This document shows, one piece after another, positions 1 through 64,000 of a stretch of DNA of 64,000 nucleotides. Under the pieces are notes generated by a model, which was not told the origin of the DNA, did no database searches, and saw only the letters and a list, made by a program, of their open reading frames with translations. The stretch is from the human T2T-CHM13v2.0 reference genome, Homo sapiens, in the NCBI RefSeq assembly GCF_009914755.1, contig NC_060947.1; one strand, 5' to 3'. Each line of letters begins with the position of its first letter. Within the stretch, counting starts at the first letter, position 1. The position numbers and the translations under genes were made by a program.

Positions 1-206
1 GTAGCTAACAGCTGTCAAGAGTAGTCACTAACTGGGTTCAAATCCCAGATCTGCCACTCTTAGCTGTGTGTCCTTGGCCTCTGTGCCTCTTGTAAAATGG
101 GGATAATTCCATTACTTCCTCTTAGGGTTGTTGTGAGGTTTACATAAATTATTACATAGTCCATTTAATGTCAACACATAGTAAGTAATAAATATCAGCT
201 GTTTTT

Positions 207-233
207 TGTTGTTGTTGTTGTTGTTGTTGTTGT
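207..233. repeat. (GTT)n microsatellite beside a MIR-like fragment
   Basis: Run of gtt trinucleotides; flanking sequence 30-200 resembles MIR (ctgggttcaaatcccag...tgtaaaatggggataat). Confidence 0.8.
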
Positions 234-1568
234 GGGTTTTTTTTCCATCTCTGATAGGTGAAGTCAGAGAAGGGGGAAAGATCTCACCAGGCCCAGTAGC
301 TATTAAAGGGTTTGGCACTGGAACTCTCATTCTAAAGTTCTGGAGCTCTAAGTACATATGCTTTATTGATTTTTAACCTATAAGCTAAAATTAAGTTTCA
401 GGAAAACACATGAAACAGTTAAATAGCTTGATTATTGTTGCCCCCTACTTTCAACTTCACTGGATGTGTAACTCCCAAAATGAAAATGGTATGATGATAT
501 TGTTCCTTTTCCTGTAGGATCCATCAGACAGCTCATTCTGGAATACAGAAATGGCACTGAAGATCATACCTGCGTTTTCCCCTTCTTGTTATTACCTTTG
601 CAAATGTTCTTTATAAAGTAAAGAATGTCAAAGGCATAACTTTCAAGGAAGGGAGGAAGCAGAATAGGAAGGGAACTAATATTTGTTTGAGTGTCCACTA
701 TGGGCCAGATGAAGTGTTTCATGTTTTAAGTTGGTTCTCTCTTTAATTCTCATAATTCTGTAGGCAGGCAGAATTGTTTTCTACCAAGGTAGGCAGCCGT
801 ATCTTCCCTAAACAAAGAAGTAAATGGAACTCAGAGGTTGAGTATATATTCCAAGGCCCTAAATCTAGTAAGTTTGAGAGCTTGGATTCAAACCCAGGTC
901 TGTCACACTCCAAAACCCACACTCTCCCCCACTCTACCTTAAAAAAAAATTCTAATGTTATACTGTGATCTTCCAGGACTCAGGGACTAGTTGGTTTAAA
1001 TTTCCATGACAGAATGTTAAATTAAAAGTTTCCTCTTAGGCATTAACATATAACAGATATGAAATCAAAGCCAGGTTTCCAAAGGAAATAACCAAGCGGC
1101 TCTAAAACCCACAAGGAGGATTAAAAGGGTCAAGAGAGGAGATATGAAAAAGGAAGTTTTGCGAGGAAGATTTCTTTGGGATGAGCTTCCAAGTTGGAAG
1201 AGTTGAGGTGCTTTCCTTTTCACTCCATGGATTCAACTGGACCCCCTAAAGCTTGATATGTGTCTCCTGGAGTTGGAAGGCACAGTGGAATGTGATCTAC
1301 CTCCAGACTGAAAAATCTTCCTGGCTAGAGAATGTGGCTGTGGTGATGGTGGGAGTGGTAACTGTATTGTGATCTGTCCGCATTTCCAGTTTGTTGGGGG
1401 CAAAAGACAGATAGGTGTTTCCCATGTACAAGAAGTGGGCCACGAAGGAGAGCAAGCTGCTCTCAAAGAGAGCTGTTTGGGGGTGCTACAGATTCCAGCT
1501 GAAAAAACCCTATGGAATGGACAGCTGAAAAACTCAGAGCTGAAGGAGAAACAGCAATAGCATGTTTC

Positions 1569-1874
1569 TTTTTTTTTTTTTTTTTTTTTTTTTGAGACTG
1601 AGTCTCACACTCTCACCCAGGCTGGAGTGCAGTGGCGCGATCTTGGCAACCTCCACCTCCCAGGTTCACGCCATTCTCCTGCCTCAGCCTCCCGAGTAGC
1701 TGGGACTACAGGTGCTCGCCACCACGCCCGGTTAATTTTTTTTTTTTTTGTATTTTTAGTAGAGACGGGGTTTCACCGTGTTAGCCACGATGGTCTCAAT
1801 TTCCTGACCTTGTGATCCGCCTACCTCAGCCTCCCAAAGTGCTGGGATACAGGCATGAGCCACCGCGCCCGGCT
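1569..1874 (-). mobile_element. Alu (AluY-like)
   Basis: poly-T then Alu reverse-complement; TSD GCATGTTTC at 1560-1568 and 1875-1883. Confidence 0.95.
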
Positions 1875-2783
1875 GCATGTTTCATTTTTGATACAGAGGT
1901 AGCAGTAAGGGAGCCTCTGATGAGAGTCCCCTTTAAACAGCTAGATCCGTAGAGAGTAAAGCCAACTTACTATATAACCAGACAATAATTTTCTGTTCCT
2001 TTCCCCCTTACTCTTTCCCTTCACTCTAACCGCGGACAGGCCTGAAGTCAAAATTAGCAAGCTGGGGAAGGAAGATGGGCAAAGAGAAGAAACTCAGTGC
2101 ATCCCTTTGCTCAAATATGGGAGGTCACCTGAAGTTGGTGCTAGGCGAGCAGAGAAGGTCTAACTCTAAATCAAGTTCAGTGGCCCTTTATTATTTGGAA
2201 CTTCGTGTTCTAATCACTGAATTCAGGCTCAATTTGTGATTTAAAGTGACTGTAAGGTGGCAGGAAAGCCATGGGGCCTGAGAGAAATGTAATTTTAAAA
2301 GTACAATATTAGAGACAAAAGTAAAGTTGCATTTTGATTGTATTTCACCAGTAGTTCTTGTTCAATATACTGACTACATTTGCTTGGTGCGTTGTTTGTG
2401 ATGTGCCAAACTCCTGTGGATGAATACTACTACTGTTTTTGCATTAATTTTGCTACACCAGCTTTCTTTTGCTTAGTATTTGCCTGGTATATTTTTTCCA
2501 TCCTTTTATTTTGAACTTTTCTGGATAATTCTAAGTGTGCCTCTGAGAAAAGGCATGAAACTAGATTCTGTGTCTTATAAAAAAAAAACAATCTGAGGTT
2601 TTCTTTTAATATGTGAGTTTAATCCACATATATTTATTATTACTGATCTATTATAGATATATTTCTACCTTTTTACTTTGTGTTTTCTATTTACCATGTA
2701 TTTTTATTTGCATGTTTCCCTCCCCTCCTTTCCTGCCTCGTTAGACCAATGGAGTTTTCTTTGGAGTTTTGGAATTTACACAT

Positions 2784-3164
2784 TGTCATGGCTTTAATGT
2801 GTCCCCCAAAGCTCATGTGTTGGAAACTTAATCTCCAATGCAAGAATGTTGAGAGGTGGGACCTTTAAGAGGTGATTAGGTCATGGGGCTCTTCCCTCAT
2901 GAATGGATTCACACTGTTACTGTGGGAGTAGGTTTGTTATCTCAAGAGTGGGTTCCTGATAAAAGGATGAGTTCTGCTGCCTTCTTCCCCACCCCCTGCT
3001 CTTTTGACCTTCTGCTTCCACCATGGGATGAAGGCCCTCACCAGATGATAGCACCTTGATATTGGACCTCCCAGCCTCCAGAAACATAAGAAATACATCT
3101 CTATTTATGAATTATCCAGTCGTCTGTGGTATTCTGTTATAGTAGCACAAAATGGCTTAAGACA
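2784..3164 (+). mobile_element. MaLR solo LTR (MST family)
   Basis: TG...CA ends; MST-type motifs tgtgtcccccaaagctcatgtgttggaaacttaat and gttatagtagcacaaaatgg..taagaca. Confidence 0.8.
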
Positions 3165-3200
3165 CATGTTCCATTTTTAATCTTGTAGTGCTTATCCTAA

Positions 3201-3648
<448 letters not shown>

Positions 3649-3742
3649 TAAATTATTTATCTAACTTTATATTTTTTAAACAAAATTTAGAGTATCTCCA
3701 ACTTCTATCCTGTTCCTTATACATATTTTTTACATTTTGGAG

Positions 3743-3780
<38 letters not shown>

Positions 3781-4757
3781 CTTATATACAAATATATATA
3801 CAAAAATATATATACAACTTAAATACATATATATATACAACTTCTGATTATTGGCATTTGTATAAGCAAGCTAACTATTAATCATTATTATTACAATTCA
3901 TAGTTAATAATACACTTTTAAATATATTATCTCATTTGATTCTAGAAAAAGTTCAGCTAAGTATTACCTCCATAATGAATTAGGAAGAAAAAAAGGAAGA
4001 AAGAAAGAAGAGACAAGATGGAAAGAGAAGAGAGCTCCTCAATTCTTAATGGTATCTTCTGGGGACCTCAGGCTGAGAACTACAGATCTTGGGAATATAT
4101 TCTTTACCCTTTCCTTTTGGAAAGGGAGGAAGGAAAGAGAATTGTAATTTTTGAACATTTATTCTGTGTCAAAAACTTGCTGTAAGCAAGACAAACCTTA
4201 CATTTACTAACTACTTTCCTTTTCAGGTGTTTCATGAGTGTCATGCAATTTATTTCACAACATGCTTCCGTACCAATCCACATACATTCTCCTGAATGAA
4301 AACAGGCTTATTTATGTTGATGATGAAGACATTGATAACAATAATAAATAACAGTTATAATAGCTATTTGTTATGGACCCACCTTGTTAGCTAGGCACTG
4401 AATGTCATGGGGGTAAATATACTCTTTAAACTGCCCTTCAGTTTTAGAAGGGAAGCCATCTAGATGTCTGGATAGATAAAGCGACATCATCTCTATAGTG
4501 TTAAAATAGAGAAACTTGCAAAATCAACAGAGTCCATGTGTGAATTTGTGTCCATGTGTCCACTTATGATAACTGCCCCCTTTTTTAAATCAATAGGATG
4601 GCCCAGTTTTGGATCTAATAAAGTACTTTATGACTTTCCTGAATATTCCTAAGATTTTTTTTAATGAAACAATTAACAAGAAGAAATCATCCAAAATAAA
4701 AGAAACTACCTATATGTTTAACTGGGACATATTAAATTATCAGTTTTTGAAATGTTA

Positions 4758-5020
<263 letters not shown>

Positions 5021-5129
5021 AAGAAAGAGAAATATATATTAACATGTATATTGTGTTCTTATATTTTTCTCTCCTCTCATTTCCAGCAGAGATCCAAGAG
5101 AGGGAGATTTGTGGCAGATCTGGAAGTAG

Positions 5130-5435
<306 letters not shown>

Positions 5436-7859
5436 CATATATTCTGAAAAGGATTATATTCATTGATGAAATCAAGCCAGATGTCCCTGGATGGGAATGG
5501 AGGGCATTTTAGGGCAGCAAGAGAATAGAGGTCAGGGTCTATACTTCCTTTCAGTGGCAGAGACATGAGCATTTCTTCATATCAGGACCCAAAGAAGACT
5601 CTGTGATGGGCCGGGGGAAGCTGGTTGCCTAGTCTTGGCAAACATTCCACTACCCAGAGGGTTGGATAGAAGCAGCAGGGACAAAGGAACTGAAGATACC
5701 ATGCCAGTTCAGTAAATGAGCACCTCATCCCTAACCAGTGTGGACAGACAGCTGAAGACAGCAGGGATCTCCTCAGGCTTTGGTGCTAGATAAGACCATA
5801 GAATGCCTGTACAACTAATGGAGATGAGGAATCCCCAGTAATAAGTGATGTGGATTTCCCACTAGCATGCTAGGGTTTGGATATCAGAGTCATATTTATG
5901 TTCATTTAAAGGCGCTTTGAAAATGTGACATTTCTTATATGCTCAAGGGTGTGAACTAAGATCCATATCTGTTTGGTAGGCCTCCTATTCAAAATTTCAT
6001 TAACAAATCCTTATTTTCTTTTGGAATGTTTTCATGAGTATCGTGGGCTATTTTACAACTGTCTTCTTAATGGGATAGGAGTCAAGAATTCAATTAGTTG
6101 GCTAGGCCCTAGATTCCACAGAGTACGAGGATGAGAGGCCCCAAGCCTGCCCATCTGGTCACCCATCATTCACTAATGCAAAATTTGAATCATTTCAGCC
6201 ATCTGACACCAGGGATTTGCCTACTTAAATGAAGTATTCACTAAGACGCAAAGTCTAAGTAGTCTTCATTGAATACACATTTAATGAGCAACTTCTACAT
6301 GCTAAGTACCAGTGTTAGAGAGATCTGATAATTAGGTTCAGTAATCAATGGGCTGCATATAATTATAAAACCTCCTTTCTTCTTTACATTGATCCTTTCT
6401 CCTGCCACTCTCCCACTACAGAATTTGGGGAAGAATAATTGACACCTGATGGGTCTAGTCATCACATGGTGGTGTGATGGTCACAATGCAGCCAGCCTAC
6501 AACGTAGCCTGGTTTCTGCTACTCTTGACAATATATTGACTAGACACCTAAAAGCATGTTCAATAACTTACTAGCACCTATTGCAAGGAGGATGACAACA
6601 GTGATAGAAAATACTTCATTATTTTAAGTATTTATGTCTAAGGAAAATGAACCTGTTTACTTGCAATTTGCAGTTCTTTTCAAAACTAGCCTATGTGCAT
6701 CTATGGCCTATCTCCCTTGTCTCTTTTTAAATTTTAAAGATATTAACAATTTGTATTTATGTGTTTGACTATTCTACTGTGTTGCATACCTAATAATTCC
6801 CTTCATGTTGTTTTATAATAAAGTTATTTAAAGTATTTATGTATTAAAATCTATCCACCTTTTCCTGTAGGCATCCTGTCAATAATCTAATATTTAGAAA
6901 GGTCATCTGAGCCAAGATGATAAAATATCCTTCATTTTAAGCAAACAATCTATGGTTTCACTTATCAAATGTAAATCTTTAATTCGTTTGGAATGTACTT
7001 TGGAATAAAATGTAATGCAAAAGATCTAACATTCCCCTCCAATATTTTGACTATCCCATTCTTTCACTACTAATTCAAATATTACCTCTAACATAACTAA
7101 TAAGTTAAACACACATACACAGACACAGATATTTCCATTCTGTTACCCTGATCTGTTTTGGTGCCCAAAATACACTTTTAGAGTACCATTTTATAACAAA
7201 TTTTTCTATGTGGCAACTTCTCTTTAGTTTTCTCAGAATTTTTCCATTTTCATGTTTTATTTTCATTAAGTCATTTAAAAATAAACTAGTTTTATTAGCC
7301 TTGAACTTCCTTTGTATATCAATTTGGGGAGAAAAAGAAAACCATACATATGATCTGATCCCAATTTGTTTTAAAAATGTTGTATGATCTTTATTACAAA
7401 TATTTACGTATACACATAATTCCAAGAATATCTGGTAAAGTATTAACTATTTCAGGTGTGTGCTAGGTATCTCCCATTTGTCCTCCTCCCACTTACCACC
7501 CGCAACTACCCTCCTCCACCCCCCTCCCCACCATCTACTTTCCTTCCTGCTCTGTGTCCCCCACACTTACCAACACAGACTATACAAAAGGTCTTCCTTG
7601 CCCTCTGGCTTCCAGTTTGGACAAAGGGAAATACCCAGCAGGCGATGTTCGGAAGAGAGCAAAGTCAAGCATTTATGCCCTCTCATTGCATTTTCTCTTC
7701 TCAGGGTCGCTGTGAGCTGACTGCATCCTGAAGATTACAGCTACTGTCAGGTGGACCTTTCCACACAGCTGTATACCATTCCAGTAACCCCTCCCTTCCT
7801 TCCCTCTGCTCCTCCCGTCCCTTCCCCTCTTCGTCTCCTTTGCAGAGGGGTAGTAACAC

Positions 7860-8229
7860 TGTTATGCCCTGAATTGTGCACCCACCCCTCCCCACACCCG
7901 CCAAATTCATGTTGAAGTCCTAATCCCCAATACCTCAGATTGTGACTGTAGTTGGAAATAGGGTCTTTACAGAGATAACTAAATGAGGTCACTGGGGTGT
8001 GTCCTAATCCAATGAATAGTGTCCTTACAAGAGATTAGGATACAGATACACAGAAAAAGGCCATGTGATGACAAGGAGGACGGCCATGTAGAAGCCAAGG
8101 AGGCCTCAAAAAAATCCTCTGGCAACACCTTGATCTGACTTCTAACATCCAGAACTGTGAGAAAATAAACTTATTGTTTAAGCCACTCAGTCTGAGGTAC
8201 TTACGGCAGCCTGAGCCAGCTAATATACA
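7860..8229 (+). mobile_element. MaLR solo LTR (MLT1 family)
   Basis: tgttatg..ctgaattgtg..ccaaattcatgttgaagtcctaa..tccagaactgtgagaaaataaac..gtttaagccac; TG...CA ends. Confidence 0.8.
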
Positions 8230-8496
8230 CTACAACCCTACCCCTCTGGTGGCAACTCAGGGAAAAAATTCTTTAACTCTCCTCAAATCACCCATTTTTG
8301 AGTCCCATTTATTTGCTGGGACCTTGAAGGATCCAGTAGAATTACATCATTCTTATTTGCATTTGTTCTTACTATGTTTTCTAAAATTTCTACAATAACC
8401 ACAGAATACCAACCTTATTTCTACAATAACCAGAATACCAACCAGTAACATGAAAGGCACACTACAAATTACTTGCTTTGAAATTTAGAAACAAAT

Positions 8497-8502
8497 TTTA
8501 TT
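8497..8502 (-). terminator. MORF4L2: MORF4L2 distal polyadenylation signal (AATAAA); a proximal one lies at 8980-8985
   Basis: TTTATT on + strand about 630 nt downstream of the stop codon, at the end of a non-repetitive AT-rich 3'UTR. Confidence 0.65.
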
Positions 8503-9134
8503 TAAGATCTGAAATACAATTCCTAAAATATCAACTTTTCCAGAAAACCGTGGCTACACAATAATGCATTGCCTCTATCATGTTAGAACGTGCATTAGAC
8601 TCAAATACAAAAACCATGAAACAAATCACCATCCTTCAACAATTTGAGCAAAGATAGAATGCCTAAGAACAACATAGATGGACTTGCAGAGGATGGGCTG
8701 TTTTACTTCAAGCACCATAAAAAAAAAAAAGAGCACAAATGCATGGGTTTTCAGGTATATACATTAAGTTGAACCTTTGGCACTAGGAATCAGGGCGTTT
8801 TGTCACATAGCATTAACACATATTAGAAAATTGTGTAGTGTCAAAGGGATAGGAACCACCAGCATTCAAGCAATGTTGTCAACTAGGCAATAAAATGTTC
8901 TACTGAATGTTTCTTCTTTGTTCTAATTACTGCATACACTGGTAGCAACTTTGAAATGAGAAAAGGAGCTTACACTCCTTTTATTTTCTGTTTAAAACAG
9001 AACGGAAAACAAACTGAAACATAAGCCCTGTTATACATTAACGATTTTAAAGAACATCAATTTTACAAGAAAAAGACTAAGAACAAAAAGTGTTTACAGA
9101 TACAGGACAAAAATGGTGAGCTGTCTGTAGACGC

Positions 9135-10001
9135 TCACAGGGCTTTGCGGTGGTACTCAGCAGAAGCCACTTTGTAATCACTGGCAGTAAAGAGAGATGC
9201 AGAATTCTTTGCCAGATATTTTAGGAAATCATGCAAATAGCCCAACAATAATGCAAGGCTTTTCTCATCAAGGGGCGTATAGGCCAACATTGCTCCAATT
9301 CTTACAAATAATCTCAGTAGGTGTGGTGCTCCATAAACCTGGGACATTGGAGCATCAGGGTGAGCCAAGAGGATTTCAGCATACTGGGGCCTCTCAAATT
9401 TGTAGAGCAGCTGAGTGCCCAACATCACATTGAAATATTCTTTTATTCCTGCCACAACTTCATTAACCGCATATTCCTTATTATCAACATTTCCCTGCGA
9501 TTTCTTGCAATTTGCATACTCCTCCAGAATTGCATCTACATTTTTCTTGGCAGGGAGTTGAAACAGCTGCTTCTGCCTGGTAACTAAGTCCCAGTCCTCA
9601 ACAAGCCATGGTTTTAATTCTTCAGGAATCTTCACTTTAACCTCCATTCTATTCTTAAACGCCTCCTCACTTTCAACAGTGGGGTCTGCCCGGGCCCTTT
9701 TCTTCCGAGGGGGCTGAGGTGCTTCGCTGGTACTGCCACCATCTCCGTTTCCAGGAGTCTTCTGCTTGTTCTTTCTGGTCTTCCTCACGGATCCTGAAGG
9801 GGGGTTCTCTGCAGAGCGACCACCCCATCTTCCTGGGAGAGCTGGTTCAAGATTTTTCTGCTGTGGACCAGCTGTCTTCTTTCCTGAGGAGGCCCCTCTC
9901 ATTTTACTTCTCTGCATGTTGCTTCTAGTTGGTTTTTTGAAGTTCTCTTCTTCTGCAGATTGCTGTCCACGAGGTTGAGAACCCTGCTTTCTGGAACTCA
10001 T
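9135..10001 (-). CDS. MORF4L2: Mortality factor 4-like protein 2 (MRGX), MRG-domain chromatin protein (NuA4/TIP60 and Sin3 complexes); intronless CDS
   Basis: 288-aa ORF with NLS PPRKKRAR and MRG domain (KIPEELKPWLVEDWDLVTRQKQL...YGAPHLLRLFVRIG...EYHRKAL); acceptor TTTTATATATTACAG| at 10025. Confidence 0.98.
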   Translation of the reverse strand: MSSRKQGSQPRGQQSAEEENFKKPTRSNMQRSKMRGASSGKKTAGPQQKNLEPALPGRWGGRSAENPPSGSVRKTRKNKQKTPGNGDGGSTSEAPQPPRKKRARADPTVESEEAFKNRMEVKVKIPEELKPWLVEDWDLVTRQKQLFQLPAKKNVDAILEEYANCKKSQGNVDNKEYAVNEVVAGIKEYFNVMLGTQLLYKFERPQYAEILLAHPDAPMSQVYGAPHLLRLFVRIGAMLAYTPLDEKSLALLLGYLHDFLKYLAKNSASLFTASDYKVASAEYHRKAL

Positions 10002-10157
10002 TCAACCCTGTTTTTATTCCAACCACTGTAATATATAAAATATTTTACTTGGTTGTTTTCTATGGCAACCTTTAACTATGTTTCATAAAGGCCCATCAGA
10101 GAATAACACATTCTAACTCCCTTAAAATCTGGATTTCAAATCCTATTTCAGGACCCT
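10002..10157 (-). pseudogene. Degenerate 5' part of the MORF4L1 (MRG15) retrocopy: fossil chromodomain coding sequence, now intron and 5'UTR
   Basis: Translates KVAIENNQVKYFIYYSGWNKNRVE*VPESRVL, versus recalled MRG15 KVAIKDKQVKYFIHYSGWNKNWDEWVPESRVL. Confidence 0.85.
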
Positions 10158-11472
10158 TTATAAGTGATTTTTTATTTTTTTACCTCCTTTCCCTCTCTCT
10201 GATCCTCACTACCAGCCACTACTCTCATCTCACCCAAATACTCATCACAACTACCCATAAATTACTCTGTTGATGCCACTCACAAGATAGGAAAGCAATT
10301 TTCAAGAAAGAAGGAATTAAATGAAAAACTATAAAAGACAGTGGAGTTGAAATTTAAGACTTTTGAACAGGAGAAATGACAATATGGAATAGGGAAGGTT
10401 ATATTTAATTGACTAAGGGCAAAATGAGTAACAGTAAAGGTTCTTGTATTAGTCCAGAAAGGCCTGAATTAGGATGATGACAGAGTCAAGAGAAACTGAA
10501 GAATACAGAAATCATGAAGAATATAGTAACCAAAGGAGGGAGGAATCTGCAATTTCAAGCCTGGGTAATTAATGAACTTAATGAAAGCACTGAATTTAGG
10601 GTTTAGTTTGGAATCAGAAATAAAATGACAGAACATAGGTAATTCATCCATTCATTAATCTATTCAGTTTGTCATTATACATTACTGCATATCTGCTTTG
10701 GGACAAGTACTATGGTAGTTGCTAGAGATCCAAATATCTAAAGTGACAATTATAAAACGATAAGGTTAGTATAATGACAGTTATAGGCACAAAATAGTTT
10801 GGGAGCAGACACAAGAAATGGTACATGACACCACTGTCAGTGATTGTTTAAGAAGGTAAAAAAAAGATTGGTGAGGGAGGAGTCAGTGATGACTCCCAGG
10901 TATGGGTGATTAGGTTATTAGTATTATCACCAAATGATAATACTCCTCCATTTACAGGTGGAGAAAATGGATTGGAGGAAAAGTTGTGTTGGGCCTATTG
11001 TGTGTGAGATGTACAGTTAAACATAAAATTGTAAAGCTCAGTTTTGTCCAGCTAACTGGGTACCCACCCCACAACCCAAAACAAAAAAAAAAAAATAAAG
11101 CTCGGGTGAGAAGTAAAAGCCAGAAATGGAGATCTGAGAGTAACATCACATAGCTGGTAGTGGACACTACGAGGGCCAATGAAATCAGGGAGAAGAGAGG
11201 AAGAACTTCAAGTATGGAATTCTGGAAAACCTAAGGACGAAAGGCATTTAAGGGATGCACAGAGACCACAAATGAAACAAAAATGTTAAGAGTAGCCATA
11301 ACAGAATTAGAAGAATGTTATTTTGGATGCCAAAGATGATGAGCGTTCCAAGAAGAAAAAGGTATAATCTACAGTGTAAAGTGCAGCAGGGAGTGCTAGT
11401 AAGATAAGGATGCAAAAAATAGTCTTCCATTATTCTTATGGTGTGACAGAGGAAACAATTCCTTTGACTTAC

Positions 11473-11625
11473 ACAATCTTCCTTCTTTCCCTTCCAAGAA
11501 CTCCTAGTGATTTCCCAGATGAAATCTTATAGATCTTCTGGGATGGTCTAGAAGGGTGAAGTGGGAGATACAACCTAGAAAGAAAGGCAGGTATCTGCAA
11601 TGAAGATGAACTTTTGTGAAATCAT
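11473..11625 (-). other. MORF4L2: MORF4L2 5'UTR exon with three alternative acceptors (exon starts 11625, 11594, 11574)
   Basis: Donor TGT|GTAAGT at 11473; acceptors TTTTTTTCTTTTTCTTAG|, CTTCATTGCAG| and CTTTCTTTCTAG|. Confidence 0.75.
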
Positions 11626-12197
11626 CTAAGAAAAAGAAAAAAAATGAGTAATTTATAAACATGTGGTTTATATGTTTACATTTAAACACATATATGAATC
11701 ATATACCACAATTGTAAATCGTGGTATCAGAGAAAATACTTGAGTTCTGCTGTCAGACAGATCTTTACTTCAATTAGGCTCCGTCATTTATGAGTTGTGA
11801 GACCTCAGGCAAGACATGTAAGCTCTCTTAGCCTTTTTCTCATCTGTGGAATGTGGCAAATTACCTATAGCCTTCACAGGTTCCTGTGAGAATTTCATAA
11901 AGGTGATGTGGCTGAACAGCTAGCACAGTATGTTGCGGGAATATTTGCACATGGATACAAAGATGTTCAATGTAGTGGTGTTTGCAATACTGAAGAACTG
12001 GAAAACACCTACCTATTCTTCAACAGGAAAATGATAACATAAATTATGTATGAATACTACAGAAGAACATTCAAATGAATTAAGCAGAGATCTGTGTACT
12101 GACATGGAAAGATGTTCAATATATATTATTAGGTAAATAGGCAGTGGCATAATACTACAGGATCCCAAATGCAATAGGATCTTAAAGAGACAGATAA

Positions 12198-12505
12198 GGC
12201 CGGGCGCAGTGGGTCACACCTGTGATCCCAGCACTTCGGGAGGCCAAGGCAGGCAGATCACGAGATCAGGAGTTTGAGACCAGCCTGGCCAACGTAGTGA
12301 AACCCTGTCTCTACTAAAAATACAAAAAAAAAAAAAAAAAAAGTAGCAGGGCATGGTGGTGCATGCCTGTAGTCTCAGCTACTCAGGAGACTGAGGCAGG
12401 AGAATCGCTTGAACCCGAGAGGCAGAGGTTGCAGTGAGCTGAGATTGAGATCGTACCACTGCACTCTAGCCTGGGCGACAGAGACTCCATCTCCAAAAAA
12501 AAAAA
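12198..12505 (+). mobile_element. Alu (AluS-like)
   Basis: ggccgggcgcagtgg...A tail. Confidence 0.93.
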
Positions 12506-12775
12506 GATAGTACAGGTAGAGAAATAAGCATTAGTGTGAAATAGTTTTTAGGAAGAGTGTGCTGTCATTTGTGTGTGTGTTTTAAACAGATGTCTATAAA
12601 TATGCATGGAAATATCTAGACAGATAAATATCAGCCTGTTAAAATCAGGGTAACCTCTGAGAAAGGGATGATTGTAGACTAGCCTTAAACCAGGTTTCTC
12701 TAGTAACTACAACTTTCACCCACAGAAAAAGCCCAGCAGCCATTCTGTAGCCATTAACACTGTAGGCAGGTGTCA

Positions 12776-13181
<406 letters not shown>

Positions 13182-13577
13182 TATGCATGCATGCATGCTT
13201 GAAGACTAGATCCCTGAACCAGGAAAGCCAGTTATTGGGAAGAAAGGCCTGGATGCTAGTACTTTCACTAAGCAAACAATATCCTCTAACTGAAAAAGCA
13301 CAAAGCTTTGAGCAGAAATTCAAGGGTAAAGTCAGTCTTCAGAAAGCATCAAAATTTGTAAATATGGAGACTGATCCCTGTGGGAATCAGAAACCTTCTG
13401 GCTGAGAGGGACACGGAGACACATCCTGTGAAGGATCAGACAGTGGTGATAGTGGCCACTGTATCATGGCATTAAATTGTAAGCTATCATGCTTCCAGAA
13501 TAATGTTTCTAAAAGAATTGCTTTGTGACCAGGACAGACCAGATACAGTATCTGAAGACTTCAGAGAATTGTTAATA

Positions 13578-13869
13578 CAGGTTGAGTATTCCTTATCCAA
13601 AATGCTTGGGATGAGAAGTGTTTCAGATATTGGAATATTTGCATATGTGTGAGAATATCTTGGGGATGGGACCCCAGTCTAAACAGGAAATTCATTTATG
13701 TTTCATATACACCTTATACACATGGTCTTGAAGGTAATTTTATACAGTATTTTAAACATTTCTTTGCACCTGTCACATGAGGTCAGATGTGGAATCATCT
13801 ACTAGTGGCATGTTGGCACTCAGAAAGTTTCAGATTTTGGAGCATTTCAGATTAGGGTTACTGAACCTG
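13578..13869. mobile_element. Tigger4/MER46-like DNA transposon (TcMar)
   Basis: TA|CAGGTTGAGTATTCCTTATCCAAAATGCTT ... GGAGCATTTCAGATTAGGGTTACTGAACCTG terminal inverted repeats. Confidence 0.75.
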
Positions 13870-16052
13870 CATGAGTAAATCCAGAAAGCCCATCTTGGGG
13901 CTCATAGTGCAGAGGTTCCATAAAACAAAGGGATGATAGTGAAAATACCACCTAAAGAAAGCAACATGACCTAGTGCCAACCAGACTGTGTAAAACACAT
14001 TAAGTAGAGCCAAGCTGGACAAAAACCATTCTGGAAGTCACATTGGTCCCTGGTGGGTATATAATTGTGAATTGGGGTGGAGGGGGCTGTGACTCAACAC
14101 ATGGAGAAAATGAGGGCACAAATTAGGGACAACAGTCACCAACTATTTTGCCACCTGTTCCCTACAGGTCAGCTCTAGGGTAAGCCAGAAATTCAGAAAA
14201 CACATTTGTACTTATGTTTGTCTTAGTTTTCTATCTTTAATTTTACACCAGTTTAATCTCTGTATAAATAATACATTTAAACAGAGGTGAGCTCATAAGG
14301 GCTATCAAATCTTAGATTTTTCCTTTTAAAAAATTTACTATGATAACCAATAATCTTCCCATGTTAAGGTTATTATATGCATCCATTTTGAGTCATATAA
14401 TAGATATTCTGTCAAATGAGCATACCTTAATTTACTTAGCCACTCCTTCCCTGGAAATATCCAGTGCACACCTCCCACCAATATATTCTTTAATAATCAA
14501 TGAAAACATTTTGTGTAAACATTTTTTTGCTCTCGCTTCCTTTTGTTCCTTTGAGACTCTCAGAAGCGGGCTTAGTGAGTCAAGAGATAGAACACTCTCA
14601 ATACACTGCCAAATTACTCCCTCTGCACAAGTTGTGCCAATTTCTAATCCCACAAGCAGTGTGTAAAAATATTTACTATGCCTCATGCTCTGACCAGTAC
14701 TGGGGATCATTTAAAAAATTTTTTTTCCTTTCATTTTTAAGTTTAAAAATTAAGAACAAATACTTTGATAGATTTCTTTTATAACTCCTTAATCCATCTA
14801 GTAGTTTGCAAGTCATGAACTGACAATCTTCGTTCACCTCAAGTAATTAGATCTTGTGGTACCATTTATATTTCCTTTTTATAACTATAGATAACAAATT
14901 ATATAAAGATGTGAACATTCTTCCCTTATCACCTCCCCCTCTCCCACCCCAATCCTAGGAGTATCCTGAGTGAGCATGTATGCCTTCAAATCTTTTCATG
15001 TACATTCACATAAAATGTAACTTTAAAGACTCAATGTGTATATTATACACATAGGTATGTGAATATATAGCATGCATTTATTTAATTTGTTTTGACAAAG
15101 GTGAGATCCATACTGCTCTGCACCTTGCTTTGCTCACTTCTCATAGGCATCTTTCCATGTCAGTACATACCTACCTCTTCTTTTTAATATTCATAACACA
15201 TTCTATAATGTTATGTACTATAACCAGTCTCTGAACATTTAGGTTGTTCCCAATATTTCATTATTACAAAAATACTGCAATGCACATCAGTGTATACAAA
15301 TATTAGAGCATTAGTTAAGTACCTCTGAAGGATATATTCCAAGAGGAACTATTTAGCGAAAGGATTTGCTTATTTATAACTTTGATGAGATAGAGCCAAA
15401 TTCACCTCACAAAGAACTGTTTTAATTTGTACTCCTAACAAAAATATAAAAGTTCATTTTTTCATGACTTCAAGAACACTGGAAAAACATCTTTTTGAAA
15501 AAAAAAGGAGAGCGACTTTTCTTGGGCCAATCTAACATGTAGTAAGATAATTTCATTTGAATTTGTGTGATATCATCCTTCACACATTCAATGGTCACGT
15601 TATCGTATATGAATATTTTTGTTCTCTCTTCTACCAGGTTGTTTGCTATTATTTTCTAATAATTAAATATTAGTTTTATTTTATGTTGGAAATTTTTTTC
15701 CAAACCATCACTTTCTTTTGTCTAACGGTGTCTTACTATGACTGTTGTATGTATATGTGCATACATCTCTCAATATCACAGACAAATCTATCAGTTTTTT
15801 CCCTTGTGACCTTTGGCTTTTATGTCATGCTTAAGGAAAATGCTCCAAAAATACTGCAGAAGTGATTTCCTACTCATTATTGGTACTTTTATAGTTTTCC
15901 TCAAATGTATAACTAACTTTTTCTAATATTCGTCACTGAAGAGTTTATCCTTTCCCCATTGGTATGAAATACGGTTTTGTAACATTCTAAATTCTCAGAG
16001 GTATATGGGTCTTTTAAGGTACTCTCTTCTGAATGATTTTTGATTATTTAAC

Positions 16053-16330
16053 TTTTTTTTTTTTTCTTTTTTTGAGACGGAGTCTCGCTGTCACCTAGGC
16101 TGGAGTGCAGTGGCACGATCTTGGCTCACTGCAACCTCCGCCTCCTGGGTTCAAGCAATTCTCTGCCTCAGCCTCCTGAGTAGCTGGGATTATAGGCGCC
16201 CACCTGTATTTTTAGTAGAGACGGGGTTTCACCATCTTGGCCAGGCTGGTCTTGAACTCCTGACCTCGTGATCCACACACCTCGGCCTCCCAAAGTGCTG
16301 GGATTACAGGCGTAAGCCACCGCGCTCAGC
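16053..16330 (-). mobile_element. Alu (AluS-like, small internal deletion)
   Basis: Alu consensus in reverse orientation. Confidence 0.92.
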
Positions 16331-18144
16331 AATTATTTAACTTTTAAAGGTATCACTGTCTCTAGGCCATCTGTTCTGTCACAGTGGTATATCTGATAGT
16401 TCTCACCAGTATTAATTTAATTATCACAGTTTAAAGGCATAAATTTTGCTCTTGAAAATAACACTTGTAAATGGATGGCTACACTAAGAATATTTGATGC
16501 AGTATTATCTTAAATAGCAAAACACTAGGACCAATAGAAAAGGTTATCAATAGTGATTTCACATATTATGTGATTAACGTTTTATAATAAAATATATATA
16601 TTTAAAACTCACACTGACTTTCTGATCTACTTTTATTCATGGATCTCACAAATGGCCAGCCCAATTTTTCAGTTAATCATCATTGCATATTGTATACTTT
16701 GTAGACATATCATTCAGACTGGGCTCATTCCCTCCTTCTAAGTTCTACCCATCCTCTGTGGCTCAGGTCCAGGTCCTCTTCCTCTGTGAGGCTTTTTTTT
16801 CTCTATTTCTGGTCACCCTGACCCTTGCTTTCTCTGAGTCCCTGTTGGCTTAACAGTCCACCCCCTACCTTTGGCCCCTAATCATTCTCTAAATGGTCTC
16901 ATGTAAAGGTATTCTGTGCCTACCGATCTAATGCATCTCTTCCAGGAGGGCAGTGCCCTCCTCCGAAACCTACTTTTCAGAAGAGAGAAAAAAAAGGAAA
17001 TTACAGTGACTCCATATGTAGCTGTCAAAAGGCTGAAAAACCTTCAAATCCTACTTCATCTCTCCACACAAGCAATGGGCCATTTGGGAATCAGACTGCA
17101 AATGCTAACATCTTTTGTGTATGCATGTGTCAGAAAAGAGTGTGAGTAACATTTTGTTGGAATAAACCTTTAAATGCACATATACCATATCAGTTACATT
17201 CATATCAATTTTCTCTTCTGGATCTTGAAACATTTCCATTACATGTAATAGATTTTTTTTTTTAAGTCTGAGACAAAGGAGGAATGATACAAAAGCTGTT
17301 AGCAGACTGAATATTCAGTGAAAAGATTTGCTTATTTATAAATTTGGTTTGAACTGCTAGCTAAAATTATAGCTCCTGGAAATTCCCTCATAAATAAATA
17401 TGATCAATATATTTGAAACCTTTCTAGATTGTTAAGACAAGCCAGAAGTCATAATTTCGGAATTCAGTTCTAGTGGTAACTGCTGCTTCTGGAAAATGAG
17501 GAGAGAAACCAACGGTATTAATTATTATTTTTTTTTTACACAATTCCAAAAAGAAATATATCCACTGCTTTTAGAAGTAGGTGTAAATGTGTAGATAAAA
17601 CATGAGATTATCAGGACTAACAGAACCATAATTATTATTAAAGCAAATACTTACATGTGCCATGCACTGTCCTGGTACTTTACATGTAATCCTCTCAACA
17701 ATCCTATGAAGTAGGAACTATTATTATCACCTCTGTTTCATATACGAGGAACTTAGGTATAAAGTGAGTAAATATCTTGCCCAAGATCACATAGTTAAGT
17801 GGCAGAGCCAGGATTTAAATTCAGGAAGTATTTGCTCTTAACCACTAAACTATGCTGCATATAGGATGCTCCAAGGAAAAATGTAATCTATGGAACTGTG
17901 GAACTACTACAGGAGATTGACTGTAGTATCTTTTATCAAGGGATGTAAGATTACAAAGCCCTCTGTTGCTTATGCACTTTCTATACTGGAACTATCAATG
18001 GACTTAGCTCCACCCTTCCCTTCTCAGAATTTAGACTACTTTCCCAGATAGGAGCTTATTAATTTTCAAAATATTCCTGGACAGTTAGGAAGGTTATGTG
18101 GTATTATCCTGTTTGAGAACTGAGGACAGAAGGGAGGCACTTAC

Positions 18145-18234
18145 CCAAGATTCTGTAATCAGGGAAGGTTCTGCAATCAGGATCAGATCTCCTGATCCTC
18201 ACTATACAGCAAACTTAGCTTTTCTGATGGTGAC
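18145..18234 (-). other. MORF4L2: MORF4L2 5'UTR exon (90 nt)
   Basis: Acceptor CCTTTTGTTTGACCTTCTAG| and donor TGG|GTAAGT, located between the CpG promoter and the CDS exon. Confidence 0.75.
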
Positions 18235-19479
18235 CTAGAAGGTCAAACAAAAGGACAAGAAAGAACATAAAATAAAAAGATATGAGATATGGCTTTCTTC
18301 TACATCAGCCAATGCAATTTCATCACACACAAAGGACACCAAAGCTGATAAATAATGTACAAGTGTTTCTTTTTCCTTTCTTGTGGCCACATTTTCAAAT
18401 TTAATTTATTGTACATTTGTATAATTTCTGACAAATTTGTTTTTTAACTTTCCTTAAATATAATTTCAAATGGATGAAATAAAAAAGAAATAGTATTATA
18501 AACCTACACGAATCCATCATCCAGCTTTCAACAATTACCAACTGAAGGCCATCTTGTTTCATCTATAACCCCACCCACTGCTCCCCCCCACCCCCGACTT
18601 TTTCAAGCTCACCGGAATATCTGACTTCTGTATTTTATTATAGAAAAATTTAAACGTATACCAAGGAAAGCAGATTAATATACGCAACCCACTGCCTATC
18701 ACTCAGCAAAAAAATATTATTAATTTAGGGCCAATTTTGTTTCATCTATACCCCTCCCCATTTCCCCCTACCGCTGAGATTATTTTGAAGCAAATCCTAG
18801 TCATTAATGTATTTAGAAGCCAATCCCAGACATTATTTAATCCGTAAATATTTTCGTATGTCTCTACAAAAAAGGACAATTTGAAAACATAATCACAATA
18901 CTACTGTGACGCCTAAAAAAACTGACATCAATTCCCTAAAAAACATCAAATATCGAATCCGTGTCCCAATTTTCCCGATGCGTCTTAAACATATTTTTAC
19001 AGTTGGTGTGTTCGATTCAGGATCCAAACAAGGCCTACTCATCGCATGTGGTTCATCTCCAGCTCGCTCTCGTTCTCCATCTCTTTCTTTCTTGCACTCC
19101 CCCCCCCCCACCTTTTATTTAACTTTTCAATATAGGAAAATTACAATCTCTGCTATTTTGAGGCAATTCCCAAATAACAAATTATTTCATTGGTAAAAAT
19201 TGGTATATCTATTTTATCTTTAATTTATTCTAGGAAAGAAGTTGATGGCAGAAAGGGCACTACAATTAGCGAATTTATATAATTTATAATTTTTCTCATT
19301 CTATTACGCGTATTATTTATCTCCATAACAATAGCTAATATCTTCAGGGGCCAGGCTTCACATTACGTGCCTTATACGCACTATTATACAGTACACGTCT
19401 CTGAGGTAGATACTATTATTATCACCATTTTACAAACATGGAAACCGAGACACAGAAAGAACAGGAGCCTTGCCCAAGC

Positions 19480-20540
19480 TGGGCGTTGGCGAGCAGGAAT
19501 CTGAATCCAGCTCTGACCGATTGTGAAGGCACTAGGTAATCCCGTCTATACCCGACGAAAAAAGGAAATCATCGACCCTTTCTCCCCACCCCCACCCCGA
19601 AACCTGAAACGAGAATCCAGATCTTCCCAGCAGCCGACGTGTGATCACTGCCGTTCCTCCAACCGCCATAGTAAAGCCAGGTTTCTCTGGCAACTGATAT
19701 CCATAGGCAGACACGTCACCCTGGAGGAGGGCGTATGCCCTTCAGCCAATCACAATCGTCTTGTCTAAGTTTTAGAATGTTCCATAATCAAGTGATTGGA
19801 CAACCACCCCCACGTCAGCAATGACACTTCGCCGCAGTAAAGGCGGGTGCTAGCAACCTGCTTCTTCACTGTTAAGGTCTACAGCAAACCAATCCTCTTC
19901 CTCCGTTAGTGCGAGTTCCGGCCAATGACGTTCGCCCTCTTAGGTTTTTTTTTTTTAGCCCGCCCTCCAAAAGCGTGACAGCCGTTGGGTCATAAGTCTA
20001 CAGGGCAGAATGTTCACGTGGCCTATTTCACGACCCAGAGTTCCTCTGACCAGAGGGTTTTTTTTTTTCCTTTTCCTTTTTTTTTTTTTTCCTGCAGGGA
20101 GGCATTATGGGTTTGTGGTTTTTTTCCCCCCCCACTGGGAGAGGAAGTGTCTACGTGGCCTGCGGAAATAGGATAGGCGGAAATGAGCTAAGGTTCCCGC
20201 GAGTGGGGAAGCGCGAGGTCAAATCTGGGGCCACGCCCCCAGTCCTGTGGCGCAACTCCCCGAACACGGAAAAAAAAGGCGCAGTGGGGGTTCTGCTGTG
20301 TTTGCAAGTGAGGGTCGTGAGTGCAACGGGCGCAAGGCATTAAGGCCAGTGTGTTAGTGCGCGGGCAGGCTCGCGTGGTGCTGGGGTTGCTGTGTGAGCG
20401 GCCCTCGTGGCTCGGGAGGTGCTGTGTTTGCGCAGGCGTGCGCCCCTGGCGTCGGGACTGGTGAGAGCCACGGCGGGCGCGCGCGCGTGCGTGATGGTGG
20501 GGGCGGTGCAGGGAGGGGTTTGCTACTGCGCGCAGGTTGT
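19480..20540. promoter_or_regulatory. MORF4L2: CpG-rich bidirectional promoter region (MORF4L2 / MORF4L2-AS1)
   Basis: Sharp rise in CpG density; several CCAAT/ATTGG boxes (19746, 19795, 19889, 19922), TGACGT-type sites (19712, 19810, 19926) and a YY1-like CCGCCAT (19663). Confidence 0.85.
19604..19750 (-). other. MORF4L2: MORF4L2 probable main first exon (5' boundary approximate)
   Basis: Lies inside the CpG promoter; candidate donor CAG|GTTTCG at 19604 followed by a G-rich intron start. Confidence 0.55.
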
Positions 20541-20962
20541 TATCTATTTCTGTGTTATATTTGAAAATGTTCTAATGAAAAGGAAAATAAATAATTAAGG
20601 AAAGGCGACAATAACAGATAAAGGGGCACTGTCAGAAATATTTTGGCTTTCCGTACTGATTTAATTACTTTAAAAATACACTTCCTACGTTTTCCTCCGT
20701 GCCAAAATCCTGTCGTAAACCACAGCCCTCCAATGATTCAGAGCCAAACCCTTCCATCGCCGCATTAGCAACTCCAAAGGGAGGCTTCTTTCAAGTTCTC
20801 TAGTATCGTCCTCCCTCCCCTCCTCCACACCTACCCCCTCCCTTCAAGGTTGCGTGCAGTTCTCTTGGCACAAATACAATTTTCCTGTGAGAATATCTAT
20901 CTACGACAGCCTTCCCCTCCGTTAGGGACTCCGGATTTCTGTGGCGACTGAGGCGCTCTTAC

Positions 20963-21130
20963 CTTTGCGTCCTGATCTCCAAGCAAGCACACTGACCTTC
21001 TTCAGGCAAATACGCACTGTTAATTTTCCAGAAAGTTCTGTGAGTAAGGTTTATACCTCTCGAGTCTGCCACTAGATGCCGCCAAATCCCAGCAAAGGAT
21101 TGGCTGTTTGGTCCCTGGGATTCTGGGATT
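20963..21130 (-). other. MORF4L2: Probable distal alternative first exon of MORF4L2 (5' boundary approximate)
   Basis: Strong donor AAG|GTAAGA at 20963; CCAAT boxes at ~21099 and ~21158. Confidence 0.5.
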
Positions 21131-21898
21131 TTGTTTCCCTCCCCCCTCCCCTTTCTGATTTGCTGAACGGTAATATCTATAGGCATCATGGATATCGTTC
21201 ATTCCTAGGAAAAAATAAAATCAACTTCTGTAAATAGCACTAGTAGGCAGGGGACTGTGACCCAAGATCCAAATAATTTTGCTCATTTCTTTCCTTTTCT
21301 CCTTGGGTTAAAAAAAAAAAAAGGCCCCTCTCCATCCCTCTTTTCTTTTGTCCTTGCCTTGTTTAATCAAAGAGTTAATGAATGACGCAAGCACTGATGC
21401 TGAAGATCCTAACCCTTTTTCCTCACCTTTTCAAATGCTCGCAACTCACCCAAACTGAAAATACAGATAGCTGTTCCGTCAGTAAAGATAGATAAGAACT
21501 CATCAGTAAAACCTGGACCCTGGTATTGAAAACTGATTTTCCTTTTCTCTTGAAATTTGTATCAGATATGTGTTTTTGCACCCTATTTTCTGTAGTGGTA
21601 TTGGTAAACTTTATTGTGTCTTTGGAGTAAGAGAAAGAGACCTAATTGTAAACCTCATTCCACCACTTACTAGTCTCAGTACCCTGGGCAAATGATTTAT
21701 GTTTTGTGATCCTCAGTTTTTTTGTATGCTTTCTATATTTTAGATGCTGTGTTATATCGTTCACGTTGATTTTTTTATTCATCACCAAGTCCTTATTAGA
21801 TGAGCACTACTGGATCAAAGTCAAACAACAAAAATCATACCCCTTTCAATTATCTATCTTATATACTTGTACACCACACAGGAGGGATTTTTTTAGAG

Positions 21899-22091
21899 CA
21901 GTGGTTCCCAAGGTGTGTTTCCTGGATGTACCAGAAACATCAGCGTCACCTGAAAAGTTGTCAGAAATTCGGATTCTCAGGTCCCACCTCAAACTTAATG
22001 AATCAGAAGTTCGCAGGGTGGGGTTTAGTAATCTGTGTTATTACAAACTATCCCAGTGATTCCAGCACACACTGAAGTTTGAGAGCCACTG
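21899..22091. mobile_element. MER5A-like hAT DNA transposon
   Basis: cagtggttcccaa...aagtttgagagccactg termini. Confidence 0.75.
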
Positions 22092-22618
22092 CTTTGGAGA
22101 GTAGAAATGCAATGCATATTTTTGTACACACCACTAGAGGGTGCTACAGAATGTAAAGCAAAATAATAAATGATGCACAGTATATGTTTTCAGACACCCT
22201 CTATATTATCAGTCCTATTTTACAGATTAAAAACTAATGTGTAGATATGTCAAATTATTTTCTTAGTGTACGCAACAAGTATGGGAACCAGGATTTGAAC
22301 TTCACCTGCCTCTAGCCCAAGCCCCTAATAGTACTCTGTTGTTTAACCATGATGACTTGTCTTTCCAAGCCTCAAAATACATTAGAAATATCTTGTTCCC
22401 TGCTTTGGCTAATGTTGACTGGAGTGTCAAGAAGAGTGCAGGAAAGCAAACCAAGTAAGTGGAAATATTTCGATGTTTCATTCTCATACCCTTCCTCATC
22501 TCCATTCTATAATAGCATATCACATCAAGGCTTCTAAATGTTTTCTTTCTTGTTTTTTAATTCCCCAAATAATGTTCTCTTTACTCTGCAATTGCCTTTT
22601 TTATTTATGTCTAAATCT

Positions 22619-22945
22619 CTTTTTTTTTTTAACGGAATTTCTCTCTGTCGCCCAGGCTGGAGTGAAGTGGCGCGATCTCAGCTCACTGCAATCTCAGCTC
22701 ACTGCAATCTCCGCCCTCCCCTCCACCCAACCCCAACCCTGGTTCAAGCAATTCTCCCGCCTCAGCCTCCCGAGTAGCTGGGATTACAGGCATGTGCCAC
22801 CACGCCCGGCTAATTTTTCTATTTTTAGTAGAGATGGGGTTTCACCATGTTGGCCAGGCTGGTCTCAAACTCCTGACCTCAGGTGATCCACCCGCCTCGC
22901 CTCCCAAAGTGCTGGGATTACAGGTGTGAGCCACTGCACCCAGCC
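22619..22945 (-). mobile_element. Alu (AluS-like) with an internal tandem duplication
   Basis: Alu reverse-complement; atctcagctcactgca is duplicated. Confidence 0.92.
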
Positions 22946-23329
22946 ATATGTCTAAATCTCTTCTATGTGTGTTGAAGTTATCAGGGTGGTGAGGAAACAG
23001 TTATTGAAAACCTGTTATGGGCCACACACTCTATACACCCATTAATCTCAACAATAGGCCTGCAAATTGGGTGATATCATCATTATTTTATAGATAATGA
23101 AAGTGAATTCTGCAGTGTGTAATTACTTATCTTTGGTCATATAACTTGTAAATAGTGGAACCTGGATAATTCCTGGCATATCTGCCCATATTATTTTACT
23201 AAGCTTTCTACTTTTTGGCTTTGAAGCTGGTTTAGTTATTTACTTGTTAAGTGACTTTAAGTTATTTAACTTTTCTAAGCCTCAGTGTCACATATTAAAT
23301 GGGAACAAATATTTCTATTTCATAATCTT

Positions 23330-23533
23330 AGAGCCACACTATCCAATACTGTAGCCATTAGTCATATGTGACTATTTAAATTTAAATGCAGTAAAATTTA
23401 AAAATTTAGATCCTCAGTTGCACTAGTCTCATTCCAGGAGCTCGATAGCTACTTACAGTTAGTGGCTACCATATTAGACAGTGCAGATACAGAACATTTC
23501 CACCACCACAGAAAGTTCTACTGGACAGTGCTG
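23330..23533. mobile_element. MER3/MER33-like hAT DNA transposon
   Basis: ctatccaatactgtagccattagtcatatgtgactatttaaa...agaaagttctactggacagtgctg. Confidence 0.7.
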
Positions 23534-26109
23534 ATTTAGAGGATATAAGGTATATAAAAGGGCCTAACACGGTGCATATCTCATGGCAGATGCCCGAGAA
23601 AAGTGATCTCGTCTGCTTTTTTCTTTCAGCATCAGAGCTAGGGGTGTTCTCCTGTTTTATTGATGGAGTTGGGAGAGGGAAGTAACTTACCCAAGGTAGT
23701 GTGATAGGGGATATATCTGGCACCGGGACCCACATCTCCTAACTCTTGCTCTAACATTCTGTCTAGTATACCCATCATTATGCTTTACTCTACTGAGTGA
23801 GGTTTCAAGGCCAAGCATGTGAACAGTGTGAATTAACTTTGGAATCAGGGTGGTAGCAGAAAAAGGCATAGGAACTGAATGTCTCCTGTGTGCCACATAG
23901 CACTGTGCCCAGCTTTTTACATCTGGTATCTTAGCAAATCCTCAGTGAAGCCCAGAGAATAAATACCCCAAGTTGCTCAGCAAGTAAATGGCAGACCAAG
24001 CCCAGGCTTTTTCCCATTATGTCATGCTACTCCCTCAAATGTGAATACTCCCCTGCCACCTCCACTTACTAGTGGGTCCTCAGAAAATGGGAATTACTCC
24101 TCTTTTGAATGTATAGCTGAACCGCTGTCTTCACAGTCTGTTTCAACTGGAATGGAAAAATAGCTTAGGTCAATGTTTGTTTGGCTCCAAGGCCAGACAG
24201 AGAATATTTATGGTCCCAGCCTTCAAAGGACAGGCAATGCTCTGAGAACCCTGTGTTAATTTTCAAGGCCACCATTAGCTCATACCTTGCTTTTGTGCTA
24301 ATTAGAAAAGCATGTCACCTGGGGGGCAGAGAAATTGTAGAGAAGGGCCCATTCCAGTGGAACAATGAGAAAAATAACTTTTCTTTCTGTAGGCTGTTGC
24401 AACCTCACCAGAACAGCTGAAGAATGAATTTCAGCCTGGACTCTACCTTATTAGTTGGGCACCCTTGGGGAGGGTGCAACCTGCCCAACATTTTCTGCTG
24501 GCCCTGTCTTACCTCATGACTAAGAGAGCCTTCCTAGGTCTGGAAGGTAGCAGTCAGTCTGTTCTGGAGGGTGGAGAGAGACACCAGTGTTTTCCCATGG
24601 TTTCTGGGTAGTAGATAAAATTGGTCTATTCTAAGGTTAATTTGATATTTTAAAATTTTGATTCTGACTAGCTTATTGGATTTTTTTGAATAATGTTTGA
24701 TTAATGTAAAGGTTAAAAATAAAACCTAATATTTCAGCTAAGCAAATGGTATTTCTTTAATAAGGATGTATTTCTATCTATTTATACCTGCCTCATTCCA
24801 TAGGAATTTTATAAAGCCAGTCCAGGAATGTAGTCTGAATCAATCTAGTTTGCTAGCCTGTGAGACCAGGGCAAAGATGAAAATAGTCATGGGAAAGTTT
24901 TATCCTTTTAGGGGTATCTGTCTTCTTCTAGTTCCTCTCTCCTCCTTTGACAAATCCCCACCCCGAGACTGACCTACCCATTTGACAGAATGAGATTACT
25001 TCTTCAAATGACCCAAAACACTGAGATCCTGAACCTAATCAATAATGTCCTTGGATGACCTTGGGATGCCAGATTCACACATAATTCCTTGTTGTCCCCT
25101 TCCTGAGTTAATAGTTTAGCATACAATTTACCAAAATTTGTAGTTTCCTGAGCCACAGACTTCACTTGGAATGATCATATAAAGTCATCCATGCTACATA
25201 CCAACCCACAGAAATGAGGACCGCTTTCCTCCAGTGTATGCTGAGTCCTACAATCTGAGCACTGCTTCAAGAGGATGCCTTGAGTCATTTTTCCAGAGTT
25301 AAATTTGCTTATGCTTCTAACCTCCACCTACAGTCCCCGTTACACTGGGAATGATAAAAACTATGCCTTTTGAAAATATAAGCTGTCATGTTATTAAAGA
25401 TGACAAACCAGTAGTAGTTAAAGTGCTGCATCTAAATTGTTGAAGCTTGTTACGTGGGAGTTCATTAGACTGTTTTTCCTACTTTTGTGTATTTTTGAAG
25501 TTTTCCATAATAAAACATTTAAAAAGACAAAAAATGTTTTAAAGTGCTTCATCAGTCCTGAGGAAGAGAACGCACATGGGTTTCTCTTTAGAAGAGTACT
25601 TATTAACCAAGGGGTTAGGTAGAATGTACACCCTTTAGTAGAGACATACCCTGTAAAAATCTGGGGAGGGGGGCGTTTTAGATTGAAAAAGCCTCTTTGC
25701 CAAAAATTCTGGTTAGGTCTTCTAGAAGGGAAATATCCTTCTGCCTGCAATCCCCCTCCACCAAACCCCACAAGTAAGTCTTGCTGTAATGAACCACTAT
25801 TGGTGAAAGAAGTATATCATATCCCTTGGGCGATTGAGAGTGGAGGGAGCTTGAAAACCATGGAAACAGACCTCAGCTAATTGGCAAAAACTGTTAGCCA
25901 GCAGGAAGAGAAGCACAGGCAAAGGGAGTATTGGGGCAGGAGATGGAACTTGGAGTGTAATGGGGCTTCATTCTCACCCCAGGTGAGTGCTGGAGAGGAC
26001 AAAGCTGCTAATGACAGAGGACACCAGGGAGCAGAATATGTGGCAAAGAGGTCCTCACTGAGGACCTCAGGGTATTCTTGGAAGGCTCTGGGCCCCATCT
26101 GACTTGCAG

Positions 26110-26423
<314 letters not shown>

Positions 26424-26528
26424 GACCTGCAGTTTTTAAAACAGTGGGGTGGATCCCTGTCTCTCACCATACACAAAAATCAACAACAACAACAATAAAA
26501 CAATGGGAAAGCTGCCTGAAGGCAAAGA

Positions 26529-26529
<1 letters not shown>

Positions 26530-26570
<41 letters not shown>
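26530..26570. repeat. (CA)n microsatellite
   Basis: About 20 perfect CA units. Confidence 0.95.
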
Positions 26571-26573
<3 letters not shown>

Positions 26574-29500
26574 TTCAAGGACTTGGAACCTGACTGTTCC
26601 AGGTCCAACCTGAACCTGCTTGGAAAGGCGGGTTCCATAGAGTACCCATTGAAAACTATGTGGTTTTGTTCGTTCTTTGTTGTGTTTTCACTGTGTAACT
26701 AAGCAAATGACGGGGTTTGTACACTGCTGGGAGTGAGCAGATATGGTTGGAGAGGTGGGGCACTGTTTAGGGCATGGGGAAATCAGAGCACATGTTCTCT
26801 CAAGGTCCTGAGGTTGAGATAAAATGGTTTGAAACTGGGGACAGAGAAGGGAGCAAGGGCAGTTCCTAAAAGGTACAAAGCCGAGATTCACCCCGCTGCT
26901 TCCAGGCCAGAGTTCTGGGTAGGACGTCAATGAGACCCAGGCCGGTACAGCCAGCTTTCAATAGAGCTGGTCTGTGAAACTTGGCCGAGAGGACAGAGGA
27001 AGATTGATGTTTGCTCCAGAGTGGGGCTGTCAGCTGTGCTCACCACCTCACCATGCTCCCAGCTGTAAACAAAAGTCCTGGCCCTTCATGGCACTGCAGA
27101 GCAGTCCAGGCTGGCGTAAGTCTCTGAGGACAGCTAGACCATTTTCTCATCCTGGCTGAGAACCAGAAGACAGAAGAAACAATAGAAGGTGGTGGGTAGG
27201 GGTGGGCAGGATTGCAAGGGGGTGAGAATCAGTGACCAGAGGGAAGGAGCTGTCAATTTCAGATCTTAGGTTTGTGCATCCAAGTACTTAGTACAAATCT
27301 TATAGGGAAAGCAGACCCCTTTCCTTGTCAGCTTCACAGATAATAGTGAACTACCAAAGGAGGCTTGCAGGGACTCTAGTGCCTCATTCATTCATTCATT
27401 CTTTCAGTGAATACCTCATGTGCCTGTCACTGGGCTAGATACTCTGGGTGATGCCAAAGTAATACAAGACAGCTCGTAAATTCAAGGAACTTACAAGAAG
27501 TTTGTAAACGTGTAACCTTAAGTCACAATACCAATAGTAAGACTTTAAATCCTAAGTGACAGACATAGAATAAGAGTTTAGAAACGAGAGTAGTCATATC
27601 TGGTCATCATCAGAGAAAATGGAGTTTGAGAGGGCTATAGAAAGATAGACACAATTTGGCCAAGGGAAAAAAGATACCAGGCATTCCAGGCTAGGACCAA
27701 ATTGTTAGTAACAATGAGGCCTGCCTTCGCGAAGGCAGAAAGTTAGTATGACACAGACTCTCTTCAGTCTTCACCCCGTCATGTTCCTCACCACAGCTAA
27801 CCCAGTCTTCAAAACTCACTTAAATGTCACTTCCTCAGGGAGGCCTTCCCTGATCTCCAGGGCCAGATTAAGTACTCTTGCTTTATGTTCCCATAGCACC
27901 CATTACTTTCCCCTTTCTAAGACACCACTATTTTCACCTGATGACCTACTCATGTCTCCCTACAATTTGTTCTCCACTCTGCAGCCGGAGTTTTTTTGCA
28001 AATGCAAATCTGTTACATCACTTCCCTCTTGGAAACTCTCCTACCTCTAACATCTTCCTTCTCCTTTGCCTTCCTGGTCCTTCTTGCCTCTTTCCATCTT
28101 ACTTTTCCTTCTGGTCACTTCTTAAATGTCTCTATCTAAGTTTGTCTCCCCTGCCAGAATGTCAGCCCTCTGAGGGCAGGAGTTATGTTTCTTCCTCACC
28201 ATGTATCTGTGTATTTAGCACAGTGCCTGGCATATTGTGTTAGGCACTCCACAAAAATTTGTGAATAAATCCAAGGGAGATAAGGCAATATTAGTAGCCA
28301 ACTGAAGGATTAATCTTACACTTCTGTGCAAAGGGAAATCTTTAAAAGTTTTTAAATAGGGGTATAAAAAAAATCATGAGAGAACCCTGCCTTCTGACAA
28401 AACAAACAGAACAAAGCAAAAAATGATCAAACAAAACCCAGAGAACTCCAACCTCAGCTTACCCTAAACCCGGCCTCCCAATGATCTTGTAGACTCATGT
28501 TCTCTTCCTTTCTGTTTCCCCCACCACTGCCTCCTCCAAAAACACAAGAAAACTTACTCATTGATCCTTCCAACCAGAGAAATTTGGCAGTATGGCCAAA
28601 TACACTTACTTCCACATTTGTAGTTGTTCGTTGGGCTAGCATTTATTGCCCACCTCCATTGTTCCAAGTGCTGTGCTCATAGCTACAGATGGAGACTTTT
28701 TTCTTACCTCGATGGTGCTCACAACTGAGTGAACCCCTTACACTTACCACTCACTTCGTGACTTCAAATTTCTAGTGAAGGGCTTTGCTTTACCTGGGCT
28801 CAGTGATGGAGACTTTTCAGGGTACTGGAGCCTGCAAAAGACCTCAATTTCAGGACCATCTGTAAAACTGGGGACTCAGTGAGACTCAGAGGATGGATAA
28901 GTATATCCGTTTACACTAGACTGTTACCTTTCTGTGAGGAGGCTAAATGGCAGGGTGGTGAATATCCGGAAGGGTGGTTAGGCATCAGCCATTTCTTAAC
29001 CTTATTAGGTTGGGCTTACTAAGGCAAACAGGCCACCAAGGTGCACCTCTTGAGTGAAGCAGCATGGAAAAACTCAAGGAATGACAGGAGAAAGAATTGG
29101 ATTTCTCATTAAAAATAGAGGCACTGCCTTGCACTTTGAGGGGGGCTGAAATAAGAATGCAACTCCAAGAAACCTTCCAAAGATAATCAGAGGACACCCA
29201 CTCACCCTGAGGTAGCCCTTAATGCCAGGGTATGGTTTTTTCATCTCAGATTCAGTTCCCAGCTAATTAGGGGGTAGCAAATTAAGACATCAGAGAGCCA
29301 GTGCACGTTCACCCCTTCACACCCCCCACCCCCAAAGAAGGGTGAAGGAAAGAAATAGATACTATTTTGTAGCTGAAGTCCTAACTGGATATCTCTTGGC
29401 TGAAGAATAACATCATACATGGTATCAGTGACACTTTAAAGATATAGTCATTAGTTTTGACCCTCTCTTTCCCCCTTGAATCCTTTACCCTAAACATGAA

Positions 29501-30286
29501 TCCACCACCAGGATGTTAGGGAGAGAGACTATATGTAGCAGATGGAGACAAATGAGATTAACTTCCATGATTCATTACTTTTGCCTGTTAGGTAGCCTTG
29601 GGTGAAGACAGTTCATACACCTGGAATTTGACATCCTAATGAGATGGGACAGGAAGGGTTAACTCCAAAATCAGTGAAGTATATTTCATAGGAGAATAAC
29701 AACACATTCACGAGAAACCATATTGTCTCCTTCCTTAATAGACCAACCTGAAGCTTAGGCCAATCAAATGATGATAACAGGTTGTGTTTCTGCTACGCAA
29801 AGACTAAAAGAAGTGTAAGTCTAAGGGATTAACAAATTCACAAAGAAACCCTGGTGAAAGAAATCCTGAATTTCTGCTATTTGGAGCTTGGCATGACCAT
29901 TGCACACCTGTAATATCATTGTAACTGTTGCCAAGATTTTTGCTATATCCCGTTTCTGTGGGGACTGTGAATATCTAATATGAGTGTCGTCAACAGATGA
30001 ACAGGGCAGAGGTTGGGAACTGAATGTTCATCACAGAAACAGTTTTTTCCCTTGCAGATTACCTTTGGCCTTGAATCTGTTGCTGTCTACAAGTCAGAGC
30101 CATCCCAGAAGTGAGCCTCTGGAGCTAATAAATGATGACACACTCTAGTCTTTCCCTTCCTGTTCTATTCTTTCCTTTCACAGCTTCAACTAAGTTGAGA
30201 AAAAAGGGGGACTACACTGAGGGCCTGAGCTTTGCCCAATCAAGCCCTCAGTATCCCCATGTTGTCTGATGAGCAGACTAGACTAA

Positions 30287-30639
<353 letters not shown>

Positions 30640-32479
30640 CCAGTTTCTAAAATTCTAAGACATTGTTATCTGTTGAGCCAGTTGTCTTATGGGAAATCCC
30701 ATGAGACATTTGTTTTCTAAAAGAGCCAACTGTTTATTTCTCTGCATGGGCATATTGGTGAGAGTTAAATGCAGTCAGGATAGCAAATGTGTTGCTGTGG
30801 CCAATTGTCTTAAGCATTCTTGCCCTTCTGATGGTCAGGGCTGTCTTTGTAACAATGATTCTCATTGTCTGAAGTAGTTAAGGATTAGCATTAAACTGAG
30901 GACTGATAAGACTGAGGTCATTAGCCAGGCATTGTTAGTAAGTAAAAGGGGAGGTAGGGTGACAAGTATTCAGGACTTCTGTAGGTTGATAACTTGAAGA
31001 GGGGCTTAGAGTCAGAAAGATGCCCAATTGTTAGATTCCTTTGTCATCATAGCCCTTGACTTTAGCCTATTCTCAAAAAATGATCTTTCTATAATATTGC
31101 CAAATAATACAGCTGAAACATCCCTTGACCTGTTAAATGGCTTAAATTGAAAGTTATAGATGATGCAGTTTTGATTTTCAAATTTTTTAAAGAAGCAGTA
31201 AACTCTTCTCATCCTCTCTCCTCACTCCAAAGAAAATATTATGGTAAAGCAAGTATATAAACTGAGAGTGGAGTTATGCAGATTGAAACGTCTGTATATA
31301 TGTGTGGGGGATGGGTATGGCTGCCTGTCCTTCCTTCCCTTCCCATGAAACCCTAGGACTCCTTGAAAATGACTTTGAAAATCCTTTGCCAAATAGATAA
31401 ATTATTGTACTGTACTGAGAAATAGGTAACTTTGGGTAAGTCCCTTAAGGTCTCTCAGCCTCATTTCCTCACCTGTTACATGGATACCTGGTTATCTTAC
31501 CTCAAGTTTGCTTTGAGGATGACATGGCACTTAAGAGCTTTGAAAAGGGGGGAAAAAAAAACCACAAAGATACTTGTTACCTTGATAGTGTAGTACTTCA
31601 TGACACGACCCTTGCAAAGAAAGTATAGTTAGTGAGAACTAGCACAGCAATTGGGTGGTTAAAAATTTTTTTGAACTACAGTACTCATGACTTTTAAAAA
31701 CTTATATAGTAAACACTAATTCATTTCTTGCTATGAGCTTGGTATGAGGAATACAAAGATAAATACCTTATAATCCCTGACCTCAAACTCATTTATCTGT
31801 GAGGGAAATAGACAAAAGAACAGTATCTAATCTTACAAGTACAAATATAGAGCTATGTACAGGGCATTATCAGATAACCTAAATCTATCTGGATGTTAGG
31901 GTCATAGCAGTTTGAGAATGCCTCACAGAAAACATGATATCTGGCGAGAGCCTTGACAGATGAATAGAATACCTCAGGTGGTCAAGGGAAGGCGTTGAAA
32001 GGCTAAGGAACAGCATGTGCAAAGGCACAGAGCATTAGACAGGATCCGGCTTGCTGGGTTCAGGGATCTGTGGGTGGATCAGCAAGGCCAAATTAAGGAT
32101 GCATTTAGTGGAGTGAGGGGAGTGATGAGAGAAGAGGCTGGAGTCACTGGCAGGAGCCAGAGAAGAAAATTTCTGGTAGGCCAACTTAAGCCACTTGGGC
32201 TTTTTCCTGAGGCAATAGGGAGCCGTTGAAGGATTCAAAGCAAGGAAGTGTCATAAATAGACAGTTTTAGAAAGGCCAAATTGGCAATAGTGTGGAGGAT
32301 AGGAAACCACACTGGAGTCAAAGATTGAACCAAGATGAAGTCAGGGAGTATAGAGAAGGAGGCAGGAGTTTCAGAAATATTTGAACGGTAAACACAGCAG
32401 GACTTGGTAATTGATTTTATCTGAGGGCTGTGGAAGAACTAGTTTTCAAGGACGACTCCCAAGTTTCTGGCTTAGATGA

Positions 32480-32865
<386 letters not shown>

Positions 32866-33183
32866 TGAGGTACCCATGGGATGAAGTCAGAAATGTAAGA
32901 ATCATCAGCACATAGGTTATCACAACCATGGAAACAGTCAAGAACAGCCAAGCAGTAGGCGTGTGGTGAGGAGAAGTGAAATCAGGAGATTAAATCCTGG
33001 AGAATAAGAACACATAAGAAGGTATGGCAGAGGGTCAAGAGAAGAAATTAGAGAATGAAGTCCATGAGAGAAGAGAATCTCAAAGAAGGTGTGACAACTC
33101 TGACAAATGTTACAGAGAAATCATGGAAGGTTAGGGCAGAAAAGTGTTGACTTGACATGGCGATTAAGAAGGTAGTATGAGGA

Positions 33184-34001
<818 letters not shown>

Positions 34002-34426
34002 TTAGGTCAATGGAGAGAAATTCAAGGTCCAATGGAGAGTAGTTTGTCTCCTTATTTTTTCTTTTAGATGGAAGACTCACTTCTTCCTCTTTTTCTTTTT
34101 CTCCTCCCCCTCTCCCTCCTCCTTTTCCTTCTTCCTTTTCTTCCCCGCACCTGAAAAAGCTGAGGCTAAGAGAGATTAAGCCATTTTCCATGGTTGTATA
34201 GTTTTTAAACACGTTTTATGCCAGCAGGAAGAACCTAGTGTCAGTTGAGAAACAAAATATAAAGAGAAGTGATTTTAGCTTGACCCTTTTTGTGAGCGTG
34301 GGCTTAGCAAGTGAGACTCACAGCATGGAATTTGAAGAGAGATTATGATGATGTAGTCTGGTCATGTAAAAGCTAACTTTAATTGAGCACTTACTATTTG
34401 CCAAGCACTGACTTAAGCACTTTACC

Positions 34427-35084
<658 letters not shown>

Positions 35085-36043
35085 ACTGCATTATCTCATT
35101 TAATTCCCACAACAACCCTATGAGGTAGGTATTGTTATTGCTTTCATTTAACAGATGCAAAAGCTGAAGCACAGAAAAATTTGATGATTTACTCAAGGCC
35201 ACATAGTTACTGCATGCTGGATATTTCAGAGCCTTCAAATGTCCCTTTAGAGGAGGAAACTGAGACTGAGGGAGGTGAAGTCATTTGTCCAAGAACCCAT
35301 ATCTAGTAAGTGCTGGAATTGTAATTCAAACCCAGGCTCTGTCTGGTACCAAAGCCACCAGTAATCACTACACTGTCATGAATAGAAGCTATTAAAATAA
35401 AGAATATGTGTGCATTTTTCTCGATCCAGCTCTGTAAGGCTAAATGTTCCTTGAATTTAGATGATGGTAAGAATTTTCCCTATTCCATAAAATTGATAGT
35501 GAGAGCATGTACTTCCTTGGTAATGCCCCATACGGTATAGTGCAACCAGGATATTTGTAGAAAGCCTCATGGTGAAAGCAGAGACTGAGAAAAACAGAGC
35601 TACACAGGCAGAGTGACAATAGCTGAGTTCTCATGTGACTTCTTCAGGTGGCTCCCTGACATAAGATTTACTTCATCATCCTTCCATGAAGAGAATGCTT
35701 TGTGAGGGAGAAAGCCCCTGGCTCAGATGCCCTTCTAGGATTTCCTAACAAGCTGTTCTGATACCACCAGCCCAAGTTCATAGACTGTACGCATTATCCT
35801 AGTTGTGAAGTCTCATCATGTAGCGAAGAGTGTGAGCTGAGAAGACCAGCTTAATTGCTATCCCCTCAGAGATGACTGGCTTTCCAGTGAGAACAATGTG
35901 TGGAGCATGCAGAGGCCAAAATCCCTGCTACTGTACTCACTAGTCACTGCCAGGGCTTTTATCGGGTGATTGGTTTTTGAAATATAGCTTGATACTAGTC
36001 TTCAGATTTGGAATATTACTAATGTTTAATCAGAACATTATCA

Positions 36044-36307
36044 TTTTTTTTCAGAGCAGGAGTGGAAGTTTATTAAAAAGCTTTAAAGCAGGAAATAAAG
36101 TGCACTTTGAAGAGATCCAAGTGGGCGACTTGAAGAACAAGTGCCCCGTTTAACCATGATCCTAGGACTTTATAGGCTGGCCCACCTCCGGTGTCTTGCG
36201 CCCCTTTCCCATGATTCTTCCCTTAGGGTGGGCTGCCTGCATGCACAGTGCCCTCCTTACCCTCGGGAAGTGAGCATGTGCAGTGTGTTTAGGAAGTTGT
36301 ACGCTTG
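36044..36307 (-). mobile_element. ERV1 LTR fragment (MER50-like; family assignment tentative) with poly(A) tail and TSD
   Basis: On - strand: LTR-like U3, TATAAA, AATAAA 17 nt before an A8 tail; TSD AGAACATT(A/G)TCATT at 36032-36045 and 36308-36321. Confidence 0.7.
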
Positions 36308-36615
36308 AGAACATTGTCATTCTTAATTCAGGGATACAATTTACAAGGTTCTGCTGTCTTCTTAGCTTTGGTTCTGTTACACCCAAAGAGCAGTTTGTGT
36401 GTGTGGTATGTATGCATGCATGTGTGTGTGTGTGAACTCTATCTGGTTTTATAAAATCTCTTTTTGGTCTATTTTTTCTGTGACCAATAAGTTCACAGAA
36501 AGAGAATGAATGTAGTATACAGTAAACCGAATGGGAAGTCACACTATCATTCTACATGTACCTACTGAGTGTTGCTAGGTACCAGGAGCTATGTGAGCTA
36601 AAAAGTTGTATAATT

Positions 36616-36784
<169 letters not shown>

Positions 36785-38320
36785 CTACATTTCCTCCACT
36801 GAGCAGATGATAATGCTACCTGGCTTCCTAATTCCCTAGTGGTTCCCATGCTTGGTTGATTTTGTCTTTCATTAGCAGCACAGCCTAGGAAGACCATTAA
36901 TCCTAACATAGTGAAATCAAATTTAAGATTTTGATAGCAAGAAATGATAAGATAATAATATTCCATTGAGAGTGCAGAGAGGCAAGTGGGAACACACAGG
37001 AAGATTCCCAAGAGGTGATATGTTCTGGACAAAGTTGAGATAGTTGCATGGCCCAGTGAAAAGAGAAAATAACTTCAAGAGTCAAATAACCTTTCAACTA
37101 GAAGCATGCCCATTCTTTGGTGACAGGTAGGGAAAAATGCTTATGGGAGAAAGCTAAAGGAATAAATTTTCTTCACTACCTTTCTTCCATGTAGAAAGCT
37201 CTTTTTGCTTTGCCTGTGAATTCTGGGAGAACAAGAGGCTGTGCTTGTAGAATGAGGCAATAAAAGATGACAGACCAGTGGTTTTCCAGAGAGCAGAGCA
37301 AACCAAAGGGAAGATGGAGGGACTGATAGCCTTAACAACAACTGAATAAATAAAGCGCTTTCCCTGGAAAAATATATGTATAAAATATTTAGCTGGCATT
37401 AAATATTAAAAATGAATTAATGAAAACACCCAAAACACTTTATTTATGTAGGAAGTTTTTCCTCTTTAAAAAATGCTGTTCTAAATCTCAACATCACTTC
37501 AGATGTGATCTAGGCAGAAGGTAGTGTGGTCTCTGGAGGGGTAAGTACTATAAGAATGATGATAAATGGAAGCAACCTCCAAGTGAGCCTCCTGTGACCT
37601 CCTGCCAATTCACTGTGGTAAGAAGGGTTCAATTTTTATTGTATGATTGAGAGATTGCTAGGTGACAGATGCTCCCAGTGAGACCCAGTATTTCCCAGCC
37701 CCTGTACATATGTGGGAAGGGTGAGGAAAATGAAAGTCATCTGCACCTGATTCTGACACCATGCATCTCCCTTCCCTGCTTGGGGGCTCCAATGGGGAGG
37801 AATAGCACCTTCCACCTGGCATTGCCTCTGAGTGGCTTTGTGTGCTCCTGTGGGCTATTATGTTGGTTGGTACTTTGGCTTCTTTGGCTCCCAGCACCAG
37901 CTGATGCCCTGATCTGAGTCCCAGTTGGGCAGGCTCTATTGCTCAGTGCTGTAGCTGTCTCCAGGGCATTGTTCTTGAGACTTCCAACAGGGCAGATTTG
38001 TGCAGTTGGCCCATCTGGACAAGATCTATAACAAGTAGAGCTCTGTGCAATAAGCTCATCTCCATAGTCCACCCTCCCCGCTACCCCCGCCTTCGGGCTG
38101 CAGCAGCCTGACACCCCAGCCCCTCCATGGAGAGTATCAAAGAGATGCTCTCTGCTCCTTTCAAAGGAGTATTGCTTGTGGCCTCTCATTGATTGGCACT
38201 ACCTGGGCAGAAATAGGAAAACAGGGGTTTTCTGCCCTTCTCAATTCAATCTGCTCCCTTATGCCAGTTATTTTGTTTTAAATCTGCTTGGCACCAGAGT
38301 TATAATATTGCCAATAAAAA

Positions 38321-38447
38321 TAATTTCTAGACCAGCTACCCTGGTCAGCTCAGAATGCTCTCCTCAAAACTAAGAGACAGACAAGAGGAGTATCTCAGTG
38401 AACAGGAAAGAGCAGACAAGTGCAATAGGAAAAGGGATAAAGACAAA
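38321..38447 (+). repeat. 127-bp direct repeat, copy 1
   Basis: Matches 39424-39550 with 5 mismatches and no gaps. Confidence 0.95.
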
Positions 38448-39423
38448 TCAAGCTCTTGGTTTGATTATAGGATTAGCTTTGGCCATTGGATTTATTGACT
38501 TTCAATTTGGATCACCATATGGAGGGAGGGAGGGAGGGAAGGAGGAAGAGAGAGAGAAAAGGAGAGAGAAAGAGAGAAGCAGAGAGAGAGACTGGACTTA
38601 TGTGCTTAATTATTCTAGGTCCAGAGAAAAGGACAAGATGTCTAAGAGATCATTTGATCACTTCTTTCTTCCAGTGTCAGTCCCACACTTTAATCTCTCC
38701 TGTTTCAGTTACTCACAGTTGGTCACTTCAAAGGTCTCAGTGTGCCAGGCACATGCTTCCCCATGTCCCAGTGGTATGTCAGGCCTGAAGTGGGCTCTTC
38801 CACACCAACTCTCTCTATTCTGACGTTTCTGGTAGCTTCAACTGACTGCTACACCTACTCACTGCTTCTCCTTGTGGAGCAAGAAGGGTGAAGAAACAAC
38901 TCTGAATTATGGCTCTTTAACTTCTACAACTTCTACCCTGATGTTGGTCAAATCAATGTTGATCTAGTATAGGGGTCTTCTACGTGCCTAGTTCCTCCCC
39001 AGCAAACCTGAAGCCCATTCTATCCTTAACAAGGTTGCAGCGGCACCTTTATTTGCACACCAAAAGGAGGTGAAAGACCAGGTTGGAAATGAAGGGCCCT
39101 GGAAAATAGACTTTGGTGAGAAAGAAGAAACAAATGAAAGCCCAGCCAACAAAAGACACTCTGAGAATAGTTTCTCTATTCTACTCCTCCTGGGTTCCAC
39201 TACCTTGGATCTCACTTTTCTCAAAAGTTTTCTAGCATCATAAAGTAAGTTTCTTAAAGAACAAGTATTTTTCTTTTTTTACACTCCCCAGCTGTCCAAC
39301 AGATCCTGCCATCATGCTAGTTAATTAGGGAACGGAACGAATATTTCTGAGACCAGAATGTTCAGGTGGATCTGGAAGGTTAGTCTTTTTGAGAACCCAA
39401 AGTCTCTGCCCCAATTCTGACAG

Positions 39424-39550
39424 TAATTTCTGAACCAGCTACCCTGGTCAGCTCAGAACGCTCTCCTCAAAACTAAGAGACAGACAAGAGGAGTATCTCA
39501 GTGAACAGGAAAGAGCAGACAAGCGCAATAGGAAAAGGGATGAAGACAAA
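39424..39550 (+). repeat. 127-bp direct repeat, copy 2
   Basis: Matches 38321-38447. Confidence 0.95.
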
Positions 39551-40189
39551 GTGTGGGGCTTCCCAAGAGACTTGAACACCTCTCTGTTGGGCCATATAGT
39601 CGCTAGCCCAGTGCAGCCTATGACTGTTCCAACCCTCTCGAGAGGTGGGGAACTTGCGGCTTTGCCTTCCTCTCACTTCAAGGAAACCTGACTAGGCCCC
39701 ACAGGGCAGCACTTGTGGATAGGAGAAACTCACCATTTGAATCTGCAGCAGGAGGGACAGAGGACAGAGTAATGGCCAGGCTCTGGGTGGGAGGTGGCAG
39801 GGGGAGAAGTGGTGCAGATTAAGATGACAAATGCCAGAATCTAGCAGCAGTGTTCTGAATACTCTCCACTGGAGTATTGGAAAACAGGGAGGCTCCAGCA
39901 AGGGCAGAAGGTCATCCTGGCCCCAGGAATGTGGCCAAACCTTAGTCTCATGAGAAATGGGAAAGTATGGAGAAAATATGGACTAGGGTAGATAAGCCAT
40001 CTTTATAAGTACAGCCACCATTGGCACCATGCAATATAGGCCCACATAGCTTTGGGACTGGTAGTTGAAGTTCTGAGTGGGAGATCAGGAAGGAACTGTC
40101 CAAACCCCTAATGGAGTCTAACTGAGGGAGAAAGCCCACCCAGGAGGAAGCAGGAGGCCAGCAGCAGGACTCTATAGCTCCCACCCTAT

Positions 40190-40480
40190 TCACAGAGCCT
40201 GGTGGATATCTTCTGACCATAGCACTTTATAGACAACCCAGTAGAAGATATTGAAGATGAGGAAAGTGAAAGGGAAGACAGCCCGGGAGATGGTGTCAAT
40301 TCTCTTGGCTCAGTCCACGTAGAGTTTCCGCGTGGTTTCTCCTTCCCTTAGAAGAGGGGCTGGAGGTTGGGGACTATAAATGCCAGAACCTTCCATTGGA
40401 CCTCCATCTCTTGCCTGCAGGCAGTGGCCCAAGCCATAGCCACGGAAATAGAAACGACTTTCTTGGATGATATCTTCCTC
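40190..40480 (-). pseudogene. GLRA4: GLRA4 exon 9 coding part (M3-M4 loop, premature stop, TM4)
   Basis: EEDIIQESRFYFRGYGLGHCLQ...[45 protein letters not shown]; acceptor TTCCAG|. Confidence 0.95.
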
Positions 40481-41158
40481 CTGGAATTACAAGGAAGAAA
40501 CGGCAGAATTTGAGGTCAAAGCTCAAAGGCAGAGGGATAGAGAACAGACCACCCATCAATATCTCATAGGGAATGTTATGCAGACAAGGTGCCTTGGGTA
40601 CACAGGCCCATTGCATGCTTTTTATGGTCACAACACTACTCATGAGATAGATGTATGCTAAGCAGCTCTACGTGCTATATATAGTGTATGTCATGATTCC
40701 ATGGCAGATAGGCTCTAAGCTACCCATGTAAAATGCAAAACATCATTTAGAGTTATCTAAAATCCAGTGAAGTGCCGGCCACTGTGAGAGGACATCTCAA
40801 TGTCAAGTTATCTCTGACTGGTAATAAACAAAACAACAAAACTATTAGATAGTGAAGTTGAGATATTCAGTCTTAGTAAACTTGACTTTAATGACTTTCA
40901 AAAGCTTCAGAATTCATTCCCCTTTTGAATCGTATCTTTTAAAATTTATCTCAACTTAAAACTGAAAATTCCAAAAGTTTTAAATAACCCAATGAGTTAT
41001 CCAAATTAGGATAAACACATGCCCAGTGAGGGGTAAATTTTATATAAGCACTAAGTAATGCGGCAGACTGCCAAAAGTCCATTTTCCAATAGTTAGCTGA
41101 CAACCTTTAGTAGCTAAACGCAGCTAGGAGCCAGGAAGTAGGGACAGAAAGATAAAGT

Positions 41159-41182
41159 TGAGAGAGAAAGAGAGCAAGAGAG

Positions 41183-41219
<37 letters not shown>
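41159..41219. repeat. (GA)n microsatellite
   Basis: Interrupted then perfect GA run. Confidence 0.9.
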
Positions 41220-41221
<2 letters not shown>

Positions 41222-41769
41222 CAAAACCTCTGAGTGTCAATAGAGAGAGCTTTACTTATATGAGGCCCTCAGGCCCCCATTCACAGCCTATTTAGTCTTA
41301 TTTTATATGCAACCCTAACAAGCCTAATTTTATTTACTTCTAAAGGACAGGGTTGAGAAATGCTTCCTTCAAAGATGGTGGTAATTTCTTAAAGTATTCA
41401 TGGTTTTAGAGTCAAAGTTTCAGGTATCTAAGAAATCACCTGAAGTGCAATGGCCTCTTGGAGGACGATGCAAACTGTCATCTCGGTTTGTCCAGAACGG
41501 AAGGTGTTCCTAAGACTTGGGTCTTTCAGGGCTGAAACTGGGGAAGTGCAAGGCAAATCAGGAAGAGCTGGTCATCCTGTGGCTACCTGAGGTATTTATT
41601 ATAAGTTATAAGAAAAAAATATGTGTATATTGTATAGGTATGACATAGATATATACAAAATGTGGATAAAGTAGATTTTAAACACTCTGTCTCTCTCAGT
41701 TAGAGGGACACCACAGGGTCTTTATCGTGGGACCTCTGCAGCTATGGCAACACACTGAAAAGTGGCTTT

Positions 41770-42119
<350 letters not shown>

Positions 42120-42752
42120 CTAGTAACCCTTGATAATGACATGACTAGAAACTGACCTGTCATCATAAAGACAGGCCTTGGTTCACCTCACATGTACTCT
42201 GTAATTCATTTTTACACTATTCTGACAAAGGAGGTTGTGCTGGACCCATTTTCGAGGTGAAGAACCAGAGGCAAACAAAATATTTTGCAATAATTTTAAA
42301 ATGAGGGGAGTAAGTAAAATGGTTTTCTCCTTTGATTTCCAGTTCAGGGTCCCTCAGATGACCCTGTTGCCCAGTACTCACCCTGATCCCCTGAGCCCTA
42401 CCCTGGCTAGAGGATGTAAGCAAAGGATGTTGGCAAAAAAGCTCTGAGGGGGAAAGTTGGATCCAACTGCTATTTCTGTTTCTATAGATCTAATTATTTT
42501 CCCTTTTCTCCAATCATAATAAATCTAAAGGGAGTTATTTGGACACATTTCCCAGGCTGGAAAAAGCCATTTCACACAGGAGAGAAAATATGGCCAACAG
42601 AGTAAGCTGGTCTTGGCTTTTTGTGACTTTAACATACTGCACCTGTTGTAGCTGGAGGAGCAAAGATGAATGGCTTGAAATCCAGGGGTGGGGCATCCTG
42701 CATTTGGGTATTCTCTATTTAGGCCAAATTCTGAGGGGTGTTTGTGTGTGGG

Positions 42753-42775
42753 GTGTGTGTGTGTGTGTGTGTGTG
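42753..42775. repeat. (GT)n microsatellite
   Basis: GT run. Confidence 0.85.
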
Positions 42776-43848
42776 CTGGAAAGGAACATTGGAGCCTTAA
42801 ATACCACTTTGTGGCTTACATGCCTATTAAAATAGAACTTTTTTTCCCCTGGCTATCTATAGGGGAGAAGGACTGAGAAGCTAGAGAGGGAAGATATCTC
42901 AAAACCACGCTAAGGAGGGAATGCACAGTGTAGGAGGTAAAGTGTGGAGATGGGAAAGAGTGATTTGTATTGAAGTGAGAGGGGCTAGAAAAAAAGGGAT
43001 TAGAGAATGGGGAATGAAGAGGGTGCTGGAGGATGAAGAGAGGTGGGCAGGGTTCTGGGACCAAGCCCTTGAGAGGACTGGGCAGTATTTTGAAATTTCT
43101 TCCAGTTATCAAGTTATTCTATTGATCATGGCAAAGCTTTTGCTCTGTCCAGTTTGAAAGACAGTCCTCTCCAATCAGCCTGTAAAAGTTGGTGAGCTGG
43201 GTTACATGACTGCTGTGGCCAGAGCCTGGTGCTAAGGCCTGCTGAGGAGATGAAAAAGAGCTTCCCTTTCCTGGGGAAGCTTATGGACTAGCCGGGAAGA
43301 CAGTGTAGGATTGCATGGGTAAAAAGTAAACCACTTTAGGCAGTGACATGAAAGGGGGCCACCATGCTATGGAGTTGTTGGTTGAGGAGAGAGTTGAGAA
43401 GAAAAGATGTGAATGGCTGGCTGGTTCCTAGAACACTCCTAACTGACTCTTGGCTAAGGGTTCCCTGGAGATCACATGGATTTTCTCCCTGCCCTCTCAG
43501 ACTGAAGAATTCTTTTTCCCTAGCTGGAGCAGTAGGGCCCGGACAGAGGTTCTAGAAATGGATGAACTCTCCAACAATTTTTTCAGCCTGCTTGGTGCCT
43601 CCAAAATACCTGCTACAGGTCCTGGGATAACAGTGACTTTAGAAGACTCAAAAAAGGACATGACGAATGGCACGGGTTTGATTTTCAGTTTTATTCACGT
43701 TAATAATAATAATAATTCACGTTAAAAAAAGCCTCAGCCCACTTTTAGGCAGGCCCCAGAGTCCTAAGCAAGGCCCAGGCTGCTGTTGTAACTTTGTAAT
43801 AATTGAGCACTGGTCATGACAGACTCCATTATGAGCTCAGGATCAGCC

Positions 43849-44046
43849 TATATATATGAGCAGGAGGGGACAGGCTGCAGGCAGTTGCGGGTTGCAGGAG
43901 TTCAGGAAAGGAGGTGGGACTAGAGTCAACCTGGAATAGCTCTACAGTAACAATGGCAGCCTTTTTGTTGCTGGGACATCCATACAGGCAACTTAGCTGG
44001 TGAAAGGACTCTGGATTGGTTGGCAGTCTGCTTTTTTTTTTCCAAG
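43849..44046 (+). promoter_or_regulatory. TMEM31: TMEM31 TATA-like box and probable non-coding exon 1 (~43880-44046)
   Basis: TATATATAT at 43849-43857; donor AAG|GTAGGC at 44046. Confidence 0.6.
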
Positions 44047-44172
44047 GTAGGCATTGAGAAGGCACCAAGATCAAAACTCCTATAAAGATAAGATCTTGGT
44101 ACCTGCAGGCAGATTTGTTCGACACAGCTAAAGAGGGGGTGGGGACAGTTAGCTTAGAAAATGGAGTGTCCT

Positions 44173-44476
44173 GGCCGGGCGCGGGGGCTCACGCCTGTAA
44201 TCTCAGCACTTTGCGAGGCCGAGGCGGGCGGATCACGAGGTCAGGATATCGAGACCATCCTGGCTAACACGGTGAAACCCTGTCTCTACTAAAAATACAG
44301 AAAATTAGCCGGGCGTGGTGGCGGGCGCCTGTAGTCCCAGCTACTCAGGAGGCTGACGCAGGAGAATGGCGTGAACCCGGGAGGCGGAGCTTGCAGTGAG
44401 CCCAGATCACGCCACTGCACTACAGCCTGGGCGACAGAGCGAGACTCCGTCTCAAAAAAAAAAAAAAAAAGAAAAA
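44173..44476 (+). mobile_element. Alu (young AluY, CpG-rich)
   Basis: Near-consensus sequence; TSD AGAAAATGGAGTGTCCT. Confidence 0.96.
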
Positions 44477-45228
44477 AGAAAATGGAGTGTCCTTTTTTCT
44501 TGCCCTTCTGCTAGGTGTATACACATATTTTTCTAACCCTTGGTATGGGTTAGGAAATGCTTTTAGGTTTCTTGAAGAATGAGTCCTACTCGAGGACATG
44601 TAGTTGTGGATTAGTCCACTAGAGGGCGTACTGCCCAGGGACCAACTAAAGGACTAAAGGGTAGGGACTGATAAATTCAAACCACTAGATGAGACAGGAG
44701 CCCTGCCCTCAGCAGAAAGGAACCTTAGCAAGGGACATGAAACCAAGGAGGTAGTTTGTGAGATATTTTTAGTGCGGACATACGGTAGGGGTGCCCCTGG
44801 AGCAGCTGAGGTGGGAGGTGGTGTGTTGAGGAGAGAACATTCCTTGTGCTAGTGTGGCCCAGACAAGCTAGAGTCAGGATTTTAAGAGTGGGTTCACAGC
44901 ATTGTTTCCCATCCCCCAGAGGTCATTATGCTCTTGCCTCTCTGGCTTTAGAGCCTCCAGATTAGACAGAAAACATGGAGTCAGAGCTGAAGACAGACCA
45001 GAACTCTGTGTCTCTAATGGTTAAGCAACCAGTATGTAGCTCAGTTAAGCCTTTCAGCTTTGCTCATAATTGGACACTTGCTTCTGTGAGGCTGGCCCAG
45101 GCACCTCTGTTGTCATGACAACTTACCTAGCACCTATTGTCTGGGCAATTGGGGGTAAACTGCCTCTGTTGTCATGACGACAAGATTTCTTTTATATTTC
45201 CCCAGGTGATCACTTTACTGTAGAAGAA

Positions 45229-45330
45229 ATGAGGTTAACAGAAAAGAGTGAGGGAGAACAACAACTCAAGCCCAACAACTCTAATGCACCCAATGAAGAT
45301 CAAGAAGAAGAAATCCAACAGTCAGAACAG
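45229..45330 (+). CDS. TMEM31: Transmembrane protein 31, first coding exon (MRLTEKSEGEQQLKPNNSNAPNEDQEEEIQQSEQ)
   Basis: Acceptor TTTTATATTTCCCCAG| at 45206; ATG at 45229; donor CAG|GCAAGT; joins 46564 in frame to give 168 aa. Confidence 0.85.
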
Positions 45331-45499
45331 GCAAGTGGTGGTTTCTCAATTCCAACTTAGTTATGGGGGTCCTCTTATAATGCTCCCCTAGAAAGACACC
45401 AATGCCTGATTGTTGAATTCTTAACCACCAATTAGTGTATGACAACCTGGGCTACCTTCCTCCCGGTTGTGGGGGAGCAATTACTACTCAAAGCAATCT

Positions 45500-45797
45500 C
45501 TTTTTATTTATTTATTTATTTACTTATTTTTTGAGATGGAGTCTCACTCTGTTGCCCAGGCTGGAGTGCAGTGGTGTGATCTCAGCTCACTGCCAGCTTC
45601 AAGTGATTCTCCTGCCTCAGCCTCCTGAGTAGCTGGGATTACAGGTGCCCACCACCACACCGGCTAATTTTTGTATTTTTAGTAGAGACAGGGTTTCACC
45701 ATGTTGGTCAGGCTGGTCTCGAACTCCTAACCTTGTGATCCACCCGCCTTGGCCTCCCAAAGTGCTGGGATTACAGGCGTGAGCCCCCGTGCCTGGC
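45500..45797 (-). mobile_element. Alu (AluS-like)
   Basis: Alu reverse-complement; TSD AAAGCAATCTCT. Confidence 0.93.
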
Positions 45798-45918
45798 AAA
45801 GCAATCTCTTATTAGCTAACTTGGTAAGGTTCTACTACTAGCTAACATATCTTCAGTGCTTATTCTATGTCAAGCAGTGTGCCCATGCCCTTAATCAATC
45901 TACTATACTGACTTACAG

Positions 45919-46005
45919 AATCAAAGAGATTAAAGTAATCAAAGAGATTAAAATCAAAGAGATTAAAGTAATCAAAGAGATTAAAGTAATCAAAGAGATT
46001 AAAGT
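45919..46005. repeat. Minisatellite, 5 copies of AATCAAAGAGATTAA(AGT)
   Basis: Units of 18, 15, 18, 18 and 18 nt. Confidence 0.95.
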
Positions 46006-46045
46006 ACTTAGCTTAACAGTGACCAGCTTAGTACTAGAATCCAGG

Positions 46046-46384
<339 letters not shown>

Positions 46385-46489
46385 CTAGTCCTTGCAGCCC
46401 TGGGGTGGGTCTTGGTTTGTGGGGAGGCGGAGTAGGGAGGAAGGAGTCCAAAGGAGAAAGGCAGTGGGCCGCTCCCTAGTTGTACTCAC

Positions 46490-46639
46490 CAAGCGTTGGC
46501 GCCTCTGCCTTCTTCGAAGTCGTATGAATTCTTTATGCTGACGAGAAACAAAATTTATGGCAGCATACTCCAGCAAGGCAGCGAACACAAAGAGCAGACA
46601 CACAGCCATCCAGATGTCGATTGCCTTCACGTAGGACAC
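46490..46639 (-). pseudogene. GLRA4: GLRA4 exon 8 (TM3 and start of the intracellular loop)
   Basis: [50 protein letters not shown]; TAG| ... |GTGAGT. Confidence 0.96.
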
Positions 46640-46968
46640 CTACAACATCCAGCGACAGAACGATCAACCTTCTTGAAGTCCTTCCGTGGCCTACTGAGTG
46701 GATTTTCAACCCCTATCGATTGCCTGCTCTTTTTGAGCTTTATCCTGAATTTCTTCTGGTGTTTAAAGAAGCCTTCCATGACATATCCCATTGTCTGAAA
46801 GCCCAGATGGAAAAGATCGGACTGCCCATCATACTCCACCTCTTCGCACTCTCCACCCTCTACTTCTACAAGTTTTTCCTTCCTACAATTCTTTCCCTTT
46901 CTTTCTTTATTCTTCTTGTACTTCTGCTTCTGCTTTTTATTATTGTCTTCATTCTGATCTTCTTCTGA
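46564..46968 (+). CDS. TMEM31: Transmembrane protein 31, last coding exon (hydrophobic C-terminus)
   Basis: Acceptor GGCAG| at 46563; [24 protein letters not shown]...[14 protein letters not shown]; AATAAA at 46981-46986. Confidence 0.88.
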
Positions 46969-47776
46969 TTCTTTTGTTTCAATAAACAGCAATGAGCATG
47001 AACACTGCATTTGTCTTCCCTCTGTTATCTCCTAGGGTCCTCACAGCCTCAGTGGTAATTGGTCAGGCAGCGTTCACAATTCCGATGTGAGACACATGAG
47101 GACACTTAAGGCCCAGAGCAGATGGTCTTAGCCAAGATTACCCAGTGAGAAGGTGGCACTAGGACCTGAGGGTTCTGGGCTTTCAATTCAGTGGCATTGC
47201 CATTTACTTAGGCTGTGGTCTCACTGACAAACTAGGAGTTCCTTCCTTTCCCTCCTCCACCCCTGTTCTTCCCTTGGTCCTGTGGTTTTCCTTGTTGCTC
47301 TTTTGGAAAGGCTCTGCTGATGAATTTAGCTCAGTAGTAAGCTGGGGCCTCATCTCTCACCCTGGAGAGAACAGGGCAGGGATACTGAGGGAACACCACC
47401 CACCCCTTTAAGGATGCTTCGCTAGTTGCAAGATGTGGTTGGCATCCACCTATCCAGTCCTTTGTACTCTCCTCTCACTGCTTTCCTTGGCAGCCTCTAA
47501 GTACTTTTGTCTCCCACTTTCTGGCCTCTTCCAGGCATTGCAGCTGGATGGGGCCAGGAGTGGGGGACAGAGCTCAGGTTTAGACCTTTTCATCTTCTCA
47601 ACCAAATTACCTGCTACTTAGTTTTGAGCTGCTGAGCTTACCACATAGCGCACCCCAGCAAGAACAGAATTTCGGACAGGCCACTTCTTTCATCAGCCAC
47701 TGCTATGATGGGAAGTGAGGGTGCTGCAGACCCCAGGTAAGGAGCAAGTTTCACTGGATAAATAAATCCTCTGCTT

Positions 47777-48102
47777 CAATGATTCTTAACTGGGGACAAC
47801 TCCGTCCCCCACCAGGTACATTGGGTAATATTTGGAGACATTTTTGGTGGCACAATTTTGAGGGAGGAGGTGGCTACAGACATCTAATGGGTACAGGCCA
47901 GGGATGCTGCTAAACATCCTACAGTTCACAGCTCCCTGCCTGGCCTTCAACACACAGACACGCACACACACAAGCACACATACAGACACATACAGACACA
48001 CACAGACACACATACAGACATGCACACACACACACACATGCACACACACAACAAAGAATTATCTGGCCCCGAATGGCAAGAGTGCTAAGGGTGAAAAACC
48101 CT
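47777..48102. mobile_element. MER20-like hAT DNA transposon interrupted by a CA-rich repeat (~47950-48050)
   Basis: ttggagacatttttgg...gaggccagggatgctgctaaacatcctaca-like core...aagaattatctggccc. Confidence 0.7.
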
Positions 48103-48416
48103 GCTCTAACTCTTTTAGGGCAATGTCACTGAGATGGTGGCAGTGGGTTACTAGACAACCCTGATGAAGCATCCTTTGGTGTCTCTACTTTGCCACTTAC
48201 TAAGAGGGCATCCTATTTCATTCACCATCCCTCAGTCCCACAGTGCTCCCAAGGATATCAAATACCTGCTATTAAGATCAATAATGAGGTAATTACTCAT
48301 TATTATAAAGAGATGGCCATGAAGGTCCTTAGACCATCAAAGAAAAAGACACTTTAAGCACTAGGAAGAAAGTCCTGTTAATGATAAGTGTGTCAATAAT
48401 ACATCTTAGAAATCTC

Positions 48417-48741
<325 letters not shown>

Positions 48742-50610
48742 TCAGGAATCTGTCCACTCGCTATCCTAGCACATCTGAAGGGTTGCAAGTTTTCTGAATG
48801 GTCTCCTTGCATCTACTCTTGCCACCTCCAATCTGTTCTCCAAACAGTAGCCAGAGTTGTTTTCAAAATGTAAATCTGATTATATCACTCCCCTTTATGA
48901 TCCTTCAGTGGTTCTCCATTACCCTTACGATACAGTCTTTGCTCCCCTTATCATGATATCTAGCCTTTGCCTACCTGTTCAGTTTCATCACACCCCTTGT
49001 AATCTGCTGTGGTGAACTATTTCAGTAGTTTCCCAAAGAGCCAATCTCCTCTAACCTTTCTCTCATTTACCTGGATAACTTTTACTCATCCTTCAGCTCT
49101 CATTTTAGATACCACATCCCCTGGGAAGCCTTCCCTAATCATCCCAGTCTGTGTCGGTTGTCCTGCTGTATGTGCTCAGGTTACCTACAACTTCTTAGCA
49201 TCCATCACATACCTGGCCATTCCCTCCACTAGACTGTGAGCTCTTCGATGGCATGGACTGTTTCTATCTCGATCACTGTTCTGCTTCCAATGCCTAGCTG
49301 AGTTTCTGGACTATAGTAAATATTTTTTTGAATGAATGAACAGATAGATGGTTTAGCAACATGTGATGTGTATATCTGCTGGCTTCTGCTTGCTCTCTAC
49401 CCTCCTTACCACTACCTGCCCCAATAGCTGTAGGCCATTTAGATGATAGGATCTAGATAGAAGTGGCTCCTTCCCTGCTGCAACTTTAGGTCTAATCTCC
49501 TAGCCTCTGGAATAAATTTCCATTTAGTCCTTCCATTCTGCTTTGAGCTCCCTGCAGTTGAGGGGATCAAAGTCCTGGCAAAGAGATGGTAATCAGTGCC
49601 TTTGGTGGCACCATAAAGGCAAAGTAACAGTTGTTTCTTGGGAACATGAGGAATGGCCACTCCAATCTAGTTCCCTTACAAAGTAAGCCCCTACCACTCT
49701 CATTCTGGACACTAGAGTTGTATTAGGGGTGTGAGACTGGTGTGACTTTTGGAAGCCCCTGGCCTGACCTCATGGGCACCCACCAAACTTAATGTTGCAC
49801 AAACTCAAGAGTGAGCAGACAGTCCCTGGCTTACTGAGTCCCTTGCTCTGAGGGGCTGGTTAATGAGGCTATTTAGTTCAGGGTGCAGGCCTGGATATTT
49901 TGCTTACTGGCCAATGAGGCCATGAAGAAGTCATTAAAATCTGACAAGAAGGTACCAAATGCTGCAAACAACCCTCAAACAAAGACTTTTTTTTTTTTCC
50001 AAATAAGGAAACTAAGTGATTCCTGGGAGCAGATGGATTATGTTCACTCACAGGAGGGAACCAGAAAAGGAAGTTCTCTTGGCAAGAATAAGGCATAAAT
50101 TGCAGTACCTCCCTGCTTTAGAGATGAATCACCTTGCATGGCAGAGGCAATAAACTAGGGCAGGGTTCTTAGGTCTGAACTACTTTTCTGCTTCTGGTCT
50201 CCTTACAACATCATTATCAAAACACGACCATCACAGCCTGGTCTGGCCGTGTAGCCCTTGCCTAAGTCCAGCCTGCCTCTCAGAGCCTTGCCAATATCCC
50301 TGTCCATCTAGGAAACACATTTACAGAAAATGATCTCTAACAACGTTTCCCGGGACATGTGATTCTGATCTGAGTTTTGTCACCATTTATCCCTATAGGG
50401 TTTTGGATCACCTCAAAGGGTTTCTGACAACTCAAAAATAATTAGGGACAACACCAGCTGCTTTAGCCCCAGATTCATCACTCAGTTTTTTCAACGTTGA
50501 CACCTGATAATTATAACAATAGTTAACATTTATTGAGCGGTTATTATGTGCCAAACACTGTCCTGTGTGTTAATACATTATATTTTGCAATAACCCTATG
50601 GAACTGGTAA

Positions 50611-50913
<303 letters not shown>

Positions 50914-51937
50914 AGGAACTGGTAATATTCTTATTCCCATGTTATAGGCAAGATGATTGAGAGGTTAAGGAATTTACCTAAGGTAAATTATTAGTAGATG
51001 ATGAGCCTGGGAGACAAACCCAAATCTGTCTGACCCCAATCTCCTACTCCTAATCACTAGCTCCCCAACCCCCGCCATGTAGCAAATTCATAAATTCACC
51101 ATGGATGTCTGAAATTACCTGCCGTGTAAGCCCGCAGTAAAAAGTCTTCTTAGGAACAAGCACTGAGAGATGGGAGATCACAGGGCCTGGTTCCCAACAA
51201 ATCAGTGCAAGAGGGAATATGTTCATTGTAAGATCCACAAGGAACTGTGTTGCTTTTGCTTCCTGTTATTTTTCCATGACAAAGTTCAGTGGCTGGTACA
51301 TAGTACATGCTCAATAAATATTTATTGAATGAATAAATGGCCTTGTTCCCTGATTCGTTCAGAGCCTTGCTGACTGTAAGGACTTTGAGGTGACCTCTAA
51401 ATTCCCTACATGAAGACATGAGGCAGGGAGAATCTGTGCCCAGTCCCATCAGCACAAATCTTCCTGCGTAATCAAAACATCACTGGGCCCAGACAACTGG
51501 AGTTCACTGACTTTAATTGCTATTTTCTACCTCAATTTTCTCATCCCAAAAGAATGGATAATATCTCTAGAGCGCTTTGTGATAGTTTCTAATTTCTGAT
51601 ACAGTAAGATGACAGAAATTGGTTCAAAACTCTGATATTGTTTTGGTTGTTTCTTATAAGGCATGATCTTAAGAAGGTTATTTTACCACTCTGGGCTGTA
51701 TTCTCCTCATTTGTATTATGAGGCAGTAGGACTTTCTACTTGCTGAGGATCTTTTGACCTTGGACATGCTAGTATTTCCTGAAGAGAGTCAAAGTAAGGC
51801 ACTGTCTCTCCTCATTCCCTAGCCAGATAGTATCCCTAACCCCAGCCTCCACATTGTCAACAATGTTATTAGCAGTATATTACAGGGAGAGAGAATGCAG
51901 GACACCAGCTTTTGCCCAGTGGGTCTTCTCAACCTTA

Positions 51938-52267
<330 letters not shown>

Positions 52268-54084
52268 TCAGGCCCCAGGTACCCAGCCTGTAGCTGAGCC
52301 TGAGGGGATTAGGACAGGATTAGGGCAGCCCTCTACTGACCAGCCTCTGGGCACCTCAGCTGGGCCCATGAATGAGCCTTTCATAATGGCCCCAGGTAAT
52401 GCCAGATGTACGTACTAAGGAAGCTCTCAGAGCGACCATCAAAGACTTGGCCTTTGGCTCCCAGCACTTTCATTTCCAGCGGAAGGCCTTTCACGTGACT
52501 GCACAGCAAGAGGATAAGGAGCAGGAGGGCTCCAGAGTCAGACTGCCTGGGTTTGAATCCTGAACCTTCCACTGTGTGACTTTGGGCAAAACACCCAAGC
52601 GTTTTGAGCTTCAGTTTCCTTGCCTGTAAAACAGAGTAGTGATACCAACTGCATCACTGGGCTATTGGAAAAATTAAACAAGATAATGTATTTGAGGTGT
52701 TTGACACATAGGTAGCTGTTACTATTGTTATCATTATTAACAAAACAATTAGCTTAGACTCCACTTAGATCTCAGGGGCCATGCTTGTGCTTGCTAGTGC
52801 CCCAGAAGCTCTCTAGCAACAACAATTCACTGGGATAAACACTGCTTGTGTCTTAAGCAAGTGAGAAGAGCCGGATAGCAAACATCTGAAAACAGTGCCC
52901 AACAGAGACCAGCTCCAGACAGCGGGGAGCAGGTTCCCATAGAGCATCAGGCTGCAACATTCTATTCTACCAACAAAAAGTGCATTGGCCCAGGCACACC
53001 GACCAATGCTCCACCTCCTTTGCCAGACTTCACTTTACTCTGCTTTCCAGGGCCCTAGGGCTAAGAAAATACTAACGCAGAGCTTCTCTTGGAAGCAGAG
53101 GCTCAGGATAATCCAAGCAAGAAGGAGAAGATGCATATATTGTTATTTTATTCTGGCCTAGGTCTAGTCTTATCAGGCCTACTTGTTTCTTCAAAGTCAG
53201 TGATGTTGTCAATGACTGATTATGGCTTTGACACATTGTATGATGCTGTGACCTCTTACTGTTCCCTGAATCCACCTCACTTCATCCCACCCTGGGATTC
53301 TTGCCGTGACATGCCTTTATTAGGTACCTATACTTTCTTTCCTTTCTTTCCTTCTTCTTCTTCTTTTTTTTGCAATAGCAGTTTTGTTTTTAATTCCAAA
53401 ATTAAAACTTGTTTAGTATAGAAAAAATAAGAAGTAGAGAAGGAATAATAATATTCATAAGCTTACATTTATCAAACCCTTACTAAGGGACCTGACTTTA
53501 CCTCATTTAATCCTATAGCAACTCTTTGGGGCAAGTAAAATTATTATCTCTCATATTACAGATAGGAATACGGAGGCATGAAGAGATTAAATTATATTTC
53601 TCAAGGGCGCTCAACTAGTAAATGATGGAGCCAGAATCCAAACTCAGCTCTATCTGCCTCCAAAGTTCTTGCTCTTATCTGTTGTATCACATTACTTTAG
53701 AGACATTTAGTGCTATTTCCACCTAAGGTTTTTAAATGCATGCTTTTGGTTTGTTTCTTTTACCATAATATAATCATTCTGTATTTATACCTCCGAATCT
53801 TACCTTTTTTCACTCCTACTTTCCCACATTGATATAAGCACCTTGTAACCATTCCTTTTAATGTCTGCATACTAGTCCACCAAGCAGACGCACATGTAAT
53901 TTTCTTAACCTCTGCCCTATTGGTGGATATTTAAAACAGTTCCAAGTTTTTGCTAATATAAACAGCCACCCAGGAGCCCCCTTGGGGTCTAAGGCCAATG
54001 CAGTATTTTGGAATATTTCCATATAATACATTTCAAGGAGTAGGATTCCTGGATAAATAAGTAGAAACACAATTTTAGCTTCTA

Positions 54085-54282
54085 GACTAAAGTTTCTCAA
54101 AGCATGTTTGCTGGACCACCTGCACCACAATCCTCAGGATGCTTGTTAAAATGCAGATTTCTAGGCATCACTCCAAGTACAGGTAACCATAATCAGAATC
54201 TCTGAGAGGTAGAGCCCAGGAGGCAACATTTTAATAGACTCCCCAGGGGAATATAGTGCACACCAAAGTTTGAAAACCACTG
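54085..54282. mobile_element. MER5A-like hAT DNA transposon
   Basis: gtttctcaaa...cttgttaaaatgcagatt...aaagtttgaaaaccactg. Confidence 0.7.
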
Positions 54283-55125
54283 ATCTATATACAAATTGCC
54301 AACTTTTTTACTCCAAAAAGTTTATATCAATTTTCATTCCCCCTTGCATTTTCTAAATTCAATGGCCTTTTCCTCTTCCCACTCCCCACACCCCCACATA
54401 CATGCACACACATATTCATGGGGCAGCACCCAAAACATATCAGCCCACCATGGAAGGGACCCGGGATCTCCCCTCTTCAGGCTGCTGCCTCTATTTCAGG
54501 GTCAGAGCTCCGCGCAGACAAATTGTCAGGGAAAATGTGGAGCCAGCAACTCTTACAGAAGCTGCAGGGGGGCAGATGCTCAGCCTGGGAAAGCAGCCCT
54601 TCTCCACTTCTTAGCTGACATTTCACACCTGGGAAGTTCCTGAGAGCTGGCAGTGGTAGCGACAGTGGGAGGTGTGGACTGTAAGCTGGCCACTGCCCTC
54701 AGGCTTGTTCCCTCTGGGTTCAGCATAGTCACTCCCTATTACCAGATGTGGATTCCCCGCTTCCACACAAAGTTGACCCCAGGAAAAGTGGGAAACTGTC
54801 CACCCACTGTCATTTGCTCTGCAGCATGCGACAGGAACAAGAACACAGACTTTGGAGTTAGAAGGCTTGGATTTAAATTCTAAATCTGCCATTTACTAGC
54901 TGTGCGACTTGGACACTTGATTTAACTAACTTCTTAGAACCTCAGTTTTCCCTTTCTGAAAAATGGTATTTATAGTTGCTGTCACAAATAAATAAGTTAT
55001 ATGAAGCACCTGGCCCCATATCTGACATAGATTGAACCTTCGATAGAGGCCAGCTGCCTTGTCCCCTTGCCTCACATCTGAAGGTTCTCCTGTGGCTCAC
55101 AGCCAATAAAGATCCTGGTTTTTAC

Positions 55126-55266
55126 CTGTGTTGTAGTGCTTGGTACAACAGCCTAGATCCTTCTCATCCCGCAAGATAAACTGGGGCAGAGTCAGCCCCT
55201 CAGCCACTTGGACAGCAGGAGCATCTTCCAGCCACTCAAACACGAGGTCTTTCATGGTGTAGCCAA
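55126..55266 (-). pseudogene. GLRA4: GLRA4 exon 6 (loops B, F, C)
   Basis: [46 protein letters not shown]; TTTCAG| ... |GTAAAA. Confidence 0.95.
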
Positions 55267-56829
55267 CTGAAAGTGACAGAGATGGCAGAGGGCTGCAGAG
55301 TATGGATGCTGGGTGGGGGTAGGGGTAGGATCAGAACAGGCAGGAGAGAACAGGTGAGGAGTAAGGTCTGGGGTTTAGGAGCTTCATGCTCATTATGGAA
55401 AGGAAAACTTTTCTGGAGAGGACACTTGGTCAGTTGTCTCATGGGCCCATCCTGAGTGGGCAGGTAAATCAGGAAGATTACAGACTCCTCTCCTACCCTG
55501 TTCTCAAGCTTGAGAAAAGCCCAAAGAGAAATTATTCTGACAGACCTAGAAAGCAGGTCAAGAGGGTTGGAAAGATGTCAAGGAACACAGCTGGGAGCCT
55601 CCTGCCATATCTCAAGCCGAGGGGAGTAAGCATGTGTACCGAACACATGTCTTAAGCTGAGCTAGCCTCAGAGCCAGGACTTCTGCCACATCACCTCAGG
55701 GAGGAGACAGCTATTTATATCCTGCCAGTCATGCATGGGACAATGTGCATACCATAGATCCCAGCCAGGGCCTTGAGTTGGGGCAAATTTAAAGCTAATG
55801 TCTGAACATGTCAAGTTATTCACACATACATAGCAGTTCATGAGGGCTCATGCCACGTATATGACCATATTTGCACATGTCAGGTAGAGATGGGAGCAGA
55901 AACACCAAGGCTCACAGACATCCAGTGTTGGGCCTTGACCCAGAGTAGCTCTGTGACTTTGGGTAAGTCGCTTCCCCTTCTGTAAAATGGGAATTATAGT
56001 AGCTGCTCTCCCCACTATTCAGCGTTGCCATGAAGGGATATTGAGAGCCTGGATGTGAAAGTGGTTTAAGAACTCTAAAGAGCTGACCACATAGGACACA
56101 TTCTATTCATCACAGTTATTTTATGCTGGAAACAGCCTTATAAGCCTTCTTCTGTGAACATCTAGTGGATGGCTCCAGATCTAACAGTCTCTCCTGACCC
56201 AGGAGATGAGGAGGGAGTGGAAATAAGTGATGACCCAACCTTGTCATCCTTGGTTCCTCTGCACTTTGGGCAGCCCCTCCAGGCTGGCACCCCTGCCACA
56301 GAGGAGCCCTTGGCTGACCTCTTCATTCTAGGCACTGTCTTGTGCCTAGAACTGTCATCTCCTACCTCTCTACAAAGGTTATCTATGTTTGTGGGGAATC
56401 AGGGCTCCACGAGTGCCCCCACCCTGCCCACTCTGGCATTTTTATAGGCATCTTCAATGTCTTAATTCAAGAGAAGTAAAGGTGGAACTACTTCAGGCAC
56501 TGTGAGAGGGGACATACGTTTGGGCAGAGAAGATGTCGCTCAAATCGCCCCCCAAAACAGCACAAACACATTTGTGCGTAAGGCTGATGCCTTCCCGTTC
56601 CCCAGCCCCATGGAACAGCCAGATCAGCAAATAACGTGGGGATGAAAAACACACTGGGCTAGGGGTTAGGGACCCCTGGTTTCTAGTCTCATCTGTGCCA
56701 AGAATTGGCTGGGTGTGCTTGAGTAAGTTCCTCCCAACTCTGAGTGGCCCTTTTCCTGTCTGTGATGTCATGAGGTCGGGTTAACTGGCTGTTATTCCAG
56801 GCTCTCTGTGACTCTATATAGACACTTAC

Positions 56830-56912
56830 AGCTCTCAAGCTGCATCGTGCAGGTCTGGATGTCCATGGGGAAGTTCTTGAGGTCCATCAGGCAGGACAAA
56901 ATGAGGGTCAGC
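56830..56912 (-). pseudogene. GLRA4: GLRA4 exon 5 (Cys-loop)
   Basis: [27 protein letters not shown]; CTAG| ... |GTAAGT. Confidence 0.95.
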
Positions 56913-57051
56913 CTAGTGGGGACAGTAAGAAAGAAGTGACATCGGCTTACTGGGGCCCATCACAGTGCAAGGGAACCCTCCTCCCACCCCTCAGTCTTCA
57001 TCCAAATTCTTCCCCTTAACGCAAACTCTCCTGGCTATCCACCCGGTGCAC

Positions 57052-57275
57052 CTGATGCTGTACAGCACATTCCCATTCTTGAAGATGCGCAGTAACTTGT
57101 TGTCCGTGGTCACCTCATGGAAGTTGGCCCCTTTCTCATTAGCAAAGAAGAGGTCTGGCTTCCAGATAGAGTCCAGCATGGAGGGATCGAGGTCCAGAGA
57201 GTCATCAGGATATTCTCGGTAGGACAGGCGTGGGTCATTCCACTGTTGCCGCAAGAAGACATTCACCCGGTAGTC
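57052..57275 (-). pseudogene. GLRA4: GLRA4 exon 4
   Basis: [17 protein letters not shown]...[37 protein letters not shown]; CCCAG| ... |GTGCAC (weak donor). Confidence 0.95.
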
Positions 57276-57514
57276 CTGGGAGGGTGCAGATATGGGCCCT
57301 TCAGAAACATTGCCATTCCCAGGGGCCCAGCAAGCCTGTAGGGGCAGGAGGGCCATGAGGAGGAATGTTGGGAACACATCTCAGGGGCAGTAGGCATTTT
57401 TCACTGGAGAAGGAACCTTCCTTGGGCTGATATGGCAAAAGATGCCAGCTTGTTATCTGGTGGGCTCCTCCCACTCACACTAGGCTGGAAGTGGGGAGCA
57501 GGGAGATCCCTTAC

Positions 57515-57582
57515 CATTGTGGTCTTGGTGACGGAGCTGAAACTGTTGATGAAGATGTTGCAGGTCACGTTCACGGGTGGGC
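57515..57582 (-). pseudogene. GLRA4: GLRA4 exon 3
   Basis: [22 protein letters not shown]; CTCAG| ... |GTAAGG. Confidence 0.95.
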
Positions 57583-57871
57583 CTGAGGGTAGCAAAGCAC
57601 AGGCCATTGGCAGGGCATTCCAGGAGGCTGGGAGCAGCTTCCAGAACTCCTTCCCTGAGCTGCAGGCCAGGGCACTGCTGGGAGAAATCAGTGCCAGATA
57701 CACAGGCCCATGGACAATGGGGTGAGGAGGCTCCTTCTGAGCTGTTAGAACCAGCCCCAGCCCTGGACCTCCAGCCTCCTTTCCTTAGGGAAGGCAATAG
57801 GGGCTGGCTGGCTAGTGTGCTGCCAAAGGTGGTGGGGAGGGAGGAGTTTTTATAGGATGAAGATTTCTTAC

Positions 57872-58002
57872 CTTTAAAATTGGGCCGAATCCTGGCATCA
57901 TATCCAGATGTTCGCCCCATAAGTTTGTCTAGGAAATCAGAGGGGGACATGGGCTGGGACCCCTTGGTTCCAGATTTGACTTCCTCTTTTGCCAAGGCCA
58001 CC
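57872..58002 (-). pseudogene. GLRA4: GLRA4 exon 2
   Basis: [43 protein letters not shown]; TCCAG| ... |GTAAGA. Confidence 0.95.
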
Positions 58003-61000
58003 CTGGACAGGAGAGGTAAAAAAGTCTGAGGCCAGTTGTGTGCTGCACTTATCACAGACTCTCAGTTTCCATACCCCTCAGGCAGGAGGATAGAAGACAA
58101 TGGGTCTCTGGGTGCCATTTGCAAAATGAGAACAAAAACGCCATAAGTCAACACGGCAGCCTGCCAGTTAGTACTAGTAAAGTGTTTTCACAGACAGTAG
58201 GTCTTCTTACCCTCCCAATTCTCAGTGAGATGGGAGTGAGGACTGTTATTCCCATTTTACAGATGAGAAAACTGAGGCTTCAAAAGGAGGACTGACTTGT
58301 TCAAAGTCTCAGAGCTAGTGACAGGGTCAGGACTCAAACCCTAGGCTGAGGCCTCGTCCAGTGTTCTCTTTCTGAAGGTACTTGGAAAACACTCAATGAG
58401 TGATGTCTTGCGGGAAATGATGTGGCTACTACAAAGTTTTGCCCGTCTAGCCTAGTCAAGGATGGGAAGGGCTCAAGGACAACTTGTATTTCTGAGAGTT
58501 GGCTTCAGTTGCTTGGGCTTTATGCTGGGCTGCTCAGGAAGTAGGACCCAGCTTCTGAAGAGGGAGTTTTGGCTTCTGGTGTGTGCTCCAACAGGAAGCT
58601 ATGTTTGAGCTACGTTTTAGTTAAGGACCATGCCACTGCAGGCAGGTGAACTAGTTTTGGCAACTATGGTGGGGAAGCAGGACTCTAGGGATAGGAAAAA
58701 GCCTCCTGGTAGGGTAGACATGCTGAGGTCAACTCCCGTATTTTCCCCGCTAACAGCTTGATTTTGAGGAAGGAGCCAGTGTGCTTTGGCATAGCTTAGA
58801 AGCCAGCCCCCTTTTCCCCTAACGGGTTTCCCTCTAATAGCAGCAAAGCCCCTTTCATATGCCTACTTACCAACTTGCCAGCTAACAGATAAACTAGGGA
58901 CTAGGAGCTTAGCAAAGCCTTGGGGACAGGAGCAGTGCTCAGGGCTGAGCTCAGCTGGACTCCAGGCTGGGCCAGGCACCTCCTGCTCCCTCCTGCCTGC
59001 TGTCATTGCTCTATAGCCGACTCCACCACTGTCACTGCCGCTGCCGCACTGTGGGACTGGGCAGCAGGGTAACTGCTGTCCTGCTGGGGACTAGTCTTCT
59101 TCTAGCCAGTGGGCTCCTCTTTCCCAGTAGATCCATGTACTATCCAGTGACCGATAGAATAATAAAAATAGCTAAGGCCCCATGCTAAATGCTTTACACA
59201 CTCTGTCTAGTTTAGTTCTCACATTAGTCCTCTCAACTAAGTATTATGATTACCCCCATTATATAAATGAGAAGACTGAGGATCAGCAAGGTGAGGTGAA
59301 TTCTTCACGATCATGCAGCCAGTGAGTGGTAAAGCCGGGATTCAAATCAAGAGCTACTGACTTCAAAACTAGCTCTATCTATCACAATACTATGGTGCAG
59401 GCAGCCCAGGGTGGGCTGCCAAGGAGCCAAAGTAGGGGAAGGTCAGTGGCAGCCCCACCTTGACCGTCTAGAGTCCTGCCTCCTTGAATCTTCTAAGGAA
59501 GAGGAAGCCCTTACCCTGGGGACAGAGGCAGGCTCTGAAAATCCAAGGAGGCTGGTGGTGGTGCTGGAGCAAGCAGAAGTCTGTGACTTCACCACAGGAT
59601 GTCCACGCTAGCCAGGTGCTGCTGCTGCTTCTGGCCACCTGCCACCTGCCTGCTGGGAGGCCACATGGTCCTGCACGTGGAGAAACTGGACCCTCCCCGC
59701 CGTCCTCAGCCCCACTCTCAGGTCACCTCTCCTGCTAAGCCTAGACCTAGTATCCTGGGACAGGCTATGGGCTTAGCAGTCTTGGTCCCCAGCCCCTGTT
59801 GCAGTACCCTCTTCTGGGGCTAACTTGTCTGAGGACCTGAGAGCAGAGTCACCGTGTGCAGCCACTCCTTCCTCTCTTTCATTCCTGGAAAGTCCTAAAC
59901 ACCTTCAGGACCTAGGAGGATCCAGAGCTGACAGTCTTTCTCATGTAAAGTCTTGGGGTGGCGCAGGGAGAGAAGTCTAACTCTGGTGCTAGGTAGCTGA
60001 GCCACCCTGGGCAGGTCATTCCCCATCTCTAGGCCTCAGTTTCCGTATGTACAACGAAGGACTTGGACTCCAGACTCTCTAAGGGCCCGTTTTGCTCTAA
60101 CTGCCTCTGCTTTCCAAGCCCCAGTGGGAATGCTGCTACTGGAGCTTGAGCTTTGAGGCAGCCTCCCCTCCTGGAGGGCCTGCAAGGCCCAGTGTGGTGC
60201 CCCCTTCTGCCTGCATCCTCCTGTCAACTCCAGCTGTGCTGCCATTCTACTTTGAGCTGCTTTTCACTCTTTAGAAGTTTATTGCCCTGCTCTGCATCCC
60301 TGCCTGCCTGCCAGCCAATGTGTCTGCAAACAGTGGGGCAGGAGGCTTTGCAGACGCAAGCAGCCCTGCGATGTTTCTTGGATTAACAGGAGGAGGAGGA
60401 GGAGTATGCCGCAGTGGTACTGACCCCCTCCACCTTGGGAGGCACTCCTCTTACGATCAGGTCAGCCCAGGCTACAGCCATCTTTCCTGTTCAGCTCACC
60501 CTGCCAACCTAGGCTGGCTCCTGGTCTAATGAGAAAGGGGCAATTGGTGGGGGAACATTTACAGGGAGCCCAAAGCCTGTCTTTCCTGCAAGCCCAGGAA
60601 GTGACTGCTACTTTTTCCCCCTCAAGGAATAGGGAGCAACCAAGTGAGCACAGGCAGGGTGACTGCAGAAGGCCAAAGAATGTCTAGCCCAGCTCCATCC
60701 TGATGTGGTCTTGGGGCAAACCCCTGCTACCTGAAGCCTCTTGGGCTGGCAGTTGACAGATGTTGCCATCATTTTTAGCGATCTGAGCAGTGTGTGGCCC
60801 AGATGATAGGGAAACAGGGTTAGGTGGCTGGGCAGACACCCTCCATTCTGGGGCTTAGTTGCCTAGCCCCTACCCAGGCCTAGGAAGCTTCCACCTGTGC
60901 AGAAACATTCCCAGCATGACCGGTGCCTTGACATCTCTAATAAAAAGCTCTTGGGGTCCTAACTGGGGGAGGTCGTGTCCTCCCCTGAAGCCCTCCAGAC

Positions 61001-61106
61001 TGCGGGCTTTGTGCAAACTTAGAGGAAAGTGTGCCAGATGCCCAGGTTGCCCATCCCCCTTGGCTAGTGTTTGCATGCACCTCCTTCTCACCCCCACTCA
61101 GCTCAC

Positions 61107-61177
61107 CTGAGGAGGACCTGCCCTGGCAGGGTCCAGAGAAGAAGGAAGGAGAGGGTTGCAGGAACAAGAGTTGTCAT
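61107..61177 (-). pseudogene. GLRA4: GLRA4 exon 1 coding part (signal peptide)
   Basis: MTTLVPATLSFLLLWTLPGQVLL + AG|GTGAGC; phase 2 matches exon 2. Confidence 0.9.
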
Positions 61178-64000
61178 TCTGCGGGGATCTTGAAGCCCTT
61201 TCTCAGCCTGGCTGCCAATGTGAGAGGGGATATCCCTGCAGGAACGCCAAAAGTACAGAGCCTTTCTCCAACCTGGGCTGCTCGCAAAAGAGCCTGCTTT
61301 CTCTCCTCTTCTGCCTCTTCTCCTCTGGCCTGTCTTTACCTGCCAGGGGCCAGAACTATTCCCCTGGAAATGATCCTGACACAGATAACCCTACTGGCTT
61401 CTGCTTGGGCTCGCCTTGGGCTCCGGAGGGCCTTAGCCTGCCAGCTGGGAGCTGGAAAAGATTCTCTCTGGGCAGCAATCACTCTCCAAACCCTGAAGAG
61501 TCTTGGAGGGGAGGGAGGAGGGAGACCGGTAGGAAGATGTTTTCCTGCCTCCCACCTCCCCCTAGATGCACCCTCCGAAAGCAGTAATTTAAAGGCACAG
61601 TCGGCAGCAGCTGGAGTGGGGTTCAGAGCCTGCCCGTGTGCCAGGGAGGAGCTTGGGCTGCCATGGCTGTTTGGGGAGGGCCAGAGGTGTTCTGTCCAAC
61701 CTCTAACTCCCCAGCTGCAGGAGGGCATGTAAGCAGCCCTGCTCCCCCCGCCCCCCACCTCCCACTCCCGACCAGCTTTCCTTTCATCCTGGAGCCAAGC
61801 TGGAGCCCAACAGTAAAGTCCTAATGATTGTTACCAGGGGGAAAAAGACCTGAGAGGGTTTAGGCAGCGCCACCAGGTATTCTCAAGCTGACAGCTTCAG
61901 GTTAGAGAGAAGGTGAAGAGGCTGAGGGCAGGAATAGCTTTCCCCCAACTCTCTGGACAGAGACACAGAAGGTGCATGATACAGAGGAACTTGGGAACCC
62001 TCCTCAAGTGCGGTCTGCCTGCTTGACAGTCTGTCTGTCCCTTCATCTGTCTACCTGCCCCCATCCCACCTCGCCCTTGTAGTTAGTTGTGCAGCCATTC
62101 CCGTGCCTGCTTTCCTCCCTCAGGTCGTCTCTTGGGGTCCTCTATAGCTCTCAGAATTCCTCCTCCCAGACACTCCTTCCCCAGCCTGGCTCATGGGAAG
62201 GGACAGAGATGCAGAGCAAGGCTGGGACACAGTAGGCTTTGCAGGCTTCAGAGGAATGGCAGCGGGTCAAGAGCAGTGACCTAGTGGCCCTCAGCCCTGG
62301 ATGGAGGACAGAGGCAGAGGGGTGGGCTGGCCTCTTCCCTTGCCTCCTGCACATTTGCTTACAGCAACAAGGTGCTTTGGCAGCTCCATTTTCTCCTGCC
62401 TGACTCTTCCTCAAAGGTTCCAGTGTGTTATCTAAACACCTCTGAGACTTCTCCCCTCCCCCATTTCCTCTTGCTCTCTCTTCTTTTTTTCACTCTACTC
62501 CTCTCTTCCTCCCCCCTCCCTGAAATTTTCCTTCACGGACCCTCTGTCCATCTCCATCTCCAATCTTCCTCGCAGTTTCTTCTCTGCGTCTCACTTTCTG
62601 TGCCTGTCTGCCTTGCTTCTTTCTTCCTCACTTCCTCTCCATTCCCGGTTTTCTCTTTCCACCTCCCCTGTATCTTCACTCTCTCACACTCTCCTCCAAA
62701 ACGACAACAGTGAGAAGCCAAGCGTTTTCATTTCTCCCTCAGGGGGAACTCTCCCGCCAGCTCTGCGGAGTTCTGATTGCATGCTGTGGGGAGGGGTCTG
62801 TGCCACCTTCTGAGGTTCAATCCTGGAGCTGACTGTGGCCTCCTCAACCTTGCCAGAGAGGGTTTGAGGGGATTGGAAGCTCCTCCACATGGCCTATTGG
62901 CTATATGGAAGGATTAATAATGAGGTAGCCGTGAGTGGAACCTGTGCTGCAGCTCCCTTTTGGCTGTGTTATTATTAAGGAAGAGAAATTTTCAAACCAT
63001 AAATGAAAGGGTAAGAAGAGAATTTTAAATGCACACTAAAATATAGACAGGGGTGCTGGGCTTTTGGAGTTGGGACTGAGAACATTACAAGTCTCAAATA
63101 ATGCCTATATGGTCAGTAAATGTAAAATAACCTAAAACATCTTTAGCTGCCCTTTCATCTGCTCACCCTCCCTCCTTGTTTCCTTTAAGCATCATGATCC
63201 CCACTCCATGGGCAGAAACTGAGCCTTACAGAACCTCCCAGGACAGAGCTCCTTGCTGGGGGTCTGGCGGGGAGGGGTGTGGCTCTTGTCTCCTCTGTGT
63301 AACTCACTTCCTGTGGCAAAACTCAACATGTCACTTCTCCTGCTTCAACAGTTCCCCATTGCTCTCAGGCTGCAGCCCAAGGTTGGTCACTCTGCTTGTC
63401 CCACTGATGCATCTAGAGTTTCCTGTTCTGTCTCTCCAGCTTCCTGGTGTTTTTGTATGTTGTTCCCTTTATCCAAAGTACTCTTCCCTCCACTCTTACC
63501 CTTCTGGACTGAGTCTCGTTGTCATTTTGTAAGGAACACTTCTGGAGCTGCCCCCATGTCCCTTGGGTATAGGATAGGAGACTGTCCAATGTGTTCCCAC
63601 AGGACCCTCACCTTTGCAGCACTCTGTCACACTGTCACATTACCAGATTACTTGCCTGTCTCCCCTACTATCGCAAGCTCCCTGATGAGCAGAGACACAT
63701 CATCCACCAAATCCCCAGCACACTATAGGCAATTAGTGAACATTTGTTAAAAGATGCATCCTGGGCAGGAATATTTCCTCAAGCTCAGTGCCTCTGCATC
63801 TCTCTCTGTCAAACAAGAAGTTTGACACACAGAGAGAGGCCAGCATGACGTAATGATAATAAGGAAAAATGAGAAAGCAGTTTTTATTCCCTTGTCCCTT
63901 AGGTCTGCGGCCTCACACTCGGTCATCTGGAATTCTTAGCTAATGGAAGGCATAGGCCCCTGGGGACCTGTCTATTGTCTCGGTCCCACCTCCTGTGTGC

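What the first reader, a model, noticed from the sequence alone, without database searches (positions are those of the whole stretch)
9906..10157. MORF4L2 built its splice acceptor, start codon and novel N-terminus out of a dead chromodomain
Seen (- strand): 10157-10089 reads RVLK*DLKSRF*GS*NVLFSDGP, 10072-9947 reads KVAIENNQVKYFIYYSGWNKNRVE*VPESRVLNLVDSNLQKK, and 9945-9907 reads ELQKTN*KQHAEK. These align colinearly with the recalled MRG15/MORF4L1 N-terminus MAPKQDPKPKFQEGERVLCFHGP...KVAIKDKQVKYFIHYSGWNKNWDEWVPESRVLKYVDTNLQKQRELQKANQEQYAEG (31 of 41 identical in the middle block), with no introns. So the whole chromodomain-coding 5' end of the parent mRNA is still present as a fossil. The current acceptor (TATATTACAG|TGG, 10025) is made of the old Tyr-Ser codons. 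The current ATG (10001-9999) straddles the old Glu codon and the Trp codon that became TGA. MRGX residues 1-32 are out-of-frame readings of the old sequence, which rejoin the ancestral frame at K33 after a -2 and a +1 indel. Established: MRGX lacks the methyl-lysine-reading chromodomain of MRG15 and has a unique N-terminus. Inference: the domain was lost by intronisation plus frameshift rather than by 5' truncation, and the new N-terminus arose by frameshift translation.
Basis: partly seen in the sequence, partly recalled or inferred. Interest (0 to 1): 0.8.

Follow-up and report, generated by a model that had tools for sequence, protein, structure and literature searches.

The report
MORF4L2: retrogene that spliced away its chromodomain
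MORF4L2 is an old, full-length retrocopy of MORF4L1 whose chromodomain-coding 5' end survives as a decayed fossil, partly inside the last intron and partly re-read in other frames as the new N-terminus, so it shows how a protein domain can be lost.

Summary
All three translations reproduce exactly. The middle block matches the MRG15 chromodomain at E=6e-15, 31 of 41 identical.

I rebuilt the MORF4L1 mRNA from chr15 of the same genome. It aligns without introns to window 10247-8476 (-), from about 83 nt of 5'UTR to the poly(A) site, across all 11 exon junctions. So the retrocopy is not 5'-truncated.

- **Old start codon:** it now reads AGG at 10157-10155.
- **Acceptor:** the AG at 10027-10026 is the first two bases of the old Ser47 codon.
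- **Start codon:** the ATG at 10001-9999 spans old Glu55/Trp56.
- **Co-opted, not built:** both signals already exist in MORF4L1. Three C>T changes enrich the pyrimidine tract.
- **New N-terminus:** residues 1-18 and 19-31 read two different shifted frames. A -2 and a +1 indel restore the old frame at S32/K33.
- **Splice use:** two processed pseudogenes of MORF4L2 carry the 11473|10025 junction.
- **Timing:** old codons 1-31 show neutral decay over the gene's whole age, so the domain was probably lost early. The 45 nt before the acceptor are constrained.

This is a clear example of known mechanisms. I found no description of it in print.

The parts
8476..10247 (-). Whole retrocopy of the MORF4L1 mRNA (short, 323-aa isoform), from 5'UTR to poly(A) site
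   Evidence: Local alignment of the rebuilt MORF4L1 mRNA, nt 38-1759 of 1764, with no introns across all 11 exon junctions
10158..10247 (-). Fossil of the parental 5'UTR, now intronic
   Evidence: 70.4% identity over 81 aligned nt, K2P 0.39; blastn E=8e-4 for 10247-10208
10155..10157 (-). Old MORF4L1 start codon, now AGG
   Evidence: Codon table
10028..10157 (-). Intronised chromodomain codons 1-46, carrying stops at old Q5, Q12, E15 and K29 plus a 5-nt and a 3-nt deletion
   Evidence: Codons 1-31 decay at the neutral rate; codons 32-46 are constrained
10026..10027 (-). Acceptor AG, the first two bases of the old Ser47 codon AGT. The last exon starts at 10025
   Evidence: the hub annotation, and the junction carried by pseudogenes L002 and L019
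10002..10025 (-). Exonic 5'UTR made of old codons 47-55
   Evidence: 21 of 24 nt identical to the parent
9999..10001 (-). Current start codon, spanning old Glu55 (GAA) and Trp56 (TGG, now TGA). The same out-of-frame ATG exists in MORF4L1
9948..10001 (-). MORF4L2 residues 1-18, read in the parent's frame shifted by 2 nt. A 2-nt deletion lies at 9948|9947
9909..9947 (-). MORF4L2 residues 19-31, read in the parent's frame shifted by 1 nt. A 1-nt insertion lies at about 9909
9135..9908 (-). Residues 32-288 plus the stop codon, in the ancestral frame (K33 = parental K88, M34 = parental M89). Contains the MRG domain
9784..9845 (-). 57+3 nt insertion relative to MORF4L1, at the parental exon 5/exon 6 junction. 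Origin unknown
8473..9134 (-). 3'UTR homologous to the MORF4L1 3'UTR down to the AATAAA and cleavage region
   Evidence: 86.1% identity, K2P 0.156; ends compared
10250..10266 (-). Candidate upstream copy of a target-site duplication
   Evidence: 71 of 2000 shuffles and 6 of 1074 genomic 40-mers reach the observed score. Suggestive only
8461..8473 (-). Candidate downstream copy of a target-site duplication, directly after the end of mRNA homology

Best explanation
MORF4L2 arose in the stem lineage of placental mammals as an L1-type retrocopy of a complete, spliced MORF4L1 (MRG15) mRNA of the short isoform. It inserted on the X chromosome between GLA and GLRA4.

Transcription now starts about 10-11 kb upstream. 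Three short non-coding exons are spliced into a 3' splice site that lies inside the retrocopy, at the old Tyr46-Ser47 codons. That site (TTACAG|T) already exists as a latent site in the parental coding sequence.

Splicing there removes the parental 5'UTR, the start codon and the first 46 codons. The chromodomain can therefore no longer be made.

Translation starts at an ATG that also pre-exists out of frame in the parent (GAA TGG). It reads 18 codons in one shifted frame. After a 2-nt deletion it reads 13 codons in the other shifted frame. A 1-nt insertion then returns it to the ancestral frame at S32/K33, and the linker and MRG domain follow unchanged.

The result is an MRG-domain subunit without the methyl-lysine reader.

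Shown here: the anatomy, the homology, the use of the junction, and conservation of the new N-terminus as protein.

Inferred: the loss happened at or soon after insertion. This rests on old codons 1-31 having decayed neutrally for about the full age of the gene. Also inferred: the 45 nt before the acceptor are now constrained as splicing signal.
For: 1. Full-length, intron-free colinearity with the MORF4L1 mRNA rebuilt from chr15, with exon-by-exon matches at E from 1e-17 to 6e-16.
2. The fossil lacks the 39-residue cassette of the 362-aa isoform (chain 8bpa_D split into two stretches).
3. The acceptor and the ATG are identical in the parent. Three C>T changes lie in the last 20 intron bases.
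4. The indels and the codon-by-codon fate are listed.
5. The parental shifted frames read close to the MORF4L2 N-terminus. Residues 19-32 of MORF4L2 and the parental +1 frame are near-identical.
6. Junction use: L002 (chr4, about 87-90% identical) joins window exons 19636-19602 / 18236-18145 / 11573-11473 / 10025-8473. L019 (chr6, 65% identical) spans 11473|10025; its exon-3 part beats 1000 of 1000 shuffles. L019 already has the -2, the +1 and the insertion.
7. The MORF4L2 protein has only an MRG domain.
8. Of the 99 hits, every MORF4L2-type hit that carries a species name is from a placental mammal, including the xenarthrans Choloepus and Tamandua. The one exception is a tick-labelled entry. 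I aligned 15 of the 99. Of the 14 orthologues, 12 carry residues 1-32 in the same frame, with 22-30 of 31-32 residues identical to human.
9. Winter & Ponting 2005 (PMC1274310, passages read) report that the GLA-GLRA4 interval has no counterpart in chicken or opossum.
10. Decay test, using dN of the fossil divided by dS of codons 88-323. Codons 1-31 give 0.45 (bootstrap CI 0.25-0.76). Two dead MORF4L1 pseudogenes, L018 and L020, give 0.43-0.56. Codons 32-46 give 0.14 (CI 0.03-0.30).
Against: - No poly(A) remnant remains at the 3' end, and the target-site duplication is only suggestive.
- No nucleotide sequence from other mammals was available. The order of acceptor use, stops and indels, and dN/dS in the new versus the old frame, were therefore not tested.
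- The annotated ATG has a weak context (T at -3, A at +4), while the in-frame M29 and M34 have A at -3.
- 2 of the 14 aligned orthologue models start at M29. In one search, 13 of the 33 best hits cover less than 98% of residues 1-100. Some of these may be pseudogene-derived models.
- The start site was not verified by proteomics or ribosome profiling here.
- The early-loss inference rests on 27 codons. Its confidence interval still allows the domain to have been kept for up to roughly 45% of the gene's age.
Confidence: 0.85

Rival explanations
1. Late loss. The retrocopy first worked for a long time as a full-length MRG15-like gene with a functional chromodomain. It lost the domain by mutation and by adopting the internal acceptor only shortly before the placental radiation.
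For: Taken together, old codons 1-46 show fewer non-synonymous differences than a dead-on-arrival model predicts: ratio 0.32, CI 0.18-0.53, with 9% of bootstraps at or above 0.45. The CI for codons 1-31 (0.25-0.76) does not exclude a period of constraint.
Against: The deficit comes entirely from the 15 codons next to the acceptor (ratio 0.14). Codons 1-31 give 0.45, the same as the true pseudogenes L018 and L020 at 0.43-0.56. The acceptor and the ATG needed no new mutation. The very old pseudogene L019 already carries the junction and both indels.
Confidence: 0.12
2. Residues 1-28 or 1-33 are not really translated. The protein starts at M29 or M34 (the parental M89, as in MORF4), and 10001-9918 is 5'UTR. 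On this reading there is no frameshift-derived N-terminus.
For: The Kozak context at 10001 is weak, while M29 and M34 have A at -3. 2 of 14 aligned orthologue models start at M29. The independent retrogene MORF4 uses the M89-equivalent start.
Against: In 12 of 14 aligned orthologues, from bats, carnivores, rodents, a lemur and sloths, the frame from M1 is open. Its identity to human (69-94%) is as high as that of the adjacent in-frame linker. One 90%-identity cluster with this N-terminus holds 228 member sequences. RefSeq annotates the CDS from 10001.
Confidence: 0.08
3. The similarity upstream of 10025 is chance, or the gene is a DNA-level duplicate or a 5'-truncated retrocopy.
For: None found.
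Against: E-values run from 1.5e-8 to 1.4e-17 for the separate pieces. The whole-genome search with the intron alone finds only MORF4L1 retrocopies. The order is colinear across 11 exon junctions with no intron. The parental ATG position and 5'UTR are present.
Confidence: 0.01

Closest known systems
MORF4L1 / MRG15 (chr15), the parent gene
   Same: The MRG domain and linker are colinear. PDB chain 8bpa_D aligns to MORF4L2 residues 20-287 at E=1e-130. The 3'UTR is 86% identical.
   Different: MORF4L1 has 12 exons and an N-terminal chromodomain. MORF4L2 has its whole CDS in one exon, no chromodomain, 31 N-terminal residues from shifted frames, and a 20-residue insertion.
MORF4 (chr4q; locus L004), a younger MORF4L1 retrogene
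   Same: It is also a retrocopy of MORF4L1 (95.8% identical). Its longest ORF lacks the chromodomain: 235 aa starting at the M89 equivalent. This is a second, independent chromodomain-less product of the same parent. That this locus is the gene named MORF4, and that its product is 235 aa, is recalled and not taken from a call.
   Different: The frame is broken by a single 1-nt deletion at about CDS 114, and the ORF simply starts at the next in-frame Met. There is no recruited upstream exon, no internal acceptor and no shifted-frame N-terminus.
Retrogenes that gained 5' exons or introns (intronisation in retrogenes: Szczesniak 2011 PMC3002245 and Kang 2012 PMC3565874, abstracts seen; Fablet 2009, recalled)
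   Same: Former exonic sequence of a retrocopy has become part of an intron, and new upstream non-coding exons supply the promoter.
   Different: Only the acceptor lies in the retrocopy, so intronisation is partial. It removes a functional domain and is coupled to shifted-frame translation. MORF4L2 is not mentioned in the main text of PMC3565874, PMC3257199 or PMC12124190, nor in the one held supplement of PMC3565874.
New coding sequence by frameshift translation or overprinting (general phenomenon, recalled)
   Same: A protein segment is encoded by ancestral coding DNA read in another frame, and compensating indels restore the downstream frame.
   Different: Here two different alternative frames are used in succession. 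The start codon is itself a pre-existing out-of-frame ATG, exposed by splicing.

Membership tests
Processed retrogene (retrocopy of MORF4L1 mRNA) | Colinear with the spliced parental mRNA across exon junctions, without the parental introns | tested here: met
   mRNA nt 38-1759 of 1764 aligns to 10247-8476 across all 11 junctions
Processed retrogene (retrocopy of MORF4L1 mRNA) | Located away from the parent gene | tested here: met
   Parent on contig C15, copy on C23 (X)
Processed retrogene (retrocopy of MORF4L1 mRNA) | Poly(A) tail remnant at the 3' end | tested here: not met
   No A-run follows the end of homology at 8476. This is expected for an insertion of this age
Processed retrogene (retrocopy of MORF4L1 mRNA) | Flanking target-site duplication | tested here: inconclusive
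   A gapped 13-17 nt match lies directly at both ends. 71 of 2000 shuffles and 6 of 1074 genomic 40-mers score as high
Intronisation of exonic sequence | Intron sequence homologous to former exon (parental mRNA) sequence | tested here: met
   10247-10026 equals the parental 5'UTR plus codons 1-46: 71.5% identity over 214 nt. The intron-only genome search agrees
Intronisation of exonic sequence | Both splice sites created within the former exon | tested here: not met
   The donor follows the exon ending at 11473, in DNA with no MORF4L1 homology. Only the acceptor lies in the retrocopy
Intronisation of exonic sequence | The junction is used in mature RNA | tested here: met
   Two processed pseudogenes carry the 11473|10025 join, and the hub annotation shows it. 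No RNA-seq was available
Frameshift-derived (overprinted) coding segment | The segment aligns at nucleotide level to parental CDS but is read in another frame, with compensating indels | tested here: met
Frameshift-derived (overprinted) coding segment | The new frame is under purifying selection | tested here: inconclusive
   Protein-level conservation is 69-94% in 12 of 14 aligned orthologues. dN/dS in the new versus the old frame needs orthologous DNA, which was not available
MRG family (Pfam PF05712) | MRG domain | tested here: met
   E=8.1e-58, residues 101-277
Chromodomain-bearing MRG15/Eaf3 subfamily | N-terminal chromo / Tudor-knot domain in the protein | tested here: not met
   No such Pfam hit in the 288-aa protein at E<=1. 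Only the untranslated fossil resembles it

The most novel reading that the evidence does not exclude
MORF4L2 was 'born spliced'. The MORF4L1 coding sequence itself carries a latent 3' splice site at Tyr46-Ser47 and latent out-of-frame ATGs. A full-length retrocopy that lands downstream of a splice donor would then lose its chromodomain in a single step, with no disabling mutation required. The stops and indels would come afterwards. The former chromodomain codons 32-46 would then have been kept under selection in a new role as branch-point and pyrimidine-tract sequence. Together with MORF4, this would make MORF4L1 a parent gene predisposed to give off reader-less MRG paralogues.
Probability: 0.45. 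Interest if true: 0.6.

Novelty: new member of a known kind. Interest (0 to 1): 0.5.

Why it matters
MRGX/MORF4L2 is used interchangeably with MRG15 in the NuA4/TIP60, Sin3B, ASH1L and PALB2 complexes. The functional literature describes it only as 'the paralog that lacks the chromodomain' (PMC9253478, abstract and passages read). The locus records how that loss came about: a complete retrocopy, a latent acceptor inside the domain, and a new N-terminus read in two shifted frames.

This gives a dated, checkable example in a well-studied human gene of three things: domain loss by partial intronisation, new protein sequence arising by frameshift translation, and former coding sequence becoming a constrained splicing signal. 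It also raises a practical question, namely which start codon is used and whether the placental-conserved residues 1-31 have a function. It does not change what is known about MRGX biochemistry.

Tried and rejected
1. Origin of the 57+3 nt insertion (9845-9784). It sits at the parental exon 5/6 junction, so I tested for an old alternative exon or retained intron. There was no similarity to MORF4L1 introns 5 or 6 (scores 14-16 against a shuffle mean of 14.1, max 23) and only 9-13 nt chance words across the 34 kb of chr15 held. It remains unexplained.
2. Was the chromodomain kept for a long time? Codons 1-46 looked under-decayed (ratio 0.32). Splitting them showed that the signal comes only from the 15 codons next to the acceptor, so I withdrew that reading.
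3. Paralogous promoter or 5' exons, such as the BGW element of neighbouring Xq22 genes. The genome search with 17600-21100 found only the L002 pseudogene and short dispersed repeat-like matches. The table in Winter & Ponting marks no BGW element for MORF4L2.
4. Poly(A) tail: none found.
5. Literature. Ten full-text searches paired MORF4L2, MORF4L1, MRGX or MRG15 with retrogene, retrocop-, retrotranspos-, intronless, processed pseudogene or intronization. Judging by listings and the passages read, none returned a paper describing the retro-origin or the fossil.
6. Papers and tools I could not reach. The early family papers were not held (Bertram 1999, Tominaga 2005, Chen 2010, Yochum 2002), and Bertram & Pereira-Smith 2001 has no PMC id. 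They may describe the gene structure.
7. Not attempted: structure prediction, complex prediction and the large representative-protein search. None bears on the question.

Full report
**1. The observation**

The annotated CDS 10001-9135 gives a 288-aa protein.

Read with X at its stop, the middle block matches the solved MRG15 chromodomain (2efi_A, 2f5k_A) at E about 6e-15, with 31 of 41 residues identical. The 362-aa isoform (8bpa_D) matches only as two stretches, because it has an extra insert between WNK and DEW that the fossil lacks. The template was therefore the short isoform.

The MORF4L2 protein itself has only a Pfam MRG domain (E=8e-58). It has no chromo or Tudor-knot hit.

**2. The parent sequence came from tools, not from memory**

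A DNA search of the window's own genome found three kinds of match:
- MORF4L1, exon by exon, on contig C15;
- several intron-less MORF4L1 copies;
- a 90%-identical copy on C4 whose match begins exactly at window 10025.

I fetched 34 kb of C15. I located 12 exons with GT-AG borders, using a 98.7%-identical retrocopy (L003) as a guide. I then joined them in a script. The join encodes a 323-aa protein whose N-terminus and chromodomain agree with the PDB alignments.

**3. Anatomy**

mRNA nt 38-1759 of 1764 aligns to window 10247-8476 on the minus strand, with no intron at any of the 11 junctions. The retrocopy therefore includes about 83 nt of parental 5'UTR, the start codon, the whole CDS and the whole 3'UTR down to the AATAAA and cleavage region. 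It is not 5'-truncated.

Codon by codon:
- **Old start codon:** the old ATG is AGG at 10157-10155.
- **Stops:** old Q5, Q12, E15, K29, W56 and Q81 are stop codons.
- **Deletions:** a 5-nt deletion follows CDS 67 and a 3-nt deletion lies at CDS 89-91.
- **Acceptor:** the AG at 10027-10026 is the first two bases of Ser47 (AGT), preceded by Tyr46 (TAC).
- **Start codon:** the ATG at 10001-9999 is the last base of Glu55 plus the first two bases of Trp56.
- **Frame-restoring indels:** a 2-nt deletion at 9948|9947 and a 1-nt insertion at about 9909 bring the reading back to the ancestral frame at S32/K33. K33 is parental K88 and M34 is parental M89.
- **N-terminus:** residues 1-18 therefore read one shifted frame and residues 19-31 read the other.

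Translating today's MORF4L1 mRNA in those two frames gives strings recognisably like the MORF4L2 N-terminus. For residues 19-32 they are nearly identical.

**4. What was built and what was already there**

The last 10 intron bases, the AG and the first 10 exon bases are identical in MORF4L1. The ATG is too. Within the last 20 intron bases the only differences are three C>T changes, at -15, -12 and -8, which make the tract more U-rich.

The signals were co-opted rather than created. The donor follows the exon that ends at 11473, in DNA with no MORF4L1 homology. Only 222 of the 1447 intron bases come from the retrocopy, so this is partial intronisation.

**5. Is it more than chance?**

The pieces score as follows:
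- E from 1.4e-17 to 6e-16 against the separate chr15 exons;
- E=1.5e-8 for the weakest block, 10169-10089;
- E=8e-4 for the 5'UTR part.

A whole-genome search using only intron DNA (10026-11700) returns, apart from the query locus itself, only two things. One is the exon-3 segment of pseudogene L002. The other is four MORF4L1 retrocopies matched over 10170-10026.

**6. Is the acceptor used?**

No RNA-seq tool was available. The genome nevertheless holds two retro-transcribed snapshots of the mRNA.
- **L002 (chr4)** joins window 19636-19602, 18236-18145, 11573-11473 and 10025-8473.
- **L019 (chr6)** is only 65% identical. It also runs from exon-3 sequence straight into 10025 and onwards. Its exon-3 part scores 42 against a shuffle mean of 18.3 and maximum of 32, so 0 of 1000 shuffles reach it. 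L019 already shows the -2 state, the +1 state and the insertion.

The hub annotation lists no alternative to exon 8473-10025 among the 16 transcripts.

**7. Age and conservation**

Searching residues 1-100 returned 99 proteins at E<=0.001 out of 144 candidates. Every MORF4L2-type hit that carries a species name is from a placental mammal, including the xenarthrans Choloepus and Tamandua. The one exception is labelled Ixodes ricinus, which I take to be host contamination (inference).

I aligned 15 of the 99. Of the 14 non-human rows, 12 carry residues 1-32 in the same frame, with 22-30 of 31-32 identical to human. That is similar to the in-frame linker at residues 33-52. The other 2 rows begin at M29.

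Winter & Ponting 2005 (PMC1274310, passages read) report that the 2.3-Mb interval between GLA and GLRA4 has no counterpart in chicken or opossum. Their table lists MORF4L2 in that interval. The gene is therefore eutherian-specific, and all its peculiar features predate the placental radiation.

**8. When was the domain lost?**

I used old-frame Nei-Gojobori counts against MORF4L1. Two old, stop-riddled MORF4L1 pseudogenes (L018 and L020) served as controls for the method. For these dead-on-arrival copies, dN of the chromodomain codons divided by dS of codons 88-323 is 0.43-0.56. This is as expected when only the copy accumulates non-synonymous changes.

For MORF4L2, dS of codons 88-323 is 0.82. 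Codons 1-46 together give 0.32 (CI 0.18-0.53), which at first suggested a period of retained function. Splitting them removes that suggestion:

| Old codons | Present role | dN / dS(88-323) | Bootstrap CI |
|---|---|---|---|
| 1-31 | distal intron | 0.45 | 0.25-0.76 |
| 32-46 | 45 nt before the acceptor | 0.14 | 0.03-0.30 |
| 47-55 | exonic 5'UTR | 0.11 | 0.00-0.31 |
| 56-86 | new-frame coding | 0.17 | 0.06-0.33 |

The distal fossil has therefore decayed neutrally for about the gene's whole life. The acceptor-proximal part is constrained, most simply as splicing signal. Early loss is the better reading. The interval is wide and rests on 27 codons.

**9. Comparison with known cases**

L004 (chr4) is a 95.8%-identical MORF4L1 retrocopy. 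A single 1-nt deletion at about CDS 114 breaks its chromodomain frame, and its longest ORF is 235 aa starting at the M89 equivalent. From recall, this is the gene MORF4. The same parent has thus twice produced a chromodomain-less MRG protein by different routes.

Retrogenes that gain 5' exons, intronisation in retrogenes (PMC3002245 and PMC3565874, abstracts seen) and coding sequence born by frameshift are all known kinds. This locus combines them.

**10. Novelty in print**

None of the ten full-text searches found a description of MORF4L2's retro-origin or of the fossil. Recent functional papers call it only a paralogue lacking the chromodomain (PMC9253478).

The early gene-family papers were not held. 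Retrogene-catalogue supplements could not be read. The bare fact 'MORF4L2 is a retrogene' may well be recorded there. The detailed anatomy appears to be undescribed.

**11. Verdict**

It is a clean, instructive member of known mechanisms in a well-studied gene, of moderate interest.

Noticed in passing
window 9784-9845 (-): A 57+3 nt in-frame insertion relative to MORF4L1, about 20 residues, conserved in all aligned placental orthologues. It sits exactly at the parental exon 5/exon 6 junction and ends in a donor-like GTGAGG. It has no similarity to MORF4L1 introns 5 or 6. Its origin is unexplained.
   Followed up: partly
window 8473-9134 (-): The 3'UTRs of MORF4L2 and MORF4L1 are 86% identical (K2P 0.156). 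That is far less diverged than synonymous sites of the CDS (dS 0.82), so a long 3'UTR has been strongly constrained in both paralogues since before the placental radiation.
   Followed up: no
L019 (C6, about 116258195-116259036): A very old (65% identical), 5'-truncated processed pseudogene of MORF4L2 mRNA. It preserves the exon 3|exon 4 junction, both frame-restoring indels and part of the insertion.
   Followed up: yes
L002 (C4:57573931-57575693 approx.): A younger processed pseudogene of MORF4L2 (about 87-90% identical). It contains four joined exons and uses the shorter 11473-11574 form of exon 3.
   Followed up: yes
window 9900-10001 (-), plus the 5'UTR exons at 19604-19672 and 11473-11625 that hold the two upstream ATGs: The annotated ATG has a weak context (T at -3, A at +4). 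In-frame M29 and M34 have A at -3. Two upstream ATGs in the joined 5'UTR open 32- and 16-codon uORFs. Leaky scanning to shorter isoforms is possible.
   Followed up: partly
L004 (C4:176954200-176957848): A MORF4L1 retrocopy (95.8% identical) with a 1-nt deletion in the chromodomain codons and a 235-aa ORF starting at the M89 equivalent. This is a second, independent chromodomain-less derivative, presumably the gene MORF4.
   Followed up: partly
L017 (C23:63750001-63760000): An X-linked MORF4L1 processed pseudogene (86-87% identical) split by an insertion of about 2.3 kb between mRNA nt 543 and 553.
   Followed up: no
protein P0011: A 289-aa 'MORF4L2' deposited under the tick Ixodes ricinus is 83% identical to the human N-terminus. 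It is almost certainly mammalian host RNA in a tick transcriptome.
   Followed up: no
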